Shown: piece by piece, positions 1-64,000 of the stretch | How positions within the stretch are numbered: position 1 is the stretch's first letter | Layout: the number at the start of each line of letters is the position of its first letter | From: Pseudomonadota bacterium | GTDB taxonomy: Archaea; Thermoplasmatota; SW-10-69-26; JACQPN01; JAJPHT01 | Direction: 5' to 3' | Assembly: GCA_021325135.1 (NCBI GenBank) | Contig: JAJPHT010000020.1 | Location: 64,001 to 128,000, forward strand | DNA length: 64,000 nucleotides | Program-made: the position numbers and the translations under genes | The notes under the pieces: generated by a model | The model's input: the letters and a program-made list of their open reading frames with translations, nothing else | What the model was told of the DNA's origin: nothing | Database searches by the model: none

Positions 1-447
1 CGGCTCCACGACCAGGATGATCCCCTCGACGCCGGTCACGCGCACGCGGGTGTGGGGCGCGATGGCGGGGCCGCGGGTGATGGCGCTCCACGTCTCCTGG
101 TGGATCTTCACCTTGCCGCGGGGCGCGTCGTGGGTCACGGGGACGGTGACGAGCCCTTCGAGGCCCACAAGGGAATCGGCGGACTTCGTGGTGGGCGCCT
201 TGTCGGGGGTCGCCATGCGGCGGTACACGAGGATCGTGATGACGGTGGCGGGAACGCCCGTGGCGATGGCGATGAGGGGCGCGTAGACGGTGAAGAGGTC
301 GAAGGGCACGATGAGCTCGCAGGCGCCCAGGATGACCAGGATCGTCGCGGGCACGGCGATGAAGAAGCCCGGGATGAGGGCCTCCAGGATGAACATCACG
401 ACGCCCAGGGAGACGAGGCCGTAGCCGATCAGCGTCGGGTCGACCAT
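1..447 (-). CDS. NfeD-like membrane protein (C-terminal OB-fold), truncated at window edge
   Basis: Manually translated: MVDPTLIGYGLVSLGVVMFILEALIPGFFIAVPA...SLVGLEGLVTVPV...GKVKIHQETWSA...VRVTGVEGIILVVEP; GAGGAGG SD upstream. Confidence 0.85.
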   Translation of the reverse strand, partial: MVDPTLIGYGLVSLGVVMFILEALIPGFFIAVPATILVILGACELIVPFDLFTVYAPLIAIATGVPATVITILVYRRMATPDKAPTTKSADSLVGLEGLVTVPVTHDAPRGKVKIHQETWSAITRGPAIAPHTRVRVTGVEGIILVVEP

Positions 448-476
448 GACGCCTCCTCATCGGGAGCCCGTGCGCT

Positions 477-2129
477 TCAAGCTATGCTCCCGGCGTCCAG
501 CGCGAGACCCAGGGGGCCCCACGCCTGCTGCGCCTGCGCGGCGGCGGCGCGCGCGTCGGCGCCGGGGGCAAGCGGCGCCACCACCACGGCGCCCAGGGGC
601 TTGCCCGCGCCTGCCACGAGGCTGGCGCTGCTCCACGCGACGTCCGCGGGGCCGCCCTCCACGGATTCCACCGCGACGGCGACGCGCCCCACGCGGTCGT
701 CCCCCAGGACGAGGCGAGTCGTGAGCAGCGTGCCCGGGGCCCAGTCCGGGGTTGATAGCACGAGCGTGCGCGAGCGGGTGACGTTGTCCAGCGCGGCCTG
801 CGCGCTGGGCCAGCGCCCTCCGGGGGGCATGCTCCAGGGGGGATCGCCCGGCCCGCCGAAGGCGAGGAGCCGCAGGCCGGGGACGGGGCGCGACTCCGCA
901 GCGGCGATCTCGCCCACGGGCGTCTCCAGCATGGCGGCCAGCGAGGGCGCGGCGAGCCCGGGGACCGGAGGCAGCTTCGCGACGTCCACGTCCAGGGGCG
1001 CGCGGAAGAGGAGCGCGCCCTTCGCGGCGGGGGCGGGCCCGGGGCCTTGAGGCGCGGGGCGCGCGCGCAGGCCCAGGGCGACGGCGTCCGCGCTGCGGTT
1101 GCGCGCGTCGGAAAGCGCAGGCAGGAGGGCGGGCGAGGCGACGACCACGAGCCCCGAGGCCTCGTCGGCGCGCGCTCCCGTGAGGCGCTGCGCGTCGGCG
1201 GGGGTGAGGAGGGCGACGCCCGCGGGGATCGCGCGCTCGACGAGGCGCGAGACGCGGAGCGTCGCCTGCTCGTCGCGGCCCCATGATAGCAATTCCCGCG
1301 TCTGGGCCGGGCCGTCGGGCTCGACCACGAGGCGGTCGTCGAACCACGTGTAGCCCGGCTCGCGCACGCGCACGATGCCCGCCGCCGCGCCGTTGAGCGT
1401 CGTCTTGTTGCTCTCCAGGCGGAAGCGGATCGTCCACGCGCCGGGCGCGATCGGCCCGTCCACCGTCGCGAGCGTGGGGCGCGCCAGTTCGTCCAGCGTC
1501 GCGTTCCACGGGGTGCGCTCGCCCGAGGGGCTCTCGAAGGAGCCGTTCCACCACGCGGGCAGGCCTCCAGGGCCAAGCTCCGCGCCTTCGGGGATGAACG
1601 CGAGGTCCTGCGAGTCGGGCGGCACCGCGAGGCGGATCGCGAGCTGGCCGCCCTCGGGCGGAAGGAAGCAGACGGTCGCCGTGGGCGTCCTGTCGCACGG
1701 GCGGATGCGTTCCATCTCGTAGCCCGCGGTCACGAGAGGCTTGGGGAACGTCGAGGCGCGCAGCGCGAGCGCGTCCCCCGCCGCGAGGCCGTTCGCGCGG
1801 GCCCACGTCCCGTTGAGCGCGATCTCTCCTGGGGCGGGCGGGTCCAGGGCGCCCGTGGCGTCGAGCGCGCGCGCCGCGCCCAGGTCCAGCGAGGCGAAGT
1901 CCAGCGCGAAGGGCTCGCCGTGGGCCGTGGCGACGCCGCCGCCGAACCATGCGGCGCCCGCGGCGGAGGGGCCCTGCGCGTCGGCGAGGAGGCCCCGCAT
2001 GCTCGCCTCGGGGAGGGGCCAGCGCCCGTCGACGGCGAGGAGCATGGGCCCGGCGGGCGCGTCGCCCGCCTTGGGCGCGCTGCACCCCGCGAGGAGGGCC
2101 AGGACCAGGAGGGGCCGGAGGGCGCGCAA
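477..2129 (-). CDS. Hypothetical lipoprotein
   Basis: TTG start giving MRALRPLLVLALLAGC lipobox; segment GEIALNGTWARANGLAAGDALAL resembles FtsX/MacB extracytoplasmic domains. Confidence 0.65.
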   Translation of the reverse strand: MRALRPLLVLALLAGCSAPKAGDAPAGPMLLAVDGRWPLPEASMRGLLADAQGPSAAGAAWFGGGVATAHGEPFALDFASLDLGAARALDATGALDPPAPGEIALNGTWARANGLAAGDALALRASTFPKPLVTAGYEMERIRPCDRTPTATVCFLPPEGGQLAIRLAVPPDSQDLAFIPEGAELGPGGLPAWWNGSFESPSGERTPWNATLDELARPTLATVDGPIAPGAWTIRFRLESNKTTLNGAAAGIVRVREPGYTWFDDRLVVEPDGPAQTRELLSWGRDEQATLRVSRLVERAIPAGVALLTPADAQRLTGARADEASGLVVVASPALLPALSDARNRSADAVALGLRARPAPQGPGPAPAAKGALLFRAPLDVDVAKLPPVPGLAAPSLAAMLETPVGEIAAAESRPVPGLRLLAFGGPGDPPWSMPPGGRWPSAQAALDNVTRSRTLVLSTPDWAPGTLLTTRLVLGDDRVGRVAVAVESVEGGPADVAWSSASLVAGAGKPLGAVVVAPLAPGADARAAAAQAQQAWGPLGLALDAGSIA

Positions 2130-2202
2130 CGCGGCGCGCAGGGCGGCGCAGGGACTTGAAGGGCGCGCAAGGTCGATAGGGGGCGACCGGCCTGCGCGGC
2201 GC

Positions 2203-3438
2203 GTGACCCGCGGCGCTGCCCTCCTCGCCCTCGCGCTCCTGCTTTCGGGCTGCGCCTCGGTGGGCCCCTCGGGGTCGCCCACGCGCGCCACGCAGGCGAC
2301 GCCTGGCGCCAGCGCCCCCTTCCTGGCCACGGACCTGGGCCCCGGCGGCCCCGAGCCCGTCGTGCGGCTGACGCCCGAGGGCGCGCTGGCCGTCGCGGCG
2401 CAGGACCCCGAGGGCGGAGGCCCGCGCGTGTGGATCTCCCACGACCAGGGCGCCACGTTCGCCCTCAGCCGCGTCAACGCGCAAGGGGCAGGCGAGGTGG
2501 ACCTCGCGGCGGCGAGCGGGGCGCTCTTCGTCACGCAGCTTGGCACCAGCGGCAACGTCGTCTCCGTCTCCAAGGACGGCGGCCAGTCGTGGCAGACCTC
2601 GCCCCTGGGGCCGCAGTCGCAGTACTTCGACCGCGAGTGGCTGGGCGTCGACGACGCGGGGCACGTCTACATCGTCTCGCGGCCCCGGGGCGACAACACG
2701 GCGAGCCAGGTGTCGCGCAGCGACGACAATGGGCTCACGTTCCTGCCGCAGGGGGACCCGTGGGACGCGGCGCACGAGCCGGGCCTGACCAACGGCAACC
2801 TCGTGCCCTGGAGCGGCGGGCTCTCCATGCCCTACGTCTGCCGCGACGGCGCGGGCGTGTGCGTCGCCACGAGCAAGGACAAGGGTGTCACCTGGACGCG
2901 CTCCCTGGCGCGGGAGAGCGCCGCGGGCGTCGCGCACGTCTACGCAAGCCTCGCGGCCACCTCGTCGGGGCTCCTCGTCGCGTGGAGCGAGCCGGTGGAC
3001 GGGCGCCTCGCGGTCTTCGCCTCCTCCAGCGCGGATGGCGCCTCGTGGAGCGCGCCCGTGCGCGTCTCGGGGAAGGGGGAGAGCGCGCTGGAGCCGTGGC
3101 CCGCGGCGCGGGGGGGCACGGCGTGGATCGCCTACCTCTCCACCGACGTCCCGCTGGACGCAGGCGACGCCTCGGGGGCCGCCAACGCGCGCTGGACGCC
3201 CATGGCGGCGCGCGTCGACGCGCACGGCGCGCCGCAGGGCGCCCCCCGCGCGCTCACGTCCGGGCCCGTGCATCCGGGCCCCGTCTCGCCCCCCGTGGGC
3301 CGGGGCGGCGGCGCCGCGCCCAACCGCCTCTTCGGCGACTTCTTCACCGCGATCGTGGACTCCCGCGGCAAGCTCGTGGTCGCGCTGGAGAAGGACGACG
3401 GGACCGCGAGCCGGGACCTTGTTCTCCGCGAGCCCTGA
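2203..3438 (+). CDS. Lipoprotein with Asp-box/BNR repeats (sialidase-like beta-propeller)
   Basis: LLLSGC lipobox; repeated S-x-D-x-G-x-T/S-W/F (SHDQGATF, SKDGGQSW, SDDNGLTF, SKDKGVTW, SADGASW). Confidence 0.8.
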   Translation: MTRGAALLALALLLSGCASVGPSGSPTRATQATPGASAPFLATDLGPGGPEPVVRLTPEGALAVAAQDPEGGGPRVWISHDQGATFALSRVNAQGAGEVDLAAASGALFVTQLGTSGNVVSVSKDGGQSWQTSPLGPQSQYFDREWLGVDDAGHVYIVSRPRGDNTASQVSRSDDNGLTFLPQGDPWDAAHEPGLTNGNLVPWSGGLSMPYVCRDGAGVCVATSKDKGVTWTRSLARESAAGVAHVYASLAATSSGLLVAWSEPVDGRLAVFASSSADGASWSAPVRVSGKGESALEPWPAARGGTAWIAYLSTDVPLDAGDASGAANARWTPMAARVDAHGAPQGAPRALTSGPVHPGPVSPPVGRGGGAAPNRLFGDFFTAIVDSRGKLVVALEKDDGTASRDLVLREP

Positions 3439-3521
3439 GGCCCAACCTGTATAGAGTCCCAGGAGAAGGCTTAATCGGGCCAAGCCGCTGGCCGCCACCG
3501 GAGCTTTGGAGGCTTCCCAGC

Positions 3522-6500
3522 TTGACCGCCGATCCCAACCGCCGCGCCCGGGCCGCCATCGCCGCCCTCCTCTTCCTCCTCCCCGCCGGGAGCGCCCTCC
3601 TCCACGTGGCCGACGCGGCCAGCGGGACCAACGTCGTCACCGACCCCGCGGGCGACAACACGGGCGGCGGCCCCCAGGCGGACGTGCTCCGCGTGGGCGC
3701 CAGCAACGACGCCTCCAAGCTCTACTTCTACGTCGAAGTGGGTAGCACGTCGCCCCCCGCGGCGGACGTCGAGTACCAGGTGGACTTCACCGCGCCCGGC
3801 CAGCCCCCCTCGGCCCGGCAGTACAGCATCGTTGCGACCTACAGCGCGTCGGGCTCCATGGGCCCCGCCACGCTGGACTTCCTCACCGACGTCACGGGCT
3901 CCAGCGCGCGCACCGAGCAGGCCTCCATCGTGGGCGACGAGATCGTCTTCGCCATGAGCCGCGCCGACGTGAGCAGCCCGCCCACGGGCGCGACGTTCAC
4001 CGCCATCGACGCGCTGACCTACCCGCCCGCCGACCCCACCACCACGTGGGACGACACCTCCAGCGGCTCCTACACCATGGCGGCGCCCACGCCGGCCACG
4101 CCCAGCGCGCCCTCCATCACCGGCGCCGCGGGCAGCCCCTCCAGCGTCGCGCTCTCGTGGAGCGCGCCCGCCAGCAGCGGCTCCTCCTCCGTGACCGGCT
4201 ACAAGGTGTACCGCGGCACGACCAGCGGCGGCGAGACCCTGCTCGCCACGCTGGGCAACGTGCTCAGCTACGCCGACTCCGCCGTCTCCGCGGGCCAGAC
4301 CTACTTCTACCAGGTCAGCGCGGTGAACTCCGCGGGCGAGGGCCCCCGCAGCGCCGAGGCCTCCGCCACCGTGGCCGCGCCCACGCTGCCCGGCGCGGTG
4401 CAGGGCCTCTCCGCCACCGCGGGCGATGGCAAGGCCACGCTCTCGTGGAGCGCGCCCGCCAGCGACGGCGGGAGCCCCATCACGGCCTACCAGGTCTTCC
4501 AGGGCAGCGCGCCGGGCGCCGAGGGCCCCACGGCCGTCGCCACCGTCGCCGGCGCCAGCGCCACCCTCACGGGCCTCGCCAACGGGCAGACCTACTACTT
4601 CCGCGTCCGCGCGCAGAACGCCGTCGGCCTCGGCCCCGAAGGGAGCGAGGTCACGGTGACGCCGTCGCTCGCCGACGCGCCCACCGCGTTCGAGGACTAC
4701 CACAACACGCTGGGCGACACCTCCAGCGCGGGCGAGCCCAGCCTCGGCGTCGACCAGGAGACCGGCGCGGTCCTCTACACCTCGGGCTTCAACACGTACA
4801 AGATCACCAACCTGCGCCCCAACGCCGACGCGCGGACGCCGGGCGCCGCGACGTGGGCCGACGTGAGCAACGTCAAGTTCGCGCCCACCGTGCTGGGCGA
4901 CCCCATCGGCTGGCTCGACCGCCACACCAACCGCTTCTTCCAGGCCGAGCTCCTCGTGCCGCCCGACTGCAGCCAGATGGGCTACACGGACGACGGCGGC
5001 GCCACCTGGAACGTGAGCGACGGCTCGTGCAACACGCCCAACGGCGAGGACCACGAGACCGTGGGCGGCGGCCCCTTCCACGGCGAGAAGGGCCCTCAGC
5101 TTGGCAGCGCGTACCCCGACTCGGTCTACTACTGCACGCAGGCCAACGCGCTGGCCACGTGCGCCGTCTCCGAGGACGGCGGCGTGACGTTCCAGCCCGC
5201 CCGCGTCATCTACCACACGATCCTCAACCAGAACACCATCGCCACGGCGGACGGCGCGGACCCCTCGGGCTTCTGCTTCAACCTGCATGGCCACGTGAAG
5301 GTCTCGCCCACCGGCATCGCCGCGGTGCCCAACAAGAACTGCTACACCACGGGCTCCCAGGAGACGAAGGGCGGCGTCACGACGTCGGACGACGGCAACA
5401 CGTGGCGCATCTTCTCCATCCCCAGCAGCACGCAGGACCCCAACGGCGGCGACGACGACCCCAGCCTCGACTGGAGCCAGTCCCGCGCGCCGGGCGCCAC
5501 GCACGACCGCCTCTGGTACGGCTACTACGACGGCGACCACCACATGAAGATCGCCCACAGCGACGACCTGGGCGCGACGTGGTCCCCGAGCTTCGACGTG
5601 GGCGCCAGCCTCGGCCTCGTGAACACCAAGTTCCCCGAGGTCGTCGCAGGCGACTGGGACCGCGCCGCCATCGCCTTCCTGGGCTCCGCCACCGCGGGCG
5701 ACAACCAGGCCTCCGGCTTCAACGGCGTCTGGCACCTCTACGTCGCGACCACCTACGACGGCGGCCAGACGTGGACCACCGTCAAGGCCAGCACGGACCC
5801 TGTGCAGAAGGGCTGCATCAGCATGGGCGGCACCACCAGCAGCACGTGCCGCAACCTGCTTGACTTCATGGACGCGCAGCTGGACGCCACCGGCCATGTC
5901 GCGGTCGCCTACCCCGACGGGTGCGAAGGCGCCTGCGCCGCGGACGAGAACCCGCACGCGTGGTCCTCCTCCTACAGCAACGACGCGGCGCCCGCCCTGG
6001 CCTACCAGAGCGGCGGCCGCGGCCTGCTCTCCGCCTTCGACACGTCGAAGACCGTCCCCGCGGCGCCCGTCATCATGGCCTCCGCGGGCAACGGCCTCGT
6101 GCGCCTCCAGTGGGCGCCGCCCAACGACGGCAACAGCCCCATCACGGGCTACCTCGTCGAGCGCGACGGCTCGCTCCTCGCCACGCTGGGCGCGGTCGCG
6201 AGCTTCGAGGACCGCAGCGTCGCCAACGGCGCGACCTACGGCTACCAGGTGGCCGCCATCAACTCCGTGGGCACCGGCGCCCTGAGCGCGCCCGTCTCCG
6301 CGACGCCCTTCTTCGACGACCAGGCGCCCACGCAGGTCACGGACCTCCAGGCCAGCGCGGCGGCGGACCACGCCATCTCGCTCCTTTGGGACGCCTCCAG
6401 CGACGACCACGGCGTCGACCACTATGATATCATCCGCGACGGCGCGGTGGTCGCCAGCGTCAGCAGCGCCACGACGGCGTTCGCGGACTCGGGCCTCCAG

Positions 6501-9365
6501 AACGGCCGCGCGTACGGCTACCGCGTCGTCGCGGTGGACGCCAGCGGCAACGCGGCGCCCGAGAGCGACGCGGTCACCGCGAAGCCCGTCCGCACCCTCT
6601 CCGCGGCCCTCGTGGCGGCGGACGGGACAGGGGACGCGACCGGCGGGGCGCCCGCAAGCGCGGACCTCCAGGGCGCGGGCCTGGGCTACGACGGCAGCAA
6701 CCTGCGCGTCGAGTGGCCCATCGCCGACCTCGCGGCCGCGCCCACGACGATCCGCCACGACATGGCGTTCACCATCAACTCGCAGAACTACGTCTTCGAG
6801 TACGAGCGCGGCGGCACGCGCTGCAATCTCTACACGCAGACCAGCGCCGCGGGCTTCGACCCCGTCGCCAACGCCAACCCGTACACCTGCGGCGTGGACG
6901 CGGCGCGCGGCGTCGTCTGGGGCCTCGTGCCCAACGCCGCGCTGCGCAACGTCCTCGTGGCGGGCGCGCAGGTCACCGGCGTCTCCGCCGACACCTGCAT
7001 GCTGGACACCTCCAGCGGCGGCGTCACGGGCCTCTCGTGCTACTCGCCCCCCCGCGGCGACCGCGCGCCCGACGCCGGCTCCGCGACCTACGTCGTGGGC
7101 ACGCCCAACTCGGCGGGCCACGTCGTCATGGGCGGCCTCGGGGACCAGGCCGGCGCCGAGGGCAGCCTGGTATCGTTCCAGGTGCCCGCGACGAGCCCCG
7201 AGGGCGACAAGGTCGCCTTCTCGGCGACCGGCCTCCCCGCCGGCGCGACGCTGGACCCCGACACGGGCGCCTTCTCGTGGACGCCCACCTTCGCGCAGGC
7301 GGGCCGCTACCCCGTGACGCTCACGGCGGACGACGGCGCGGCCAGCGCGACGAAGGCGATCAACCTCACCATCGCCAACGTCGACCGCGCGCCAGTCCTC
7401 GACGCGGTGGCCGACCAGACGGTGGCGGGCGGCTCGTCCCTCGCGCTGGCGCTCCACGCCACCGACGCGGACGGCGACGCGCTGACCTACGGCGGCGCCA
7501 ACCTGCCGCCCGGCGCCACGGTGGACGCCGCGACGGGCGCCTTCCGCTTCGCGCCCCCGGCCCACGCCGCCGCGAGCTACCCCGGCGTCGTGCTCTCCGC
7601 CTTCGACGGCGAGAAGTACGGCAACCAGACCTTTGATATCATGGTCACGGACGTGGAGACGGCGCCCGCGCTGGACGCCATCGCGGACCAGACCGTGGCC
7701 GAGGGCGGCTCCATCGCCTTCCAGGCGCGCGCGACGGACGCCGAGGGCGACGCGCTCGCCTACGCCATCGAGGGCGCGCCGGAGGGCGCCTCCTTCGACC
7801 CGCAGACGGGCGCCTTCTCCTACGCGGCGCCCTTCGCGACGGGCCACGACTCGCCCGCCTACGCGCTGCGCGTCACGGTCAGCGACGGCGAGCAGAGCGC
7901 GGAGCGCGACCTCACGCTCACCGTGGCGGACGTGGACCGCGCGCCGGCCTTCGGCCCCCTGGAGAACGTGAAGGTCAACGAGACGGAGCCCATCTCCTTC
8001 CCGGTGAGCGCCACCGACGCGGACCTCGACGCGGTGACGCTCTCCGCGGACAGCCTCCCCGAGGGCGCGACGTTCGACGACGGCCAATTCTCCTGGACGC
8101 CCACCTTCGACCAGTCGGGCAACTACCCCGTCGCGTTCCACGCGTCGGACGGCATCGCCACGACGACGCGCACGGTCATCCTCACCGTGGGCGCCGTCGA
8201 CCGCGCGCCCATCTTCGACGCGACGCCCGACCAGGCCGGCGCCGAGGGGAGCTTGCTGTCGTTCGCCGTCCACGCCGCGGACCCCGACGGCGACGCGGTG
8301 GCCTACCACGCCACGGGCCTGCCCCAGGGCGCGACGCTGGACGCGCAGACGGGCGCCTTCTCGTGGACGCCCGGCTTCACGCAGGCGGGCAGCTACGCGG
8401 TGACGTTCACCGCCAGCGACTCGCAGCTCTCGGTCAACGAGACGGTGGCCCTCGCCATCGCCGACGTGGACCGCGCGCCCGTCGTCGCGCCCCCGCAGGC
8501 GGTCAACGTCCTGGAGGGCACGCCCATCCAGCTCGTCGTCCACGCGGCGGACCCCGACGGCACCGCGGTCGCGCTGAGCGCGGCCGGCCTCCCAGAGGGC
8601 GCGACGTTCGCGGACCACGGCGACGGCACCGGCAGCTTCGCGTGGACCCCCGCGCCCGGCGCGCACGGCGCCTACGCGCCCTCGTTCACGGCGACGTCCA
8701 ACGGGCTTTCGGGCTCCGCGACGCTGGGCCTCACGGTGCGCTTCCGCGCGAACTTCACGGTGGACGCCACGGACCCCACGACGATCCACGCCTCGCCCGG
8801 CCAGGCGGTCGACCTCGACGCGGTGGTGACGAACCTCGGCGTCGAGCCCGACTCGTTCTCCTTCGGCCTCGCGCAGACGCAGGCCTGGGGAGGCGCCGCC
8901 CCCGCGACGACGAACCTCGCCGCGGGCGAGAGCCGGCACGTGACGGTCCACCTGGTGGCGCCCGCCAGCGGCACCCTCGACCGCGTGAACCTCACCGTCT
9001 CGTCGCTGGGCCAGCCCGGCGCATCGAAGACGGCGAGCTGGACCGCGGACGTGCCGCTGGTGCTCAGCGTGCGCCTTGACAGCGCAAGCCTGCACCCCTG
9101 GCAGCGCCCCGCGGGCGTCGTGCGCGCCACGCACCTCGACGGCTCCCCCGCCGCGGGCGTGGCCGTGACCCTCGCCCAGGCCTCGGACGCGCTGGCCCTG
9201 GCGGCCTCCACGCTCTCGGGCCACGCGGACGCCAACGGCCTGTGGTTCTTCGACTTCGGCAGCGACGCCATGGCGCGCGCCCCCGGCAGCCACACCCTGG
9301 CCGCCACGGCGGGCCTCGCCGGCGTCGCGCCCACGCGCGTCGCCACGGCCTACACCGTCGGCTAG
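3522..9365 (+). CDS. Giant secreted multidomain surface protein (FN3 repeats, Asp-box propeller, putative Ig/He_PIG repeats)
   Basis: TTG start with GGAGG SD, signal peptide; FN3 motifs (LSWSAP...YQVSAVNSAGEG), Asp-boxes (TDDGGATW, SDDLGATW), repeated GLP.GATLD..TG.FSWTP. Confidence 0.85.
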   Translation: MTADPNRRARAAIAALLFLLPAGSALLHVADAASGTNVVTDPAGDNTGGGPQADVLRVGASNDASKLYFYVEVGSTSPPAADVEYQVDFTAPGQPPSARQYSIVATYSASGSMGPATLDFLTDVTGSSARTEQASIVGDEIVFAMSRADVSSPPTGATFTAIDALTYPPADPTTTWDDTSSGSYTMAAPTPATPSAPSITGAAGSPSSVALSWSAPASSGSSSVTGYKVYRGTTSGGETLLATLGNVLSYADSAVSAGQTYFYQVSAVNSAGEGPRSAEASATVAAPTLPGAVQGLSATAGDGKATLSWSAPASDGGSPITAYQVFQGSAPGAEGPTAVATVAGASATLTGLANGQTYYFRVRAQNAVGLGPEGSEVTVTPSLADAPTAFEDYHNTLGDTSSAGEPSLGVDQETGAVLYTSGFNTYKITNLRPNADARTPGAATWADVSNVKFAPTVLGDPIGWLDRHTNRFFQAELLVPPDCSQMGYTDDGGATWNVSDGSCNTPNGEDHETVGGGPFHGEKGPQLGSAYPDSVYYCTQANALATCAVSEDGGVTFQPARVIYHTILNQNTIATADGADPSGFCFNLHGHVKVSPTGIAAVPNKNCYTTGSQETKGGVTTSDDGNTWRIFSIPSSTQDPNGGDDDPSLDWSQSRAPGATHDRLWYGYYDGDHHMKIAHSDDLGATWSPSFDVGASLGLVNTKFPEVVAGDWDRAAIAFLGSATAGDNQASGFNGVWHLYVATTYDGGQTWTTVKASTDPVQKGCISMGGTTSSTCRNLLDFMDAQLDATGHVAVAYPDGCEGACAADENPHAWSSSYSNDAAPALAYQSGGRGLLSAFDTSKTVPAAPVIMASAGNGLVRLQWAPPNDGNSPITGYLVERDGSLLATLGAVASFEDRSVANGATYGYQVAAINSVGTGALSAPVSATPFFDDQAPTQVTDLQASAAADHAISLLWDASSDDHGVDHYDIIRDGAVVASVSSATTAFADSGLQNGRAYGYRVVAVDASGNAAPESDAVTAKPVRTLSAALVAADGTGDATGGAPASADLQGAGLGYDGSNLRVEWPIADLAAAPTTIRHDMAFTINSQNYVFEYERGGTRCNLYTQTSAAGFDPVANANPYTCGVDAARGVVWGLVPNAALRNVLVAGAQVTGVSADTCMLDTSSGGVTGLSCYSPPRGDRAPDAGSATYVVGTPNSAGHVVMGGLGDQAGAEGSLVSFQVPATSPEGDKVAFSATGLPAGATLDPDTGAFSWTPTFAQAGRYPVTLTADDGAASATKAINLTIANVDRAPVLDAVADQTVAGGSSLALALHATDADGDALTYGGANLPPGATVDAATGAFRFAPPAHAAASYPGVVLSAFDGEKYGNQTFDIMVTDVETAPALDAIADQTVAEGGSIAFQARATDAEGDALAYAIEGAPEGASFDPQTGAFSYAAPFATGHDSPAYALRVTVSDGEQSAERDLTLTVADVDRAPAFGPLENVKVNETEPISFPVSATDADLDAVTLSADSLPEGATFDDGQFSWTPTFDQSGNYPVAFHASDGIATTTRTVILTVGAVDRAPIFDATPDQAGAEGSLLSFAVHAADPDGDAVAYHATGLPQGATLDAQTGAFSWTPGFTQAGSYAVTFTASDSQLSVNETVALAIADVDRAPVVAPPQAVNVLEGTPIQLVVHAADPDGTAVALSAAGLPEGATFADHGDGTGSFAWTPAPGAHGAYAPSFTATSNGLSGSATLGLTVRFRANFTVDATDPTTIHASPGQAVDLDAVVTNLGVEPDSFSFGLAQTQAWGGAAPATTNLAAGESRHVTVHLVAPASGTLDRVNLTVSSLGQPGASKTASWTADVPLVLSVRLDSASLHPWQRPAGVVRATHLDGSPAAGVAVTLAQASDALALAASTLSGHADANGLWFFDFGSDAMARAPGSHTLAATAGLAGVAPTRVATAYTVG

Positions 9366-9442
9366 CGAGCCGCCACCCCGCCGGGCGCTGCGCCCCCGCG
9401 CCCGGCCCCTCCCTTTTTCTGCCCTCGCCACGTTGCCCCAGC

Positions 9443-10081
9443 GTGCTCGCCGGAGTCGACGAAGCCGGGCGCGGCCCCGTGCTCGGGCCCCTCGTGGTGG
9501 CCGCCGTCCTCATCGAGTCCGACAAGCCGCTGCGCAAGCTGGGCGTCAAGGACTCCAAGCAGCTCTCCCCCAAGCGCCGCGAGGAGATGGCGCCGCAGAT
9601 CCGCGAGCTTTGCCGCGCCACCGCGCTGCGCGTCGTCCACGCCGAGGAATTGAACGCGCGCATGCCGGGGGAGAACCTCAACGAGATCGAGGTCGACGCC
9701 TTCGCCGAGCTGCTGCGCCACCTGGCGCCCCACACGGCGGTCCTCGACGCGTGCGACGTCAACGCCGAGCGCTTCGGCCAGCGCGTGGGCGCCCGCCTCG
9801 CCGCGCCCTGCGTCATCCGCTCCGAGCACGAGGCCGACGCGCGCCACCCCGTCGTCGCGGCCGCCAGCATCCTCGCCAAGGTCGAGCGCGACCGGATCGT
9901 CGCCGAGCTTGCCGCCCAGCACGGCGCCCTGGGCAGCGGCTACAGCCATGACGTGGCCACCACGACCTGGCTGAAGGACTACGTGGCCCGCCACAACGCC
10001 CTTCCCGCCTTCGCCCGCCGCGAATGGGAGACCGCCCGCCGCCTCCTCAAGAAGGACCGCACCCTCCTCGAGTTCGGGTGA
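9443..10081 (+). CDS. rnhB: Ribonuclease HII (archaeal type)
   Basis: GVDEAGRGPVLGPLVV, VKDSK, VAAASILAKV, GSGY motifs. Confidence 0.95.
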   Translation: MLAGVDEAGRGPVLGPLVVAAVLIESDKPLRKLGVKDSKQLSPKRREEMAPQIRELCRATALRVVHAEELNARMPGENLNEIEVDAFAELLRHLAPHTAVLDACDVNAERFGQRVGARLAAPCVIRSEHEADARHPVVAAASILAKVERDRIVAELAAQHGALGSGYSHDVATTTWLKDYVARHNALPAFARREWETARRLLKKDRTLLEFG

Positions 10082-10186
10082 CCCGGGCCCCAGGGCCCCA
10101 GCCGCAGGACCTAAGCCTCCCGCCCCCCTCCGCCCCTTGTGAGCGCCGCGCAATCTTCATCGTCGCCCGCGCCTGCACGCCCCACG

Positions 10187-10534
10187 ATGATCCAGTCGGT
10201 GGAGGAGGCCGTCAAGCGGATGGAGGCCGGGTTCTGGCGCCGCTACAACGCCAGCCCCGACCTCCAGAGGAAGCTCGCCGGCAAGACCCGCGTCATCCAG
10301 CTGGCCATCCCCGACGCCGACTCCTACTGGTTCCACATCGTGGACGGCAAGATCCACGACATCCAGCAGGGCCAGCACGAGAAGCCCGACGCGCAGGTCA
10401 CCGTCCACAAGGCCGACCTCCTGGCCGTCCTCAACGGCGAGATGAAGGCCATGCAGGCCTACCTCTCGGGCAAGGTGAAGGTGCGCGCCGGGCTCTCCGA
10501 CCTCCTCTTCGCCAAGAGCCTGCTGGGCGCCTAA
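10187..10534 (+). CDS. SCP2 sterol/lipid-binding domain protein
   Basis: C-terminal AMQAYLSGKVKV motif and PDAQVTV typical of SCP2. Confidence 0.8.
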   Translation: MIQSVEEAVKRMEAGFWRRYNASPDLQRKLAGKTRVIQLAIPDADSYWFHIVDGKIHDIQQGQHEKPDAQVTVHKADLLAVLNGEMKAMQAYLSGKVKVRAGLSDLLFAKSLLGA

Positions 10535-11466
10535 CGCTGGGGCGCCGCCGGCGCGGGGGGCCTCGCAGCGCCCCTGCCCGAGCGGGCGGAGCGCCACGCC
10601 ACGAGCGCGACCGCGCCCCCGCCCACGAACCCCGCCAGCGCCGAGAGGACGCCCCCCACGAAGGGGATCCACGAGACGGCGACGAGCACGAGCACGCCCA
10701 CCAGGGCCCCGAGATACGGGTGCGCGGGCGTGGCGCGCCGGCGGTGGAGCAGAAGCTCGCCCACGCGGATGCCCACGACGACGTAGCCGAAGAACCACAG
10801 CAGCGGCAGCACCAGGAAGAGGACGCCCAGCGCGGTGGGGATGCCCACCAGCGTCGCGAACGCCAGGATGGCGAGGATGGGGACGCCGATCCACAGGATC
10901 GCGGCCGACAGGAGCGTCGCGCCCGGGCTTCCCGTGAGCGCGGCGCCCGCCGCAAGGAACTGCCGCGGCGCGAAGGCCGCCGCCAGGAGCCCCGCCACCA
11001 CGAGCGCCACCGACACGCCGACGCCCACGAGGATCCCCACGAAGGCGGCCCACCGCCCCAGCGCCGAGACCAGGGACTCGCCGTGGTTGACCGAGCCCTG
11101 CACCTGGGCGCCTGGCGCCTGGGTGAGCGTCGACTTGACGAGCGTCACGTCGCCGCGCACCAACGCCCCGTCGCGAAGGTCGGCGACGCCGCTCGTCACG
11201 ACGAGCGTTCCCACCTTCCCGCCCCCCAGCACGACGGCCGTGCCGTTGACGACGACCAGCGAACCCACGTCGCCCGCCACCGTCGCCGTGCCGTTGACGA
11301 CCAGCACGCCGCCCACCGTCTCGTTGGCCTGCACGCTCGCGTCGCCCTCGACGCGCAGGAGGAAGCCCTTGGCCGCAGGCGCGGGACCCGTGGGCTGGGC
11401 GGCCGCGAGCGCCGCGACCGCCAGAAGGACTGCCATCGCCAGAAGGGAAGCGCGCGTGGAGCGCAT
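10531..11466 (-). CDS. Secreted bactofilin-like beta-helix fused to C-terminal multi-TM domain
   Basis: Signal peptide, repeats VVNGTATVAGDV/VRGDVTLV, C-terminal TLVGIP...WIPFVGG helices. Confidence 0.7.
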   Translation of the reverse strand: MRSTRASLLAMAVLLAVAALAAAQPTGPAPAAKGFLLRVEGDASVQANETVGGVLVVNGTATVAGDVGSLVVVNGTAVVLGGGKVGTLVVTSGVADLRDGALVRGDVTLVKSTLTQAPGAQVQGSVNHGESLVSALGRWAAFVGILVGVGVSVALVVAGLLAAAFAPRQFLAAGAALTGSPGATLLSAAILWIGVPILAILAFATLVGIPTALGVLFLVLPLLWFFGYVVVGIRVGELLLHRRRATPAHPYLGALVGVLVLVAVSWIPFVGGVLSALAGFVGGGAVALVAWRSARSGRGAARPPAPAAPQR

Positions 11467-11667
11467 GCCGCCGCGCATGGCGCGCATGCGGCGGCCCACA
11501 GGAATACCCGTTCTCGCCCGGAACGCGATGGCGCGCCGCGCGGGCCCACGGCCCGGCTCGCCGCGCCCGGCCCGGGCCTCCCGCAGGCAGGGGACCTTTG
11601 GCCCCCACGGGAGGCCCGCCGCGCGGGTGTCGTCCCGCACGGCGGGGCTCCTGGGGTCTGTTGCAGA

Positions 11668-11985
11668 TCACGACGCGAAGCCGGTCTCTGCGAGGACTCC
11701 GTCCTGGTTCGTCATCGCGTCGGCCAGGATCATCGTGAAGAGCTCCCAGTGCGTCACGGGGCGCCCACGATGGAACGTCACGAGGCCCTGCATCGCGTCA
11801 AAGACCGCCTTGTCTTCTGGGCGGACGTTGATCGACGCGAGCCGCGGCGGAAGGGGCGTCTCCATGATCAGCGCGTGCGGATCGAACGGCATGTGCTGCG
11901 CGCCGGGCGCGGGGCCATCGAGCCGGAAACGGGCGATGCGGCGGACGAGCTTTCTGCGGGGGTGGTTCGGGTCCAGGGGATCCAT
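11668..11985 (-). CDS. Hypothetical protein
   Basis: ORF with normal residue composition, preceded by an AT-richer leader. Confidence 0.55.
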   Translation of the reverse strand: MDPLDPNHPRRKLVRRIARFRLDGPAPGAQHMPFDPHALIMETPLPPRLASINVRPEDKAVFDAMQGLVTFHRGRPVTHWELFTMILADAMTNQDGVLAETGFAS

Positions 11986-12106
11986 CGGTGCATGAGGCAT
12001 GCACGGGCCAAGTGGGCGTCCATGACGCGAACCTTATCCCGTTATCACAGCAAGTCTTGGTCCTGGGCGCTCTTGGCAACCCGATTCTGGGTTGCTTTCG
12101 TAATTT

Positions 12107-12151
12107 AGGACTCATAGGACTCGCACGAACCGTACGGCGCGTACGAACCGT
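12107..12151. repeat. Degenerate 9-mer tandem array next to a hairpin (12076-12095)
   Basis: aggactcat aggactcgc acgaaccgt acggcgcgt acgaaccgt; gcaaccc-N6-gggttgc. Confidence 0.5.
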
Positions 12152-12161
12152 CAGCCCCTGC

Positions 12162-13115
12162 TTACCCCACGAACCCGTGCCCCACGATGCGCTGGTTCGG
12201 GTTGTCCAAGTTGACCAGCACGACGCGGTCGCCCGCGGCGTAGGCCAGCGGCTTCGCAAGCTCGAAGGACACGCTGCCCTCCTTGCCCGGGCCGAGGTCG
12301 CCCTTCGCGCGGGCTTGGACGACCTGCCAGCCGTGGGCGAGGTGGTAGACGCCCTCGTTCTTGACGCCCGCCTTGAAGAAGGGCGTCACGTGGCACTTCA
12401 GCGTCACGACGGTCCCGGCGTCCGCCACGAGGAGAGAACCTTCGGGCGCCAGGACGTGGCCGCGGTCGAGGTCGTCGTTCTCGATGTTCTTGAGCGCGAG
12501 GCCCACGTGGTCCCCCGTGTGCGCGTCGGCCACGTCGACGTCGTGGACCTGGATGCTGCGGACCTGCGCGGCCTTGGCGGTGGGGTAGGCGCGGAGGTTG
12601 TCGTGCTTGTGGACGACGCCCTGCCGGACGAAGCCGAGGACGACGGCCCCGATGCCCTTGACGTTGAAGTGGTGGTCGACGGGGATGCGGACCGGCCCGT
12701 CGCGGCTGGGCGCCGCAATCTCGGCGAGCTTCGCGCGCACGGCGCTGGGCTTGTCGTCGGTGGTCACAGGGATTCCGGCGAGGCTCGTGCCCTTCAGGAG
12801 CGGCGCGATCTGCTCGGGCTGGATGTAGTTCTGGAGCACGATGAGCCCCTTGTCCAGGCCGGCCGCGGCGGCGGCGAGGATGCTCTCGCCCAGGTCGCGG
12901 TTGACCTCCTTGACGACGATGAGGACGGCGTCGGCGGCGTTGACCGCGTAGCAGAGGGGCTGCACCTTCTCGGGGTGGCGGAAGGGGACGACCATGCTCA
13001 CGGTGGTCTCGCCCTCCTTGAAGCTCATGAGCAGCACGTCGCTCTCAGTGCTCTTCTTGCCGAGCTCCTTGGCGTAGTCGAGGTTGCCGAGGACCCCGAG
13101 GGTGAGGGCGGGCAT
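12162..13115 (-). CDS. Archaeal SelB-like (EF-Tu family) protein with degenerate G-domain
   Basis: VDHHFNVKGIGAVVLG, VRSIQVHD, GDHVGLALK, LDRGHVL (domain II); no P-loop at the N-terminus. Confidence 0.85.
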   Translation of the reverse strand: MPALTLGVLGNLDYAKELGKKSTESDVLLMSFKEGETTVSMVVPFRHPEKVQPLCYAVNAADAVLIVVKEVNRDLGESILAAAAAGLDKGLIVLQNYIQPEQIAPLLKGTSLAGIPVTTDDKPSAVRAKLAEIAAPSRDGPVRIPVDHHFNVKGIGAVVLGFVRQGVVHKHDNLRAYPTAKAAQVRSIQVHDVDVADAHTGDHVGLALKNIENDDLDRGHVLAPEGSLLVADAGTVVTLKCHVTPFFKAGVKNEGVYHLAHGWQVVQARAKGDLGPGKEGSVSFELAKPLAYAAGDRVVLVNLDNPNQRIVGHGFVG

Positions 13116-13167
13116 CGAGGCGCGAGAGGTGGCCCGGTCTTAATGGTTTCCCGGTGGGCGCGGGGCT

Positions 13168-13671
13168 TCAGGCGAGGTCGGCGCGCGTGTCGAGGACGAC
13201 CGTCCCGGCGGCGAGGTCGCCCATGCGCTGGTCCAGCTCGGTGGTGCGCAGGCTCCAGGCGTCCAGGGCGATGAAGACGACGAAGAACGGCGTGACCCAG
13301 AGGAGCCGCAGCAGGTTGCGCAGGAAGCTCTCGAAGAGAGAGGGCTTGGCGCCGTCCATGCGCGCGACGCGCAGGCCGGCCACCATCTTGCCCGGCGTGC
13401 GGGCCCAGCGCGCCTCGAAGAGGGTGAAGTAGACGAGGCCGAGGCCGCCTTCGAAGATGCTCACGATCCAGAGGAGGCCCGCGGCGGGGCTGCGCTGGCC
13501 CAGCACGTCGATGTCCGGGATGCGCAGGACGCCCAGCGTGGCGAAGACGAAGGTGATGGTCCAGGCGAGGACGAAGACGATGGTGCTGTCCAGGGCGAAG
13601 GCGACGGCGCGCCGCAGGGCGCCTGCGGTCGCGGGGGCGCGGCGCTTCCACGCGTAGGCGGCCGCGCTCAC
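13168..13671 (-). CDS. RDD family membrane protein
   Basis: RRAVAFALD...YFTLFEARWARTPGKMVAGLRV...LRN...QRMGDLAAGTVV; GTG start overlaps upstream stop. Confidence 0.9.
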   Translation of the reverse strand: MSAAAYAWKRRAPATAGALRRAVAFALDSTIVFVLAWTITFVFATLGVLRIPDIDVLGQRSPAAGLLWIVSIFEGGLGLVYFTLFEARWARTPGKMVAGLRVARMDGAKPSLFESFLRNLLRLLWVTPFFVVFIALDAWSLRTTELDQRMGDLAAGTVVLDTRADLA

Positions 13672-14777
13672 GCGACGCCCTCCAGGTGGTGCGCGAGGCC
13701 GGCGCGGGGCGCGAGGGCCGCCACGAGCATCTTCGCGGTGGTGTTGGCCTCTCCCGCGTCCTGGAGCGAGGCGGGGGCGTCGCGCGCGGCCTCGGAGCGC
13801 TCGCGCAGCAGGGCGAGGTCGTGCTTGAGGGGGTCGGGCACGCCGTTGCCCAGCCACGCGGCGACGGCGGGCTCGCGGGCGAGGCTGTCGACGGCGAGCC
13901 AGCTCATGCGGACGCTGCGGTCGAACTGGCCCTCCTTGAGGGCGAGGTTGGAGGAGGCGATGCCGGCCAGGGCGCGCTCCAGGCCGTTGGGGCGCTCGAC
14001 GCGGAGGAACGACTCGCGGACCTTGCGGCTGTCGCGCAGGGTCAGGGGCGGGCCCGGGTACGGGGGCGCCACGGGCGCGTCGGCGGCGGGCTTGCGCTTC
14101 ATGCTCACCACGGCGCCCAGGTGCAGGGTCATGGCGAAGGCGCCCGCGAGGAACACCATGTCGAAGACGCCCGCGCCGCCGATGCTGATGATGGTGTTCT
14201 CGGAGGCGGAGGCGAAGTAGGACGCGATGTCGCGCACGTGGAGGAGGTCGGCCCCGATGAGCGCGCCCAGCGTGCCGCAGGCGTAGGCGATGGGCGCGCC
14301 GCGGCTGGGCTTGCGGAAGGAGACGGCGAGGGCGAAGACCAGCGCCACGGCGACGGGGAGGAAGAACTCGGGGTAGCGCGCGACGATGCCGGTTCCCGGG
14401 TCGAAGCTCACGATGCGCCATGCGGCCAGCGTCACGAGCGCGGTGCCCACGAGCGTCGGGAGGATGGGCAGCTTGCGCTTGTGGATCCACCACCCCACGA
14501 GCATGAGGGGGACCAGCGTGCCGCCCACGTTCACCGCGAGGTAGGTGCCGCCGTACACCGCGACGGGGATGTTGACCGCGCCGCCCGCGATGCTGCCCAG
14601 GGTGAGGAAGGCGACCTCGCGGCCCGAGAAGCCCACCTCGCTGAAGAGGTCGGCGCGGCGGCGGAAGAGGAGGAAGATGAGCCCCAGGCTGGCGAACGCC
14701 ATGAAGAAGCTCCAGGGGACGTCCTGGAGCTGGACGGGCAGCCCGTCGGCCGCGACGAGCACGGGGATCGCCTCCAT
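13668..14777 (-). CDS. DUF1614 family membrane protein with C-terminal helical extension
   Basis: VNIPV, LAVNVGG, GTLGALIGADLLH, SIGGAGVFD motifs. Confidence 0.85.
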   Translation of the reverse strand: MEAIPVLVAADGLPVQLQDVPWSFFMAFASLGLIFLLFRRRADLFSEVGFSGREVAFLTLGSIAGGAVNIPVAVYGGTYLAVNVGGTLVPLMLVGWWIHKRKLPILPTLVGTALVTLAAWRIVSFDPGTGIVARYPEFFLPVAVALVFALAVSFRKPSRGAPIAYACGTLGALIGADLLHVRDIASYFASASENTIISIGGAGVFDMVFLAGAFAMTLHLGAVVSMKRKPAADAPVAPPYPGPPLTLRDSRKVRESFLRVERPNGLERALAGIASSNLALKEGQFDRSVRMSWLAVDSLAREPAVAAWLGNGVPDPLKHDLALLRERSEAARDAPASLQDAGEANTTAKMLVAALAPRAGLAHHLEGVA

Positions 14778-14873
14778 CCTCGGCCCGGAACCACGGTGGG
14801 TGCCCTCAAATCCCTTTCCTCACCCGAGGGGGTCACTCCCAAGGCTTTTGAGGCGCCCCTCGGGTCCGGCGGC

Positions 14874-15200
14874 GTGGCGCGCTGGGTGCGGTGGGTCTTC
14901 GAGGCGCAGGCGCCCGCCGACGAGTTCCAGCGCCTCCTGGAGCGCGGCCTCACGCTGCGGGGCGTCGCGGTGGAGCCCGCGGAGCACTTCCACTTCACGG
15001 CCCGCGCGCTGGGCGCCCGCGCCTTCGTGGAGATCGCGTGGGCCGAGCAGGGGCTGGAGGTGCGCGTCAAGCTCAAGGCGGGCCTCTTCGCGAGCTCCAA
15101 GGGGTTGGAGCGCCTGCTGCTGGAGGCGGGCCGCGAGGCGCAGGCGCGCCTCCTTCCCAACGGCCCCCCGGGGCGCATGCTGAAGGACCCGACGGCTTGA
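14874..15200 (+). CDS. Hypothetical protein
   Basis: GTG start, high GC3, stop overlaps next ATG. Confidence 0.6.
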   Translation: MARWVRWVFEAQAPADEFQRLLERGLTLRGVAVEPAEHFHFTARALGARAFVEIAWAEQGLEVRVKLKAGLFASSKGLERLLLEAGREAQARLLPNGPPGRMLKDPTA

Positions 15201-16243
15201 TGGCCGGGCCCCGGCATCGCGGCCGCGTGCTGCGCTGCCCGGACTGCGGCCGCGACGTGCCCGAGGTGCTCGGGGCGGACGCCCAGGAGTGCCCCCACTG
15301 CGGCGCGGAGGTGCTGGCCTTGGGCCCGGCGCCGCGCGCGGAGGGCGCGGGCCTCGTGGACGCGGCGGGCGCGGCGGCGGAGGCGTTCCGCTTCGCGCGG
15401 CGCCACTACGGAGGCGTGCTCCTCCTGTGGGTCCCCGCGCTGGTGGTGGACGTCGCGGCGGCGCTGGGCGTGGGCTACTACGAGGCCTCGCACCCCATTC
15501 CGGCCGCGGGCGATCCGGGCGCGCAGGCCGCCGCGCTGAGCTACCTGGGCGTGGCGCTCCCCAGCTTCCTGCTCCTTGTGGCGCTCAACCTCGCGCTCTT
15601 CGCGCCCACGGGCGGCTACGTCCTCGACCGCACGGGCGTCACGCCCCCCGGCAAAAGCGCCCTGGCGGCCGCCGCGCGCGCGCCGCTGCTCCTCCTTGCG
15701 CTGGGGCTCGTGCTGACGCTCGTCTACCTGGGGGGCGCGCTCCTGGCCCTGGTGGGGCTCCTGGTGTTCTACCACTGGTTCCAGTTCGCGCCCGTGGCGC
15801 TCGCCCACCGGCGCAAGGGGCTGGGCGACGCGTTCGAGGCCAGCCGGCGCTTCGCCCGCGAGCGGCGCGTCTTCGGCTTCACCGCGCTCTCCTTCTTCGC
15901 CCTCCTCGCGGCGTTCCTCGCGCAGGTCCTTCTGTCGGCGGGCGCCGACGCGCTGCTGCGCCTCCTCCACGCGCAGAACCTCTGGACGGAGGCCGTGGCG
16001 GGCTGGGCGCCTGCGTGGCTCGTGACGCCCTTTCTGGCCATCCTGCCCGCCGCGTACTGGTCCCTGGCCGAGCGCGCGCCCGCGCAGGCGGCAACTCCGG
16101 CGGCCGCGCCAGAGGCCGCCCCCTCCGGGGGCTTCCGCACGACGAAGTGCCCGCAGTGCGGGACGCTGGTGCCCTACGTGGCCACGGGCGCGCCCGTGGA
16201 CGTGGAGTGCCCCGTGTGCGGCCGCAAGGGGCGGGTCCTCTGA
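15200..16243 (+). CDS. Membrane protein with N- and C-terminal zinc ribbons
   Basis: CPDCG...CPHCG at N-terminus, ~6 TM helices, CPQCG...CPVCG at C-terminus. Confidence 0.75.
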   Translation: MAGPRHRGRVLRCPDCGRDVPEVLGADAQECPHCGAEVLALGPAPRAEGAGLVDAAGAAAEAFRFARRHYGGVLLLWVPALVVDVAAALGVGYYEASHPIPAAGDPGAQAAALSYLGVALPSFLLLVALNLALFAPTGGYVLDRTGVTPPGKSALAAAARAPLLLLALGLVLTLVYLGGALLALVGLLVFYHWFQFAPVALAHRRKGLGDAFEASRRFARERRVFGFTALSFFALLAAFLAQVLLSAGADALLRLLHAQNLWTEAVAGWAPAWLVTPFLAILPAAYWSLAERAPAQAATPAAAPEAAPSGGFRTTKCPQCGTLVPYVATGAPVDVECPVCGRKGRVL

Positions 16244-16247
16244 GGGC

Positions 16248-16472
16248 TCACTGCGGCGTGTGGATGATTTGCTTCACGGCGTTGATGGCGTCCGCGGCGC
16301 TGGGGACGTACACGTAGGTCGGATCCGTCAGGGGCAGGCCCGAGCCGCAGAGGGCGTTGATGGTCGCGACGGCGTTGTCTCCCGAGCGGAAGTAGAAGCA
16401 GCAGATGGCGCTCTCCCGGTCGGAGTGGACGGCGGCGAAGGTGGGCTTCGAGTAGGGGCTCATGGTCTCCAT
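16248..16472 (-). CDS. Small hypothetical protein
   Basis: GGAGG SD, 74-aa ORF METMSPYSKPTF... Confidence 0.6.
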   Translation of the reverse strand: METMSPYSKPTFAAVHSDRESAICCFYFRSGDNAVATINALCGSGLPLTDPTYVYVPSAADAINAVKQIIHTPQ

Positions 16473-16548
16473 CCTCCGGGGGGCATGATCCGCAGGGGGG
16501 ATCATGCTTTGGGGCCAACGTTGCCGGGCGTGGTGGACTGTTACGCGC

Positions 16549-17472
16549 CTATCCCACGAGCCCTTGCCTCTCCTTGACGCCCGTCACGACGACGTGGATG
16601 GTCCCCACGCCCGCGCACTTGGGGTCCAGGGTCCAGCGGTGCGCGCCCCGCGCGGCGGGGGCCTCGTCGGTGGCGGCGCCTGCGCCCAGGACCTGCGCGT
16701 GGGCGAGGGGCTGGCCCGCGTCGTCCAGGAGCGTGGCGTCGCAGGCGCCCGCGGTCCACGCGATCGAGAGGTGGGCGCGCACGCCGGAGTCCGCGGGGGG
16801 CACGTCCAGCGGCATGGGGAGCGGCAGGCTCGTGGGCGCGGAGTAGCGCAGGGAGGCCAGCGTCTCCTCGACGTAGTAGAGGCCGTGGTAGTTGGCGCCG
16901 AAGCCCGTGAGGTCCGCCACCAGGACCTGCTGGCCCCCCTTGCCGGGGTCGACGATCTCCAGGTGCGTGAGCCAGCCGGGGGTGGGCGCGTAGTCGTAGC
17001 GCGCGAAGGTCTGCCCCAGGCTGGAGGCCTCCACGTGGAAGCCCACCTCGGGGCCCGCCCCGGGGACCTGGATCGTGGCGGCGTGCGCGGTGGCGCGGGC
17101 CTCGTGCCCCCAGAAACGATAGCTCCACGACTGGCCGTCCGCGAGGGGCAATTGGAGCATGGGCCAGACCTCGTCGGCGATCTCGGGGTTGAGCCCGCGG
17201 GTGAGGTTGCCCAGGAAGGGGAGGCCGAAGAAGCCGTAGGAGGCGTTGGAGCCCAGGGTGAAGCCGTCGGGCTTCACGCGGTCGACGATGAGGTCCATGT
17301 CCACGCTGAGGTTGCCGTGGAGGGTGGCGTGATAGCTCCACCAGTCGCCGGCCTGCCAGCGCTCGGCCTTGAGGAGCGGGGCGGCCTGGGGCGAGACGGT
17401 GGGCGAGGCCGCGTGGTCGAGGCAGCCGGCGAGGAGCAGGACGGCGAGCAGCAGCGACGTCGCGGCGCGCAT
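16549..17472 (-). CDS. Hypothetical lipoprotein
   Basis: LLLAGC lipobox; WQAGDWWSY motif. Confidence 0.75.
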   Translation of the reverse strand: MRAATSLLLAVLLLAGCLDHAASPTVSPQAAPLLKAERWQAGDWWSYHATLHGNLSVDMDLIVDRVKPDGFTLGSNASYGFFGLPFLGNLTRGLNPEIADEVWPMLQLPLADGQSWSYRFWGHEARATAHAATIQVPGAGPEVGFHVEASSLGQTFARYDYAPTPGWLTHLEIVDPGKGGQQVLVADLTGFGANYHGLYYVEETLASLRYSAPTSLPLPMPLDVPPADSGVRAHLSIAWTAGACDATLLDDAGQPLAHAQVLGAGAATDEAPAARGAHRWTLDPKCAGVGTIHVVVTGVKERQGLVG

Positions 17473-17677
17473 CTCGCTCCAGCGTGCGCGGGCGAGGCTT
17501 CAGCTTTGGGGGTGCGACGTGCCACGGAAAGGGCGTCGGAAGCCGCCCGCTCCATGATCAACCCGAGGCTCCTCGCGGACGCCCGACTGGCCGCCCTTGG
17601 CAGGATGGGTCCTGCAAGCGCTTAGGTCGTCGTGGCTTGATGGTCATGCCTCTGCTGCAGAGACGGAGGAGAAACCC

Positions 17678-19180
17678 TTGTCATCCCCGGTCCGCGTTTT
17701 CGCCGTGCTGACGTTGCTCTCGACGCTGGGCGCATCCCTTCCCTCCGCAGCCGCGGACACTGACGACAGGCCGATCCAGACGGTGCTCGCTCCCGTCCCG
17801 GTCATTGATCCGCGGGACCCTTGCACCTCGCCACAGCCCTCCGCCTTCTCGTTCCAGCTCGGCACCGGCATCGACGCCAATGAGAACGTGCTTCCTCAGG
17901 GGACGGTCGATCCGGCGTGGACCCTGTCCAGTCGCCCGCTGAGCATGTTCGGCGGAGCCGGCCCGGGGATCGCGCGGGTGGCAGAGGTCTACCCCGGCTG
18001 GACGCCATACACCTTCTGGCCGTACCACGCGGCCTGGATCACGTCTGCGCCCTCGGGTGAGATCGACTTCTCGGGGACTTACGTCTACGAGCGCGAGTTC
18101 TACGTCTCGCCGCGGGCGCAGAACGTGCATCTCGACGTCGTCTACGCGGCGGATGACGGCGTCACGCTCTCCCTGGTCCAGCCCGGCGGAGCGGCGACGC
18201 TGCTCCTGGCCGACACGCCCTCAAACGCCTTCGCGCAGTGGCAAAGCGCTCCGGACCAGGCCCTTGCCAACGCAGGCCAGTTCGTCCTCGTGGCGAAGGT
18301 CACGAACATCCCCATGGGGGGCATGCCGGACGAGAACCCCACGGGTCTTCAGCTCGGCGTATCGCTTGCGGGCGATTGCGCCCCCCTGATCCGTCCCGCC
18401 AATCCCGACCCCTGCCAGCCGTTCCCCGTCAGCTTCTACGTGGAGCTGGGCACCGGTCGCGACTTCAATGGCGCCCCCCTCCCTGGCGGGCAGATGGACC
18501 CCTTCTGGCAGGCAGACAGCTACCCCAAGGGGGGCGCGACGATCGCGGGCGCCGCCTACAGCCATGGCGTGGACCCGGCGCCGGGCACGTTGGCGCCCAA
18601 CCCGACGTTGGAGACGTCCTGGATCAACCCCAATCCAGTGGGGCTCGAAGGCGACTTCGGCAACTACCAGTACAGCCGGCTCCTCGACGTTCCCCAAGGG
18701 TCCTACAATGACCAGCTGAGCATCTCCTTTGCCGCGGCTGGCCAGCCGTATTTCTTCCTCCTTGTGCCAATGGGTGGCGGAACGCCGATCCAGATTCCAG
18801 CCGGCGCCGGGAATTATTGGAGCTGGACCTCTCTCGGCCCCGTCTCCGTGAGCCCGGGTCTCTATCGGCTCGAAGCGCACGTGGGCTACAACGAATACGG
18901 GCCTTTCGTGGGCCTGGACGCTTCCGTCGTCCTCACGGGCACCTGCTCGGGCTCCACGACCCTCGTCCCCAGCCAGCAGGTGGGTCCGACGCCAGAGATC
19001 GGACCCTTGGTGACGCCGGAGGTGCCCGGGGTTTGCGTGCCCCTTCCGCCCGTGGGGGTGCCCGGTGGCGTCGTCCCCGCGCCGCCCCCCATCATCTGCC
19101 TCGGCTCCATTCCGGCGCAGCAGCTTACGCCGCCCATCCCGCCCCAGTCGTTCGTCACCCCGCCCATCGTCATCCCCTAG
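17678..19180 (+). CDS. Secreted protein with two repeated beta-sandwich domains and Pro-rich tail
   Basis: GGAGGAG SD + TTG, signal peptide; duplicated LGTG.D.N...LP.G..DP.W motif; lower GC3 than neighbours. Confidence 0.7.
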   Translation: MSSPVRVFAVLTLLSTLGASLPSAAADTDDRPIQTVLAPVPVIDPRDPCTSPQPSAFSFQLGTGIDANENVLPQGTVDPAWTLSSRPLSMFGGAGPGIARVAEVYPGWTPYTFWPYHAAWITSAPSGEIDFSGTYVYEREFYVSPRAQNVHLDVVYAADDGVTLSLVQPGGAATLLLADTPSNAFAQWQSAPDQALANAGQFVLVAKVTNIPMGGMPDENPTGLQLGVSLAGDCAPLIRPANPDPCQPFPVSFYVELGTGRDFNGAPLPGGQMDPFWQADSYPKGGATIAGAAYSHGVDPAPGTLAPNPTLETSWINPNPVGLEGDFGNYQYSRLLDVPQGSYNDQLSISFAAAGQPYFFLLVPMGGGTPIQIPAGAGNYWSWTSLGPVSVSPGLYRLEAHVGYNEYGPFVGLDASVVLTGTCSGSTTLVPSQQVGPTPEIGPLVTPEVPGVCVPLPPVGVPGGVVPAPPPIICLGSIPAQQLTPPIPPQSFVTPPIVIP

Positions 19181-19196
19181 GGCTCCTTCAGGGTTC

Positions 19197-19233
19197 GAGC
19201 CCGCTGAAAAGGCTGGCGCGCCGGAGCGGGCTC
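19197..19233. terminator. Hairpin between convergent genes
   Basis: gagcccgct...agcgggctc inverted repeat. Confidence 0.35.
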
Positions 19234-19244
19234 CGAGGACCGTG

Positions 19245-19853
19245 CTAGCGCGGCGGCTCGTCGGCGGGGGGCTGCGACGCCTCGCCCTGCGGGAACGCGC
19301 TGAGCTTCTGGTTCCCCTTCTCGTCGGTGGTGGGGAGCTTCAGGCCCACCTTGTCGGCGAGGAAGTGCTTGATGCCCTCGCGGTCCGCGGCGGGGATGCC
19401 GAAGTACTCGGGGAAGCGCTCCGAGGTGACGAGGAGGAAGCTTCGCTCGTGGACGCGCTTGCGGACGAGGCCCGCCTCGGTCAGCTCCGCGATGTGGTCG
19501 TACACCTTGGGGCCGACCATGTCCTTGAGGTCGCTTTGCAGCACGGGCTGGTGGTACGCGATGAGGGCCAGCGTCTTGAGGAGCTTGAGGGGGATCTCCA
19601 TGGGGGCGAGCTTGGTGGTGCTCGGCGCGTAGGCGGTGCGCACCTGCATGCCCCACTTGTCGCCGGCGCGACCGATCTCCAGCGCGCTGTGCGCGGCGGC
19701 GTAGCGCGCCTGCAATTCCTTCAGCGCGCCGGGGACCTTGCGTTTGTCCAGGCCGGCGTTCTCGGCGATCTCCTCGACGCTCACGGGCTTGCCGGCGCTG
19801 AAGAGCGCGGCCTCGACGACGAGGACGGGGTCAAGCTCAGCGTCGTCGGTCAC
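19245..19853 (-). CDS. scpB: SMC-Scp complex subunit ScpB
   Basis: VVEAALFSAGKPV, LKTLALIAYHQPV, F.EYFG; downstream of scpA (alternative start 19877). Confidence 0.92.
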   Translation of the reverse strand: MTDDAELDPVLVVEAALFSAGKPVSVEEIAENAGLDKRKVPGALKELQARYAAAHSALEIGRAGDKWGMQVRTAYAPSTTKLAPMEIPLKLLKTLALIAYHQPVLQSDLKDMVGPKVYDHIAELTEAGLVRKRVHERSFLLVTSERFPEYFGIPAADREGIKHFLADKVGLKLPTTDEKGNQKLSAFPQGEASQPPADEPPR

Positions 19854-19863
19854 GAGAAGCGCC

Positions 19864-20850
19864 TCAGTTGTTCGCATGCTTCATCTCCACGGTCTTCGCC
19901 TTCCGCGTGGGCGGCTTCCTCGCTTTGACGGGGAGCGTCGGCGTCTCGGGCGCGGGCGGGCTCATGTCCACGAAGTGGTCCGCGGACGGGTTCTGGATGA
20001 AGATCATGCCGTAGGGGAAGTCCTCCTGCCAGAGGCGGATCTTCTGCTCCCGGGCGAGGAAGAGGACGGAGACGAGCGTCTTCACGACGTCGTCGCGCGT
20101 CTTGTCCTGGATCTCGGTGATGGGGATGGGCACGCCGTTGCGTCCGAGGATGCGCTCCCAGACCTCGCGGATGTCGGCGTCCTGGTCCTCCTTGTGGGCG
20201 GCGCCCTCGGCGCGGCCGCGGCCGGCGGCACGGCGCTGGGACTTCAGCGCCTCGCGGCTCTCCACCAGGGCGGCGCGAAGGTCCGCTTCGCGGCGGGCCT
20301 CCTCCAGCGCGCTGACCAATTCCATGAGCGTGACCTTGCGATCCCCCTTGTGGCGGATCTTCTCGTCCAGGAGGTCGTCGGGGTCGGCGCCGAGGACGCG
20401 CTGGTTGTACGCGGCGTCCACGTCGCTGGGAAGCTCGTCCAGGCTGGGAAGGTCGTCCCAGCCAAGCTCCACGGGCTCGGGGGGCGGGGGCGGCTCGGCG
20501 CGCTCGCGGAGGTGCTCGCTCTGGAGGCGCAGGATGCTCCACGCCATGTGGAGGAGCTTGCCCGCGGTGAGGAGGTCGATCTGCGCGCCGTCCTTGACGC
20601 GCTGCATGTAGAGGGCGGTGAACTTCACCAGGTCGATGGCCCACGGGTCCATGCCCTGGTCCAGCACCAGCTCGAAGGCCAGCGAGATGCTGCGGTCGAA
20701 GGGGTCCTCGATGCCCACGTGGTGCCCCTGGCCGCGCTCCTTGACGAGGCGGATGTACTCGTTGATGCGCTCGTTCCCGTTCTCGTCGCTGAGGAGCGCC
20801 TTGTGGAACATGAGGTGGTTGACGAGCTGCTGCTCGCTGAGGCCGGCCAC
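19864..20850 (-). CDS. scpA: Kleisin ScpA
   Basis: MDPWAIDLV, ILRLQSE, RKVTLMELVSAL, LFLA..QKIRLWQEDFPYG. Confidence 0.92.
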   Translation of the reverse strand: MAGLSEQQLVNHLMFHKALLSDENGNERINEYIRLVKERGQGHHVGIEDPFDRSISLAFELVLDQGMDPWAIDLVKFTALYMQRVKDGAQIDLLTAGKLLHMAWSILRLQSEHLRERAEPPPPPEPVELGWDDLPSLDELPSDVDAAYNQRVLGADPDDLLDEKIRHKGDRKVTLMELVSALEEARREADLRAALVESREALKSQRRAAGRGRAEGAAHKEDQDADIREVWERILGRNGVPIPITEIQDKTRDDVVKTLVSVLFLAREQKIRLWQEDFPYGMIFIQNPSADHFVDMSPPAPETPTLPVKARKPPTRKAKTVEMKHANN

Positions 20851-20883
20851 TCTAGCTCGCCCCCTCGATCAGGCGCCTCGACA

Positions 20884-20960
20884 ACGCCACGACGCCACGA
20901 CGCCACGACGCGACGCTTTCGAGAATCGTGGCGTCGTGGCGTCGTGGCGTCGTGGCGTCG
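20884..20960. repeat. Palindromic element with 8-mer tandem arms
   Basis: (acgccacg)x3 ... (cgtggcgt)x4 in the smc-scpA intergenic region. Confidence 0.8.
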
Positions 20961-20979
20961 CGACGTGACGGAGAGGCAA

Positions 20980-23900
20980 TCACGCGGGGGGCGCCTCCTG
21001 GGCAGGTTCGTCCGCAAGCTCGGAGATGCGCACCTCGCCGATGATCTCGGAGAGGCCGCTCTCCATCATGGTGACGCCGTAGACGTGCTCGGCCTCCTTC
21101 AGCGTCACCTTGCGCAGCGAGACGACGATGAACTGGGCGTGCTTGCTCTCGCTCTTGACCATGCGGGCGAGAAGCTCCGAGTTGACGCCGTCGAGGTTCT
21201 GGTCCACCTCGTCCAGATAATAGAATGGCGAGGGGTCGAACTCCTGGATGGCGAAGATGAACGCCATGGACGTCAACGACTTCTCGCCGCCCGAGAGGGC
21301 TTCCAGGCGCGTGACCTTCTTGCCGGGGGGCTGGGCGCGCATGGTGAGGCCGCCTTCGAAGGGGCTCTCGGGGTTCTCCAGCAGAAGCTCGGCCTTGCCG
21401 CCGTTGCTGAGGCGGGCGTAGGTCTTGGCGAAGTTGACGTTGATCTCGTCGTAGACCTTGAAGAAGCCCTCCTTCTTCTTGGCGACGATCTCGTCCACCA
21501 GCGTGAGGAGGTGCGTGCGCTCGGTCTCCAGGCGCGCGGTCTCGGCGGTCAGCTCCTCCTTGCGCGCGGCCTGGCGGTCGTACTCCTCCAGGGCCAGCAT
21601 GTTGACGTTGCCGAGGCGCTCCAATTGCGATTCCAGGGAGCGGACGCGGTTCCTCAGCTCGTCGACGCTCTCGGTGACGGTCTCGGGGATGGGGATGGCG
21701 AACGTGCCAAGCTCCTCGCGGACCTCCGCCAGCGACGCCTCCAGCACGGGGATGCGGCCGCGGTAGTTGAGGATCATGTCGTCCTTGCGGTTGCGCGCCT
21801 CGCGCACCTTGTCCGCGCGGACGTGGACCTCCATGCGCTCCTTCCCCAGCACGTCGCGCTGCGCGTTGAGGCCGGCGAGGGCCTCGTCCTGCTGCGCCTG
21901 GAGCGCCAAGAGCACGGCAAGCTCGTGCTCCTTCTCCTGGGCGAGGGCGCCGTTGACGCGGACGCTCTCCTCCTCCTGGGCGAGCTTGGCGTCGATCTGG
22001 GAGAGGCGCGCGGCGATCTCGGCGCGGCGCTCCTCCAGGAGGGCGAGGGAGTGCGATTTGGTCTCGACCTGCGAGCCGAGGTCGCGGACCTTCTCGCGCA
22101 GCGCGGCCGCGTCGCGGTCCTCCTTCTCCAGCTCCTTCGCCACGTCCTTGGGCGTGGCGGCGAGGAGGACCTGGGACTTCTCCTCGCGCTCGGTCTCCAT
22201 GGCGGCGAGGTCGACGGTGAGCGTCTGGAGCGCCTTGGCGTGGTCCTCGATCTCGCGCTCGGTGGCGAGGAGGTCGCGCTTCGCCTCGCCCGCCTGGGCG
22301 GTGAGGCTGGCGAGGCGGGCCTCGGCCTCGGCCTTCCTGCGGGTGGCGTCGGCCAGCTTGCCGCTGCGCTCCTGGTGGAGCAGCGTGGCCTCGCGGAGGC
22401 GGCCGTCCACGTCGTCGATCTGCGCGCGGACCCCCGAGAGGTCCGCCGAGAGCGCCTCTTGGTGCGCGACGGCGGCCTGGAGCTTCTTGCGGACGTCCTC
22501 GAACTGCGCGGCCTCGCCGGCGCCGAACTTGACCTTGGCGCCGAAGCTCTCGCGGTCGCCGCCGGTCATGGCGCCGCCCGCGTCGATGAGGTCGCCCTCC
22601 ACGGTGACGAGGCGCACGCCGCCCATGAGCTTGCGCGCCGCGTCCATGCTCTTGACGATGACCGTGTCGCGGAAGACGTACCAGAACGCGGGGCGGTACT
22701 CCTCGTCGAAGCGCAGCAGGTCGATGGCGAAGCCCAAGGCGTCGGGGCTCCGCACCGCCATGAGGGGCTTGCCCGCCGGGCGGCCGGGGACCATCTTGTT
22801 GAGGGGGAGGAACGTGGCGCGGCCCAGCTTGTTGCGCTTGAGAAGGTCGATCGCGCGGGCGGCGTCCTCGTCCGATTCGGTGACGATGGCCTGCATCTTG
22901 CCGGCGGCCGCGACCTCCATGGCGGTGGCGAGCTTGTCGTCGACCTGCGCCAGCTCCGCGACGGTGCCGCAGATGCCTTTCAATTGCCCCTGGTCGCGGG
23001 CGGCGAGGATGGCGGAGACCGCGCGGTTGTACCCCTGCGCGACCTTCTCGTTGCTGTCCGCTTGGGCCTTGAGCAGGGAGTACTCGTTCTGGAGGCGCCG
23101 AAGCGCGGGCTCCAGCTCGCGAAGCTGGCCGTTCAATTCCGCCTCGCGCTTCTTCAGGGCGAAGAGATCCTTGCGGAGCGACTCGGGGTCGACGGCCGCC
23201 GCGGCGGCGCCCGACTCCTTGAAGGTGAACTCCACGTCGCGAAGCTCGAAGCGCTGCGTCTCGATGCCCTCCTCGGCCTCCGCGACGGCGTGGACGAGGC
23301 GCGCCTTGCGCTCCACCGCCCGCTCGTGGGCGAGGCGCGTCTCGTGGAGCGCGATCTCGGCCTTCTCATGGCGCACGCGAAGCTCCGCAAGCTCGCGCTG
23401 CACGTCGCTGGCGCGGCCCGCGGTGCGGCTGATGGTGTCGCGAAGGCGCTCCAGCTTGCCCTCCGCCAACGAGAGGGCTGAGGCCTTCTCGTCGCGCTGC
23501 GCCACGAGCGCGTCGCGCTCCTTGGCGTACCGGGCGATCTCCTTCTCCTGGCGCTTGAGGTCGGCGCCCGCCTCCTGGCGAGCGCCCTTGAGCTCCACGA
23601 TCTCCTGCTGGGAGTAGTTCAGCCGCTCGGAGGCCTGGATGGCGGCCTTCTTCAACGCCTCGATCTTCTGCTTGAGGTCCTTGGCCTCGGGGCCGGCGCG
23701 CTCCACGATCTGGCGCTCGACCTCGTTGAGCGCGGCGTCGACCTCGCGCACGCGGGCCAGGAGGGCCTCCACCTGGCGCTCCAGGTCGTCGCGCTCCGCG
23801 GTCTCGCTCTCGATGAGGCCCTGCACGTTCTGGAGCTCGACCTCCAGGAAGTCCTTCCTGCGCTTGGCGTGCTTCACGCGGGCGAGGTCCAGGTCGTCCT

Positions 23901-24573
23901 TGACGGTCTTGTACTTGAGGGCCTGGTCGCGCTCGCGGGCCAGGGTGTGGAGCTGCGCGTCGATCTCGGTGAGCACGATGCGGATGTGCTCCAGGTTCTG
24001 CTCGACGGCGGCGCGCTCCTTGTTGGCCTTCTCGATGTCCGCGTCGAAGTTGGTGATGCCGGCGATCTGGTCGATGATCTGCCGGCGCGCGGCGGGGGGG
24101 AGCTCGGTGATGCGCAGGATGTCGCCTTGGCGCACGATGTTGTAGCCCTCGGCGCTGATGCGCGCCTTGGAGAGCAGCTCGTCGAACTCGGTGAGGCTGC
24201 TGGCGCGGCCGTTGACGTAGAAGTGGGAGTACGAGTTCTCGACGTTGCTCTTGGAGAGCACGACGCGGCGCGTCAGCGAGACCTCGTCCGCGTCCACGGG
24301 GATCACGCGGTCGCGGTTGTCGAAGACCAGGCTGACCTGGCAGTAGGTGGCGGGCTTGCGCTCCTTGCCGCCGTTGAAGATGAGGTCGGTGAGCTTGCCG
24401 GCCCGGATGGCCTTGTTGGACTTGGGGCCCAGCACGAAGAGGACGGCGTCGCCGATGTTGGATTTCCCCGAGCCGTTGGGGCCGGTGATGGCGGTGAAGC
24501 CGTCGAGGAAGGGGATGGACAGCTTCCGTCCGAAGGACTTGAAGTTCTCCATCTCCACGCGCTTCAGGTGCAC
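20980..24573 (-). CDS. smc: Chromosome segregation protein SMC
   Basis: GPNGSGKSN Walker A, coiled coils, hinge GRATFLPLNK, LSGGEKS, LDEVD. Confidence 0.98.
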   Translation of the reverse strand: MHLKRVEMENFKSFGRKLSIPFLDGFTAITGPNGSGKSNIGDAVLFVLGPKSNKAIRAGKLTDLIFNGGKERKPATYCQVSLVFDNRDRVIPVDADEVSLTRRVVLSKSNVENSYSHFYVNGRASSLTEFDELLSKARISAEGYNIVRQGDILRITELPPAARRQIIDQIAGITNFDADIEKANKERAAVEQNLEHIRIVLTEIDAQLHTLARERDQALKYKTVKDDLDLARVKHAKRRKDFLEVELQNVQGLIESETAERDDLERQVEALLARVREVDAALNEVERQIVERAGPEAKDLKQKIEALKKAAIQASERLNYSQQEIVELKGARQEAGADLKRQEKEIARYAKERDALVAQRDEKASALSLAEGKLERLRDTISRTAGRASDVQRELAELRVRHEKAEIALHETRLAHERAVERKARLVHAVAEAEEGIETQRFELRDVEFTFKESGAAAAAVDPESLRKDLFALKKREAELNGQLRELEPALRRLQNEYSLLKAQADSNEKVAQGYNRAVSAILAARDQGQLKGICGTVAELAQVDDKLATAMEVAAAGKMQAIVTESDEDAARAIDLLKRNKLGRATFLPLNKMVPGRPAGKPLMAVRSPDALGFAIDLLRFDEEYRPAFWYVFRDTVIVKSMDAARKLMGGVRLVTVEGDLIDAGGAMTGGDRESFGAKVKFGAGEAAQFEDVRKKLQAAVAHQEALSADLSGVRAQIDDVDGRLREATLLHQERSGKLADATRRKAEAEARLASLTAQAGEAKRDLLATEREIEDHAKALQTLTVDLAAMETEREEKSQVLLAATPKDVAKELEKEDRDAAALREKVRDLGSQVETKSHSLALLEERRAEIAARLSQIDAKLAQEEESVRVNGALAQEKEHELAVLLALQAQQDEALAGLNAQRDVLGKERMEVHVRADKVREARNRKDDMILNYRGRIPVLEASLAEVREELGTFAIPIPETVTESVDELRNRVRSLESQLERLGNVNMLALEEYDRQAARKEELTAETARLETERTHLLTLVDEIVAKKKEGFFKVYDEINVNFAKTYARLSNGGKAELLLENPESPFEGGLTMRAQPPGKKVTRLEALSGGEKSLTSMAFIFAIQEFDPSPFYYLDEVDQNLDGVNSELLARMVKSESKHAQFIVVSLRKVTLKEAEHVYGVTMMESGLSEIIGEVRISELADEPAQEAPPA

Positions 24574-24888
24574 GGGGCCACCTCCGCCTCGGACTCTTCC
24601 CTGAGGTGGAACTCAAGGTGCACTGGCGATCCCATCCAGCCTGGAACCAGGCACGCCCCCGTCATATGCATATCGTTCTGCGCCCATCGGAAACACCGGA
24701 ACAGGGTCAAGCCCGCCGGGGCCGCGCCGAAACTACTCTCGGGGGGCGGTCGCATGCCTCCAGCCAGGCAACCCGGAGGTCATGACCCTTCTCCGGGAAT
24801 CGCCGAGAGAAGCCCCTCCAGGACCCCAACAAAGACCCCCTGCGGGAGCCATCCTGGGCCTCTGCCAGGCGGCCTGCCCGCCAGGGGG

Positions 24889-24969
24889 CTAGAGGTGCAT
24901 CGAGCAGACGCCCCGGGCGCACTTGGGGCAGCCGGGCACGGGGCGGGCGTCCTTGGACTTCTTGCCCAT
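24889..24969 (-). CDS. Putative 26-aa Zn-finger microprotein
   Basis: MGKKSKDARPVPGCPKCARGVCSMHL; GGTGA SD-like sequence upstream. Confidence 0.45.
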   Translation of the reverse strand: MGKKSKDARPVPGCPKCARGVCSMHL

Positions 24970-25119
24970 GGTCGTCACCATGTGGCCGTACTTCCGGCGG
25001 GGCACGCGGATCGCATGGCCGCGCCGGGCTATCTCCCTTCGCGGGGGGCTTCCCGTGGGACGCCTCCGGCGGGTGGGAGAAATGCCCAGTGCGGTGCCCA
25101 TTCCGCCGCCCGGGGCCAA

Positions 25120-25335
25120 ATCCAGATTGGAATTCTGCACAGTGTTGAGAATTCTTGTGAAATTTTTGAACCTGGGAGCAGATGAATCTTTTAGCGCCGA
25201 AATCAACCAAATTATTCGATCTGCATCCGCTTTCTCTCCCAATCTTTCTCATTTTTCTTCTTGAAAAAACACCTACAATCTATTTCTCGCGTTATCTTTA
25301 TCTCCTAAATTCATTATGTTGGTTTGGGAGCAATT
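25120..25335. other. AT-rich non-coding segment
   Basis: Abrupt drop in GC with T/A runs (atttttcttcttgaaaaaac, ttatctttatctcctaaattc). Confidence 0.7.
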
Positions 25336-25381
25336 TCGGGCGGCTGAGGGCCGTCGCTGGACTGCCCCAGGGAACGATCCC

Positions 25382-26107
25382 ATGCGAACTCTGATCGGTA
25401 GAAAGCCAACCGCCCTGATCTTGATCGCCATCGTGGGTACTGTCTCGTTGCTCGCCCCCACGGCACAGTCGGCTCTTCCGGGCGCTTCGACCGTCCACGC
25501 CGTGGTCACAGGGGGCTTCAACCCCACTGGAGATGGACGCTGCGACGGCAGTATGTCGGTGACGACCGATCGGCCGCTCCTCGCGACGGAGAATGCCATC
25601 GTTCTCGTCCAGGTCAATCGCTGCGAGATCACGTCTGCAAGCGTGATCGCGGACCCCGTTCCCCGCACCCGATACGACCCCTGCGCGGATGGCTGCTCCA
25701 AAGGGGAAGGGGACGCCCCTGCCCGCACGACCCTGATCGCCGGTCATGCGGAATGGGACACCCGGCACTGCTCGGAGAGTTGCGGGAAGACGAGCAGCCT
25801 CGTCATCGACGTTTACCAGCAATACCATGCAGCGGACGGCGACAACCTTCAGAGCGACGACACGGGCGTGAATTGCGCCACCACCAACGACTATCAGGTG
25901 GACACGTGCGAGAATTTCCAGGGGACCACGTACGGAAGCGAGCTCTCGACCCTCGGCAAGAGCCACGTTCAAACTTCTCCGCAGAGTTACATCTACGATC
26001 TTTATGGTTACGCGACGCTCTACACCTACTTCGATGGCAGGCATCGGATGGAGTGCGCCTTCAGCGGAAATGCCGCCTACGATACGACGCAGGTAACGTG
26101 TACCTAA
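25382..26107 (+). CDS. Secreted Cys-rich hypothetical protein (lower GC)
   Basis: Signal peptide MRTLIGRKPTALILIAIVG...AQS; ~10 Cys; atypical codon usage. Confidence 0.7.
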   Translation: MRTLIGRKPTALILIAIVGTVSLLAPTAQSALPGASTVHAVVTGGFNPTGDGRCDGSMSVTTDRPLLATENAIVLVQVNRCEITSASVIADPVPRTRYDPCADGCSKGEGDAPARTTLIAGHAEWDTRHCSESCGKTSSLVIDVYQQYHAADGDNLQSDDTGVNCATTNDYQVDTCENFQGTTYGSELSTLGKSHVQTSPQSYIYDLYGYATLYTYFDGRHRMECAFSGNAAYDTTQVTCT

Positions 26108-26122
26108 CAGGAGGGGACAAGC

Positions 26123-26494
26123 ATGAAGCTGGCCTTGGGATGTCTGGGATTGCTGTTGGCGCTCTCCGTCAGCTCCGGCGTCGCGCCCGCCACCGGCGGC
26201 GTGAGCTACGGGGTCTCCGTGGGCCCGGCCTTCGTCTGGGGTCACTGGGCGCAGACGCCGGAGGGGTGCCAGGGTGGCGGCGGCGCGTCGGTCCTCAGCG
26301 ACAACGACGGCCCCCGCCGCGTCGTGACGGAGGACAGGCTCCCCGGCTGCGGGCACGTCCGCGTCTGGGTCTACGAGCAGCCGCCCGCGAGCCGGTTTTG
26401 CGTCGATTCCTGCCCGTCGCGCATCGGGACCCCGTCCCTGGAGGAGGTCCGCGCAAGCTGGACGCTCATCGCGGGGCCCGTGGATTTGGGGTAG
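26123..26494 (+). CDS. Small secreted hypothetical protein
   Basis: AGGAGG SD; signal peptide MKLALGCLGLLLALSVSS. Confidence 0.65.
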   Translation: MKLALGCLGLLLALSVSSGVAPATGGVSYGVSVGPAFVWGHWAQTPEGCQGGGGASVLSDNDGPRRVVTEDRLPGCGHVRVWVYEQPPASRFCVDSCPSRIGTPSLEEVRASWTLIAGPVDLG

Positions 26495-26501
26495 CGGCGC
26501 C

Positions 26502-27836
26502 TCAGTTGGCGCTGCTCTGCGCCTCGTCCCCGGGAGCGAGGCACCCGAAGCCCACGACGCTGGTGCCGGCCTTCACGTCGTTGACGTAGAGGAGGCCGCG
26601 GTGGACGATGACGTCCCAGACGTTGTCGAACGCGGTGGCGCCGTCCGCGGCGGGGTCCTTGGGGACGAGGTGCGCCATGGGGGCGATCGTCGCCGTGTCC
26701 GCCAGGGGGACGCCGCCCAGCGCGCTGAGGTTGAAGACGTAGACGCCGTGGGAGTAGTGCGCGACGTAGAGCTTGTCCCCTACGATCTGGATGTTGTGCT
26801 CGGGCGAGGCGGGCATGGCGTCGCTGGCGTGCCACTGGGCAAGGAGGATCGGCGTCTGGAAGCTCGTGGCGTCGTAGATGGAGAGCCAGTTGCTGCCCAC
26901 CTCCTGGATCATGGCGACGAGGCGGCGGTCGCCCACCTTCTGGCCCACGACGGTGTGCGTGTAGCCCTGCGCGGGGCCGAGGTTGGGGACGAGGGCGAGC
27001 ATCTGCGGGCTCTTGGGGTCGCTCACGTCGTAGGCGCCCCACCCTTCGAAGCCGTTGGCGACGTACAGCACGGGCTTGTGGAGGATCTCGTCCCACACGA
27101 GGCTCATGTCGTGGGGCCCCAGGGGGCCGCCGCCCAGGGGCACGTCGCCCACCTGCCCCACGGGCACGAGCTTGCGCGCGTCGCCTTCGCCCGAGAGCTG
27201 GAGGACCCAGACGCCCGTGTTGTCGTTGGGCGCCACGAAGACGTAGTCCTTCCCCGCGATGCGCGCCGTGGTGAGCATGTGCATGTTGGTGTCGGGGAAC
27301 GCGGTGGCGGGCGTGGGGTAGGTGAAGACGCTCACCAGCCTCGGCGCGACGCCCGCGCGCTCGATCTCGTCCGCGCTGAGGTTCGCTGCAACGACGGGCG
27401 AGACGTCCACGAGGTCGATGGTGGCCGTGTGCCCCACGACGGCGCTGCGGTTGTCGGGCATCCACTTCACGTCGTAGGCGCTCTTCTCCTGGCTCTGGTA
27501 GGTCGCGACCTTCTGCGGGTGCAGCGGGTCCGCGACGCTCACGACCTCGAAGCCCCCGTCGGCGTAGCGCGCCGCGAGGAGCCAGTCGCCGCGCGCGTCG
27601 ATCTCGCCGTGGATGCCCGGCGTGCCGTACTCCACCTGCGCGAGGGGCTTCAGGTTCTCGCTGGTCTTGTCGGCGGGCACGCCCGTCGCGACGCACGGCA
27701 CGCCCGCCAGGAGCCCGGCCACGGTGGCGTCCAGGGCGGCCTTCGCGGACGCAGGGTCGAGGGGGCCCTGGGCCGCGGGCTGGATGCAGCCCGGAAGGAG
27801 GACCGCCAGGGCGAGGAGGGCGAGGAGCGCGCGCAT
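26502..27836 (-). CDS. LVIVD-repeat lipoprotein
   Basis: LLPGC lipobox; VVSVADPLHP, AYDVSDPKSP, HNIQIVGDKLYVAHYSHGV, VWDV. Confidence 0.85.
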   Translation of the reverse strand: MRALLALLALAVLLPGCIQPAAQGPLDPASAKAALDATVAGLLAGVPCVATGVPADKTSENLKPLAQVEYGTPGIHGEIDARGDWLLAARYADGGFEVVSVADPLHPQKVATYQSQEKSAYDVKWMPDNRSAVVGHTATIDLVDVSPVVAANLSADEIERAGVAPRLVSVFTYPTPATAFPDTNMHMLTTARIAGKDYVFVAPNDNTGVWVLQLSGEGDARKLVPVGQVGDVPLGGGPLGPHDMSLVWDEILHKPVLYVANGFEGWGAYDVSDPKSPQMLALVPNLGPAQGYTHTVVGQKVGDRRLVAMIQEVGSNWLSIYDATSFQTPILLAQWHASDAMPASPEHNIQIVGDKLYVAHYSHGVYVFNLSALGGVPLADTATIAPMAHLVPKDPAADGATAFDNVWDVIVHRGLLYVNDVKAGTSVVGFGCLAPGDEAQSSAN

Positions 27837-27938
27837 GCCCCGCGCACCGGCCGCCGGCACAAAGCGGTTTCCTGCATCGCCCTGCCCCATCCTCCCCTGG
27901 GCCGGCAGCTTCTTGCGGCCCCCCGGGATGGGCAGCGC

Positions 27939-28391
27939 ATGCCCCCGGCCTTCCTCCAGGTCGCGATCCCCGTCCTGTACGTCTACGACGAGGGGGCGCT
28001 GCCCGAGGCTCCGCCCGGCTTCGACATGAGCCTCCTGCCCGTCATCAGCCGGGCGCTCAAGGAGCACGCGAACACCAGCAAGGTCACCGTCATCACCGGC
28101 GCGCCCACCAGCGCGGACGACCTGCCGCGCGCCTACACGGGCCTCGGCCTCCAGTACGCCAGCATCCAGAAGGCGAGCCCCGAGGCGGGGAACCTCCTCG
28201 TGGCCGAGTTCGTGGCGGACCACTTCGACGCCGAGGCCGTGCTGGAGCACCTCCGGCGCATCGTCGAGGAGCGCCAGAAGGAGCTGGCCGAGAGCGTCGA
28301 GGCCCACCGCCGCCGCGCGGGCGCCGACGAGGAGCCCGAAGAGGACGGGGACGACGAGGGGCCCGACGAGAGCCAGGGCAGCGGCGCCTGA
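27939..28391 (+). CDS. Hypothetical protein with acidic tail
   Basis: High-GC3 ORF MPPAFLQVAIPVLYVYDE... Confidence 0.7.
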   Translation: MPPAFLQVAIPVLYVYDEGALPEAPPGFDMSLLPVISRALKEHANTSKVTVITGAPTSADDLPRAYTGLGLQYASIQKASPEAGNLLVAEFVADHFDAEAVLEHLRRIVEERQKELAESVEAHRRRAGADEEPEEDGDDEGPDESQGSGA

Positions 28392-28396
28392 GCGCC

Positions 28397-28723
28397 TCAC
28401 GCCTCGCGGATGGGCGCCTCGGGCGCGAGCTTGCCCACCAGGGAGAGCCCGTACTCGCAGTCGCTGCGCGCGACGTAGCCCTCGCCCCCCGTGGCGATGA
28501 TGTTGCCGTTCTGGTGAACGAGCCGCCAGCGCCACTCGCCCTTCTGGTCCGCGTAGACCTCGGTGCGGCCGCCCATCCTGCGCACGATGTCGATGCCGTG
28601 CACCGCGTCGGCCTTGGCGACGTAGGACTCGCTGGAGACCGCGATGATCTTCGAGTTCTCGGCCAGGAGGCGCCAGCGCCACTCGCCCGCGTTGTCCTTG
28701 AAGACCTGGAATTGGCTGGTCAT
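28397..28723 (-). CDS. YegP/DUF1508 family protein (tandem domains)
   Basis: Duplicated D..GEWRWRL...N..IIA..E.Y motif. Confidence 0.9.
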   Translation of the reverse strand: MTSQFQVFKDNAGEWRWRLLAENSKIIAVSSESYVAKADAVHGIDIVRRMGGRTEVYADQKGEWRWRLVHQNGNIIATGGEGYVARSDCEYGLSLVGKLAPEAPIREA

Positions 28724-28802
28724 CGGGCCAGGCAGGCGGCCAACGTCCATAGTTGCGCGCACGGTGGAGGCCGGCTCTCCCCTGGCTTTCCCGCTCCCGG
28801 GA

Positions 28803-28904
28803 GCTCCGCCCCGTTTGATCTCCGCATCTCCGAATCGCCGAATCTCCGCCTGAGACATCGTCCCATCACGGAGATTCGGAGATTCGGGGACCTTGGGGCG
28901 GAGC
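28803..28904. repeat. ~100-bp palindromic element with 8-mer tandem arms and 10-bp terminal inverted repeats
   Basis: gctccgcccc...(atctccga-like)x4...(cggagatt)x2-3...ggggcggagc. Confidence 0.75.
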
Positions 28905-28982
28905 CCCAGCGGAAAAAGGAGCCAAGGAGCAGCACCCCACCGAGCCCAACCTTCATGATGGACCCCCTGCGATGCGCGACCC

Positions 28983-29573
28983 ATGAGCCGCGAAGTCGTC
29001 CTCGCCATGACCGGCGCCAGCGGCACCCCCTACGGCGTGCGCGCGCTGGAGGCCATGGCCCGCGTCCCGGACCTGCGCGTGCATCTCATCCTCACGCCCA
29101 CGGCGGAGCGGCTGCTCCAGTACGAGAGCCGCCTCGACGTGGAGAAGGTGAAGGCCCTCGCCCACGAGGTCCACCGCAACGACGACTTCTTCGCGCCCGT
29201 CGCCAGCGGGAGCCACCGCTTCCGGGGGATGCTGGTGTGCCCCGCGAGCATGAAGCACGTGGGCCTCATGGCGGCCGGCATCGGGAGCGACCTCGTCGCG
29301 CGCACGGCGGACGTGTGCCTCAAGGAGCGCCGCCCCCTGGTGATCGTGCCGCGGGAGACGCCCCTCTCCAGCATCCACCTGCGCAACCTGCTGACCCTCT
29401 CCGAGGCGGGCGCGCACGTCGTCCCCGCCATGCCCGGCTTCTACGTCCTGCCGCAGAGCGTGGACGACCTCGTGAACCACGTCGCGGGGAAGGCCCTGGA
29501 CGCGCTGGGCGTCGAGCACTCGCTCTACCCGCGCTGGAAGGAGCGCGGCGACCTCGCGGGCATGGAGCGCTAG
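28983..29573 (+). CDS. ubiX: Flavin prenyltransferase UbiX
   Basis: AMTGASG, ASGS, CPASM, LKERRPLVIVPRETP, PAMPGFY. Confidence 0.95.
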   Translation: MSREVVLAMTGASGTPYGVRALEAMARVPDLRVHLILTPTAERLLQYESRLDVEKVKALAHEVHRNDDFFAPVASGSHRFRGMLVCPASMKHVGLMAAGIGSDLVARTADVCLKERRPLVIVPRETPLSSIHLRNLLTLSEAGAHVVPAMPGFYVLPQSVDDLVNHVAGKALDALGVEHSLYPRWKERGDLAGMER

Positions 29574-30550
29574 CGCCGCCGCGCGAGGAGCGCCGCGAGC
29601 GCGCCCGTGGCCAAGAGCAGCCCCACCTCGGGCCCCGGCAGCAGGCGGCGCACGATGGGCGCCTCCGCCCACGCGTCCCACACCTGCACGTCGTACTGGC
29701 CGCGGCGCGTCCAGCCGGGCCGCTCGATCCAGAAGCGATCGCGGTCGGAGAGCGTCCCATCGTGGTCGCGGTCGTCGAAGGTGAAGTTGAACCCGCCCGC
29801 CTGCTGCTGCGGCATCGAGGCGCGGAACGCCGCGAGGCGCTCATGCGTCGTCGCGTTGAAGACGCGCACCTCCACCTCGGCAAGGCTGGGCGCATCGGAG
29901 ACGAGGTCCGCCCGCCACGAGAAGTTCCCATCGAAAAGGTCCGTGCTGTTGCCCGCCGCGGCGGCGAGGCGTCCCACGGGCGAGGGCATGCGGAACGCGG
30001 CGCGCGGGCCGTAGGAGGCCTCCGCCGTGACGTTGCCGCCCGGGCTCTCCAGGCGCAGGCTCGTGATGCGGTCGTGGCGGTCCACGGTGGCGCTCATGCC
30101 GCCCACGCTGAGGTTGGTGCCGTTGTAGACCGCCACCACGTCGGAGCCCTCCGTGCGGGCGGAGGTGACGTTGAGCTGCGGCAGCAGAAGGAGCGGCGAG
30201 CCGAAGCGGCTCGCGTCCAGCGGGCACGCGCCGGGGCGTTGCGCGAGGGGCTTGCCGTCCACGACGCGCACGACGTCCTCGCCGCGGCAGTAGAAGTCCA
30301 GGGCGAAGCCCGCGACGCTCATGTTGAAGTGGCGCGCGCCGTCGCGGCCCACCTCCAGCGTGAAGCCCACGGTGTAGCCGTTGGACGTGGCGTTGCCCGA
30401 GAGCTTCGAGAGCGCGCCGCCCGCGGGGCCGAGGTCCTGCGCGAAGCCGTCCAGCGCGCGGCGGGCGCGCTCCTCGGGCGTGCCGCTGGGCAGGCCCAGG
30501 CAGCCGACGAGGAGGAGGGCTCCGAAGGCGAGCGCGACGAGGCGCGGCAC
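29570..30550 (-). CDS. Lipoprotein with C-terminal PGF-CTERM-like anchor
   Basis: LLVGC lipobox; C-terminus LPGPEVGLLLATGALAALLARRR. Confidence 0.7.
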   Translation of the reverse strand: MPRLVALAFGALLLVGCLGLPSGTPEERARRALDGFAQDLGPAGGALSKLSGNATSNGYTVGFTLEVGRDGARHFNMSVAGFALDFYCRGEDVVRVVDGKPLAQRPGACPLDASRFGSPLLLLPQLNVTSARTEGSDVVAVYNGTNLSVGGMSATVDRHDRITSLRLESPGGNVTAEASYGPRAAFRMPSPVGRLAAAAGNSTDLFDGNFSWRADLVSDAPSLAEVEVRVFNATTHERLAAFRASMPQQQAGGFNFTFDDRDHDGTLSDRDRFWIERPGWTRRGQYDVQVWDAWAEAPIVRRLLPGPEVGLLLATGALAALLARRR

Positions 30551-30587
30551 GCTCCGGAAGCGGGCGCTGCGCGGATCAGGCCTTCGA

Positions 30588-31859
30588 TCAGTGGTGGAAC
30601 AGCGCCGCGATGTGCGCGATGGGGTGCTCCGAGAACTCCTGCACGACGGGGCCGCCCACGTAGAGGACCATGGCGACGGTGACGCCGAACTTGATCAGCG
30701 TGCCCACCGCGATGCCGCCCATGTACTTGCGGAACTTCATGCCCGAGACGGCGAACACGTAGAGCAGCACGTCGGGGATCAGCGGGAGGGCGTTGATGAC
30801 GACGAGGATCCAGAAGCCGCGCTTCTCCGCGTTGCGGTTCATCCAGTCGACGGCGCGCTTCATGCGCGGGCTCTTCTTGGTCTTCTTGTGGATCTCGTGG
30901 TTGAGCGAGTCGCCCAGGAGATACACGAGCCAGACGCCCACCATGCGGCCCACGAACGCCGCCACGAAGGCGAGGATGGCCCCGTCCGCGACGACGGAGA
31001 GGATGAGGAGCACTTCCGCCGGGATGGGGACGCCCATCGCCGTGAGGACGTTGGCGCCCGCGTTCTTCAGCGCGCTGACCCACGTGGGAAGCAGGTCGCG
31101 CGCGATCACCGCGAGGCCGAACGTGACGACGAGGATGCCCGCGGTGAGGCCGATGGCGGCGAGGAAGAGCATGACGCCCTTCTCTTCGTTGGTCAGGCGC
31201 GTGGGGTCGCGGAAGCCCTTCTTCATCACGCGGCGGCCCGTGCGCCCGCCCAGCGCCGCGCCCGTGGAGAGGCTGCGCTGCACGATGGCGTCGGGGATGG
31301 CCACGGAGCCGCGCATGACCTTGTGGAGCGTGCGGACGCCGGCCATGCCGACCTTGGCCTGCACGCGGATGGTGAGGTGCTTGAACCGCGCCCACGTGCC
31401 GCTGCCGTGCGTCTCCTCGCGGCGGCGCTGGAGGCTCGTGTTGAGCTTGTTGCGCAGCTTGGCCGCGAGGCGGTCGCTGAACGCCTTCTCACGGTCGATC
31501 AGCTCCTGCATGAAGCGCTTCTGGACGGTGATCTTCACGTCGACGTTGATCACGTCGTCCAGCGTGCTCTCCAGGTCGATGCCCGGATCGATGCTGACGA
31601 TGGTGCTGAACGTGACGCGCACGTCCTCGTCGATGTCCGTGTGGTGGTAGACGCCGTAGGCGCCCTCGCCCTTGGTGCGGCGGCGGGGCGGGCTCCCCTC
31701 CACGAGGTCGCGCCAGTGGAACGGCACGTACTGGATGCCGGGGTGCGGGTGGCGCCCGCGCTTCACGCTGCTCACGACGTTCACGATGCCGTAGCTGGGC
31801 GTGACGGGGATCGAGGCCGGGTCCTCTGCCTCGGGCCGGGCCGTGGTGGGCGCTTCCAC
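30588..31859 (-). CDS. VTT/DedA (SNARE-associated) domain protein with long soluble N-terminal domain
   Basis: VPIPAEVLL, NALPLIPDVLLYVFAVSGMKFRKYMGGIAVGTLIK. Confidence 0.75.
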   Translation of the reverse strand: MEAPTTARPEAEDPASIPVTPSYGIVNVVSSVKRGRHPHPGIQYVPFHWRDLVEGSPPRRRTKGEGAYGVYHHTDIDEDVRVTFSTIVSIDPGIDLESTLDDVINVDVKITVQKRFMQELIDREKAFSDRLAAKLRNKLNTSLQRRREETHGSGTWARFKHLTIRVQAKVGMAGVRTLHKVMRGSVAIPDAIVQRSLSTGAALGGRTGRRVMKKGFRDPTRLTNEEKGVMLFLAAIGLTAGILVVTFGLAVIARDLLPTWVSALKNAGANVLTAMGVPIPAEVLLILSVVADGAILAFVAAFVGRMVGVWLVYLLGDSLNHEIHKKTKKSPRMKRAVDWMNRNAEKRGFWILVVINALPLIPDVLLYVFAVSGMKFRKYMGGIAVGTLIKFGVTVAMVLYVGGPVVQEFSEHPIAHIAALFHH

Positions 31860-31940
31860 AAAGGCAGGTAGGGGTGGGTCGATAGAAACGTTTCGGGGCG
31901 CCGGGAGGGACGCCCTGTGGCGCTGCGCCGGTGCGCGGGG

Positions 31941-32987
31941 TCAGTCCAGGCGCCGGGGCAGGCGCGCCGCGCGGCGGGTCCAGTAGTAGGCCGCCAGGGT
32001 CGCGGCCGCGGTGCTGCCCACCATGACGGCGGCGTAGGCGGCGGGGCTCTCGATGCGCAGCGCGGGGGGCGCGGCGGAGAGCACGGTGGCCAGCGTGTTG
32101 GGGACCAGGACCGCCGTGCCCAGGACGGTGAGCCACGTCACGATGTACGCGAGGCGGTTGTTCAGCGCCTGGAGCTGGTTGTTGTAGATGCTCTGCGTGA
32201 CCTCGAGCCCGCTGGAGAGCACCTCGCTCATGTGCTCGGAAAGCTGGATGTGCCTCTGCACGTCGTCGCCCAGGAGCGCGATGCGGCGCAGCATCGTCTC
32301 GTCGTCGGAGATCAGCTCCGCGTCGCCGTGCTGGAGCGCGTAGATGGTGTCGATGCTCTCCCAGAGCGCGTCGAGGTAGCTGATGAGCGCGCGCTTCAGC
32401 CTGTAGATGTCCTGCGCGAGCGCCACGCGGTCGATGTTCTCCGTGGCCAGCTGCCCCGAGAGCTTCTCGCCCGCGTCCTCGATGGGGCGGATGCCGTCGA
32501 AGTTGCGCTCGTTGTTCTCGTCCAGGAGGCGCGTGACGAGGATGGTGAGCTTGTCGCGGGGCTCCCGGTCGGCGGGGATCTTGCGCATCACCGTCTCGGC
32601 GTAGCGGCCGAACTTCTGGAAGCGCGTCGCCTTGCCCTTGCGGTAGAGCGTCAGCACGAGGTTGCCGCGCAGAAGGACGAGAAGCGGCTCGGAGACGACC
32701 TCCATGCCCTGGACGCGGATCATGGGCGTGACGAGGCCAAGCTCCGCGTCGCGGTCCTCGTAGCCCGAGCTCGCCTCGCGCAGGAGAAGCTCGGCGAGCC
32801 CCTGCGAGAAGCCCAGCGTCGTGGCGACGGCGACCGCGTCGCGCGCGAGGTCCTCGACCTCCACGTTGATCCACGCCAGCTCCGCGCCCGCGAGCGGCGT
32901 CAGGAACTCGCCGGGGTCGCGAGCGTCGATGCGCGTGGCGCGTCCTCCGCGCAGCGCGACGATGAAACCCTCGGCGGCCTCGGGCAC
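31941..32987 (-). CDS. corA: CorA family divalent cation transporter
   Basis: IYRLKRAL, QSIYNNQLQALNNRL, two C-terminal TM helices; canonical GMN motif not visible. Confidence 0.8.
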   Translation of the reverse strand: MPEAAEGFIVALRGGRATRIDARDPGEFLTPLAGAELAWINVEVEDLARDAVAVATTLGFSQGLAELLLREASSGYEDRDAELGLVTPMIRVQGMEVVSEPLLVLLRGNLVLTLYRKGKATRFQKFGRYAETVMRKIPADREPRDKLTILVTRLLDENNERNFDGIRPIEDAGEKLSGQLATENIDRVALAQDIYRLKRALISYLDALWESIDTIYALQHGDAELISDDETMLRRIALLGDDVQRHIQLSEHMSEVLSSGLEVTQSIYNNQLQALNNRLAYIVTWLTVLGTAVLVPNTLATVLSAAPPALRIESPAAYAAVMVGSTAAATLAAYYWTRRAARLPRRLD

Positions 32988-33052
32988 GGGGCGGCCATGC
33001 CAGGCGGCCCCCCTTAACCCCTGTGCTTTCGCGCGGCGGGACGCCAGGAGCC

Positions 33053-33904
33053 TCACTTCTTCGCGACGAGCTTGCGCAGCGTCTTGATCTCGTCCGCGTA
33101 GGACTCCTCGCCGCCGGGCGTCTCCAGGTAGCCGGGCAGGTCCGCGAAGCGCTTGTCGTTGACCAGGCGCCGGAAGGCGTCGAGGCCCAGCTTGCCCTCG
33201 CCGATGGTGGCGTGACGGTCCTTCTTGCTGTCCAGCCCCTCCTTGCTGTCGTTGAGGTGGAACGCCTTGAGGTGCTCCAGGCCGATCTCGTTGTCGAACG
33301 TGTCGAACGTGTCGGCGTAGCCCTCCTCGGTGCGGATGTCGTAGCCCGAGACGTAGACGTGGCACGTGTCGAAGCAGACGCCCACGCGCTTGCGCGCCGC
33401 GCCCGGCACGGCCTCGCGCATCATGGCCAGCTCCGCGAACGTGCGGCCCACGGCGGCCCCCTGCCCCGCGTTGGTCTCCAGGAGGATCATGGGCTTCGTG
33501 CCCTTGGTGCGCTCGATGGCCAGGGCCACGGCGTCGCCCACGCGCTTGCAGCCCCACTCGGCGCCCTTGTCCTTGGGGCTGCCGGGGTGGAACGTGATGT
33601 AGGGGATGCCCAGCGCGTCCGCGCGCTCGATCTCCACCACGAGGCCGTCGATGCTCTTCTGCCAAAGCTCGTCGTCGACGCTCGCGCAGTTGAGGAGGTA
33701 GCTGCAGTGGACCAGCGTGGGGCCCAGCGCGTGCTCCTTGAGGCCCGCCTTGAACGCCTCGATGCCCTCAGGCTTCAGGGGCGCGGCCTTCCACTGCATC
33801 TGGTTCTTGGAGAAGATCTGCATGACGTCGCAGCCGAGCGCCTTGGCGCGCGGCGGCGCGTTCTCGACGCCGCCCGTGATGCTGACGTGGGCTCCCAGGA
33901 GCAT
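33053..33904 (-). CDS. nfo: Endonuclease IV
   Basis: GAHVS, HCSYLLN, FHPG, LETNAGQG, CFDTCH, HLNDSK, DRH, LETP. Confidence 0.97.
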   Translation of the reverse strand: MLLGAHVSITGGVENAPPRAKALGCDVMQIFSKNQMQWKAAPLKPEGIEAFKAGLKEHALGPTLVHCSYLLNCASVDDELWQKSIDGLVVEIERADALGIPYITFHPGSPKDKGAEWGCKRVGDAVALAIERTKGTKPMILLETNAGQGAAVGRTFAELAMMREAVPGAARKRVGVCFDTCHVYVSGYDIRTEEGYADTFDTFDNEIGLEHLKAFHLNDSKEGLDSKKDRHATIGEGKLGLDAFRRLVNDKRFADLPGYLETPGGEESYADEIKTLRKLVAKK

Positions 33905-33952
33905 GCCCGCGGCACCCGCCGCCCCACGCTTAAGGCTTCAGACGGCGGCGCC

Positions 33953-34306
33953 TCAGAGGAAGCCCCGCAGCCGCCTGCGCGCCTCGTTGACCTTGGCGTC
34001 CGCGACGCGCCCCAGGTAGCGCCCCGCCCACCCGTGCTTGATGGTCGTCACCGTGCCCGGGTCGATCTGGCTGGGCCGCAGCGGGCCTCCGCGGGGCCAG
34101 TCCTTCGCGTCCAGCCGCACGAGGTCGGGGTGGTCCGCGGGGAAGCTCGTGAGCGCGCAGCAGATGTAGTCGTGCCCCTGCGCCGGGAACGCCGACGTGC
34201 TCACCACGACCCAGGGGCGCTCGTCGCCGCTCTGGAGACGCGGGTCGTCGCCGTGGAAAGGATCGGGAGCCCAGAACACGTCGCCGGTCTCGTAGGGTCG
34301 CGCCAA
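33953..34306 (-). CDS. PemK/MazF-like toxin
   Basis: GDVFWAPDPF...ERPWVVVS...ICCALTS. Confidence 0.8.
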   Translation of the reverse strand: MARPYETGDVFWAPDPFHGDDPRLQSGDERPWVVVSTSAFPAQGHDYICCALTSFPADHPDLVRLDAKDWPRGGPLRPSQIDPGTVTTIKHGWAGRYLGRVADAKVNEARRRLRGFL

Positions 34307-34309
34307 CGC

Positions 34310-34648
34310 TCAGCCACGCCTGGCCTCGGGCCAGTGGGCAGGGTCCTCTGGACCCCACTTTTCCTTTGCCCCGCTCGACGCGACGAGGGAGGCGACGCGC
34401 TTCGCGACCTCGCGGTCCTCCAGCGCGTACCAGTGGCCCTTCTCCCGTTCGATGAGCCCGCGGCGGCGCAGGCGGGTGAGCGACGGGCTCAGCGTGCGCT
34501 GGTCGACGTCAAGCTCCTCCGCGATCTCCACGGGGCGCCACGCCATCCCCATGCGGGAGCGCAGGAGCGCCAGCGCGCGGGCGGCGACGCTGCCGTCCCT
34601 CACGGGGTCGTCCTTGCGCCGGCGGAGGTCCTTCAGCGCGACGGGCAT
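34310..34648 (-). CDS. Winged-HTH putative antitoxin
   Basis: AWRPVEIAEELDV..TLSPSLTRLRRRGLIEREKGHWYA; 3 nt upstream of the toxin. Confidence 0.75.
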   Translation of the reverse strand: MPVALKDLRRRKDDPVRDGSVAARALALLRSRMGMAWRPVEIAEELDVDQRTLSPSLTRLRRRGLIEREKGHWYALEDREVAKRVASLVASSGAKEKWGPEDPAHWPEARRG

Positions 34649-34726
34649 CGTGCCTTACTTTGTCTCCTCATGACTTATATTTTCTCCCGCCGAAGCCCTT
34701 ATCGGGCGGCCCCGGCTGGCCGCATC

Positions 34727-35632
34727 GTGGCCGAGCCCTCGGAGACGCGCGTCGTGGCGGCCCTGGTCGCGGTGCAGGTGCTCTTCGCGGGCCTCGCCGT
34801 CGCGAGCAAGACGGTGCTGCCCCACGTGGGGCCCCTGGCGCTGGCGCTCTGCCGGCTCGCGGCCGCGACGGTGGTGCTCTTCGCGCTGGAGCGCGCGCTG
34901 GTGCGCTCGAAGCTCCCGCCGTGGCGCGACATCGCGGCGTTCGCCCTCTTCGCGCTCCTGGGCGTCGTGCTCAACCAGGGGCTCTTCCTCATGGGCACGG
35001 CGCGCACGAGCGCCACGCACGCCATCCTGCTCATCGCCACCATCCCCGCCTTCACGCTCCTGGTCGCGGTCGCGCTGCGGCAGGAGCGCACGACGCCGCT
35101 CAAGGTCGCGGGCCTCCTCGTCTCCTTCGCGGGCGTCGCGCTCCTGGTCCTGGGCACGCAGGGGGGCGAGTCCTCCCTTGTGGGCGACCTCCTCGTGGCG
35201 GCCAACTCGCTCTCCTACAGCACCTACCTCGTGGTGTCGCGGCCCACGCTGAAGCGGTACGACCCGCTGACCCTCATCTCATGGGTCTTCCTCCTGGGGG
35301 TCTTGGAGATGGCGCCCTTCGCGGCGCCGCAGATCGCCGCGGCGGACTGGGCCGGCATGGGCGGGGGCTCGTGGGTCGCCTTCGTCTACATCCTCCTGGG
35401 CGCGACGGTCGCGAGCTACGGGCTCAACACGTGGGTCCTGCGCCACGCCAGCGCGAGCCGCGTCGCGTCCTTCGTCTACCTCCAGCCCCTGGTGGGGGTC
35501 GCGCTCGCGGTCGCCATCCGGGGCGAGTCGTTCGGCGTGCGCGCCGCGGCGGCCGCGCTCCTCATCCTCGCGGGCGTCTTCGTCGCCAACCGGACGGCCC
35601 CCAGCAAGCGCGCCGCCGCGCCCGCCGAATGA
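34727..35632 (+). CDS. EamA/DMT family transporter
   Basis: ~10 TM helices; GVVLNQGLF, GDLLV, ASFVYLQP. Confidence 0.9.
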   Translation: MAEPSETRVVAALVAVQVLFAGLAVASKTVLPHVGPLALALCRLAAATVVLFALERALVRSKLPPWRDIAAFALFALLGVVLNQGLFLMGTARTSATHAILLIATIPAFTLLVAVALRQERTTPLKVAGLLVSFAGVALLVLGTQGGESSLVGDLLVAANSLSYSTYLVVSRPTLKRYDPLTLISWVFLLGVLEMAPFAAPQIAAADWAGMGGGSWVAFVYILLGATVASYGLNTWVLRHASASRVASFVYLQPLVGVALAVAIRGESFGVRAAAAALLILAGVFVANRTAPSKRAAAPAE

Positions 35633-35657
35633 TTCGGGACGGTCGCCTCCCTAAGAC

Positions 35658-35665
35658 TATAAAAA
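35658..35665 (+). promoter_or_regulatory. TATA box of ileS
   Basis: tataaaaa ~31 nt upstream of ATG, no SD (near-leaderless). Confidence 0.5.
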
Positions 35666-35695
35666 GCAGCCCCCCTTTCGCCGGGCGCCGATCCC

Positions 35696-38600
35696 ATGGT
35701 CCGCGCTGCCGAGAAGAGCCACGACCCGCGGGCGCTGGAAGCCCGCGTCGCCGCCTGGTGGAAGGAGCACGACGCCTATCGCCAGACCAAGGCCTTCCGC
35801 GCCAGCGGACCCCCCTTCTACTTCCTGGACGGTCCGCCCTACGCCACGGGGCACATCCACATCGGCACGGCGCGCAACAAGGTGCTCAAGGACGTCTTCG
35901 TGCGCCACACGAGGATGAAGGGCTTCGCCGTGCGCGACCAGCCCGGCTACGACATGCACGGCCTCCCCATCGAGGTCAAGGTCGAGAAGGAGCTGGGCTT
36001 CAACGGCAAGAAGGAGATCGAGGCCTACGGCATCGACCGCTTCGTGGAGGCGTGCAAGCACTTCGCCGTGGAGCACATGAAGGTCATGACGGAGGAGTTC
36101 CGCGAGCTGGCCATCTGGCTCGACTGGGACAAGCCGTATATGACGCTCACCAACGAGTACATCGAGGGCGCGTGGTGGGCCATCGAGAAGGCGCACGAGC
36201 GCGGCCTCCTCTTCCAGAGCGAGCGCGTGCTCACCTGGTGCTGGCGCTGCGAGACGCCGCTGGCCAACGCCGAGATCGAGTTCGAGGAGCGCGAGGACCC
36301 TTCCGCGTATGTGAAGTTCCCCGTGGAAGGGAAGCCTGGCGAATTCCTCGTCATCTGGACGACGACGCCCTGGACGCTCCCCGCCAACGTCGCCATCGCC
36401 GTCAACCCCGCGCTCACCTACGCCCGCGTCCGCGCGCGCAAGGACGGGCGCGACGAGGTGCTCGTGGTCGCCGCAGACCAGGCCGAGAGCGTCGCGCGCA
36501 TCGGGCGCTACGAGCACGTCGACGTGCTGGAGCGCATCCCGGGCAGCGCGCTGGAAGGGCTGCGCTATCAGCACCCCTTCCGCGTCGAGGTGCCCTACCA
36601 CCAGAGCCCCGCCTCGGAATGGAACAACCGCGTGATCCTGGGCAAGCACGTCGCGGCCGACCGCACGGGGCTCGTCCACACGGCCACCGGCCACGGCGTG
36701 GAGGACTTCGAGGTGGGCAAGCAGTACGGCATCCCCGTCTTCAGCCCCGTGGGCGAGGACGGCCGCTACACCGCGGCCGCCGGCACGCTCCAGGGCCTCC
36801 AGGTCAAGAGCGCGGGCCCCGTGAGCGAGGCCGACGAGATCGTCCTCGACAGCCTGCGCGAGAAGGGCCTGCTGGTCGCCTCGCGCCCCGAGAAGCACAG
36901 CTACGGCCACTGCTGGCGCTGCAAGAACCCCATCGTCTTCCGCGCCACGATGCAGTGGTTCATCGAGGTGCCCAAGATCCAGGAGCGCATGCTCGCCGAG
37001 GTCGACCGCGTCCAGTGGACGCCCGAGTGGGCCGGCAGCGCGCGACAGCGCGACTGGGTGCAGAACGCCCGCGACTGGTGCATCTCGCGCCAGCGCTACT
37101 GGGGCATCCCCATGCCGGTGTGGAAGTGCGGCCACTGCGGCGAGCAGGTGGTCGTGGGCTCGCGCAAGGAGCTTCACCACATCTCGGACTACCAGCACGG
37201 CGATCTGCACCGCCCGTGGATCGACAAGGTGCGCGTCGTCTGCCCGCGCCGCGGCTGCGGCGGCATCATGAAGCGCGTGCCCGACGTGCTGGACGTCTGG
37301 TTCGACAGCGCGGTCGCCGCGTGGGCCTCGCTGAACTTCCCCTCCCACAAGGAGCCCTTCGAGAGCGCGTTCCCCGCCAAGTGGATCTGCGTAGGCCTTG
37401 ACCAGACGCGCGGCTGGTTCTACAGCCAGCTTGGCGCGGGCGTCGCGGCGCTGGACCGCGTGCCCTACGAGCGCGTGGTCATGCACGGCTGGGTCCACGA
37501 CGCGCAGGGCCGCCCCATGTCCAAGAGCCTGGGCAACATCGTGAAGCCCGCCGACGTCATGCAGAAGTTCGGCGCCGACGCGCTGCGCTTCGCCCTCATG
37601 GCCGGCGCCGCGCCCTGGGAGGACATCAGCTTCGGCGAGGAGACGGTGCGCGCCGCGCAGCGCACGCTCAACATCCTCTGGAACGTCCACGTCTTCGCGA
37701 CGCAGTACATGGCCGCCGACGGCTTCAGCCTCGTCTCGCTCCAGGACCCCAGCCGGTTCCGCGCCGAGGACCGCTGGCTCCTGAGCCGTCTCCAGACGAC
37801 CATCGCGGAGACGACGCACGCCCTGGACGCCAGCGAGTTCCACAAGGCCGCGCGCGCCGTCGAGCAGTTCGTCCTGGAGGACCTCTCGCGATGGTACGTG
37901 CGCCTCGTGCGCGAGCGCGTCTGGGACGAGCGCCCAAGCGACGACAAGTCGCACGCCTACATGGCGCTCCACGAGTCGCTCCAGACCGTCGCGCGCCTGC
38001 TGGCGCCCTTCGCGCCGCACGTCGCCGAGGCGATGCACCAGGACCTCAAGGCGCCCGGCGGCCGCCTCTCCGTCCACATGGAGGACTGGCCCGTCGCCCG
38101 CGCCGAGTGGACCGACTACGACCTGGAGCGCGACATGGCCACGCTGCGCGCAGCGACCGAGGCGGCCGCCTACGCGCGCCAGAAGGCCAACATGAAGCTG
38201 CGCTGGCCTGTGGCCAAGCTCGTCTTCGCCACCGACGACCCCGACGTGCGCAGCGCGCTGGCGCGCTTCCGGCCCATCCTCCTGGAGCAGGCCAACGCCA
38301 AGGACGTGGAGGTCGTGGGCGGCGAGTGGGGCGAGCTTCAGCTCGCGGCCACGCCCAACAAGAACGTCATCGGCAAGACCTTCCGCGCCGACGGGCCCAA
38401 GGTGCTCCGCGCGCTCTCCGCGCTGGACCAGAAGCAGCTTCGCGAGGTGCGCGCCGCGCTGGCCCGCGGCGAGCGGCCCGGCCTCGACGCCGAAGGCCTC
38501 GCCGTCGTGCTATCACCCGACCTCGTCGCCTTCGAGACGCGCCTCCCCGAGCACACGAGCGGCGCGGACTTCCCCGGCGGCAGCGTGTACGTCGACACCG

Positions 38601-39124
38601 TCGTCACGCCCGAGCTTGAGGCCGAGGGCGCCGCGCGCGACCTCACGCGCCGCGTCCAGGAGATGCGCAAGCTCATGGGCCTCGCCATGGACGCCAGCAT
38701 CGTGACCGAGGTCGCGGCGCCCCCGGAGTTCGCCGCCATGGTGGCGCCGCGCCTCGCGGAGGTGGCGGAGGCCACGCGCTCCAGCGCGCTCTCCTTCGTG
38801 GACAAGCCCTCGGGCTCGCTGGTGCGCGACTGGGACCTCGAAGGGACGACGCTCACCATCGGGATCGGCGACGCGGCGCGCGCGCCCGCCCCCGCGCCGG
38901 CCGCCCCGCCCGCAACGAAGGCCCCCAGGGCGGCCCCCGCGAAGAAGGCCCCGCGCAAGGCCGCGCCTCCGAAGAAGGCCGCCAAGAAGGCGCCCGCGAA
39001 GAAGGCGAGCGCTCCGAAGGCAAAGCCCGCGAAGAAGGCCGCGAAGAAGACGGCGTCCAAGAAGGCGCCGCCGAAGAAGGCCGTGAAGAAGGCGCCCAAG
39101 AAGGCGAAGAAGGGCCGGCGCTGA
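35696..39124 (+). CDS. ileS: Isoleucine--tRNA ligase with Lys/Ala/Pro-rich C-terminal tail
   Basis: DGPPYATG.IHIG, WTTTPWT, DWCISRQRYWG, DQTRGWF, MSKS. Confidence 0.97.
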   Translation: MVRAAEKSHDPRALEARVAAWWKEHDAYRQTKAFRASGPPFYFLDGPPYATGHIHIGTARNKVLKDVFVRHTRMKGFAVRDQPGYDMHGLPIEVKVEKELGFNGKKEIEAYGIDRFVEACKHFAVEHMKVMTEEFRELAIWLDWDKPYMTLTNEYIEGAWWAIEKAHERGLLFQSERVLTWCWRCETPLANAEIEFEEREDPSAYVKFPVEGKPGEFLVIWTTTPWTLPANVAIAVNPALTYARVRARKDGRDEVLVVAADQAESVARIGRYEHVDVLERIPGSALEGLRYQHPFRVEVPYHQSPASEWNNRVILGKHVAADRTGLVHTATGHGVEDFEVGKQYGIPVFSPVGEDGRYTAAAGTLQGLQVKSAGPVSEADEIVLDSLREKGLLVASRPEKHSYGHCWRCKNPIVFRATMQWFIEVPKIQERMLAEVDRVQWTPEWAGSARQRDWVQNARDWCISRQRYWGIPMPVWKCGHCGEQVVVGSRKELHHISDYQHGDLHRPWIDKVRVVCPRRGCGGIMKRVPDVLDVWFDSAVAAWASLNFPSHKEPFESAFPAKWICVGLDQTRGWFYSQLGAGVAALDRVPYERVVMHGWVHDAQGRPMSKSLGNIVKPADVMQKFGADALRFALMAGAAPWEDISFGEETVRAAQRTLNILWNVHVFATQYMAADGFSLVSLQDPSRFRAEDRWLLSRLQTTIAETTHALDASEFHKAARAVEQFVLEDLSRWYVRLVRERVWDERPSDDKSHAYMALHESLQTVARLLAPFAPHVAEAMHQDLKAPGGRLSVHMEDWPVARAEWTDYDLERDMATLRAATEAAAYARQKANMKLRWPVAKLVFATDDPDVRSALARFRPILLEQANAKDVEVVGGEWGELQLAATPNKNVIGKTFRADGPKVLRALSALDQKQLREVRAALARGERPGLDAEGLAVVLSPDLVAFETRLPEHTSGADFPGGSVYVDTVVTPELEAEGAARDLTRRVQEMRKLMGLAMDASIVTEVAAPPEFAAMVAPRLAEVAEATRSSALSFVDKPSGSLVRDWDLEGTTLTIGIGDAARAPAPAPAAPPATKAPRAAPAKKAPRKAAPPKKAAKKAPAKKASAPKAKPAKKAAKKTASKKAPPKKAVKKAPKKAKKGRR

Positions 39125-39181
39125 GGCGCCCCTCGCGGGGACACGCAAACCCTCATCGCCCTCTCCGGCGAGCGCCCGGCC

Positions 39182-39739
39182 ATGGACGGCCGGTGGCTGG
39201 CGGCGTGGGGCGCGGTCCTCCTCGTCCTCCTCCCCCTCTCGGGCGCGACGGGCGAGTCCGCCTCGGACGACGACTGGCAGCCCTGCTACGGGCCCGCCGC
39301 GCTGGCGCTGCCCTGCCAGCTCGCCATCCACGTGGACCTCCGCATCCTCGCCTGCGACGAGACGAACTGCACGGTGGAGGTGCAAGGGACCGCCCTGGGC
39401 GAGACCACCCTGCCGGGCCTCAATCAGATCCTCTCCACGGTCGCGGGCGGGGACGGCAGCGGGCTCTGCTCCAGCACCGAGGCCGTGCAGCGCGTCTACG
39501 ACCTCGTCGCCCCCTGCAAGGCCCTCTGCAGCGCGACCAACGTCTCGGCCAGCGCCTCCTGCGCCGGCAGGGTGACCGTGACGGTGCCGGCCCCCCGCGG
39601 CGGGAGCGAGGGGTCCCTCTGGGTCTTCACGGACTACACGTGGGACTCGCAGCTCGCGGGCTGGGGAAGCTCGACGCTCCTCTTCGGCATCAGGCAGCAC
39701 GCCGACGGAAGCGTGGAGATCTCCGTCTACCCTCACTGA
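39182..39739 (+). CDS. Secreted Cys-rich hypothetical protein
   Basis: Signal peptide; 8 Cys. Confidence 0.65.
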   Translation: MDGRWLAAWGAVLLVLLPLSGATGESASDDDWQPCYGPAALALPCQLAIHVDLRILACDETNCTVEVQGTALGETTLPGLNQILSTVAGGDGSGLCSSTEAVQRVYDLVAPCKALCSATNVSASASCAGRVTVTVPAPRGGSEGSLWVFTDYTWDSQLAGWGSSTLLFGIRQHADGSVEISVYPH

Positions 39740-40020
39740 CCCCGCGGCACGTCGTCCCAGCTCTTGGTGACGTCCTCGACCTTCCGCTTCAGGAACTTCG
39801 CGCGGATGGCCGCCTCCAGGTCCACGTCCAGGACGTTCGCCAGCGCGAAGGCCATGAACGCCACGTCCGCGACCTCCGCCTGCGCCTCCGCCTTCTCGCC
39901 GCGCCGGATCGCCTCGGCCAGCTCCCCCACCTCCTCCATGAGCACGAGGGCGAGGAAGGAGGCGCCGGACCTGCGGTCCCCCTCCGCGAAGCGCGCGGCG
40001 AGGTCGGCTTGGAGAGTCAT
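39733..40020 (-). CDS. MazG-like nucleotide pyrophosphohydrolase
   Basis: LMEEVGELAEAI...EVADV...LANVLDVDLE. Confidence 0.9.
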   Translation of the reverse strand: MTLQADLAARFAEGDRRSGASFLALVLMEEVGELAEAIRRGEKAEAQAEVADVAFMAFALANVLDVDLEAAIRAKFLKRKVEDVTKSWDDVPRGQ

Positions 40021-40043
40021 CTGTCGGCCCGATCACCCCTCAG

Positions 40044-40052
40044 TTTTATAAA
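40044..40052. promoter_or_regulatory. Shared TATA element between divergent mazG-like gene and pdxS
   Basis: ttttataaa, ~24 and ~33 nt from the two start codons. Confidence 0.5.
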
Positions 40053-40084
40053 CGGGAGCCCCATGGGAAAACCGAGGACCCACG

Positions 40085-41110
40085 ATGGCCCGCGAAGTCA
40101 ACCTCGAGACGCTCCGCCACGGCACCACGCTCATCAAGCGCGGCTTCGCCAAGATGCAGAAGGGCGGCGTCGTGATGGACGTGACGACCGCCGAGCAGGC
40201 GCGCATCGCGGAGGAGGCCGGCGCGGTCGCCGTCATGGCGCTCGAGCGCGTGCCCGCCGACATCCGGAAGGAGGGGGGCGTCTCGCGCATGAGCGACCCC
40301 AAGGTCATCGAGGAGATCATCGACGCGGTCACCATCCCCGTCATGGCCAAGGCGCGCATCGGCCACGTCGTGGAGGCGCGCGTGCTGGAGACGCTGGGCG
40401 TCGACATGATCGACGAGAGCGAGGTCCTCACCCCCGCGGACCCGTACTTCCACATCGACAAGCACGGCTACACCGTGCCCTTCGTCTGCGGCGCGCGCAC
40501 GCTGGGCGAGGCGACCCGCCGCGTCTGGGAGGGCGCCGCCATGATCCGCACCAAGGGCGAGGCCGGCACGGGCGACATCGTCGAGGCCGTCCGCCACCGC
40601 CGCCAGATCCTCCACGCCATCCAGGAGGTCGGCCACATGGACAAGGACGAGCTCCTCCAGGTCGCGCGCAACTACGCCACCTCGTACGAGAGCCTGCCCC
40701 AGGTCATCCGCAAGGAGCACGGCTTCGACGGCGGCAAGCGCGGCCGCAAGGAGGAGGTCTTCCCGCCGGGCAAGAGCATCGAGGAGATCGAGAGCGGCCT
40801 CCTGGGCGTCCTCCTGGAGATCAAGAGCCTGCACCGCCTGCCCGTCGTCGACTTCGCGGCGGGCGGCATCGCGACGCCCGCGGACGCCGCGCTCATGATG
40901 ACGCTGGGCAACGACGGCGTCTTCGTCGGCTCGGGCATCTTCAAGAGCACGAACCCCGCGGCGCGCGCGAAGGCCATCGTCGAGGCCACCACGCACTGGG
41001 ACGACCCCAAGACCGTCGCCGAGGTCAGCAAGGGGCTGGGCGACGCGATGCGCGGCATCAGCAACGCCTCGCTCCCGCTGGAGCAGCAGCTCGCCACGCG
41101 CGGCTGGTAA
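40085..41110 (+). CDS. pdxS: Pyridoxal 5'-phosphate synthase lyase subunit
   Basis: [62 protein letters not shown]. Confidence 0.97.
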
Positions 41111-41173
41111 CTCTCCCATGGTCCAGCCATCAGGGTTACACCCGAGGCGAGCCACAGCGCCGCGCGATCCACC

Positions 41174-41932
41174 ATGATCCGGAAGCGCAGCATCCTCGCC
41201 ATCGCGCTCGGGGTCCTGCTGGTCGCCGCGCTGCCAGGCGCCATCGCCGCCAGCAGCTCCACGTCGAACAGCGCCTCGTCCTCGAGCGCCAGCCAGAACG
41301 TGAACATCCCGACGGAGAACGTGCTGGGCGCCTTGGCCCTGGGCGCCACCGGGCCCGGCGCGCTCCAGGCGATCTCCAGCGGATCGTCCACGTCGAGCAT
41401 GCAGTCCAGCGCCTCGCGCAGCACGGCCCTGGACCTCAACGACGTCCTGGGCTTCATCGCGCTGGGCAGCAACGGCGCCCTGGGCTCCGGCGGCTTCTAC
41501 GGCGGCGGCTGGGGCGGCAGCCTGAACAGCCTGGGGACCTTCGGGACCTCGGGCACCTTCGGCTCCTCCTGCGCGCCCCTCGCCTGGGGCGCCTGGATGA
41601 CGACGACGCCCTCGTGGGCCATGTCGTCCCCCTGGTGGTGCAGCGCGGGCGCGGGCGCCTCCGGCGTCGCGTCGGTCACCTCGGTCACCGCCGGCAACCA
41701 GACGGTCTTCATGCTGCCGACGCGCACGGCCGCCCAGTTCCTCGCGGCCTACGGCGTGACGGGCGTCTCGGTCCCCGTGCTCGTGGCCAACAACACCACC
41801 GTGCACGACGTGCTGGCCAACATCACCGGGACCGCGACCGCGCTGGCGCCCGGCGTGACGGAGGTCGCGCCCGCCAGCGGCGGCGTCTTCGTGCTGGCCA
41901 CGGCGAGCGACGACACCCTCAGCCGCCTGTAG
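41174..41932 (+). CDS. Secreted Ser/Gly-rich hypothetical protein
   Basis: Signal peptide MIRKRSILAIALG; low complexity. Confidence 0.7.
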   Translation: MIRKRSILAIALGVLLVAALPGAIAASSSTSNSASSSSASQNVNIPTENVLGALALGATGPGALQAISSGSSTSSMQSSASRSTALDLNDVLGFIALGSNGALGSGGFYGGGWGGSLNSLGTFGTSGTFGSSCAPLAWGAWMTTTPSWAMSSPWWCSAGAGASGVASVTSVTAGNQTVFMLPTRTAAQFLAAYGVTGVSVPVLVANNTTVHDVLANITGTATALAPGVTEVAPASGGVFVLATASDDTLSRL

Positions 41933-42010
41933 CGCGGCCTCCTGCGGCGGCGCGCGCCGCCGCGCCCCCCTTTTGCCAACCCTGATGCGCCCCGGGGCCG
42001 ATGCGTCCGC

Positions 42011-42403
42011 ATCGGAGCGATCGTCCTCTTCGACGGAGACTGCGGGTTCTGCGACCGCGGCGTGCGGTTCATCGCGCGCCACGACCGGAAGGGGCGATAT
42101 CGTTTTGCGCCGCTCCAGGGCCCCACGGCGCGCAGGCTCCTGGCCGAGCACGGGCTGGCCGGGGGCCCCATGGACACCATGGTCCTCGTGGAGGACGGGC
42201 GCGTCCACGTGCGCTCGGACGCCGCGCTGCGCATCGGGCGCGGCCTGCGGTGGCCCTGGTCGTGGCTCGCCGCGCTGGGCTTCCTGGTCCCGCGCCCCCT
42301 CCGCGACGCGGCCTACCGCTGGGTCGCGCGCAACCGGCACCGGCTCGCGGGCGACGCGTGCGGCGTGCCCACCCCCGAGATGCGGGCGCGCATGCTGGAG
42401 TGA
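42011..42403 (+). CDS. DCC1-like thiol-disulfide oxidoreductase (DUF393); start codon uncertain
   Basis: IVLFDGDCGFCDRGVRF...RSDAAL...RDAAYRWVARNR; motif lies upstream of the first canonical start (42062). Confidence 0.85.
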   Translation: MGAIVLFDGDCGFCDRGVRFIARHDRKGRYRFAPLQGPTARRLLAEHGLAGGPMDTMVLVEDGRVHVRSDAALRIGRGLRWPWSWLAALGFLVPRPLRDAAYRWVARNRHRLAGDACGVPTPEMRARMLE

Positions 42404-42444
42404 AGGGACAGGCAGAAGCACCCGAGGCGCGCTGCCGGGCGCGC

Positions 42445-42813
42445 ATGAGGCTTTGGCTGCTCTCGCTGCTCCTGCTCGCCCTGCTGCCCCTCCCTTCGGC
42501 CATCGCCGTGGAGCGGCCCCCCTGCCCCTTCACCGAGTGCGGGCGCGTCGTGGCCACCGTGGACTGCCTGGGCCACGCCGTCGTCGCCGCGGCGGGGGAG
42601 TCCGCCACCGTGGGCCCGGGAGACTGGCTCCTCGTCGTGGACTCGGGCACCTTCTCCGGCGAGACCTACCACAACGAGCGCCACTGGGACGCGGACCAGG
42701 TCTCGGCCTTCGTGGACTACGTCCTGCCCGGCGCGGGCTGGATCGAGGCGTCGCTCTACTACGACGGGCGGCTGATCGCCGAGGGTGGCACCGGCTGCAT
42801 CGGCCCGGTGTGA
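42445..42813 (+). CDS. Small secreted hypothetical protein
   Basis: Signal peptide MRLWLLSLLLLALL; 4 Cys. Confidence 0.65.
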   Translation: MRLWLLSLLLLALLPLPSAIAVERPPCPFTECGRVVATVDCLGHAVVAAAGESATVGPGDWLLVVDSGTFSGETYHNERHWDADQVSAFVDYVLPGAGWIEASLYYDGRLIAEGGTGCIGPV

Positions 42814-42814
42814 G

Positions 42815-43060
42815 ATGGCCTTCACCCTGGACCCCGTGGACCTGTTCGGCATCGTGGGGCTCGTCACGCTCCTGGCCGGCTTCCTGGGCAACCTCGCCGG
42901 CCGCGTCCCCGCCTCGTCGCGCCTCTACAGCGCGCTCAACGCAGGGGGCAGCGGCATCCTCGCCGTCTACGCCTACCTGAAGCAGTCCTGGGTGTTCCTG
43001 CCCCTGGAGGTCATCTGGGCCGTGGCCGCGGGCGTCGCCCTCTTCAGGCGCGGGCGTTGA
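42815..43060 (+). CDS. Small 3-TM membrane protein (CBU_0592-like)
   Basis: YSALNAGGSGILAVYAY...FLPLEVIW. Confidence 0.75.
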   Translation: MAFTLDPVDLFGIVGLVTLLAGFLGNLAGRVPASSRLYSALNAGGSGILAVYAYLKQSWVFLPLEVIWAVAAGVALFRRGR

Positions 43061-43190
43061 GGAGCGAGGCGACGGACGAGAAGCAGGCCTCGCACACGAA
43101 CGGAGTCGAACCCCCCCTCGCAGGGGTGAGGTACCACACGCCCCGGATGGTCTTCTCCCGGCCGCAGCGGGCGCACAGGCGGGTCGACAT
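43044..43190 (-). CDS. Zn-finger microprotein (48 aa)
   Basis: MSTRLCARCGREK...FVCEACF; GGAG SD. Confidence 0.6.
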   Translation of the reverse strand: MSTRLCARCGREKTIRGVWYLTPARGGSTPFVCEACFSSVASLLNARA

Positions 43191-43258
43191 CGCTCCGGAG
43201 GTCCCCTGGGGGTCCAAATGCCTTTTGGCTCGTTCGGTCCCGCGAGGGGGGAAAAGGG

Positions 43259-43426
43259 TCATCCGAGGCTCTCGAACCCCGCCTCGGGGCAGGCTTTCCG
43301 GTGCTTCGACCGGAAGGTGGCGCTGCTCCCGTAGGTCCTGGCGAGGCTTGTGGCCCCGCAGACCGTGCATCGCTGGTGATGCGCCGTCTCCCGCCGCCTG
43401 CGATCCAGGACGATGACGTCGGACAT
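43259..43426 (-). CDS. Zn-finger microprotein (55 aa), absent from ORF track
   Basis: MSDVIVLDRRRRETAHHQRCTVCGATSLARTYGSSATFRSKHRKACPEAGFESLG; T-run after stop. Confidence 0.6.
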   Translation of the reverse strand: MSDVIVLDRRRRETAHHQRCTVCGATSLARTYGSSATFRSKHRKACPEAGFESLG

Positions 43427-43575
43427 GCCTTCGTCCTGAGGGCGACGGATAACTTAGCCGTGTCCGTCCCGTGGTGTGGTTCCACAGCAATTCTCCAGAA
43501 ACCATCGGCATAGGGGAGTCGATCGGCCGGCCGGGGAGGGCATACGCTCAAGCCGGGGAGGCGGAATCGCGCGGC

Positions 43576-44223
43576 GTGGGCCTCAAGATCGGCGTCCTGG
43601 GCTTGCAGGGCGCGTTCACGGAGCACGTCGACGCGGTGCGCGCGGCGTTCCAGCGGAGGGGCGTCGCGGGCGAGGTGGGCACGGTGCGTCGCCGCGAGGA
43701 GCTGGCCTCCCTGGACGGGCTCGTGATGCCCGGCGGCGAGAGCACGACCATCTCCAAGCTCCTGAGGAAGTTCGACCTGCACGACCTGCTTGTGGAGCGC
43801 GCCACCCAGGAAGACTTCCCCATCTTGGGCACGTGCGCCGGCATGATCCTCCTCTCCCGGGAGGGGGATGGCCAGGTGGAGAAGACGGAGACGCGTCTCC
43901 TTGGCCTCATGGACATGGCGGTGAACCGCAACGCGTTCGGCCGGCAGCGGGAGAGCTTCGAGGCCATGCTGGACCTCAAGGGGTTCGACGCGCCCGTGCC
44001 GGGCGTCTTCATCCGCGCGCCCGCGGTGATCCGTACCTGGGGCGCGTGCGAGCCGCTGGGCACCCTCTACGTCGCGGAGGCCATTCCCGGCATCGGGCAC
44101 GACCCCATCGTCGCGGCGCGCCAGGGCAACCGGCTGGGCATCGCGTTCCATCCGGAGCTCACGGGCGACACGCGCGTGCACGAGCGGTTCGTCGAGATGG
44201 TCGACGCGTGGCGCCGCCGGTAG
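43576..44223 (+). CDS. pdxT: PLP synthase glutaminase subunit
   Basis: GVLGLQG, PGGEST, GTCAGMI, RNAFGRQ, FIRAP, FHPELT. Confidence 0.97.
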   Translation: MGLKIGVLGLQGAFTEHVDAVRAAFQRRGVAGEVGTVRRREELASLDGLVMPGGESTTISKLLRKFDLHDLLVERATQEDFPILGTCAGMILLSREGDGQVEKTETRLLGLMDMAVNRNAFGRQRESFEAMLDLKGFDAPVPGVFIRAPAVIRTWGACEPLGTLYVAEAIPGIGHDPIVAARQGNRLGIAFHPELTGDTRVHERFVEMVDAWRRR

Positions 44224-44691
44224 TCACGCCGTGGGCGGCTTCCCTTCGCGGTGCTGCGTCTCCATGCGGCGCTTCGCCTCGCGGAAGAGCTTGTCGAGGT
44301 TCGCCTTGTTGGCGACGTTGAACGCGGGGGCCATGAGCTTGGCGCCCAGGGTGAGGGGCTCGCTGGTGATCTCGGCCCGGTGGAGCGCGCCGGTGGGCGT
44401 CTGCCGTAGGGTCTCGACGACGCCGCCCCGGGCGAAGGGCTTGCCCTTGCGCGTGATGGTGGAGGCGGTGACCCAGCGCGTCGTGCCCTCCAGCGTCGTC
44501 TCGGTGTGGAAGTCCATGCCCATCATGGACCACTCGCGGATGATGAGGCCGCCGCGGTGCGTGACGCGGATGGCGGGCGCGCGCTTGGGGTCGGCCATCT
44601 TCATGTCGTCGGGCCGGAAGTCGGTGAGCCACGCGAACGCGTAGTCGACGGGGACGTCGAAGCGCGTCTCGAAGACCTGGGGCTTCGCCAT
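44224..44691 (-). CDS. SRPBCC/START-like hypothetical protein
   Basis: FDVPVDYAFAWLTDF N-terminal motif, C-terminal helix. Confidence 0.6.
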   Translation of the reverse strand: MAKPQVFETRFDVPVDYAFAWLTDFRPDDMKMADPKRAPAIRVTHRGGLIIREWSMMGMDFHTETTLEGTTRWVTASTITRKGKPFARGGVVETLRQTPTGALHRAEITSEPLTLGAKLMAPAFNVANKANLDKLFREAKRRMETQHREGKPPTA

Positions 44692-44742
44692 GGCCGCTCC
44701 ATCGCGAGGGGGTGCTTGGGCCTTGCTCCACCCGGCGGCGCC

Positions 44743-45219
44743 CTACGGCAGCGCGTCGAGGGCGCGGTCCGTCCCGCACGAGGGGAAGGGGAGCCCGGCG
44801 CCGGTGCTCACCTGGCCATGGCCGCTGACGCCCCAGGCGGCGTCGCACCCGGAGCCCGCGTCCTCGCGGCCGTGCCCGAAGGTGGCGTCCTGCGCGCCCA
44901 GGCGGAGCGTCTGGTACGTCTGGGTCACGTACGTCATGCTCCCGTCCGGGTAGATCGTGGTGGAGTTGACCTGCGACTCGTCGAGCCACGCGACGTGGCC
45001 GGCCGCCGTCGCGACCTCCGTGGAGGTCTGGTTGACCCACACGAAGCCCTCGAAGCCCGCGGACGCGTCGTGCTCGAAGCAGCGCGAGCCCGTCTGGTGC
45101 ACGGAGGCGACGAGGGCGTCGGTGGTGGAGTCGACCGGCGCGCAGGCCATGTCCGCCGAGGCCGACGGGACGAGGGGGAGGACGAGGGCGATCGCGAGTG
45201 CCAGGGGCGCGGCGCGCAT
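44743..45219 (-). CDS. Secreted hypothetical protein
   Basis: Signal peptide MRAAPLALAIALVLPLVPSASA; 4 Cys. Confidence 0.65.
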   Translation of the reverse strand: MRAAPLALAIALVLPLVPSASADMACAPVDSTTDALVASVHQTGSRCFEHDASAGFEGFVWVNQTSTEVATAAGHVAWLDESQVNSTTIYPDGSMTYVTQTYQTLRLGAQDATFGHGREDAGSGCDAAWGVSGHGQVSTGAGLPFPSCGTDRALDALP

Positions 45220-45272
45220 GCGGACCCGCAGGCCGGCGCGCGCCATCAAGGCTCTCGTGGAGCCGTGTTCGC

Positions 45273-46013
45273 TCAGTTGAGGCTGGGCGCGAGGCGCGCG
45301 AGGGCGCTGGGGAGCGCGGAGAGGCTCGTGATGACGGGCACGTCGTCCACGGTGCGCGCGCGGTGGCGGTCCACCAGCACGGCGCGGTGGATGCCGGCGG
45401 CGCGCGCGCCCAGCACGTCGCGCTCGTAGGAGTCGCCCACCATGACGGCCTCCACGGGGGAGACGCCGACGCGGGCCAGCGCCGCGCGGAAGAGGCGCGG
45501 GTCGGGCTTGGGGAAGCCCGCCTCGGACGCGGTGACGACGCCGTCCCAGAGCGTGGGGAGGCTCGTCGCGGGGAGCACGTCCTCCACGAGGTAGGGGTCG
45601 GCGTCGGTGAGGACCCAGACGCGGTAGCCGTGCGCGCGGGCCCACGCAAGCGCCTGGGGCGCGTCGGGGTGGAGGCGGAGGGTGCGCTTCTGCGTCGCGA
45701 CGAAGGTGGCCCAGAACCACTCCGCGTCCTCGTGCGACGCGTCGACGTCGCGCACCTCCAGCACCGCGCGGAAGATCTCCTTCGCGGCCTCCTCGAAGGG
45801 GACGAACTCGGCTGGCTGCCCGCCACCCTCGGCATCCTCCTCGCCGCGGAGGATCTCCATGAGCGCGAGGCTGAAGTCCCCCGAGAGGGCCGCGGCCTCG
45901 TCCGCGAGGCGGAAGCGCGAGCGCGTGGCCTCGAACGCCGCGTCCAGCGACTCGTAGTCGCTCGCCTCGTCGACGAGCGTCCCGACGAGGTCGAAGAGCA
46001 GGACGGGCTTCAC
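45273..46013 (-). CDS. HAD-superfamily hydrolase
   Basis: LLFDLVGTL, KPDPRLF, MVGDSYERDVLGA. Confidence 0.9.
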   Translation of the reverse strand: MKPVLLFDLVGTLVDEASDYESLDAAFEATRSRFRLADEAAALSGDFSLALMEILRGEEDAEGGGQPAEFVPFEEAAKEIFRAVLEVRDVDASHEDAEWFWATFVATQKRTLRLHPDAPQALAWARAHGYRVWVLTDADPYLVEDVLPATSLPTLWDGVVTASEAGFPKPDPRLFRAALARVGVSPVEAVMVGDSYERDVLGARAAGIHRAVLVDRHRARTVDDVPVITSLSALPSALARLAPSLN

Positions 46014-46112
46014 GAGACCCACCGAGGAGCCTGCCCCGGCTTTTTCGTTTTCGCAAGGCCGTGGATGGAATGCCGTCGCGAGGATGAAGAAGGGGCCCTC
46101 CGATGCCCCCGC

Positions 46113-47054
46113 GTGGACGCGCGGGTGGTGGGCGCCGGGGTCGTGGGGCTCTCGTGCGCGATCCGGCTCCAGGAGGCCGGGGCGCGGGTGCGCGTCCGCG
46201 CGCTGGCGCGCACGCCGGGGACGACCAGCGACGTGGCCGCGGCGTACTACTACCCCTCTCGCATGGCGGCCGACCCGCGCATCCTCCGCTGGGGCCGCGG
46301 CACGCTGCGCGAGCTTGCCCGCCTGGCGGAGGACCCCGCGACGGGCGTGCGCGCCGCGAAGGCGATCCACCTCGCGCGCCCCGGCGCGGAGCGCCCCTGG
46401 TGGGCCGACGCGATGCCCGGCTTCCGCGCCGCGCGCCGCGACGAGCTGCCAGCGGGCCAAGAGGCCGGCTGGGTGGTCGACACCTTCGTCGCCGAGATGC
46501 CCGTCTACCTCCGCGCGCTGGAGGCGCGCTTCGAGCGCGCGGGCGGGGCGTTCGAGGCGGGCCGCGTCGCGGACGTGCGCGCGCTGGCCCGGCAGGCGCA
46601 GGGCGTCGTCGTGAACGCGACCGGCCTGGGCGCGCGGGAGTGCGCGGGCGACGCCAGCACGTACCCCATCCGCGGGCAGGTCGCGCGCGTGGAGAACCCG
46701 GGCCTCCTGGACGTGGTCAGCGATCCCGACGGGCCCCTGGCGGTGGCCTACGTCGTCCCGCGCTCGCGCGACGTCGTGCTGGGCGGCACCGCGCAGGAGG
46801 GGGACTGGAGCCTCGCGCCCGACCCCAAGACCGAGGAGGACATCCTGCGCAAGTGCGCGCTCCTGGAGCCCCGCCTCGCGGGCGCGCGCGTCACGGGCCG
46901 CGCGGTCGGCCTGCGCCCCGGGCGGCCCGCGGTGCGGCTGGAGCGCGACGCCGACGCCCCCAACCTCGTGCACTGCTACGGCCACGGCGGCAGCGGCATG
47001 ACGCTCTCGTGGGGATGCGCGGACGAGGTGGCGGCGCTCGCGCGTCAGGTGTAG
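46113..47054 (+). CDS. FAD-dependent D-amino-acid oxidase
   Basis: VVGAGVVG, TSDVAA, VNATGLGA, PIRGQ, GLRPGR, HCYGHGGSGMTLSWGCA. Confidence 0.9.
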   Translation: MDARVVGAGVVGLSCAIRLQEAGARVRVRALARTPGTTSDVAAAYYYPSRMAADPRILRWGRGTLRELARLAEDPATGVRAAKAIHLARPGAERPWWADAMPGFRAARRDELPAGQEAGWVVDTFVAEMPVYLRALEARFERAGGAFEAGRVADVRALARQAQGVVVNATGLGARECAGDASTYPIRGQVARVENPGLLDVVSDPDGPLAVAYVVPRSRDVVLGGTAQEGDWSLAPDPKTEEDILRKCALLEPRLAGARVTGRAVGLRPGRPAVRLERDADAPNLVHCYGHGGSGMTLSWGCADEVAALARQV

Positions 47055-47344
47055 TGCAGGTCGTTGAGCTCTTCGGGCTCCTTGTCCTTGGCGACGGCCT
47101 CGACGATGTCGATGCTCGTCACCATGTGGGAGGGGATGACGCGGATCTTGCCCTTGAGGTCCTTGTGGTGCTCGCCGTCAAGCTCGATGGCCAGCGCGTC
47201 GATGGTGCCGACGCTGACCACGCCCTTGAACGTCCCGTGGGTGTCCAGCACGGCCTCGCGGCTGGCCAGGCTGCGGATGTGGTACTTGCTGCCCATGGTG
47301 AGCGTGGGCGGGGTCTCGTCCTTCTTCTTCGTCGTCGGGCTCAT
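47045..47344 (-). CDS. Hypothetical protein, possible Sm-like fold
   Basis: GTFKG and IRVIPSHMVTSIDIV beta-strand pattern; ATGA overlap with upstream gene. Confidence 0.65.
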   Translation of the reverse strand: MSPTTKKKDETPPTLTMGSKYHIRSLASREAVLDTHGTFKGVVSVGTIDALAIELDGEHHKDLKGKIRVIPSHMVTSIDIVEAVAKDKEPEELNDLHYT

Positions 47345-47826
47345 GCCTTCACTCCCTTGGCGGGCTTCGCGCCCTCTCGCGCGGCCTTCTCCGCGAGCGC
47401 CTGGAGGTGGTCGACGCTCTTGCGGTAGTTCTCCATGGCGATCTTCACGTTGGCCTCGACGAAGTTCCACGCCTTCGCGAGGTTGCCGTAGCGGATGCGG
47501 TACGCCTTGCGGCCGCCGCCGTCCGTCTCGTCGAGGCTCGACTCCTCCAGCAGGTCCATGGCCTTCAGCTTGTTGAGATGGCGGTAGAGCGTGGGCCGGC
47601 TGGTGTCCAGGAGCGTGATCAATTCCTCGGCGGTCCACGCCTTGTCGGGCCGCAGCAGGAACGCGTCGCGCACGAGGCGGAACGCGACGCCCTTGCGCGT
47701 GGAGGCCTCGTCGTCCGCGCCGCGGTCGAGGTAGCCCACCTGCTTGAGCATGGTGAGCGCCACCTGGTCGAGGTCCGCGACCGGGGTGAGCGGCGTGTTG
47801 TTGACGACCACCAGCTCGAAGGGCAT
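47341..47826 (-). CDS. Winged-HTH transcriptional regulator
   Basis: WTAEELITLLDTSRPTLYRHLNKLKAMDLLE. Confidence 0.85.
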   Translation of the reverse strand: MPFELVVVNNTPLTPVADLDQVALTMLKQVGYLDRGADDEASTRKGVAFRLVRDAFLLRPDKAWTAEELITLLDTSRPTLYRHLNKLKAMDLLEESSLDETDGGGRKAYRIRYGNLAKAWNFVEANVKIAMENYRKSVDHLQALAEKAAREGAKPAKGVKA

Positions 47827-47954
47827 GCCGTTGCGATAGCCGATCCTCGGTTAAGGGTTTTTGATTTGTGCGTCAAGCTACCAGCCTTTTTCGCGGCGAG
47901 GGGCGCTTCAGCCGCCGGAACCAGATAAATAGGGTCGAGCCGTTCGCGGCGGCC

Positions 47955-50888
47955 GTGACGAGCGAGACGCGCGCCGACGTGGCCGCCATCGAGGAGAAGT
48001 GGCAGAGGCGCTGGGCGGAGTCGCATGCCCACGAGCCGCACCCGCAGCCGGGCCGGCCGAAGTTCTTCGCCACCTACCCGTACTCGTACATGAACGCCTT
48101 CGCCCACGTAGGGCACGCGTTCACCATGCTGCGCAGCGACCTCCTGGTGCGCTATCACCGCATGCTGGGGCACAACGTCCTCTTCCCCTTCGCGTTCCAC
48201 GTCACGGGCACGCCCATCGTGGCGGCCGCCAACCGCGTGCGCGAAGGGGACGCCCAGCAGATCAAGATCCTCCAGGACCAGGGCATCCCCGCCTCCGACG
48301 TGCCGAGGTTCGCGGACCCGGTCCACTGGGTGCGCTACTTCCCGCCCAAGTGGCGCGAGGACGTCACGCGCCTGGGGGCGCACGTCGACTGGCGCCGCGA
48401 GTTCATCACCACCGACCTCAACCCGCACTACGACGCGTTCATCCAGTGGCAGTTCCGCAAGCTGGGCGAGAAGCGGCGCGTCGCCAAGGGGCGCCACGCC
48501 GTCATCTGGTGCCCCAAGGACAACGCGGTGGTGGCGGACCACGACCGCTACAGCGGCGAGGGCGAGACGCCCCAGGAGTGGACGCTCTACAAGATGCCCC
48601 TGGAGGCGCCCGAGGCGCTGGGCCTCCACGGCAAGGTCCACCTCGTCGCGGCGACCCTGCGCCCCGACACCGCGTTCGGGCAGACCAACGTCTGGGTCGA
48701 CCCCGCGCATCGCTATCACGTCATGGAGAAGGGCGCGGAGCGCTGGATCGTCAACGCCACGAGCGCGCGCGACCTGCCCTTCCAGTTCGACGACCTGCGC
48801 GACACCGGCGCCACGGTCGAAGGGGCGAAGCTCCTGGGCCACCGCGTCCAGGCTCCCGGCACCGGCGCGTCCATCCCCGTCCTTCCCGCCGCGTTCATCC
48901 GCCACGAGAAGGGCACGGGCATCGTCACGAGCGTCCCCAGCGACTCGCCCCAGGACCTCCTCTCGCTGCGCGCCGCGCAGGCCGAGGAGGGGGCCATCGG
49001 CGCGATCGCGCGTGACATCACTCCCATCCCCGTCATCGAGACCGCGAAGTACGGCGCGGAGAGCGCCGCCAGGGCCGTCGAGGAGACCGGCGCCCGCGAC
49101 CACAAGGACGCCGCCAAGATCGCCGAGGCCACCGAGAAGGCGTACCAGGCGGGCTTCTACGAGGGCGTCATGCTGCCCAACGCCAAGGCGTTCGCCGGCA
49201 TGAAGGTCAGCGACGCCAAGGAGAAGATCAAGGCGTGGCTCGTCTCGCGCCACGAGGCCGTCGTGGGCTACTGGCCCTCCGCGCCCGTCGTCTGCCGCTG
49301 CCTCACGCCCAGCGTCGTGAAGATCGTCAGCGACCAGTGGTTCATCCAGTACGGCGACGACGCGTGGAAGAAGGAGGCGCACGACGCGCTGGACCGCATG
49401 GCGTTCTACCCGCCGCTTGCGCGCAAGCAGTTCGAGCACGTCGTCGACTGGCTGCGCGGCTGGGCCTGCACGCGCGAGCACGGCCTGGGCTCGCACCTGC
49501 CCCAGGACCCGCGCTGGCTCATCGAGTCGCTCTCCGACAGCACCATCTACATGGCGTACTACACCGTCGCGCACCTGCTGGAGAAGCAGAGCCCCAGCGG
49601 CGGCCCCGCGCGCTACGGCGTCGACGCCAAGGACCTCTCCGACGCGTTCTTCGACCACGTCCTCCTGGGCAAGGGCTCCGCGAAGGACGCGGCCAGGGGC
49701 ACCGTCACGGTGGACCTGGTGGAGAAGGCGCGGGCGGAGTTCGCCTACTGGTATCCGCTGGACTTCCGCAACTCGGGCAAGGACCTGGTGCAGAACCACC
49801 TCACGTTCATGGTGTTCAACCACGCCGCCATCTGGGACGACCCCAAGTGGTGGCCGCGCTCCATCGGCGTCAACGGCTGGGTCATGGTGGACGGCGAGAA
49901 GATGAGCAAGAGCCGCGGCAACTTCATCACGCTGCGGCAGGCCCTCGACCAGTACGGCGCCAGCGCCACGCGCTTCGCCCTGGCCTTCGCGGGCGAGGGC
50001 GTGGACGACGCCAACTTCGACCGAGACGTCGCCGCGCAGAGCGGCCGCAAGCTGCGCGCGTGGGTGGAGCTCGCCACCGGCCCGCAGGAGACGCGCGACG
50101 GGCCCCTCACCACCGTGGACCGATGGCTCCTGGGCGCCCTGGACCGCCTCGTCGCCGAGACGCGCCAGAACATGGAGGAGACGAACTTCCGCAGCGCCAT
50201 CAAGACCGGCTTCCACGACGCGCAGCGCGAGTGGAGCTGGTACGTGCGCCGCGCCGGAGGCACGCCCCACAAGCAGGTGTGGGACCGCTTCTGCCGCGTG
50301 CAGAACGCCATGCTCACCCCCTTCGTGCCCGCCATCGCCTGCGAGGTCCACGAGGCCCGCGGGTGGCCCGGCCACGCGCTGGACGTGGAGTACCCCGCGC
50401 CCGCCGGGTCTGCGGACCCCGCGCTGGAGGAGAGCGAGCGGTTCGTGCGCGACCTCCTGGATGACGTGCGCAACATCCTCAAGGTCACGAAGATCGCGCC
50501 CAAGCGCATGGCGCTCACCACCGCGCCGTCGTGGAAGCGCAGGTTCCACGAGATCGCCCTCGACCTCGCGCGGCGCAAGGAGCTGACCGTGCCCGCGCTC
50601 ATGAAGGCCAGCATGGCGGACCCCGACGTGCGCGCCAAGGGCTCCAAGGACGCGCCCAAGCTCGCCGCCGACGCCGTGAAGGCCCTGGCCAACCTGGGCG
50701 AGGCTGAGCTTGCCGCGCGCTCCCTCGCGCTGGACGAGACGGCCATCCTGCGCGAGAGCGTGCCCTTCCTCCAGGCGGAGTTCGGCTGCGAGGTGCTCGT
50801 CCAGAGCGCGGACGCTCCCGACTTGCAGGACCTCGGCGGCAAGGCGCGCTTCGCCAATGTGCGCAAGCCCGCCGTCTTCATGGAGTAG
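47955..50888 (+). CDS. leuS: Leucine--tRNA ligase (archaeal type)
   Basis: PYSYMN.FAHVGH, FHVTGTPI, GTGIVTSVPSDSP, ESLSDSTIY, SGKDL..NH, KMSKS. Confidence 0.97.
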   Translation: MTSETRADVAAIEEKWQRRWAESHAHEPHPQPGRPKFFATYPYSYMNAFAHVGHAFTMLRSDLLVRYHRMLGHNVLFPFAFHVTGTPIVAAANRVREGDAQQIKILQDQGIPASDVPRFADPVHWVRYFPPKWREDVTRLGAHVDWRREFITTDLNPHYDAFIQWQFRKLGEKRRVAKGRHAVIWCPKDNAVVADHDRYSGEGETPQEWTLYKMPLEAPEALGLHGKVHLVAATLRPDTAFGQTNVWVDPAHRYHVMEKGAERWIVNATSARDLPFQFDDLRDTGATVEGAKLLGHRVQAPGTGASIPVLPAAFIRHEKGTGIVTSVPSDSPQDLLSLRAAQAEEGAIGAIARDITPIPVIETAKYGAESAARAVEETGARDHKDAAKIAEATEKAYQAGFYEGVMLPNAKAFAGMKVSDAKEKIKAWLVSRHEAVVGYWPSAPVVCRCLTPSVVKIVSDQWFIQYGDDAWKKEAHDALDRMAFYPPLARKQFEHVVDWLRGWACTREHGLGSHLPQDPRWLIESLSDSTIYMAYYTVAHLLEKQSPSGGPARYGVDAKDLSDAFFDHVLLGKGSAKDAARGTVTVDLVEKARAEFAYWYPLDFRNSGKDLVQNHLTFMVFNHAAIWDDPKWWPRSIGVNGWVMVDGEKMSKSRGNFITLRQALDQYGASATRFALAFAGEGVDDANFDRDVAAQSGRKLRAWVELATGPQETRDGPLTTVDRWLLGALDRLVAETRQNMEETNFRSAIKTGFHDAQREWSWYVRRAGGTPHKQVWDRFCRVQNAMLTPFVPAIACEVHEARGWPGHALDVEYPAPAGSADPALEESERFVRDLLDDVRNILKVTKIAPKRMALTTAPSWKRRFHEIALDLARRKELTVPALMKASMADPDVRAKGSKDAPKLAADAVKALANLGEAELAARSLALDETAILRESVPFLQAEFGCEVLVQSADAPDLQDLGGKARFANVRKPAVFME

Positions 50889-50907
50889 GGGCTGGTCCTC
50901 GGGTCAG

Positions 50908-51010
50908 GGGTCCAAAGAACGCGATGAGCGCCACGAGCGCGAAGGACGCGACGACGAAAGACGCCATCGCAACCTTGGCGCTCTTCGCGCTCGTCGCGTT
51001 CTTTGGACCC
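50908..51010. repeat. 103-bp palindromic element with 17-bp perfect terminal inverted repeats and 9-mer periodic arms
   Basis: gggtccaaagaacgcga ... tcgcgttctttggaccc, just after the leuS stop. Confidence 0.8.
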
Positions 51011-51147
51011 GAACCCAGAAGGAGGCAACACCTCGGCTGCCTGCCTTGAAGAGGGGCAAGGCCTGGAAGCTTCCACTCCGTTCAACGAATGCGCCAACAA
51101 GGACGACCTGGAAGGCGGCGTTGGGGCGGCATCCGGAGGCAACCACC

Positions 51148-52119
51148 ATGCGAACGCTCGCGGCACTCCTCTCCCTCGCGGCCCTGCTCGCCGCGGGATG
51201 CATCTCGCCCGACCAGGCCCCGACCAACGGCAGCGCGACGCCCGCGGCGCCCACCCCCGCGGACCGCATCGACGGCATGACCGCGGAAGCCCAGAAGACC
51301 GACAAGGCCGTCGACTGCAGCAACGGCGGCACGGAGGTCCCGCCGAGGTACTGCGCCGAGCGGAACCTCACCGTCACGGGGCGCATCGGCGTCGCCTCGC
51401 TGCCCGTCTCCCTCACCGGGACCAACGGCGGCATCACCGTGCGCGCCGGCGAGGGCGACGCGTGGAGCTTCCACGCGGTGGTGCGCGTCTCGGCGCCCAC
51501 GCAGGACATGGCCAACCAGGCGCTGGACACCGCGTGGACGTGGAGCCACGAGTCGGACGGCAGGCACGCCTTCCGCGCCGGGCCCGCGCAGGCCCCCGTC
51601 GCCACGCCCGCGCCCCTCCCGGTGGGCGCGCCGGTGGGCGCCGCGCAGGTGGTCAGCACGCGCTACGAGCTGGTCCTCCCCGCGTGGGTCGTCCTCGACT
51701 CCGTGAGCGCGCAGGGCGACAACGGCGGCGTCCTCGTCACCGGCTTCCGCGCCGGCAAGGCCGACCTCTCCACCACCAACGGGGGCGTCTCCTTCCTGGG
51801 CTCCGCCGAGGCCGTCTCCCTGAGCACCACCAACGGCGGCGCGACGCTGGACCTTACGCCCACCGCCACGGGCTCCGTGAGCGTCACGACCACCAACGGC
51901 GGCGTCACCGCCACGATCCACCGCGCGTTGGGGCTCGGCGTCGACCTCGACGCCAAGAGCACCAACGGCGCGGTCACGCTCAACCTCTCGGGCGGCCAGC
52001 TGACGACCAACGAGCGCGCGCACAAGCACTTCCGCAGCGACGGCTTCGACGGCGCCGCCATCCAGACCACGATGACGCTGGGCACGACCAACGGCGGCAT
52101 CGTCGCCACGGACGGCTGA
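51148..52119 (+). CDS. DUF4097-like beta-strand repeat lipoprotein
   Basis: LLAAGC lipobox; repeated TTNGGV/TNGGI. Confidence 0.85.
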   Translation: MRTLAALLSLAALLAAGCISPDQAPTNGSATPAAPTPADRIDGMTAEAQKTDKAVDCSNGGTEVPPRYCAERNLTVTGRIGVASLPVSLTGTNGGITVRAGEGDAWSFHAVVRVSAPTQDMANQALDTAWTWSHESDGRHAFRAGPAQAPVATPAPLPVGAPVGAAQVVSTRYELVLPAWVVLDSVSAQGDNGGVLVTGFRAGKADLSTTNGGVSFLGSAEAVSLSTTNGGATLDLTPTATGSVSVTTTNGGVTATIHRALGLGVDLDAKSTNGAVTLNLSGGQLTTNERAHKHFRSDGFDGAAIQTTMTLGTTNGGIVATDG

Positions 52120-52121
52120 GG

Positions 52122-52292
52122 TCAGAGGAAGCGCCGCTGCCGCATCCGCTCGCGCAGGTACGCGCGCAACGCCTCCGCGTCGTGGGCCCACGGCGCGCGC
52201 CCCTCCCGCGCCAGCGCGGCGCTGAGCGCGTCCAGGAGCGCGTGCGCCTCGCGGCGGTCCACGTCGAAGCGGATCCTCTCGGGCGCGCGCAT
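52122..52292 (-). CDS. Small hypothetical protein
   Basis: MRAPERIRFDVDRREAHALL...; fills gap. Confidence 0.45.
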   Translation of the reverse strand: MRAPERIRFDVDRREAHALLDALSAALAREGRAPWAHDAEALRAYLRERMRQRRFL

Positions 52293-52388
52293 CGCCATGA
52301 CCACCGGCGGCCCGCCCTCTTCCCCGTTCGCCCCGCCAGCGAGGACGGGGCTAGAACCCACAAGCGCGCGCACGCCCGGGACGAGGCC

Positions 52389-52970
52389 ATGCCCGTCCGC
52401 GTCCTGGGCCTGGGCGGAAGCCTCGCCAGGCCAAGCGCCAGCCTCGCCGCCCTCCGCGTCGCCCTGGAAGGCGCCCAAGCGGCGGGCGCGCAGGTCGAGC
52501 TCCTCGACGTGCGCGAGCTCGACCTGCCCCTCTACTCGCCCGACCTGGAGACGCCGCCCCGCGACGCGCAGCGCCTCGCCGACGCGACCTTCCGCGCGCA
52601 GGGCCTCCTCTGGTCGAGCCCCCTCTACCACGGCACCATCAGCGGGTCCTTCAAGAACGCCCTCGACTGGCTGGAATTGCTATCGACGCGCGACCCGCCC
52701 TACCTCGCCGAGAAGGTCGTGGGGCTCATCAGCACCGCGGGCGGCGTGCAGGGCCTCCAGGCGGTGAACACCATGGAGTTCGTCGTCCGCGCGCTGCGCG
52801 GCTGGGCCGTCCCCATGGTCATCCCCATCGCGCGCGCCGCCGACGCGTTCGACGCCGAAGGCCAGCCCACCGACCCGCGCATCGAGACGCAGCTCCACAT
52901 GCTGGGCCGGGAGGTCGTCCACGGCGCGCGCCACTTCGCCGCCGCCGAGGCGCACCAGGCGCCCGCCTGA
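52389..52970 (+). CDS. NADPH-dependent FMN reductase
   Basis: GGSLA, SSPLYHGTISGSFKNALDW, KVVGLISTAGG. Confidence 0.92.
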   Translation: MPVRVLGLGGSLARPSASLAALRVALEGAQAAGAQVELLDVRELDLPLYSPDLETPPRDAQRLADATFRAQGLLWSSPLYHGTISGSFKNALDWLELLSTRDPPYLAEKVVGLISTAGGVQGLQAVNTMEFVVRALRGWAVPMVIPIARAADAFDAEGQPTDPRIETQLHMLGREVVHGARHFAAAEAHQAPA

Positions 52971-52972
52971 GA

Positions 52973-53045
52973 TGGGCCCAGCAGGATTCGAACCTGCGGC
53001 ATTCGCCTTGTAAGAGCGACGTCCTAACCCCTGAACGATGGGCCC
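52973..53045 (-). tRNA. tRNA-Val (TAC)
   Basis: Cloverleaf GGGCCCA...TCGCT-CT TAC AA-GGCGA...GGTTCGAATCC...TGGGCCC-A; no encoded CCA. Confidence 0.93.
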
Positions 53046-53195
53046 GCGCCGCGCCATCGGAAGGGGTGCCACAAAAGACCTTCCCCGCGCGCGGCGCCGC
53101 CCGGGAACGCCGCCACCGGGGGCCGCAAACCCCATAAAGGGGAACCGCAATCGAGGCGCGCCCCCCGGGGTCATGCCCGGGAGAAGCACCACAAC

Positions 53196-53268
53196 AGCCC
53201 CGTGGTCTAGTGGCCAATGATTCGGGACTCTGGATCCTGCGACCGCGGTTCGAATCCGTGCGGGGCTA
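53196..53268 (+). tRNA. tRNA-Gln (CTG)
   Basis: AGCCCCG...CGGGA-CT CTG GA-TCCTG...GGTTCGAATCC...CGGGGCT-A; A1-U72 as in archaeal tRNA-Gln. Confidence 0.93.
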
Positions 53269-53281
53269 TTCACAACAGCGG

Positions 53282-53641
53282 CTACCAGATCGGGTTGCCG
53301 CAGGCTTCGCACTCGCCGCAGAGCCATTCTCCGTGGAGCGGGTCGATCTCGACGCCGATGTAAGCCCAGCCGTCGTGGCAGACGGGGCCGCACTCCGCGT
53401 AGCCCAGGCAGACGGGGACGGTGGGGTTGGGCGGCTGGCAGAGGGTGGTGATGCGGCAGGGGTCCTGCACGCAGACGGGCGCGGGGGCGCTGGGCGTGCC
53501 GGCGCAGACGAGGCCGGGGCACGTCGATTGGGTCTGGTCCGTGCATGCGAGCTGCGGGATGGCGTCCGCGGCGGGGGCGAGGATGCCGATGGCGCTGCCG
53601 GTGACGGCGAGGACGAGGATGGCCGTGATGCTGAGCTTCAT
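53282..53641 (-). CDS. Small secreted disulfide-rich protein
   Basis: Signal peptide + 12 Cys in ~90 aa; AGGAG SD. Confidence 0.7.
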   Translation of the reverse strand: MKLSITAILVLAVTGSAIGILAPAADAIPQLACTDQTQSTCPGLVCAGTPSAPAPVCVQDPCRITTLCQPPNPTVPVCLGYAECGPVCHDGWAYIGVEIDPLHGEWLCGECEACGNPIW

Positions 53642-53725
53642 GGTGGGGACTCCTGCGCCCCGGCGAGCGCCGCGCGGCGTCATAGCCTCTTCCGCGCGGC
53701 GCGGGCTGCAGCCGTTCGGCTGCGA

Positions 53726-54106
53726 TCAGGTGGTCGCGGCCGGCTCCTTCTGCGTGGACGGGTCCGTGATCCACATGGCGTAGGCGTTGGCGCCGCACGC
53801 GACGAAGGCGAGGACCGCGCTGGTGGCGCGGTAGGCTGGCGTCGCGTCGGCGAGGAGCGCGAAGCCCACGATCCACGCGGCGGCGGCAAATCCCGCGAGC
53901 CACGGCCACGAGGCCTGCCGCGCGAGGGCCCGCGGCGCCTGGCGCGCTCCGAGGGCGCCCAGGGCCACGAGGGCGCCGCCGGTGAGGAAGGCGTTCAGGG
54001 CCGCCGCGTCGCCCACGTGGGACGTCAGCGGGAGGACGGGCACGACGAGGCCCGTTCCCATGCTGATCCCTGCGGCGGCTTCGATCCGGGCTCGTCGCGA
54101 GGGCAT
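53726..54106 (-). CDS. Small 4-TM membrane protein (SPW-repeat-like)
   Basis: Hydrophobic helices; GGAGG SD. Confidence 0.55.
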   Translation of the reverse strand: MPSRRARIEAAAGISMGTGLVVPVLPLTSHVGDAAALNAFLTGGALVALGALGARQAPRALARQASWPWLAGFAAAAWIVGFALLADATPAYRATSAVLAFVACGANAYAMWITDPSTQKEPAATT

Positions 54107-54180
54107 CCGGTCGTCCGTCCTCCGTTCTCAGAGGGTGTGGTCGCTTCCTCCTCTTATCCTCTCCGCCGCTCCCGGGGGCG

Positions 54181-55485
54181 TCACCCCTCGCGTTGCGGCA
54201 GCGCGAGCGTGAACGCGGCGCCCTTGCCGCGCCCTTCGCTCTCCACCCAGACGCGGCCGCCGTGCGCCTCGGCGAGGCCGCGGGAGATGTAGAGGCCCAG
54301 CCCGGAGCCGCGCTCCTTGACCTCGCCGCGCTCGTGGACCTGCGTGAACGGGTGGAAGAGGCGGCCCATCTCGTCCGGCGTGAGGCCGCGTCCGGTGTCG
54401 CGCACGCGCAGGCGCGCCTCGCCCTCCTCGGCGCAGCCCTCCAGCGTGACGGTGCCTCCGGAGGGCGTGAACTTCAGCGCGTTGGTGAGGAGGTTGTAGA
54501 GGACCTGCGTCACGCGCTCGGGGTCCGCCTGGACGGGCAGGCCCGCGTCGAGGCGCGCAAGGAGGGTGAGCCCGCGCGCCTCGGCGTCGGCGCGGAAGGC
54601 GTCCACCGCGGACTGGGCCAGCGCGCGCAGGTCCACGGGCTGCGGGTCGCAGCGCAGGGCGCCCGCCTCCAGGCGCGCGAGGTCCTTGATGTCGGCGACC
54701 AAGCGCTCCATCTGGGCGAGGTTGCGGCGCAGGAGGACCACGCGCTCGGGGGGCACGGCGCGGTCCGCGGGGATGAGGCTCATCTGGAGCTTCAGCGGCG
54801 TGAGCGGCGTCGCGAGGTCGTGCGCCAGGGTGTTGAGCATCTGCACGCGCAGGGCCTCCTGCTCGCGCAGGCGCGCCGCCATGCGCTCCAGCTCCTCCAG
54901 GTCGCGCTCGCGCAGGAGGGCCGAGTTCACGATGAGGCCCGAGGCGAGGAAGAGGAAGAAGGGGAGCGTGAGGGCGTTGCCCAGGCCGCCGGCCGCGGGG
55001 GCCAGGAGGACGGCCACGGCGCTCGCGCCTAGGACATTGACGCCCGCGATGAGCGCGGCGCCCCAGGAGCCCAGGAGCAGGCTCGCCATGAAGATGGGGA
55101 GGGCGAGGAAAAAGAGCGTCATGCCGCCGCCCGTGGAGGGGAGCGCGAGGAGCCACGCGCCCCAGATGGCGGCCGAGGTCACGAGGATCGCGAGGTAGGA
55201 GGCCACGACATAGCGACGGCTCAGGCTCACGGGGTAGAGGCCCACCAGGAGCGCGACCGTGCCCGTCATGATCCACAACTGGGGGCCCAGGGGAGGGGGC
55301 GCGGCGCCCGGAAGAAGGACGGTGAGCGCGGCGGCGAGCGCGCCCAGGGGGATGAGGATGGTGAGAAAAAGAGCGGTGTAACGGGAGCGTCGCCGCGCCT
55401 CGGCCCCCTCGACGCTCCGGGCCGGCTCGATGAGCCGGTCCAGGCGCGCCCGCCAGGCGGGACGTCGAGCGAGGGGCGCCGACAT
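54181..55485 (-). CDS. Membrane sensor histidine kinase
   Basis: AHDLATPLT H-box, NLLTNALKFT, DTGRG, GSGLGL; ~6 TM helices. Confidence 0.95.
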   Translation of the reverse strand: MSAPLARRPAWRARLDRLIEPARSVEGAEARRRSRYTALFLTILIPLGALAAALTVLLPGAAPPPLGPQLWIMTGTVALLVGLYPVSLSRRYVVASYLAILVTSAAIWGAWLLALPSTGGGMTLFFLALPIFMASLLLGSWGAALIAGVNVLGASAVAVLLAPAAGGLGNALTLPFFLFLASGLIVNSALLRERDLEELERMAARLREQEALRVQMLNTLAHDLATPLTPLKLQMSLIPADRAVPPERVVLLRRNLAQMERLVADIKDLARLEAGALRCDPQPVDLRALAQSAVDAFRADAEARGLTLLARLDAGLPVQADPERVTQVLYNLLTNALKFTPSGGTVTLEGCAEEGEARLRVRDTGRGLTPDEMGRLFHPFTQVHERGEVKERGSGLGLYISRGLAEAHGGRVWVESEGRGKGAAFTLALPQREG

Positions 55486-55551
55486 TCGGGCCGCTCTCTC
55501 GGCGCGGCGCTCTTCAAGGTGTCGTCGGGACCGTTTCCGGAGTCCGGAGAC

Positions 55552-55734
55552 CTACACCGTGCGGCCGGGGCCGGTGCGCCCGGTGACGAGGTGGTAGATG
55601 CCCAGGATGATGCCGACGACCACGAGGATCCAGCCGATGTACATCAGGGGGCCCGCCAGCACGCCGAAGAACGGCAGGATGCTGAGGATGAGGCCGATGA
55701 CGAGCAGGGTGATGCCAAGTCCGAGCGTTTGCAT
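55552..55734 (-). CDS. Small 2-TM membrane protein
   Basis: 60-aa hydrophobic ORF, high GC3. Confidence 0.7.
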   Translation of the reverse strand: MQTLGLGITLLVIGLILSILPFFGVLAGPLMYIGWILVVVGIILGIYHLVTGRTGPGRTV

Positions 55735-55867
55735 GCCCTTGGCTGCCCTCGCGGGGGGTTAGCTCGTTGTGGCCGGAAGCTCGGTGGAGGCCTCCTGGTG
55801 GGCGCCTGACCGAACGGGTGCGGCGCGAGCTTCACCCCGATCAGACGCCGTTCTCAGGCCTGAGACC

Positions 55868-56221
55868 ATGGTCGGCCCCTCCTCCCCCCTCCGATCCGAG
55901 CGCGTCTACGAAGCCCTCTCCGACGCCCACGCGCGCCGCGTCGTGGCCGCCTGCGTGCCGTGCGCGAAGTCCGTGAAGCAGATCAGCCAGGAGGCGGACC
56001 TGCCGCTCGCCACGGCCTACCGGCAGGTGGGCCGCCTGGTGGAGCGGGGGGTCCTCGTCGTGGAGCGGCGCGCGTTCACGCCGGAGGGGCGCATCTGCGA
56101 CCTCTTCCGCTCGCGCATCCGCTCGGCGAGGATCGAGCTGGACGCCGCGGGCGAGCGCGTCGCGTGGGAGCCCAACGAGGCGCTCGCGGGGCCGCCCGCG
56201 GGCTGGCCGGCCCTGGCGTGA
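55868..56221 (+). CDS. ArsR-like HTH protein
   Basis: EALSDAHARR...SVKQISQEADLPLATAYRQVGRL. Confidence 0.85.
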   Translation: MVGPSSPLRSERVYEALSDAHARRVVAACVPCAKSVKQISQEADLPLATAYRQVGRLVERGVLVVERRAFTPEGRICDLFRSRIRSARIELDAAGERVAWEPNEALAGPPAGWPALA

Positions 56222-56229
56222 CCGCCGCG

Positions 56230-56547
56230 TCACGGCGCCGACAGCGGCGTGTTGGCCTTCGCCTGCGACATGGCGACCGCGGCGGCGGAGAGCGCCCAGG
56301 TGGCGGCGCGCACCGTGCTCTCGAAGTCGGCGCCCGTCTCGGCCATGTGGCGCAGCGAGTCGGCGGCTTCGCGCGCCTGCTCGGCCGCGCGCGTGGCGAC
56401 GTGGGTCTCGCGGCCCGGGCCGGAGTGGAGGAGGGCAAGGGCGCTGGCCTCGTCGGCGAGGATGCTGGCGATGCGCGCGAACTCCCCGGCGCGGGACGCG
56501 AGGCGCTTCGGGTCTGACGTGGTCGGGATGCGGACAGCCTCGGTCAT
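56230..56547 (-). CDS. Helical hypothetical protein
   Basis: MTEAVRIPTTSDPKRLA... Confidence 0.5.
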   Translation of the reverse strand: MTEAVRIPTTSDPKRLASRAGEFARIASILADEASALALLHSGPGRETHVATRAAEQAREAADSLRHMAETGADFESTVRAATWALSAAAVAMSQAKANTPLSAP

Positions 56548-56614
56548 GGGGACCGGGCGGCGGCGTTCGCGGGGGCGTGGATGGTCCTTCCGGGGCAAAC
56601 CTCGAAGGGTTGTG

Positions 56615-58360
56615 TTACCGATCAAGCGTCCCCGGCGTGTAGTACGGGTTGGAGGCCGCGATGGCCTTCGTGTCCACGCCTGCGGGCGCGCCCGCGGGGA
56701 GCAGCGGCAGCGTGAGGGCGCTCTTCGCCAGGTCCAGGGTGAGCGCGGGCTCGTTGCCGTTGGCGTTGTACCACGAGGCGTCCTCGCCGAGGACCACCAG
56801 CGCGATGCGCTCGCCCTTGTGGAACACGGCCTCGGAGGGGTAGAGGTCCACGGGGACCGTCATGGCCTCGCCGGGGGCGACCGCGTCGCTCTGCGCGCGC
56901 CCGTTGCGCTGCTCCAGGCCGCGGCCGCCCTCGTCCACCCACCACCAGGCGCCCTTGTCGGTGACGTTGTAGAGCTGGACCACGACGTGCCCGTCGCCGG
57001 GCCGGTCCGCCGAGAGGCCCAGCACGAGGCGCGGCATGCCCGCGACGCGGACGTCCTGCGCCAGGGGCTCGCTCACGAACGTCGCGCTGGGCTGCGCGGG
57101 CGAGGCCGCGAGGGCGCCCTCCACCGGGAGCCCCAGGCCGTTGGTGGGCATGGCGTAGACGGTGACCGAGCCCGAGCCGGGCGCGTCCTGGAGCTTGCCC
57201 GGGGCGAGGTGGAGCGTGAGGTTCGTCGTCCCGCGAGGGGGCCAGTCCGTCTCGTTGCGCCAGCGCCCGTCGGTGTCCTGCACCTGGACGGCGGGCAGCG
57301 AGCCGGGGATGCCGTTGGCCTTGCCGTCGAGGTAGTGGTCGAACCACGCGACGATGGTGCTGTTCCAGTCGGGGCGGCTCCAGTCCTTGTTGTGGGTGTT
57401 GGACCACGGGATGTTGTGCTCCCACTGGCCCCACCACTGCATCTTCTCGCCGGGGATGAGGTCGAGGACCGCGCCGTTGTCGGGCTTCACGTTCCAGTCG
57501 GCGAGGCCGTGGACGAGGAAGACGCTGGCGTTGATCTTCGAGAACTTCGCGCTGAGGTTGCGCTCCTGCCAGAACGAGTCGTAGACGCCCTTCTCCGTGG
57601 TCGTGAGCGACTCCGCGAGGTGCGTGGCCTCCAGCGCGCAGACGTGCGTGGGGTCGACGACGGGCGCCTGCTGCTCGAGGAGGGGGTCGTAGCCGAAGCT
57701 CTCGTCCACCCAGTAGCGCGGGTAGAACGTCGGCCCCTGGAGGTAGTAGGGGGCTCCGTCCTGGTACTCGTAGCGGTAGAAGTCGGAGATGCCCTCGATG
57801 GGCACGATGGTCTTGAGGTGCTTGGGGGCTCCGATGGCGACCTCCCAGGGCGTCGTGCCGTCGTAGGAGACGCCCATGACGCCCACGTTGCCGTTGCTCC
57901 AGGGCTGCTCGCCGATCCAGTCGACGAACTCGGCCAATTCGCGCTGCTCGTCCGCTCCTCCGATCTCGAAGCACCCGCTGCTGTCCCCCGTGCCGGGCAC
58001 GTTGGCGGCGACGTAGGCGAAGCCGTGCCCCAGCAGCATGCCGACGCCGAAGAAGTCGCCCGCGAAGCCGTAGAGGTCCCCCGTCCCGATGCCGTAGGAC
58101 TCGTGGAAGTAGGGGCTGATCTGCGCGACGACGCCGAAGCGCTCGCCGGGCTGCGGGTCGTGGGGCAGGTAGACCGTGCCGCGGACGTGCGTGCCGTCCT
58201 TGGCCGCGAAGTCCAGCGCCTTGAGCGCGGGCGTCACGTTGGCCGTGGGCAGCACCGGCGCCGCGACGCTGGCGGGCGACACGGTGCCGGCGGGGGCCTG
58301 GGAGACGCAGCCCGCGAGGGCGGCCGACGCAAGGAGGGCAGCGAGGACGATGGCTCTCAG
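56615..58360 (-). CDS. CocE/NonD (peptidase S15) family hydrolase lipoprotein; probable CTG start
   Basis: GTGDSSG, WSNGNVGVMGVSYDG, VHGLADWNV, GQWEH; lipobox ALAGC upstream of the ORF-track start. Confidence 0.9.
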   Translation of the reverse strand: MRAIVLAALLASAALAGCVSQAPAGTVSPASVAAPVLPTANVTPALKALDFAAKDGTHVRGTVYLPHDPQPGERFGVVAQISPYFHESYGIGTGDLYGFAGDFFGVGMLLGHGFAYVAANVPGTGDSSGCFEIGGADEQRELAEFVDWIGEQPWSNGNVGVMGVSYDGTTPWEVAIGAPKHLKTIVPIEGISDFYRYEYQDGAPYYLQGPTFYPRYWVDESFGYDPLLEQQAPVVDPTHVCALEATHLAESLTTTEKGVYDSFWQERNLSAKFSKINASVFLVHGLADWNVKPDNGAVLDLIPGEKMQWWGQWEHNIPWSNTHNKDWSRPDWNSTIVAWFDHYLDGKANGIPGSLPAVQVQDTDGRWRNETDWPPRGTTNLTLHLAPGKLQDAPGSGSVTVYAMPTNGLGLPVEGALAASPAQPSATFVSEPLAQDVRVAGMPRLVLGLSADRPGDGHVVVQLYNVTDKGAWWWVDEGGRGLEQRNGRAQSDAVAPGEAMTVPVDLYPSEAVFHKGERIALVVLGEDASWYNANGNEPALTLDLAKSALTLPLLPAGAPAGVDTKAIAASNPYYTPGTLDR

Positions 58361-58657
58361 GGAGAAGCCTCCGAGGCGCGAGCGGCCCCCGGGGGGCTTA
58401 ACGATTTGCGCGCCAGCCTTGACCGATACGAGCCGCCGGGGGGCGATCCAGGCGGGGATTTTTCTCGTGTGGAGCCTGAGCTAGGGTTCTCCCGGGAATG
58501 CCGCTCCCCGCCGCCCGCCGCAGGGCCCCCCACGCGGGAGCGCCAGCGACCCGGATCCGCTTGGCCGGGCTCCGCAAGGCCGGCGGGAACCCGCACGCGG
58601 CGTCCCGAAAAGGGATTTAGCCTGCGGCGCGGGTCCGTGCGGCCGGGAGGCGCGCCC

Positions 58658-59083
58658 TTGCGCACGCTGGCAGTCCTCGTCGTCCTCGTCTTCCTTGGCG
58701 TCCCCGCGCTGGCGGCTGCGCCCTCCGGCTGCGTGCCCCAGTGCGAGGTGCCCAGCGCGGAGAGCGGCTACGTCCCGCCCGCGACCGTCGTGCCCTCGGG
58801 CTCCAACGTGACGTGGTCCTCGCTGGACCGCGCGCACACGGCCACCGAGCCGGGCGTCCCGGCGTCGCAGGCGTGCGTGAACGTCCTCTACGGCCCCGCG
58901 CCCGGCCACGCCCGGTTCGCCATCCACAACGGATCGCTCTGGGCGCAGCAGCCCCTTCAATTGGAGAAGCGCTGCTCCACCGCGAGCCTCCAGCGCGACG
59001 GCTCGTGGCTCCTGGAATACCACTGCCTCTACCACTCGCAGATGGTCGGCTTCCTCCTCGTCCGCCCCGAGGCCTCCCCATGA
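58658..59083 (+). CDS. Secreted type-1 (blue) copper cupredoxin
   Basis: GGAGG SD + TTG; signal peptide; VTW...HTAT...YHCLYHSQMVG (His/Cys/His/Met). Confidence 0.85.
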   Translation: MRTLAVLVVLVFLGVPALAAAPSGCVPQCEVPSAESGYVPPATVVPSGSNVTWSSLDRAHTATEPGVPASQACVNVLYGPAPGHARFAIHNGSLWAQQPLQLEKRCSTASLQRDGSWLLEYHCLYHSQMVGFLLVRPEASP

Positions 59084-60333
59084 CCCGCGCCCTCCTCGCC
59101 CTCGCCGCCGCGCTGCTCCTCCTGCCCCTGGGCCTCCACGCCTCGGCCGCCGGGCCGCGCACGCTCACCGTGTCGCCCACGGGGGATTACCACACCATCC
59201 AGGCTGCGGTGGATGCGGCGAGCCCGGGGGACACGGTGCTCGTGGCGCCGGGCGTGTACCAGGAGGCGGTGTCGGTCTCGACGCCGGACGTCACCATCCG
59301 CGGCGAGGACCGCGAGGGCGTCGTGCTCGACGGGGGCGAGGCGCTGGGCAATGCGTTCACCGTGACTGCGGACGGCGTGACGCTGGCGAGCATGACGGCG
59401 CAGCACTACGCCAGCAACGGCTTCGTGTTCACCCGCGTCGATGGCTGCCGCTTCGACGACCTGCACGCCAAGGACAACGGCGAGTACGGCCTCTACGCGG
59501 TGCACTCGCGCCACTGCGTCATGGAGAACAGCCTCGCGGAGGGGCACGGCGACTCGGGCTTCTACCTGGGCGAGACGGTGGACTGCGACTGCGACGTGCA
59601 GGACAACGTGGGCTGGAACAACATGCTGGGCTACTCGGGCACGGCCAACTCCCACATCCGCATCCACGGCAACGACTTCTTCTGGAACCGCGCGGGCATC
59701 CTGCTTTCCGTGCTGCCCGACGAGATGGGCGCGGACGTCTGCCCCGACCCCGCGGGCGGGTCCCCCGCTCCCGGCGACGCGTGCCCCGGCGTCACGCCCT
59801 ACGGCCTCCAGACGCGCACGGAGGTCTACGGCAACCACGTGCACGACAACAACAACCACACCCGCGCGACGGGCCTCTTCGCGACGGTCCACCCGCCGGT
59901 GGGCGAGGGCATCGTCATCTCCGGCGGCTGGAACGACGACGTGCACGACAACCTCGTCGAGGACAACCACCTCTGGGGCGTCGGCATCTTCTGGCTCACG
60001 ACGCCGCCCCGCGGCAACTTCGTCCACGACAACCAGATCAGCGGCGGCCGGTACGGCATCTGGTGGGACGAGCAGGGCGAGGACCACTGCTTCGCCAACA
60101 ACGCCATCACCGACGTCCGCGTCGCCAGCGACCCGGCGGTCCTCCCCTCGTGCCCGGGCCCCGCGGGCGATCTGCCCTGCCCCGCCGCGCTCTCAGATTA
60201 CGCCGCGTGCCGCGCCAACGACGCGCGGGCGCCCTCGGCGGCCAAGGACGCGGGCCTCGCATGGCGCTCGTACTGGGACCTCGACCCGTCGCAGGACGCG
60301 CCCGCGACGAAGCCCACCGGGGACGGTGCGTAG
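59080..60333 (+). CDS. Secreted right-handed parallel beta-helix protein (NosD-like)
   Basis: TIQAAVDAASPGDTVLVAPGVY, DNGEYGLY, DSGFYLG, Asn ladders; ATGA overlap. Confidence 0.85.
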   Translation: MTRALLALAAALLLLPLGLHASAAGPRTLTVSPTGDYHTIQAAVDAASPGDTVLVAPGVYQEAVSVSTPDVTIRGEDREGVVLDGGEALGNAFTVTADGVTLASMTAQHYASNGFVFTRVDGCRFDDLHAKDNGEYGLYAVHSRHCVMENSLAEGHGDSGFYLGETVDCDCDVQDNVGWNNMLGYSGTANSHIRIHGNDFFWNRAGILLSVLPDEMGADVCPDPAGGSPAPGDACPGVTPYGLQTRTEVYGNHVHDNNNHTRATGLFATVHPPVGEGIVISGGWNDDVHDNLVEDNHLWGVGIFWLTTPPRGNFVHDNQISGGRYGIWWDEQGEDHCFANNAITDVRVASDPAVLPSCPGPAGDLPCPAALSDYAACRANDARAPSAAKDAGLAWRSYWDLDPSQDAPATKPTGDGA

Positions 60334-60336
60334 GCC

Positions 60337-61176
60337 ATGCGCTCGCGGTGGGTCCTCGGCGCGCTGGCGCTCCTCCTTCTGGCCTCCTCCAGCGGGCTCT
60401 CCGCGCCGCCCGCGCCGCCGCAGGCGCGCAGCTTCACGCTGGAGGCGACCGCAGTGCCCTGCCCCGCGGGCCGCGACCCCTACGGCGACGGCATCTGCCT
60501 CGCCTACAACGGCCAGATCCCCGGCCCCACGCTTGATATCAATCTCCTGGACAACGTGACGCTGACGCTCGTCAACCACGTCCCGCAGACGGTGTGGAGC
60601 CTGCCGCCGGGGCACGACGACGTGAAGGCGCGCCTCGCGGCGTCGGGCGTCAGCTTCCACCTGCACGGCACGGCGCTCTCGGTGAAGGAGGACGGGCTCT
60701 CCTCCGCCATGGGGGCGACGTTCTTCGACTCCTACGCGCCGCCCAACGGCTCGTTCACCTACCACTTCCGCGCGGTCTACAACGGCACCTGGCAGTACCA
60801 CGACCACGTGCTGGGCCTCGACGGCATGGAGGGCGACGCGCGCGGCCTCGCGGGCACGCTGGCGATCCGCTCGGGGGGCGAGGTGCGCCCTGACGCCATC
60901 GTGGACGTGCACGCCATGGACGCGGGCCCCTTTGTCCTCCAGAACGGCACGGTCCACCCGGGCGGCAGCTTCGAGCTTCTTGAGACGGTCCTGGGCGACT
61001 GGACGTGGACGTTCACGCTCACGGACCCCGCGGGCGCCGTGGTGCGCACCCTGGATCTGGGCCCCGGGCAGGCGGAGCACGTCGTCGTCACGGGCGCCGC
61101 GGCGGGAAGCTATCGCTGGAGCGTCTCCGACGACATCCGCGGCGACGCGTACCACGGGACGGTGGTCGTCCAATGA
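60337..61176 (+). CDS. Secreted multicopper-oxidase N-domain protein (SLAC domain-1-like)
   Basis: Signal peptide; YNGQIPGPTL, SFHLHG, GTWQYHDH, GLAGTLAI. Confidence 0.85.
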   Translation: MRSRWVLGALALLLLASSSGLSAPPAPPQARSFTLEATAVPCPAGRDPYGDGICLAYNGQIPGPTLDINLLDNVTLTLVNHVPQTVWSLPPGHDDVKARLAASGVSFHLHGTALSVKEDGLSSAMGATFFDSYAPPNGSFTYHFRAVYNGTWQYHDHVLGLDGMEGDARGLAGTLAIRSGGEVRPDAIVDVHAMDAGPFVLQNGTVHPGGSFELLETVLGDWTWTFTLTDPAGAVVRTLDLGPGQAEHVVVTGAAAGSYRWSVSDDIRGDAYHGTVVVQ

Positions 61177-61961
61177 AGGCCAGCGTCGTGATCGCGGCCC
61201 TGCTCCTGGCGCCCGCTCTCGCAGCGCCCGCCGTGGGGCAGTTCCCCATGCAGGTCCCGGGCACCGACGTCTACCTCGACGGCGCGCCCGACCGCGTGTT
61301 CGACCTGGTCATGCAGGGGCACACCATCAACCTCCAGGGCTACCCGGGCGACGGACTGCCCGCGGGCGCCGGCCTCGTGCTGGAGGCGTACCTGGGGGAC
61401 CGCGTGCAGTTCACCGTCGCCGTGCCCGCCACCGCGGAGCCGCACACCTTCCACCTGCACGGGCACCCGTGGTTCGCGCCCACCGTGGGCCGCATGGTGG
61501 ACACCTGGCTCCTGCACCCCGGCGACGTGCACTCCTTCAGCGTCGTCGCGGGCGGCATCGACGGCAACGCCGGCGACTGGATGTTCCACTGCCACCTCGC
61601 CACGCACGCGGCCTCCGGCATGTGGGGCATCTTCCGCGTCTACCCGTACCGCTCGGTGATCCCGCCCATCCTGCCCGGGCCGCAGCGCGGCGGCGCCTTC
61701 GACGTGCATCTGGACCGCCTGGGCGTCCCCGTGGACGGAGCGCACCTCATGGTGCAAGTGGACGGCAAGCCGCTCCCCGCGCAGGTGACGCCCCTGGGCG
61801 GCGGCGCGTACCGCGTGGGCGCGGACCTCCCCGCGACGGGCGTCCTCGTCGTCACGGCGCACCACCCCGACCTGGGCGTCAGCGTCGCGCGCGTGGGCCT
61901 GGGCGGGACGCCCGTGCCGCCCCTCACCGCGCAGATGGACGCCATGGCGCACGCCGCGTGA
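61173..61961 (+). CDS. Secreted multicopper-oxidase C-domain protein (SLAC domain-2-like, T1 site)
   Basis: Own signal peptide; HTFHLHGHPW and WMFHCHLATHAASGM. Confidence 0.88.
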   Translation: MKASVVIAALLLAPALAAPAVGQFPMQVPGTDVYLDGAPDRVFDLVMQGHTINLQGYPGDGLPAGAGLVLEAYLGDRVQFTVAVPATAEPHTFHLHGHPWFAPTVGRMVDTWLLHPGDVHSFSVVAGGIDGNAGDWMFHCHLATHAASGMWGIFRVYPYRSVIPPILPGPQRGGAFDVHLDRLGVPVDGAHLMVQVDGKPLPAQVTPLGGGAYRVGADLPATGVLVVTAHHPDLGVSVARVGLGGTPVPPLTAQMDAMAHAA

Positions 61962-62063
61962 GGCCGAACCCGTCATCTCTCGTCCATTCGTTGTTATCAA
62001 CGGCGGGGCGAAATCGATGCGATTAAGCCCACCCCTGCCGCTGGCCGCTCCCAAGGTGGCGCG

Positions 62064-62189
62064 ATGCCGGACACCCCGCCCATCCGTAACGCCCGTTGTC
62101 GACGATGCGGGAAACCCGCCGAGCTCCCCACGGCCGTGCTGGGGGAGATGCGCTGCAGGTGCGGCCTCATGCGGGCCTACGCGATGTGA
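62064..62189 (+). CDS. Zn-ribbon microprotein (41 aa), absent from ORF track
   Basis: MPDTPPIRNARCRRCGKPAELPTAVLGEMRCRCGLMRAYAM; AAGGTG SD, attaag TATA-like sequence upstream. Confidence 0.5.
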   Translation: MPDTPPIRNARCRRCGKPAELPTAVLGEMRCRCGLMRAYAM

Positions 62190-63287
62190 TCAGCGCCGCG
62201 CCGTGAGCCAGGCCTCGGCGCGCTCGCCCGCGTAGCGCGTGGGGTCGCGGTTCACGAACTCCACCATGGGGCCGAGGCGCTCCGCCATGGCGTTGGCGGC
62301 CAGGAAGCCGACGCCGCCCGCGAGGACGGCCCACGGGATGGTGGCCCAGTCCAGGGGCACGGTGAAGACGAGGCGCGGCGCGAGGGCCCAGTAGGCGTAG
62401 GAGCCGCCCACGGCCAGCGCGAGGGTGACGAGGAGGCGCTGCGCGGAGCCTTCGGCCACGATCCAGGCGACCTCCACCGCGGCGCCGATGGCGACGACGT
62501 GCCAGGGGACCGCGCTGATGGGCCAGCCGGTGGCGGCGAGCACCGCGTTGGCGGCGAAGCGCTCCACCGCGAAGGCGGCGAGCACGCCCAGGGCGACGCC
62601 GCGGACGCCGGTCACCTGGCGCACCAGCACGGCGAAGAGGATGCCGATGGCCAGGGCGTAGGCCGGGTAGAGCACGTGGGGCAGGCCGCCGTAGTACGGG
62701 TCCTTCACCATGTCCGCGTAGCCCTGGATCTCCAAGCCCACGACGTAGAGGCTGTTGCCGTGGAAGTGGTTCCACGCGCCCACGACGGTGTACTCGTTGT
62801 AGCCCAGGGGGAAGGCCAGGGCCTCGAAGAGGAAGAGGAGGAGCAGCCCGAAGACGCCCCACCGGGCGGGGGTGAGGCGCGCCTCGCGGACGCGCGTGCC
62901 GGGGCGCCAGCCGGCCTCTGCCAGGAAGAGGAGGACGATGCCCGCCACGGTGATGGTGGTGCCGTAGAAGAGCATGAGGTGGCTGGGGCTCCACGTGGTG
63001 AGGTCCAGCCCGAAGATCTGGTGCCACGCCTGGTCGAAGGGGATGGCCGCCAGGAAGACGGCGAAGCCCGCCAGGATGACGTTGAGCGCGGGCTGCGTTG
63101 CCTCGGTGCGCGCGCGCCACGAGAGGAGCAGCGCCACGGAGATGAGGACGAAGCCCACCATGTTGACGACGTGGGGGGGCGAGATGGTCTCGCGCAGGAG
63201 GCGGAAGTGCCAGGAGACGTCCCAGGCGGAGCTGACCAGCTTCAGGGCGAGCCCGGCGATCCAGAGCGTCCAGACGGTGCGGCGCAT
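62190..63287 (-). CDS. Polytopic membrane protein with two PmoC/AmoC-like D-x-x-W-H...P-x-H motifs
   Basis: WDVSWHFRLLRETISPPH and FDQAWHQIFGLDLTTWSPSHLMLFY; ~10 TM helices; GGAGG SD (alternative start 63323). Confidence 0.8.
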   Translation of the reverse strand: MRRTVWTLWIAGLALKLVSSAWDVSWHFRLLRETISPPHVVNMVGFVLISVALLLSWRARTEATQPALNVILAGFAVFLAAIPFDQAWHQIFGLDLTTWSPSHLMLFYGTTITVAGIVLLFLAEAGWRPGTRVREARLTPARWGVFGLLLLFLFEALAFPLGYNEYTVVGAWNHFHGNSLYVVGLEIQGYADMVKDPYYGGLPHVLYPAYALAIGILFAVLVRQVTGVRGVALGVLAAFAVERFAANAVLAATGWPISAVPWHVVAIGAAVEVAWIVAEGSAQRLLVTLALAVGGSYAYWALAPRLVFTVPLDWATIPWAVLAGGVGFLAANAMAERLGPMVEFVNRDPTRYAGERAEAWLTARR

Positions 63288-63431
63288 CGAGGCCCTCCGG
63301 CGGCGTTCGAGGGCCGCGGCCATACTTAACCTCGCCCCCGCCGACGTCCCGGCAAGAAGGGGAAAAGCTCAAACGCGCCGCCGCGGGCCGCAAAGGAGAT
63401 AGCGCGCCCCCGGGCTCGCCCGTTGCCACCC

Positions 63432-64000
63432 ATGCCCCCGCTGCTCGTCGTGCTGGCCCTCTTCCTGGTCGCCGTGATCGGGGGCGCGCAGAACGCCGTG
63501 GCGGGCGGAGGGAGCTTCTTCACGTTTCCCACGCTCCTCTTCGCGGGCGTCGGCTCCATCTCCGCCAACGCCACCAGCACCGTGGCGCTCTGGCCCGGCA
63601 GCGTCGCCAGCGCGGTGGCCTTCCGCGGCGAGCTGCGCCACGAGCGGCGCCTCTTCCTTGTCCTGGGCGCGGCCAGCCTCGCGGGCGGCCTCGCGGGCGC
63701 CCTGCTCCTGCTCCACACGCCGCAGCGCGCCTTCGACGCCCTGATCCCGTGGCTGCTCCTGGCGGCGACGCTCGTCTTCGCCTTCGGGCCCCTGGTCACG
63801 CGGCGCCTCCGCGGCCACGCGCGCCCCTCGAGGTCCCTGTGGCCCTTCGCCCTCGTGCAGCTCGTCGTCGCGGTGTACGGCGGCTACTTCGGCGGCGGCA
63901 TCGGGATCATGATGCTCGCGGCGTTCAGCGCCATGGGCATGGAGGACCTCCACGCCATGAACGGCCTCAAGGCCGTGCTGGGCGCGCTGATCAACGGCGT
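63432..64000 (+). CDS. TauE/SafE family exporter, truncated at window end
   Basis: NAVAGGGSFFTFPTL, ANATSTVALWPGS, YGGYFGGGIGIMML, MNGLK. Confidence 0.9.
   Translation, partial: MPPLLVVLALFLVAVIGGAQNAVAGGGSFFTFPTLLFAGVGSISANATSTVALWPGSVASAVAFRGELRHERRLFLVLGAASLAGGLAGALLLLHTPQRAFDALIPWLLLAATLVFAFGPLVTRRLRGHARPSRSLWPFALVQLVVAVYGGYFGGGIGIMMLAAFSAMGMEDLHAMNGLKAVLGALING

Follow-up and report, generated by a model that had tools for sequence, protein, structure and literature searches.

A candidate secreted split multicopper oxidase unit beside an AmoC/PmoC-related membrane protein in soil Thermoplasmatota

In the Streptomyces two-domain multicopper oxidases (MCOs) of type B, known as SLAC, the trinuclear centre is built from domain 1 of one chain and domain 2 of another. 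Pseudoazurin, a small type-1 (T1) cupredoxin, donates electrons to the two-domain cupredoxin enzyme NirK, and in pMMO the membrane subunit PmoC partners a cupredoxin-domain subunit. In the maturation of N2O reductase by NosDFY, NosD receives Cu(I) from NosL and hands it on to a cupredoxin-containing enzyme (PMC13685413).

The locus described here recalls each of these systems and coincides with none of them. It lies at the downstream end of a 64,000-nucleotide stretch of DNA (the window) and comprises four genes, g1 to g4, with a fifth, g5, on the opposite strand. We think it probable that these are two separate things lying side by side, namely, a secreted split oxidase unit (g1-g4) and an independent membrane metalloprotein (g5).

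Gene layout and the proposed divided oxidase

An earlier note on this DNA had described four tightly coupled secreted genes for a cupredoxin, a beta-helix protein and two half-MCOs, with a membrane protein gene converging on them and a TauE gene running divergently from the latter. Translations and the Pfam TauE match confirmed this layout. The features are as follows.

56615-58282, minus strand: S15-family peptidase gene, divergent from g1 (Pfam/NCBIfam identification)
58283-58657, no strand: intergenic region from the S15-family peptidase gene to g1 (read from the sequence)
58658-59083, plus strand: g1, small type-1 cupredoxin of 141 aa, secreted, with a TTG start (translation, predicted fold, ligand pattern)
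59080-60333, plus strand: g2, right-handed parallel beta-helix protein of 417 aa, secreted, its C-terminal part rich in Cys (Pfam Beta_helix/NosD)
60337-61176, plus strand: g3, secreted MCO half A, 279 aa (Pfam Cu-oxidase_3)
61173-61961, plus strand: g4, secreted MCO half B, 262 aa (Pfam Cu-oxidase_2)
62190-63287, minus strand: g5, polytopic membrane protein, 365 aa from Met13; the open reading frame reaches 63323 (family alignments A1/A8)
about 62898-63287, minus strand: N-terminal four-helix module of g5 (AmoC/PmoC profile matches)
63423-64000, plus strand: 5' part of a TauE/SafE-family anion exporter gene that runs off the window (Pfam TauE, 3.5e-26)

ATGA overlaps join g1 to g2 and g3 to g4, the gap between g2 and g3 is 3 nt, and translation places the end of g4 at 61961 and no later. 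An in-frame GTG at 58637 is an alternative start for g1. The start of g5 is most likely Met13 (63287), because that is where its homologues point. The 3' ends of g4 and g5 are 229 bp apart. All four plus-strand products have hydrophobic, signal-peptide-like N-termini, and the intergenic region upstream of g1 is presumably the promoter region of the g1-g4 unit. Genes for a peptidase, a histidine kinase, an HTH protein and LeuRS lie near the cassette.

The g3 product consists of one cupredoxin domain followed by a 97-aa beta-sandwich domain that is weakly Ig-like or cupredoxin-like. Its ligands form the two N-terminal HxH motifs of an MCO (H108/H110 and H155/H157), invariant in 10 sequences (alignment A3), and it has no T1 site. 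To our knowledge, paired HxH motifs have no function outside a trinuclear centre. The protein matches Pfam Cu-oxidase_3 (1.7e-12), and its profile finds domain 1 of the Streptomyces-type two-domain laccases in the PDB (1e-21). The g4 product likewise has a single cupredoxin domain, followed by an Ig-like domain with weak matches to Big_1, CarboxypepD_reg and YtkA. It carries HxxHxH (H91, H94, H96) and HCHxxxHxxxxM (H139, C140, H141, H145, M150), that is, a T1 site and the other half of the trinuclear centre, with every one of these residues invariant (alignment A4). It matches Pfam Cu-oxidase_2 (8.2e-12), and in the PDB its profile finds MnxG, a Mn oxidase, at 1e-35, and the second domain of the two-domain laccases at 1e-33 to 1e-23.

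The four canonical MCO motifs are therefore split in complementary fashion between g3 and g4, and they are invariant among 10 orthologue pairs at 31-62% identity, which bears out the reading of these proteins as half-MCOs. In all 10 of the genomes or contigs examined, each half is encoded by a gene of its own, with a separate start and signal peptide; the two genes are adjacent in every case and overlap in most. Protein searches returned no close fused form, the nearest being 34-38% identical, although this is weak evidence. Among bacteria the nearest relative, from Solirubrobacterales, has both domains fused in one MCO of 342 aa, with plastocyanin-like genes on its flanks (locus L036), so the partnership of cupredoxin and MCO recurs.

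We propose that a two-domain MCO of the SLAC type (type B) is made here in two halves, g3 and g4, which are exported as separate Sec-type polypeptides. Because the copper ligands are divided between them, the enzyme would work only as a g3:g4 heteromer, with a stoichiometry that, by likeness to the trimeric two-domain MCOs, is probably A3B3. In such an enzyme, g3 would give four histidines of the O2-reducing trinuclear centre, and g4 would give the other four together with the T1 copper that accepts electrons from the substrate. An extracellular one-electron donor, whether a metal ion, a phenolic compound or reduced g1, would be oxidised while O2 is reduced to water.

The accessory proteins and conservation of the cassette

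Despite having no Pfam or NCBIfam match at E<=0.1, the Copper-bind and Cupredoxin_1 models included, g1 is a cupredoxin on the evidence of its predicted fold and ligand pattern. Foldseek searches with its AF2 model (pLDDT 83.6, core >90) gave a top 50 made up essentially of cupredoxins (prob 0.94-1.0), the best being a CuA domain, Cupredoxin_1, AcoP, amicyanin and plastocyanin (prob 1.0, E 8e-5 to 5e-3); profile matches in the PDB were weak, to amicyanin and a blue copper domain. The type-1 ligands are H60, C123, H126 and M130, of which the first three are invariant in the family while the axial position alternates between Met and Gln (alignment A2), and the set is of the redox T1 type, not the CopC type. 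The family also has an invariant C25-x-P-x-C29 and C73/C106. The description of g1 as a T1 cupredoxin thus stands, with both the predicted fold and a His...Cys-x2-His-x2-4-Met/Gln ligand set in place. By analogy with pseudoazurin and NirK, g1 would most likely exchange electrons with the T1 site of g4, either passing them on or taking them up.

The second gene had been called NosD-like; the beta-helix assignment stands, and the comparison with NosD proved too strong. Against the NosD family model TIGR04247, g2 scores 58.3 bits where the cut-off is 300; its Pfam match to NosD (8.5e-11) is about equal to that of the generic Beta_helix model (2.5e-12), and its NCBIfam match to TIGR03805 (89.8 bits) is below cut-off. 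In the PDB, the g2 profile matches only the N-termini of pectinesterases, and NosD chains are absent. The surroundings that would be expected of NosD were not seen either: genes for NosF, NosY, NosL and NosZ were not found in the window, and nos_propeller (NosZ) had no match in the genome in a search run without a positive control. The invariant residues of g2 include H156, D158, C169 and C171 (alignment A5), and the gene adjoins the MCO pair in 8 genomes. Cu(I) transfer by NosD makes a copper-loading role plausible for g2, and if the oxidase halves are exported unfolded, as we propose, then assembly or copper loading would be needed. We infer that g2 is an accessory protein of the module, which may act as an assembly or copper-loading factor or as a scaffold or substrate-binding partner.

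At least 8 species, all from a single class of soil Thermoplasmatota, have the four genes together, arranged in three orders; g1 and g2 accompany the g3-g4 pair in G000, G011, G013 and G015-G019 as well as in metagenome contigs. That the linkage is kept in three gene orders argues for selection on it, and the recurrence of the four genes together in other genomes places the arrangement beyond chance. Neither g1 nor g2 is obligatory, since genome G009 (99% complete) has g3-g4 with no g2 homologue and no adjacent g1; in addition, one metagenome contig has a g1-sized gene with g3-g4 and lacks g2. We read g1-g4 as one conserved secreted copper module, which would form a single transcription and functional unit for a secreted copper oxidase. 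The note's view that the module it proposed matches no named pathway agrees with our finding no description of this module, or of an operon like it, in the searchable literature.

It is possible, if rather unlikely, that the module serves metal homeostasis, the split MCO being a cuprous, ferrous or manganous oxidase like CueO, CopA or MnxG and g1 and g2 its copper-binding helpers, so that extracellular metal ions would be detoxified or mineralised with no energetic or catabolic role. MnxG is the best PDB profile match of g4 and is matched in NCBIfam as well (1.8e-12), there are weak matches to CopA-type MCOs, the host is a soil organism, and metal ions are frequent substrates of MCOs in this size class. 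This reading sits poorly, however, with the redox-type ligands of g1, with the lack of an evident Met-rich segment in g3 or g4, and with a family search of the neighbourhood that found no copper-efflux ATPase, CopC/CopD, CsoR or metallochaperone genes near g1-g4.

The membrane protein g5 and its relation to the cassette

The g5 protein has about ten helices, and its AF2 model has a pLDDT of 87.6. Two D-x3-H...H motifs are invariant across its family (alignments A1 and A8), and the N-terminal module of g5 carries D23/H27/R32/H39 and D85/H89/D95/H103 in Met13 numbering. A profile of the N-terminal four-helix part (A8) finds almost only AmoC/PmoC in the PDB (14 chains, best E 5.7e-5), and all six CuC/CuD ligand positions and Arg165 are aligned between the two. 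Thus, D23, H27, R32 and H39 align with D156, H160, R165 and H173 of the CuC site, and D85, H89 and H103 align with N227/H231/H245 of CuD, with the same spacing and Asp in place of Asn (PmoC ligand identities from PMC12576850). Among 26 diverse family members, the CuC-aligned residues vary little or not at all. Motif spacing in the wider family is that of PmoC for both motifs; in the g5 subfamily the first motif has lost one residue, which leaves H39 16, not 17, residues after D23.

When the modules are searched in isolation, Pfam AmoC is the commonest sub-threshold match (7 of 26; E 0.0045 for g5), the g5 module scoring 16.8 bits against a gathering threshold of 26.7 for PF04896. Full-length g5 has no Pfam match, PF04896 included, a full-length profile did not detect PmoC, and three fold searches (Foldseek, VIA-align) with the model of all 365 aa listed no chain of PmoC. 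Judged by the profile of its N-terminal module, g5 shares a remote ancestry with the metal-site core of AmoC/PmoC, so that the label "PmoC-like", which might have reflected a motif alone, is borne out as remote homology. It is a member of a large unnamed family (1443 representative clusters, no Pfam family) whose members stand alone in varied genomic contexts in archaea and bacteria. The four-helix bundle would probably bind copper on the outer side of the membrane, the metal and the topology both being predicted.

The position of g5 beside oxidase genes is, as far as the genomes compared indicate, only a matter of genus-level synteny. Of the genomes compared, just G000 and its congener G009 have a g5 relative close to the MCO genes, and in G009 it lies within 2.6 kb of g3-g4 with three unrelated genes between; the divergent TauE-g5 pair is also kept in the congener (L001/L002) and not further afield. 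A broad profile detected no g5-type module in 6 cassette-bearing genomes of the class, among them the 100% complete G013, and 4 genomes of the class have the module without the cassette. There are no MCO genes in seven other contexts of the g5 family, and distant relatives sit among unrelated housekeeping genes. Because the distributions of g5 and the cassette differ across genomes, we regard g5 as independent of the cassette. The gene-neighbourhood comparison proposed in the note therefore gave a divided answer: co-occurrence of g1-g4 was upheld, but g5 keeps company with the cassette within one genus only, and the claim that all five form one system was not supported, since the gene was not found with the cassette outside that genus, which is the outcome that the note had said would refute it.

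This distribution brings close to refutation the idea that the cupredoxin, the beta-helix protein, the split MCO and g5 make up one copper-dependent oxidation or electron-transfer machine, for instance, a minimal membrane monooxygenase given electrons or copper by the secreted proteins. We consider it very improbable, even though g4 and g5 converge at close range, the congener keeps them near each other, g5 is genuinely related to PmoC and retains every metal-ligand position, and PmoC works with a cupredoxin-domain subunit in pMMO. Nor did PF02461 (AmoA/PmoA) or PF04744 (PmoB) have any match in the 94%-complete genome, although divergent archaeal forms could escape these Pfam models (PMC9038741). 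A further conjecture, to which we give slightly less credence still, is that the g5 family is a widespread stand-alone CuMMO copper-site module, acting as a single-polypeptide membrane copper enzyme and here exchanging electrons or copper with its g1-g4 neighbours. If so, the family possibly resembles the ancestor of CuMMO subunit C, and the locus, in the genus of G000 and G009, would be a minimal copper oxygenase system of the membrane that has neither A nor B subunits. Equally hard to credit is that g3 and g4 are independent single-domain cupredoxin proteins with separate roles and no joint trinuclear centre. In its favour, many different blue copper proteins with one or two domains occur in related Thermoplasmatota from soil, and "medium-length 1-domain blue copper proteins" have been catalogued there (PMC9038741). 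Against it, g3 has only its two HxH pairs and no T1 ligands, g4 retains an invariant HxH, HCH and T1 set, and the two genes are always neighbours.

Comparison with known copper systems

Taken as two separate neighbours, the g1-g4 unit and g5 can each be set against their closest described counterparts. For g5, this is CuMMO subunit C (PF04896): the D-x3-H-x4-R-D-T-...-P-[PS]-H of the g5 family matches the CuC motif, and D-x3-H-x13-H of g5 aligns with the CuD motif (Asn-x3-His-x13-His), with Asp where the latter has Asn. It differs in that the module is N-terminal in a protein of 365 aa, and no A or B subunit genes accompany it. Like g2, NosD is a periplasmic or extracellular right-handed beta-helix, but g2 falls far below the family cut-off, has no nos genes in the window, and is lacking in some of the genomes with g3-g4.

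The pairing of g1 with g3/g4 resembles those of NirK with pseudoazurin or azurin and of the L036 MCO with its neighbours, in each of which a small T1 cupredoxin accompanies a two-domain cupredoxin enzyme and presumably exchanges electrons with its T1 site; transfer within g1-g4 is likewise putative. The g1 protein is divergent in sequence, to the point of having no Pfam Copper-bind match, and has the invariant CxPxC. For g3 and g4 the counterpart is SLAC (PDB 3cg8, 4m3h, 3tas), which supplies the top Streptomyces-type profile relatives of both halves (domain 1 for g3, domain 2 for g4) and has the same distribution of ligands, with HxH and HxH in domain 1 and the T1 site, HxxHxH and HCHxxxHxxxxM in domain 2. 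In SLAC these are carried on one polypeptide, whereas here, in an arrangement conserved in 10 genomes, they are divided between two genes whose products each have an extra C-terminal beta-sandwich domain and, to judge from their N-termini, look to be exported by a Sec-type rather than a Tat route.

Layout and conservation of the copper genes

The locus falls into two parts. The first is a conserved, taxonomically narrow archaeal module comprising a split multicopper oxidase (MCO) of the SLAC type, the small two-domain (type B) laccase of Streptomyces, joined by a cupredoxin and a beta-helix protein; the second lies next to it, is functionally unconnected, and belongs to a large uncharacterised family whose members are homologous to the copper-site core of PmoC/AmoC. 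The earlier note had described the gene layout and the copper genes correctly as a whole, and translation of the coordinates reproduced its ATGA overlaps between g1 and g2 and between g3 and g4, as well as its 3-nt gap between g2 and g3. The features, as translated, are as follows.

58658-59083, plus strand: g1, type-1 cupredoxin, 141 aa, TTG start
59080-60333, plus strand: g2, beta-helix protein, 417 aa
60337-61176, plus strand: g3, half MCO, 279 aa
61173-61961, plus strand: g4, half MCO, 262 aa
62190-63323, minus strand: g5, PmoC-like membrane protein convergent on g4; judging by its homologues, translation really begins at Met13 (63287)
from 63423, divergent from g5: TauE anion exporter gene

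The host is a soil Thermoplasmatota archaeon with a genome of 3.77 Mb (94% complete; 72% G+C in the window), and related soil Thermoplasmatota (Ca. Angelarchaeales) have been described by Diamond et al. 2022 (PMC9038741). All four plus-strand products have hydrophobic, signal-peptide-like N termini, in which no conserved twin-arginine motif was found. The surrounding genes otherwise encode an S15 peptidase, a histidine kinase, an HTH protein, and leucyl-tRNA synthetase, and no further copper genes were found near g1 to g5 in the window. The kinase (HisKA plus HATPase_c, minus strand) and the small HTH protein (plus strand) lie 2.4 to 4.5 kb upstream of g1, at 54181-56221.

The collection searched contains just 21 species-level genomes of the host's class, and 10 of these, including the host (G000), carry orthologues of g3 and g4. 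The order g1-g2-g3-g4 is found in G000, G011 (over two contigs), G013, G018, and G019; it is g1-g3-g4-g2 in G016 and G017, and g1-g3-g4 with g2 convergent in G015. The four-gene cassette is repeated on two metagenome contigs, a further metagenome contig carries g3-g4 and a gene the size of g1 and lacks g2, and G009, a congener of the host (99% complete), has g3-g4 only. That linkage has outlasted rearrangement speaks for a joint function of the four genes, although some lineages do without g1 and g2. G018, of family f6 within the class, has three separate g3-g4 pairs, on contigs C69, C177, and C130.

The cupredoxin g1 has no Pfam match. Within its family, H60, C123, and H126 are invariant and the axial ligand is either Met or Gln, a pattern known from genuine blue copper proteins; the core of its AF2 model has pLDDT >90, and the fold matches listed for the model are essentially all cupredoxins. 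A CxPxC, invariant in the family, and another pair of Cys residues are also present. A lipobox at the first Cys was considered and rejected, the CxPxC lying 20 to 25 residues past the signal peptide in family f6. Plastocyanin-like genes flank a fused bacterial two-domain MCO, which by analogy supports small cupredoxins and two-domain MCOs as probable electron-transfer partners. Elsewhere, the host genome encodes a g1 paralogue of 32% identity that keeps the CxxPC motif and the T1 ligands (G000:C15:15906-16331; L039:5407-5832, minus strand); it lies directly downstream of the gene for a secreted protein (L039:5850-7688; 612 to 654 aa over the genomes with this pairing) made of GG-x-D-x-Y repeats and without a Pfam family. 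The same pairing occurs at L040:4842-7244 and L041:5007-7322, in three genomes of the genus in all, and constitutes a second pair of small cupredoxin and repeat or solenoid protein, parallel to g1-g2.

The g2 product is a right-handed beta-helix (Pfam Beta_helix 2.5e-12, NosD 8.5e-11). Calling it NosD-like, as was done earlier, overstated the case: its score of 58 bits is far under the NosD family cut-off of 300, its only PDB relatives by sequence are pectinesterase N termini, and "beta-helix" is the apter term. NosD hands Cu(I) to N2O reductase (PMC13685413); this analogy, and the metallation outside the cell that Sec-type export would need, suggest that g2 might have a copper-loading role.

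The membrane protein and its PmoC-like module

The earlier note had joined the secreted genes and g5 into one copper system and had staked that reading on their co-occurrence in other genomes, which fails outside the genus. Among the class genomes, full-length g5 orthologues are present in G000 and G009 only, and a broad profile of the N-terminal four-helix part of g5 (the module) finds a family member in 7 of 21. Cassette and module are found together in G000, G009, and G018 (on different contigs in G018), the cassette without the module in six genomes (G011, G013, which is 100% complete, G015, G016, G017, and G019), and the module without the cassette in four (G006, G010, G012, and G014). 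In G009, three unrelated genes separate g5 from the MCO pair, and the divergent TauE-g5 pair is kept in this congener only. Seven other contexts of the g5 family have PGK, aldolase, ABC transporter, SRAP, methyltransferase, glycosyltransferase, and SbcCD neighbours. Beyond the genus there is no evidence for g5 in a copper operon; what survives of the single system is the secreted g1-g4 module, but not its union with g5. The three intervening G009 genes (contig C25; L001/L027) are co-directional, encode 250, 226, and 303 aa with no Pfam match on record, and take the place of a 229-bp spacer in the window.

As to what g5 is, neither Pfam nor NCBIfam gives a match. Its close family numbers about 20 sequences, whose profile reaches 1443 representative clusters at E<=1e-3; the wider family takes in bacterial proteins of 300 to 626 aa that have the module in common, none with a Pfam family and every named one a "hypothetical protein". 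Ten module residues are invariant in 26 diverse members (W22, D23, H27, H39, D85, H89, G93, D95, W99, and H103, numbered in g5 from Met13). Against all PDB sequences, the module profile gave 15 matches at E<=10, 14 of them chains of AmoC/PmoC, subunit C of the copper membrane monooxygenases (CuMMOs), with best E values of 5.7e-5, 2.2e-4, 2.6e-4, and 4.4e-3. The family motif WD-x2-WH-x4-RDT-x2-SPPH aligns on PmoC D-G-x-W-H-x4-R-D-T-x-F-T-P-S-H, and D-x3-H-x13-H on N-E-W-G-H-x13-H. By the numbering of PMC12576850, these fall on CuC (D156, H160, and H173; R165 forms a hydrogen bond within this site) and CuD (N227, H231, and H245), where the family has Asp for Asn. The motif spacings of the wider family are those of PmoC; in the subfamily to which g5 belongs, the first motif lacks one residue. 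In the reverse test, Pfam AmoC was the commonest sub-threshold match of isolated modules (7 of 26; 0.0045 for g5's own), and a control profile of the C-terminal half of the g5 family found one irrelevant PDB match (E 0.11).

AmoC/PmoC was detected only by the broadened module profile. The full-length family profile found no match among PDB sequences at E<=10, and Foldseek with the whole g5 model found nothing in the PDB at E<0.07. A wide VIA-align search with that model peaked at Z 9.4, to ECF S-components (residues 138-355), with 7.3 to cytochrome b561 (residues 1-165), and 7.7 (rmsd 5.8) to 3chx chain B, which we take to be PmoA; all three are within helical-bundle noise, and a second VIA look gave a best Z of 5.7. 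No PmoC chain is listed for the whole 365-residue model, of which the PmoC-like part is a 110-residue helical module. Pfam AmoC has one sub-threshold match in 401 Thermoplasmatota genomes and is therefore no judge of divergent archaeal CuMMOs. In the AF2 model (pLDDT 87.6), helices 1 to 4 carry the ligand residues at their ends, all on one side of the membrane; with the Arg-rich N terminus inside, this would be the outer face.

Taken together, g5 is very probably a true remote homologue of the CuMMO subunit-C metal core, and the label "PmoC-like" was borne out in that remote sense by the module profile and the aligned CuC/CuD positions. We accept it as a stand-alone homologue on the strength of its sequence and infer its chemistry, as we do the substrate of the oxidase and the roles of g1 and g2. 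It is not filed as an AmoC/PmoC family member, being under threshold and of other architecture; no CuMMO A or B subunits were found in a search of the host genome. Some distant family members carry extra extracytoplasmic domains: P0155 (545 aa, metagenome) has a YtkA-like domain (E 2.5e-4) N-terminal of the module, and P0144 and P0147 have long C-terminal extensions with a further hydrophobic segment at the end. In the congener G012 (C101:841-1399), the g5 homologue is broken into three short fragments that lie in different reading frames, with an in-frame TAG, which could reflect a pseudogene or a fault of assembly. The CuC/CuD core would have a large, unnamed, stand-alone archaeal and bacterial family with every ligand position kept, whose members offer single-polypeptide models of an active site that is much debated and a clue to how CuMMOs arose.

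A probable multicopper oxidase encoded in two genes

The two half oxidases match different Pfam families, g3 Cu-oxidase_3 and g4 Cu-oxidase_2. In alignments of ten orthologues each (31 to 62% identity), H108/H110 and H155/H157 of g3 are invariant and type-1 copper ligands are absent from it, while H91, H94, H96, H139, C140, H141, H145, and M150 of g4 are invariant. Jointly, these ligands are exactly the four canonical MCO motifs, laid out as in type-B two-domain MCOs. Profile searches place Streptomyces-type two-domain laccases as the best or near-best solved relatives of both halves: the match of g3 is to laccase domain 1, at about 1e-21, and those of g4 are to domain 2 (1e-33 to 1e-23) and to MnxG (1e-35). 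Each half also has an extra C-terminal beta-sandwich domain of ~90 to 100 residues with weak Ig-like similarity only; that of g3, considered as a possible degenerate copy of MCO domain 2, aligns to g4 with an hhalign probability of 13% (E 0.002) and has only weak Pfam matches (FlgD_ig, Cupredoxin_1).

In two-domain MCOs, domain 1 of one chain and domain 2 of another hold the trinuclear centre between them, so g3 and g4 would, by analogy, have to associate to form a working enzyme. Complex prediction for g3 and g4 with g1 as partner scored 0.01 and 0.12, where the mark is 0.32; these values say nothing either way about binding.

Misassembly does not account for the split, since g3 and g4 are separate and adjacent, each with its own signal peptide, in every genome and contig examined, where they usually overlap. 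The nearest fused proteins are only 34 to 38% identical; a search with g3 found no fused relatives among longer proteins, which is weak evidence. A GTDB-wide scan found the split form confined to Thermoplasmatota MAGs, the next relatives being fused two-domain MCOs of Solirubrobacterales. One of these, a 342-aa protein of Solirubrobacterales bacterium 67-14 (L036:4044-7326), has one plastocyanin-like gene upstream and two downstream, and a 1047-aa protein without a Pfam match adjoins the cluster. The literature searched, with subscription journals outside its coverage, contained no description of a natural split, heterodimeric, or two-subunit MCO of this kind, of NosD paired with an MCO as a system, or of the PmoC-like remote family.

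If this reading is true, the locus encodes a natural MCO whose O2-reducing centre comes together outside the cell, out of two single-domain proteins that are exported separately. It would exemplify in nature an evolutionary step reportedly proposed by Nakamura and Go in 2005, provide a simple system for the assembly and loading of the trinuclear copper centre, and could yield two-component laccases for engineering. Compared with the SLAC-type two-domain MCO, the ligand distribution is the same, whereas in the archaeal locus the two domains are two separate genes.

Follow-up and report, generated by a model that had tools for sequence, protein, structure and literature searches.

Organization of the locus

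A soil archaeon is the source of the two-gene multicopper oxidase locus described here. The window, i.e. the whole stretch of DNA that was analysed, is 64,000 nucleotides long, and all positions refer to it. The two genes, called A and B, follow two further genes of the same orientation:

58608 to 58622, forward strand: AT-rich box GAAAAGGGATTTAGC, candidate archaeal promoter element, lying some 40 nt before the start of the first cluster gene
58658 to 59083, forward strand: small secreted cupredoxin-like protein, 141 aa from the TTG at 58658, with a His...Cys-x2-His-x2-Met pattern
59080 to 60333, forward strand: NosD-like secreted right-handed beta-helix protein, 417 aa
60337 to 61176, forward strand: gene A, putative oxidase subunit of 279 aa, domain 1 (D1) with four trinuclear-cluster histidines and a copper-free second domain
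60337 to 60411, forward strand: signal peptide of A, residues 1-25, Sec-type in appearance
61173 to 61176, forward strand: ATGA, shared by the stop codon of A and the start codon of B, suggesting translational coupling
61173 to 61961, forward strand: gene B, 262 aa, D3-type cupredoxin (type-1 site and four cluster histidines), Ig-like domain and Met/His tail
61173 to 61241, forward strand: signal peptide of B, residues 1-23, hydrophobic N-terminus

At the junction, the frame of B is shifted by one base relative to that of A, and in relatives the start of B likewise overlaps or abuts the stop of A. The called frames of both genes have GC3 of 95-97%. As the initial annotation had stated, each chain has a signal peptide of its own: hydrophobic, signal-like N-termini are present on A and on B, and in the structural models they form helices (residues 2-20 and 3-16, respectively). 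The type of signal peptide was judged by eye for both chains; no twin-arginine motif is conserved across the A homologues.

The region has about 75% GC, and no AT-rich stretch other than this box occurs in it. The stop codon of the small cupredoxin overlaps the next start, again as ATGA. No Pfam, NCBIfam or PDB sequence match was obtained for this protein. All its Atlas feature matches are clusters of the plastocyanin/azurin family, with scores of 0.86-0.89, which being below 0.9 are taken as a lead only. The second gene matches the Pfam families Beta_helix (2.5e-12) and NosD (8.5e-11; 42 bits, above the cut-off of that family). Its NCBIfam matches, beta_helix_1 (1.7e-25) and NosD_copper_fam (4.9e-16; 58 bits, the cut-off being 300), both lie under the curated cut-offs. 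For this reason, and because no nosFYLZ genes occur among the open reading frames of 57-64 kb, we call the product NosD-like and not NosD. Genes for the cupredoxin and the NosD-like protein accompany the A/B pair in six loci (this one and those of five other genomes), and one genome of the same genus (G007) has the pair with neither of them nearby. A PmoC-like neighbour (62190-63323) was considered as a member of the system and rejected, its synteny being limited to the same genus.

Domains and ligands of chain A

Chain A is composed of two domains:

60418 to 60882, forward strand: domain 1 of A, residues 28-182, cupredoxin, Cu-oxidase_3
60658 to 60669, forward strand: HLHG, residues 108-111, His108 and His110 as first HxH of the trinuclear cluster, invariant in 18/18 homologues
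60688 to 60696, forward strand: Glu-Asp119-Gly120, invariant "DG" 3' of the first HxH
60796 to 60807, forward strand: YHDH, residues 154-157, His155 and His157 as second HxH of the trinuclear cluster, invariant
60883 to 61173, forward strand: domain 2* of A, residues 183-279, small beta-sandwich with no copper ligands, invariant His192 inside

Within the L1 signature of multicopper oxidases, we assign Asp119 to the place of the second-sphere carboxylate. Over the whole open reading frame, A has no Cys ligand and no His motif besides HLHG and YHDH. The chain belongs to the Pfam family Cu-oxidase_3 (1.7e-12, 47.9 bits, cut-off 21).

The model of A (pLDDT 89.7) superposes on a whole small-laccase chain (8aip 43-305) with Z 21.4 and rmsd 2.3 Å over 209 residues. 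A alone is thus equivalent to a complete two-domain fold, which rules it out as a single-domain half; the earlier picture of the two chains as halves of a small laccase, resembling a single-domain ancestor, is not supported. A fits the D1-D2 pair of three-domain oxidases too (Z 13-15.6 over 207-222 residues, with rmsd of 3.0-3.9 Å), an arrangement that is present within two-domain oxidases as well. The examples include McoG (Z 15.6, chain 29-330), maize laccase (Z 15.1) and ascorbate oxidase (Z 14.7, chain 1-299).

Domain 2* is part of the region covered in these superpositions. Taken alone, it matches the cupredoxin-like N-domain of EfeO (Z 9.0) and FtrB (Z 8.4), and relatives give weak Cupredoxin_1 matches. 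By hhalign there is no significant match of domain 2* to the B cupredoxin (probability 3%) or to D1 of A (1%), and the phmmer alignment with small-laccase D2 is confined to the beginning of the domain. As judged from the model, domain 2* is a reduced cupredoxin-type domain at the D2 position of two- and three-domain oxidases. The initial annotation had spoken of a ligand-free beta-domain: copper ligands are indeed lacking, but the domain appears as a shrunken second cupredoxin at the place of small-laccase domain 2.

Domains and ligands of chain B

The following parts are recognized in chain B:

61269 to 61658, forward strand: cupredoxin domain of B, residues 33-162, equivalent to small-laccase domain 2
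61443 to 61466, forward strand: HTFHLHGH, residues 91-98, His91 type-1, His94 and His96 cluster, and His98, invariant in 33/33 homologues
61587 to 61622, forward strand: HCHLATHAASGM, residues 139-150, His139 and His141 cluster, Cys140, His145 and Met150 type-1, invariant
61686 to 61907, forward strand: Ig-like beta-sandwich of B, residues 172-245, model strands 175-243, pLDDT about 97
61923 to 61958, forward strand: C-terminal Met/His-rich tail of B (...QMDAMAHAA)

B belongs to the Pfam family Cu-oxidase_2 (8.2e-12, 45.5 bits, cut-off 20.4), so that Cu-oxidase models as well as folds place both chains in the multicopper oxidase superfamily. In the model of B (pLDDT 88.3), the cupredoxin domain superposes on small-laccase D2 with Z 16, rmsd of 1.6-1.7 Å and 36-40% identity. 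Phmmer finds Ssl1 (3e-15) and, as the best PDB sequence match, MnxG (PDB 9BXA, 6e-20); the NCBIfam model copper_ox_MnxG matches with 1.8e-12.

Open reading frame, motifs and model strands all agree with the earlier description of B as a pair of ligand motifs followed by an Ig-like tail. The Ig-like domain is missing from two short B homologues (P0081 and P0087), and in the relative P0112 it gives weak Big_1 and Filamin matches. In the model, the C-terminal tail folds back on the cupredoxin, at the position of the small-laccase C-terminal tail, with low pLDDT. Tails of the homologues end in HAH, HGH or AMxM-type sequences.

Conservation of the gene pair

The motif content of both open reading frames is as first described, with HLHG and YHDH only in A, and HTFHLHGH and HCHxxxHxxxGM only in B. 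In the alignments of 18 A-type and 33 B-type homologues, the eight cluster histidines, the type-1 ligands His91, Cys140, His145 and Met150, and Asp119 are invariant. In both families, even homologues with as little as about 31-40% identity keep the cluster histidines, the second-sphere Asp and the His-Cys-His path. This invariance, together with the motif content, upholds the initial view that the ligand sets of A and B are complementary.

An adjacent A-then-B pair is present at 10 loci in 10 Thermoplasmatota genomes belonging to three families of the phylum (this locus and nine others), i.e. in every split locus (10/10). These nine genome loci are the split orthologues whose existence the initial annotation had left to a search. 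At each of them, B has a signal-like start. The pair also occurs among dozens of metagenome proteins, and identities range from 31 to 75%.

Fused relatives

An exhaustive search with A as query retrieved four relatives in which A and B are fused: P0111 (531 aa), P0112 (614 aa), G118:C177 and G118:C130. They contain an A-like part followed by a B-like part in one frame, in the order D1, copper-free D2, D3 and Ig. A hydrophilic linker is found at the junction, and there is no internal hydrophobic signal segment. Among longer proteins, B as query yielded no fusion, only giant MnxG-like proteins of 1424-1828 aa. In the fused relatives the type-1 loop is shortened and its second His is missing; they may therefore differ in function and not be equivalent to the split pair.

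Rooted trees of the A part and of the B part agree with each other. In each of them, the fused forms make up one nested, derived clade (SH-aLRT 93 and 99), corresponding to a single change of state.

Proposed enzyme

The full ligand set of multicopper oxidases (HxH, HxH, HxxHxH and HCHxxxHxxxxM) is found in A and B jointly and in neither chain alone. Together, the two chains comprise three cupredoxin-type domains and one Ig-like domain. We consider it likely that A and B form an obligate heteromeric, secreted, O2-reducing oxidase, most likely a 1:1 heterodimer with three cupredoxin domains. From the distribution of ligands, a heteromer would be the only way to complete the trinuclear cluster; neither a homotrimer of A nor one of B could do so.

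In the proposed enzyme, A would give D1 with four of the eight cluster histidines, plus its copper-free second domain. B would give the third cupredoxin domain, which would hold the type-1 (blue) copper, the remaining four histidines and the Cys-His route for electrons, and the cluster would be built at the interface between D1 of A and B. From the type-1 copper of B, their point of entry, electrons would travel along His139-Cys140-His141 to the cluster, the site at which O2 would be reduced to water. The upstream cupredoxin, Cu(I) or another metal ion are candidate substrates. The 1:1 unit would be laid out as a three-domain oxidase (laccase, CueO, CotA) that is cut between D2 and D3 and made of small-laccase-like parts.

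Both chains are apparently exported unfolded by way of Sec-type signals, so that copper loading and assembly would take place outside the cell, which gives the conserved NosD-like neighbour a role that can be tested. NosD itself, a beta-helix protein of the periplasm, passes Cu(I) on to its client enzyme (PMC13685413). By analogy, the NosD-like protein is a candidate copper-insertion helper, and the small cupredoxin a candidate redox partner of A/B.

An alternative arrangement is an A3B3 hetero-hexamer similar to the small-laccase trimer, with B in the domain-2 positions of the ring. It is suggested by the homotrimeric type-B two-domain laccases, which are closest to both chains in sequence and structure and in which D1 of a chain and D2 of its neighbour enclose the cluster (PMC13151041). 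The D2 position is, however, already filled by the second domain of A itself. On geometric grounds, in a SLAC-like A3 ring the copper-free domain of a neighbour would cover the cluster face of D1 and leave no room for B. Single-chain fusions imply a 1:1 ratio and three-domain order, still compatible with a trimer of AB units in a new geometry. Because the fused relatives have the order D1, copper-free D2, D3 and Ig, we favour the 1:1 three-domain-like unit and regard A3B3 as unlikely.

It is quite unlikely that the two chains share no active site at all, with A serving in structure or copper binding and B as a blue-copper electron carrier, or as a one-domain copper protein whose histidines are left over. 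Soil Thermoplasmata do have many one-domain blue copper proteins of unexplained role (PMC9038741), and neither Atlas nor Pfam assigns a function. Nevertheless, invariance of the cluster histidines, the His-Cys-His path and the second-sphere Asp would not be expected of vestigial residues; moreover, the two genes are neighbours at all loci found, have congruent trees and were fused once.

Finally, an assembly or sequencing frameshift in one gene, or a recently broken pseudogene, is very improbable despite the one-base offset at the junction and the existence of fused relatives: the same split recurs in 10 genomes and dozens of metagenome proteins, with a signal-like start on B in the nine other loci as well as many metagenome contigs, the fusions carry a hydrophilic linker in place of a signal peptide, and GC3 and invariant ligands point to selection on both frames, so that the split is real, as the initial annotation had held.

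Evolution of the family

Nakamura and Go are said to have put forward a scheme for multicopper oxidase evolution in 2005. The origin of three-domain from two-domain oxidases is a long-proposed evolutionary path (PMC7036934). The copper-free domain of A at the D2 position argues for a complete two-domain ancestor and against a primordial state. The A/B family probably goes back to a two-domain oxidase that was duplicated and then underwent complementary loss, and one sub-lineage later fused the two genes.

Four steps can be envisaged. A gene of the small-laccase type would have been duplicated. Complementary loss would have followed, one copy keeping D1 with a degraded D2 and the other keeping D2 only. 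The products would then have become an obligate heterodimer, with the cluster between two different gene products. In one sub-lineage, gene fusion would have led to a single D1-D2*-D3 chain.

Because its relatives show a later fusion of the two genes, the family may record the origin of a three-domain oxidase. We put forward only tentatively the idea that living genomes preserve a stepwise route from the trimeric two-domain to the monomeric three-domain oxidase, as an independent re-invention of the laccase architecture. If this were true, they would offer a natural test bed for the origin of that architecture. As split and fused forms exist in related archaea and the trees run from split to fused, the evolution from two to three domains becomes experimentally approachable.

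Implications

To our knowledge, every characterised multicopper oxidase has its cluster within one chain or between identical chains. A full-text literature search yielded no account of an oxidase whose cluster is shared by different gene products, nor any publication on the A/B pair. A joint cluster of A and B, if confirmed, would mean a new way of assembly in a class of enzymes that is intensively studied and in wide use. It would also supply a putative function for some of the many blue copper proteins in soil Thermoplasmata whose role is unexplained.

Comparison with known systems

Two different polypeptides, as in A/B, also constitute the fungal "novel laccase" heterodimers (POXA3 or PeNL with its small subunit; PMC10443355). 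There, however, the small subunit is not an oxidase domain and gives no copper ligand, and the large one is by itself a full three-domain enzyme.

MnxG, of the manganese oxidase complex Mnx of Bacillus (9BXA), has three domains matched by B and works in a multi-protein complex. Unlike A/B, it is a six-domain single chain with a complete cluster of its own. MnxE and MnxF, with which it is associated, are not known to supply cupredoxin halves of the active site.

Nmar_1354, or MCO4, of ammonia-oxidising archaea (PDB 9CCK) is secreted and has three cupredoxin domains, and A matches its two-domain core with Z 17.6. A pendant type-1 cupredoxin of MCO4 lies 13.5 Å from the enzyme's own type-1 copper and acts as an electron relay (PMC11761707), a possible parallel to the free upstream cupredoxin of the A/B cluster. 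The core of MCO4 is complete and trimeric and its third domain is without cluster ligands, whereas in A/B the third domain, B, would be indispensable for the cluster.

Type-B small laccases (SLAC 3CG8, Ssl1 4M3H, S. carpinensis 8AIP and Amycolatopsis 3T9W) are the top PDB matches of both chains in sequence and fold. They share with A/B the motifs HTFH(L/M)HGH and HCHxxxHxxxxM and a type-1 site with axial Met in a D2-type domain; their cluster lies between two polypeptides, as is proposed for A/B. All 12 ligands of a small laccase are on one chain, which forms a homotrimer, whereas those of A/B are divided over two gene products. Neither A nor B is such a single chain: A has two domains, four ligands and no type-1 site, and B has one cupredoxin with the other eight ligands. 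Compared to small laccases, B is without D1 and has in addition the Ig-like domain and the Met/His tail, and the second domain of A is shrunken and copper-free. The type-B enzyme CjMCO has a Tat signal (PMC13151041), in contrast to the signals of A and B, which look Sec-type.

Three-domain oxidases (laccases, ascorbate oxidase 1AOZ, CotA 1GSK, CueO, Fet3p 1ZPU, McoG 5LM8) have the same ligand distribution and domain order as D1 of A, D2* of A and B. By sequence, D1 of CotA matches A (1.6e-7) nearly as well as do the small laccases, while for B, small-laccase D2 and the domains of MnxG are nearer than laccase D3. Three-domain oxidases are single chains with a D2 of about 150 aa; A/B is cut between D2 and D3, and its D2* measures about 95 aa. 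The 10 split loci thus differ from them in coding for two polypeptides, and the one polypeptide typical of three-domain oxidases is found only in the four derived fusions.

Organization of the gene cluster

The two oxidase genes, A and B, belong to a group of four genes on one strand, tightly packed head to tail within the window.

Genes of the cluster and its surroundings (window positions)
56615-58282, minus strand: secreted-looking S15-family X-Pro dipeptidyl peptidase
58658-59083, plus strand: small cupredoxin-like gene, first of the four
59080-60333, plus strand: NosD-like beta-helix gene, start overlapping the cupredoxin-gene stop (ATGA)
60337-61176, plus strand: gene A, third of the four
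61173-61961, plus strand: gene B, start overlapping the gene A stop (ATGA)
62190-63323, minus strand: membrane protein without Pfam match, downstream of A/B
63423-63998, plus strand: TauE-like permease, downstream of A/B

All four cluster genes encode a hydrophobic, signal-like N-terminal segment, and in their called frames GC3 is 94-97%; the sole AT-rich stretch nearby lies ~40 nt upstream of the first of them. The host assembly (3.77 Mb, 94% complete) has soil 'Thermoplasmata archaeon' MAGs as its closest named records. The small cupredoxin shows a His...Cys-x2-His-x2-Met pattern and gave Atlas leads only, to plastocyanin/azurin families (0.86-0.89). The sole PDB sequence matches of its neighbour are pectinesterase beta-helices, and these are weak. 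NosD proper, a beta-helix of the periplasm, takes up Cu(I) and delivers it to N2O reductase (PMC13685413); the protein encoded at 59080-60333 is only NosD-like.

Cupredoxin and NosD-like genes flank the A/B pair at the window locus, in the genomes G064, G052, G093 and G113 and on one contig of another, G118:C69, in an order and orientation that vary between genomes; both are absent around the pair of the same-genus genome G007, and three contigs in this comparison were too short or only partly informative. The membrane-protein and TauE-like genes are both retained in G007, ~2.6 kb from the pair, and were not seen in other families within the regions fetched. Because this synteny holds only within the genus, we leave them out of the system. 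Upstream of the copper genes, in divergent orientation, is the peptidase (Peptidase_S15 1.7e-47, PepX_C 9.6e-30).

Copper ligands of the two chains

Chain A (279 aa) contains HLHG at 108-111 and YHDH at 154-157, with no further copper motifs, and matches the N-terminal oxidase domain Cu-oxidase_3 (1.7e-12). Chain B (262 aa) contains HTFHLHGH at 91-98 and HCHLATHAASGM at 139-150, and matches the C-terminal domain Cu-oxidase_2 (8.2e-12). Open reading frame motifs, Pfam calls and invariant ligands thus agree with the motif sets described in the initial annotation. When 18 A-type and 33 B-type proteins were aligned, the eight histidines expected to bind the trinuclear copper cluster proved invariant, as did the type-1 ligands His91, Cys140, His145 and Met150 in the 33 B-type sequences and the Asp119-Gly120 pair following the first HxH in the 18 A-type ones. 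His192 (DVHAMD, residues 190-195, window 60904-60921) is likewise invariant, in all A-type and all fused proteins. It is located on strand 1 of A's copper-free domain and aligns with the histidine of the small-laccase 'THTI' strand. In the S. griseoflavus enzyme we take that histidine to gate the channel leading to the type-3 coppers; among the PDB matches of A are His165 mutants of this enzyme.

Predicted structures and joint architecture

In the predicted model of A (pLDDT 89.7), residues 25-279 superpose on the entire small-laccase chain 8aip 43-305 (Z 21.4, rmsd 2.3 Å, 209 residues), and A is therefore a complete two-domain fold. A wider search of 48,161 representative chains, independent of Foldseek, also fitted the two-domain unit to NirK-type and type-C two-domain enzymes (Z 16-18) and to the D1-D2 pair of McoG (Z 15.6, chain 29-330), maize laccase (Z 15.1), ascorbate oxidase (Z 14.7, chain 1-299) and Fet3p and CueO-type enzymes (Z 13-13.7). 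The second domain of A, about 95 aa, has lost every copper ligand. Alone, its model resembles small cupredoxin-like domains (EfeO Z 9.0, FtrB Z 8.4); its kinship with cupredoxins is not demonstrable by sequence (hhalign probability 3%), and weak Cupredoxin_1 matches to it occur in relatives only.

In the model of B (pLDDT 88.3), residues 33-159 superpose on small-laccase domain 2 (Z 16, rmsd 1.6-1.7 Å, 36-40% identity), and residues 172-245 form an Ig-like sandwich followed by a Met/His-rich tail. The B-type proteins P0081 (160 aa) and P0087 (161 aa) have no Ig-like domain and keep the His-rich C-terminus; the Ig domain is therefore dispensable for the core function. HAH, HGH or AMxM motifs of the tail (window 61923-61958) are conserved across the B-type alignment, even in the short forms without Ig domain, and the tail may serve copper capture or delivery.

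Together the modelled chains comprise three cupredoxin-type domains: D1 of A with four histidines, the second domain of A (D2*) with none, and D3 of B with the type-1 copper and four histidines. A three-domain oxidase severed at the D2-D3 boundary would have this layout. The pair is not a halved small laccase, as A alone has the whole two-domain fold. The resemblance to a single-domain ancestor, suggested in the initial annotation, fails for the same fold and for the three domains of A plus B. In type-B enzymes, D1 of each chain and D2 of its neighbour together enclose the cluster (PMC13151041). D2* fills the place of D2, so if three A chains closed into a SLAC-like ring, a ligand-free domain would lie over the cluster face of every D1; by this geometric argument, B would reach that face only if A forms no such ring. 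We consider a common active site of A and B highly likely, and we lean towards a 1:1, three-domain-like arrangement.

Conservation of the split

Database searches returned ~19 A-type (257-286 aa) and ~66 B-type proteins (160-282 aa). Many of them lie on contigs of equal length, among them two NCBI entries whose locus tags are consecutive. The family is present in 11 of 401 genomes of the phylum, and ten of the 11, spread over three families, have a split locus. At all ten, B directly follows A on the same strand and has its own hydrophobic N-terminus at or beside the A stop. A sequencing frameshift is excluded by this recurrence, with identities to the window proteins as low as 31-40%; the signal-like start of B noted initially recurs at all ten loci, and the search for split orthologues suggested there yielded nine adjacent pairs besides the window locus. 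The A/B pair is a real, conserved and probably obligate heteromeric multicopper oxidase. The only other B match in the host genome (L004, G000:C46:212818-213030) is weak (E 4e-5), lies inside a 628-aa open frame and is possibly another multicopper oxidase.

Fused relatives

An exhaustive database search with A found fused proteins, each with Cu-oxidase_3 then Cu-oxidase_2: P0111 (531 aa; N-part 33% identical to A, C-part 40% to B) and P0112 (614 aa; 35% and 34%). P0111's own genome, G348, holds only a fused copy. G118 has three copies, two fused genes (L031 on G118:C177, L034 on G118:C130) and one split pair with cupredoxin and NosD-like genes alongside, so both forms coexist in one organism. 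Fusions carry a hydrophilic, partly His-rich linker in place of the signal peptide of split B.

One tree was built from the A part and one from the B cupredoxin, with five complete two-domain oxidases as the root of each; they are quick searches supported by SH-aLRT only, with the split state of database-only proteins judged from length. The four fusions form one clade in both (SH-aLRT 93 and 99), nested deep among split forms beside the split pairs of G093 and G118. One change of state suffices, and the split is therefore older within the family and fusion derived. When neighbouring genes fuse, this is classically taken as evidence of an interaction between their products, and fusion in one chain implies 1:1 stoichiometry. 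In the fusions L031, L033 (G348:C138), L034 and P0112, the type-1 loop is two residues shorter and lacks the second type-1 histidine (HCHINAD.., HCHMNHDV.., HCHIGLDV..), with Cys, the HCH pair and Met-Trp retained. These proteins may have a changed blue site or none, and given the shortened loop they may have diverged in function.

Proposed mechanism

No conserved twin-arginine motif occurs across the aligned A-type and B-type homologues. We propose that both chains are exported via Sec-type signals, then fold and load copper outside the cell, where an AB unit would form, its cluster lying at the interface of B with D1 of A. Electrons would enter at the type-1 copper of B (axial Met) and pass via His-Cys-His to the cluster, where O2 would be reduced to water, Asp119 being the likely second-sphere acid, as we assume from the oxidase signature. 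One candidate donor is a metal ion, Cu(I) or another; B's Met/His tail is, to our mind, reminiscent of cuprous oxidases. Another is the co-encoded small cupredoxin: in archaeal MCO4, a pendant cupredoxin lies 13.5 Å from the enzyme's type-1 copper (PMC11761707). The account is weakest on the substrate, for which these are candidates.

Comparison with known oxidases

The A/B pair is a member of the multicopper oxidase superfamily and is predicted to work like one. It falls outside the definition of type-B two-domain oxidases because no single chain holds all ligands, and outside that of three-domain oxidases because it is not one chain. In fungal heterodimeric laccases, unlike A/B, the small subunit is a non-oxidase (PMC10443355). 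A full-text literature search found no described oxidase whose cluster is common to different gene products. Diamond et al. (PMC9038741) list numerous blue copper proteins of one or two domains from soil Thermoplasmata; the passages matching the search terms do not describe this arrangement. The split oxidase appears to be unpublished. New here are the full two-domain fold of A, the three-domain-oxidase ligand layout of the pair, the existence of natural, derived fusions, and the conserved neighbourhood of cupredoxin and NosD-like genes.

Follow-up and report, generated by a model that had tools for sequence, protein, structure and literature searches.

A 64,000-nucleotide stretch of DNA from a soil archaeon (the window, G+C about 72%) carries a gene whose product appears to join a remote relative of the PmoC/AmoC catalytic core to a domain with a PmoA-like fold. 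The open reading frame lies at 62190..63323 on the minus strand and encodes 377 amino acids plus a stop. On the evidence of profile comparisons, residues 13-140 are a true but very remote homolog of the PmoC/AmoC catalytic four-helix core. We consider this homology, including two metal sites, highly probable. We lean towards reading the whole product as a membrane metalloprotein of about ten helices, with a PmoC core and a PmoA-like unit in one chain and no PmoB. The family to which it belongs may be a minimal relative of the methane and ammonia monooxygenases.

The gene and its start

The initial annotation placed a 377-residue frame at these coordinates, and it is present there as claimed. 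The only correction concerns its start. Translation probably begins at M13 and not at residue 1, because the close homologs begin at M13. The probable gene is then 62190-63287 on the minus strand, with the start codon at 63287 and a product of 365 residues. A Shine-Dalgarno-like motif precedes both candidate ATGs. The closest named relatives of the protein come from Thermoplasmata/Thermoplasmatota metagenome-assembled genomes (MAGs). The host genome measures 3.77 Mb and is 94% complete.

The N-terminal half is a remote PmoC/AmoC homolog

The N-terminal domain (residues 13-140; 62904..63287, minus strand) is a bundle of four transmembrane helices (TM1 to TM4) made of two duplicated hairpins. 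Single-sequence searches with the whole protein gave no Pfam or NCBIfam match and nothing among PDB sequences. A profile of 20 close homologs also found no match among PDB sequences. A broader profile of the N-domain alone was made from an alignment of 129 cluster representatives and searched against all PDB sequences with E up to 10. Fourteen of its 15 matches are AmoC or PmoC chains (best E 1.8e-5, 27.8 bits). In the HMMER alignments, D35/H39/H51 fall on the Asp/His/His of the CuC site and D97/H101/H115 on the Asn/His/His of the CuD site.

Profile-profile comparison gave the same relationship. An AmoC alignment was assembled from 40 real AmoC proteins, fetched via a 79-residue stretch from the HMMER output. 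Against it, the N-domain scored 49.5 in hhalign (92.8% probability, E 4e-7), and reversed-profile controls scored 12.9-14.7. The Pfam AmoC model matched 21 of the 129 N-domain members weakly, the most of any family, and one distant family member matches TIGR03078 (E 4e-4). The N-domain alone reaches 16.8 bits against PF04896, which is under the curated cut-off of 26.7. When an AmoC HMM was run against the 20,954 six-frame open reading frames of the host genome, the only match was the 62190-63323 frame.

The AlphaFold2 (AF2) model of the protein is confident (pLDDT 91, pTM 0.90). Its residues 1-138 superpose on residues 101-247 of AmoC 9leg_C with Z 7.4 and an rmsd of 3.5 Å over 137 residues at 15% identity, and designed four-helix bundles score higher. 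Because designed or unrelated four-helix bundles outscore AmoC, the bundle fold alone is not diagnostic of it. A Foldseek search of the whole model against the PDB returned only noise (best E 0.11).

The protein had been proposed to have the fold of the C subunit of copper membrane monooxygenases (CuMMOs) and to work without A or B subunits. The kinship with subunit C is supported, through the remote homology to the PmoC/AmoC core and the alignment of both triads. The description "without A" is too simple, since the C-terminal half is itself PmoA-like.

Two Asp-His-His triads align with the CuC and CuD sites

The putative metal ligands fall in two motifs. Motif 1, D35-x3-H39-x4-R44-[E45]-x5-H51 (63171..63221, minus strand), lies where TM1 ends on the outer side and TM2 starts, and it aligns with PmoC CuC (D156/H160/R165/H173). 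Motif 2, D97-x3-H101-x5-D107-x7-H115 (62979..63035, minus strand), lies where TM3 ends on the outer side and TM4 starts, and it aligns with PmoC CuD (N227/H231/H245). The His-His spacing is 12 in motif 1 and 14 in motif 2. The latter is identical to that of CuD, and an Asp replaces the Asn as the first ligand. Both triads were found at the positions and spacings first given for them. The ligands given at that stage for Methylococcus capsulatus PmoC also agree with the literature: Asp156/His160/His173 for CuC and Asn227/His231/His245 for CuD, with Arg165 in the second sphere (PMC12576850). The PmoC motif quoted alongside them appears in the HMMER output for PDB chains 7s4l_C and 6cxh_C.

The triads are strongly conserved. 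D35, H51, D97, H101, and D107 are kept in all 129 N-domain representatives, and H39 and H115 in 128 each. With all six ligand positions kept in at least 128 of 129 sequences, the triads are conserved far beyond chance. The surroundings follow PmoC as well. R44 (110 of 129) sits at the position of the second-sphere Arg165 and is followed at position 45 by an acidic residue in 124 of 129. D107 aligns with the first Glu of the conserved M-E-E stretch, at the E217-equivalent position, so that an acidic residue is kept.

By the positive-inside rule, the N-terminus, which is rich in Arg, probably faces the cytoplasm, as do loops 70-76 and 137-154. This charge pattern would put the two triads at the outer end of the membrane. 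In pMMO, the PmoC metal sites lie on the same, outer side. Two equivalent, fully conserved triads agree with a two-metal site, as judged from the alignments. The triads would then hold two metal ions next to each other, as CuC and CuD are, and copper is the most likely metal.

A hairpin duplication no longer visible in AmoC

The two halves of the bundle are related to each other. Hairpin 1 (TM1-TM2) of the family matches hairpin 2 (TM3-TM4) with 98.5% probability and E 3.4e-15, and the ligands of the one fall on those of the other. Each of the two also matches the CuC hairpin of AmoC (94.9% for hairpin 1, 86.0% for hairpin 2). The isolated hairpin 2 found no match in the AmoC CuD hairpin, and the two hairpins of AmoC show no detectable similarity to each other (0.2%).

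These comparisons bear on two earlier claims. The initial annotation treated motif 2 as CuC-like, but in the colinear alignment motif 1 corresponds to CuC and motif 2 to CuD. The CuC likeness of motif 2 arises because the two hairpins are duplicates. The expectation that the protein would inform on the origins of pMMO and AMO fared better, as the family displays a hairpin duplication that has been lost from view in AmoC. Since AmoC itself no longer shows the duplication, the family forms a bridge to a hairpin-duplication origin of the CuC/CuD pocket. It would give direct evidence that the PmoC core was born of such a duplication.

The C-terminal half has a PmoA-like fold

The C-terminal domain (residues 145-377; 62193..62891, minus strand) comprises six transmembrane helices, a short outer helix, and a C-terminal helix. 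It occurs in 55 of the 168 proteins of our collected set, with F171, E177, R255, and P273 invariant. Sequence comparison places it in no known family: its profile found no match among PDB sequences or in Pfam, and neither the Pfam AMO model nor PF12822 (ECF_trnsprt) matched any of 39 members. An hhalign comparison with a PmoA alignment (14%) was discarded, as its register clashes with the structural alignment and one of 20 block shuffles scores equally.

The domain was also modeled alone with AF2 (pLDDT 92). Against a representative structure library, it retrieved ECF S-components and one old PmoA chain. We then realigned it with VIA-align to the chains ranked highest by Foldseek. The nine top entries are all PmoA or AmoA (9cl2, 9cl6, 7ev9, 9leg, 9cl1, 7s4l, 4phz, 7s4h, and 3rfr), with Z 13.1-13.8, values near 13 being within the tool's caution range for helical proteins. 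The seven pMMO entries superpose with an rmsd of 3.2-3.5 Å over 172-176 residues (PmoA 18-253), and the two AMO entries with 5.7 Å over 187-188 residues. S-components come next at Z 12.0-8.4 (5edl_A 12.0, 3p5n_B 10.8, 4dve_A 10.2), and unrelated chains reach at most 6.7. The full-length model gives the same ranking, with PmoA/AmoA at Z 11.6-12.4. Foldseek gave no match at E ≤0.001: its best row is 5edl (E 0.029, probability 1.00), and the 9cl2 PmoA chain has E 0.6, probability 0.90, and TM 0.47.

The fold-matched residues 147-361 span nearly all of PmoA (18-253). Because the C-half best matches PmoA/AmoA folds, the architecture reads as a C-core followed by an A-like domain, in the xmoC-xmoA order. 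From the modeled fold, true kinship of the C-terminal half with PmoA seems fairly probable. The likeness could instead reflect a shared S-component-type fold and not direct descent.

Predicted packing of the two halves

We predicted the N- and C-halves as two separate chains. The pair scored an ipSAE of 0.89 (best control 0.00), a mark that 58 of 80 solved complexes also attained, as did 2 of 110 mismatched pairs. Contacts agree between runs to 88% or more, and the pLDDT of the partner is 85 or higher. This pass is expected because the halves belong to one gene, so the prediction serves only as a map of the interface.

In the prediction, the C-domain lies against TM1, TM4, and the bundle's D107 loop. 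The N-side of the interface comprises W34, residues 36-38, 40-44, and 106-111 (with D107 and W111), H115, and F119. The C-side comprises E167, F171, P172, Y178, R255, and P268. Four of these, E167, F171, P172, and R255, are the best-conserved residues of the C-domain. The best-conserved residues of both halves are thus predicted to converge around the ligand-bearing segments.

Proposed function

In the mechanism that we propose, the two Asp-His-His sites would oppose each other at the outer end of the duplicated bundle, and the PmoA-like domain would close a pocket beside them. A small or membrane-soluble substrate would sit in this pocket between the two domains, and the protein alone would work as an O2- or redox-dependent enzyme. 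We infer copper, O2 chemistry, and the substrate for this protein. The gene has copper-related neighbors in two lineages, which agrees with the proposal. Oxidase or monooxygenase chemistry is possible, and we put it forward tentatively. The corresponding pocket of pMMO and AMO is the active site, and it is a matter of debate, not least as to whether it works as a two-copper centre (PMC11725843, PMC12801151). Neither a PmoB-like partner nor a known reductant was found for the 62190-63323 protein.

A bolder version of this proposal takes the family as a self-sufficient, B-less, single-chain copper membrane monooxygenase, or as a surviving form of the CuMMO ancestor. We regard this as improbable. 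On this view, a hairpin-duplicated bundle with two equivalent copper sites would be fused to a PmoA-like substrate domain. Fission would have produced the genes pmoC and pmoA, with the CuD Asn and the loss of symmetry as later specializations. Because members occur in tractable bacteria such as Priestia megaterium and Neobacillus, directly upstream of nasDEF, the protein could even be an enzyme that is missing from heterotrophic oxidation of ammonia or hydrocarbons.

Distribution of the family

A word-indexed search yielded 20 relatives, none with a name other than "hypothetical protein". An exhaustive HMMER search raised this to 780 cluster representatives (E up to 1e-3); in many of them the match covers residues 15-140 only, and the rest of the protein is different. 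A pattern scan of one genome per species located relatives in 589 genomes. The family is found mostly in Actinomycetota and Bacillota. Carriers include many Streptosporangiaceae (Nonomuraea, Microbispora), Pseudonocardiaceae, and Bacillaceae/Paenibacillus (Neobacillus, Priestia megaterium), as well as a few Thermoplasmatota. In the last phylum, 9 of 301 genomes have the family, and only three of these have full-length copies. To our knowledge, the carrier organisms are not methane or ammonia oxidizers.

The databases searched hold no annotation of the family, and all names looked up read "hypothetical protein". This is the RefSeq name of the Gandjariella member, and the ESM Atlas clusters of the family are labeled in the same way, with no Pfam family. 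The literature searched contained no paper on the family or on its link to PmoC.

Genomic context and alternative functions

A search of the rest of the genome for pmoA and pmoB homologs had been suggested as a check on the claim that the protein works without A and B subunits. The 3.77-Mb host genome contains no match to PF02461, PF04744, or PF04896 (AmoA, AmoB, and AmoC), and a PmoA HMM found no match in its six-frame open reading frames. The Pfam AMO model likewise scored nothing above its cut-off in 301 Thermoplasmatota genomes, a model that may miss divergent CuMMOs (PMC9038741). The claim therefore stands as regards separate amoA, amoB, or amoC genes recognizable in this 94%-complete genome, but a divergent set may escape the model.

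The gene is monocistronic. A TauE-family permease gene adjoins it in divergent orientation. The convergent neighbor is a tightly coupled operon for a cupredoxin-like protein, a NosD-like beta-helix protein, and a multicopper oxidase split over two genes. In a 70%-identical relative, TauE is still adjacent and the oxidase pair lies three genes away. More distant archaeal and actinobacterial members sit among housekeeping genes. In Streptosporangiaceae, a convergent CopD-domain gene is adjacent in all 54 loci. In 18 of 20 Bacillaceae/Paenibacillus loci, the gene directly downstream is nasD, read in the same direction. A comparison of gene neighborhoods found no neighbor conserved across phyla. 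CopD (Streptosporangiaceae), nasDEF (Bacillaceae), and TauE or multicopper oxidase (Thermoplasmata) were each considered and rejected as a general partner, being lineage-specific.

Some of these neighbors would suit a protein that handles copper or another metal, with the outward Asp-His-His sites capturing the metal at the outer membrane face for uptake, export, or the loading of secreted cuproproteins, or else sensing it. The CopD-domain gene of the Streptosporangiaceae points this way, as does the copper operon next to or near the gene in the archaeon and its close relative. But the copper neighbors are convergent and not co-transcribed, each occurs in one lineage, and the more distant relatives lie among housekeeping genes. 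The second-sphere residues of the pMMO site that are conserved here, Arg and acidic, also suggest more than simple binding. On balance, metal handling seems unlikely, and it is the alternative that we take most seriously.

The second-best fold class of the C-domain offers another alternative. The protein could be a solitary transporter or receptor of the S-component type (ECF S-component, BtuM, or LytS-type sensor), in which the six-helix C-domain would bind a small molecule and the metal bundle would aid in binding or modifying it. The Z range of 12.0-8.4 and the best Foldseek row, 5edl, agree with this, and an ESM Atlas shape search with the C-half yields ThiW and YkoE clusters. The S-component fold is also reused in non-transport proteins (PMC11109136). 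Set against this, no EcfT/CbiQ was found in the host genome by a search whose control was positive in 11 of 14 genomes, and a canonical ECF role of the C-domain is therefore disfavored. None of the 39 members matched ECF_trnsprt, the first C-domain helix (155-187) has no AxxxA motif, and PmoA chains outscore S-components in two independent models. We hold a role of this type to be quite improbable.

Asp-His-His triads are common zinc sites, and the CuC site of PmoC also takes zinc in pMMO crystals. The Asp/His-rich bundle could thus have been reused in a metalloenzyme without redox chemistry, such as a membrane hydrolase or transferase that depends on Zn, and we know of no need for a CuMMO in the host organisms. 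Such an enzyme is very unlikely here: searches of Pfam, NCBIfam, and the PDB revealed no similarity to a hydrolase family, and the sole significant relatives are copper monooxygenase subunits.

Finally, transmembrane proteins are prone to spurious profile matches and the Pfam and NCBIfam scores lie well below curated cut-offs, but three independent profile tests agree with clean controls, and all ligands plus two second-sphere residues align at the same or nearly the same spacing, so that chance or convergence of short motifs in hydrophobic helices is a most implausible source of the PmoC resemblance.

Comparison with known systems

The N-terminal half was compared with PmoC/AmoC (PF04896, TIGR03078; PDB 7S4H and 7S4L chain C, 9CL6 C, 9PXF G, 9LEG C). 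Shared features are the four-helix core, the CuC Asp-x3-His...His, a triad at the CuD position spaced x3 and x13, an Arg following the first His, a second-loop acidic residue, and sites at the outer side of the membrane. In contrast to PmoC/AmoC, the protein scores below all curated cut-offs, has no counterpart of the N-terminal helices of bacterial PmoC, and carries about 230 extra residues, and its gene lies outside any xmoCAB operon. The first CuD ligand is Asp here and Asn there, and only here is the hairpin duplication recognizable.

With PmoA/AmoA (PF02461; PDB 7S4H chain B, 9CL2, 7EV9 B, 9CL6 B), the C-terminal half shares the modeled fold and its position, the A-like part following the C-like part as pmoA follows pmoC in operons. 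It differs in having no detectable sequence similarity and in missing the conserved PmoA motifs. The PmoA-like fold of this half is, if the model holds, new here. ECF S-components (PF12822; PDB 5EDL, 3P5N, 4DVE; PMC11109136) have the same six-helix membrane fold, but the present domain shows no sequence membership, EcfT, or AxxxA docking motif and is fused to a putative metal-binding bundle.

Divergent CuMMOs of the soil Thermoplasmata Ca. Angelarchaeales are encoded in three- or four-gene C-A-X-B operons as separate short subunits (Diamond et al. 2022, PMC9038741). Both cases involve soil Thermoplasmata with blue copper protein genes and distant AmoC relatives that keep the C-site triad. They differ in that here there is one two-domain gene and no B or X subunit. 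We considered whether the 62190-63323 frame encodes the AmoC of such a divergent CuMMO and rejected this, as those proteins are short and lie in C-A-X-B operons and the present gene is monocistronic with no A or B found.

The enzymes pMMO and AMO govern methane and nitrogen fluxes and are very hard to produce in active form. The family described here is large and unannotated. A single polypeptide holds both triads, in symmetric form, together with an A-like domain, and the carriers include Bacillaceae and actinomycetes that are easy to grow. The family could serve as a simple system for studying the metal chemistry at the CuC and CuD sites, and it is a candidate for new membrane-bound copper oxidation chemistry in common soil organisms.

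Genes beside the PmoC-like gene in the window

Four tightly coupled genes form a copper operon (58658–61961, plus strand) beside the PmoC-like gene. The operon opens with a small plus-strand ORF (58658–59083) that ends in a cupredoxin-like C-x2-H-x3-M motif and for which a Pfam scan returned no match. A NosD/beta-helix protein gene follows (60333 being its last position, 59080 its first; plus strand), and then two single-cupredoxin genes on the plus strand, the first with a Cu-oxidase_3 domain (60337–61176) and the second with a Cu-oxidase_2 domain (61173–61961). Start and stop codons overlap as ATGA at 59080 and 61173. The Cu-oxidase_3 and Cu-oxidase_2 genes look like one two-domain multicopper oxidase split in two.

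Adjoining the operon is an X-Pro dipeptidyl-peptidase (S15) gene on the minus strand (56615–58282). An S15-like ORF also lies near a PmoC-like family member in the Sinosporangium locus L028; no similarity between the two was detectable by tblastn. The window also carries a divergently oriented pair of tRNA genes (52973–53045, minus strand; 53196–53268, plus strand).

Variant family members

Some superfamily proteins carry the two-triad bundle at residues 180–335, behind an uncharacterised N-terminal part of about 180 residues, and others have 400 uncharacterised residues C-terminal to it. Proteins with such extra parts are P0098, P0104, P0125, P0134, P0146 and P0154. Neither P0098 nor P0104 had a match in a Pfam scan, and nor did the long forms included in that scan. 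In a sister genome of the same genus, the orthologue (G076:C101:853–1393) was matched as three pieces in at least two frames; it may have suffered a frameshift or have become a pseudogene.

Fold of the C-terminal domain

The model of the C-terminal domain of the PmoC-like protein gave good matches in the PDB to PmoA/AmoA and to ECF S-components alike. Since a single model matches both, PmoA itself may be a member of the ‘S-component fold’. A 2024 paper on this fold does not mention monooxygenases (PMC11109136).

Bacterial neighbourhoods and known copper monooxygenase operons

In 18 Bacillaceae/Paenibacillus loci (L014 and 17 others), the PmoC-like gene has the assimilatory nitrite reductase gene nasD (7116–9638 in L014) downstream of it in the same orientation, with nasD typically starting within 100–200 bp; nasE and genes for sirohaem synthesis come next. 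This arrangement suggests possible co-transcription of nasD with the PmoC-like gene. In Priestia megaterium S2, two frames seem to share nasD, an apparent split.

Cycloclasticus provides a further case of a CuMMO adjoining a multicopper oxidase: in its locus L090 (4001–8792), an uncharacterised 198-aa gene separates an xmoCAB operon from a multicopper oxidase gene further downstream.

In each of the 54 Streptosporangiaceae loci fetched, a gene for a CopD-domain membrane protein sits directly downstream of, and convergent with, the PmoC-like gene (about 7050–8400 of each locus, L011–L087, minus strand). In ammonia oxidisers, amoCAB is followed by the copCD genes, and the parallel with CopD beside the PmoC-like gene may therefore be meaningful.
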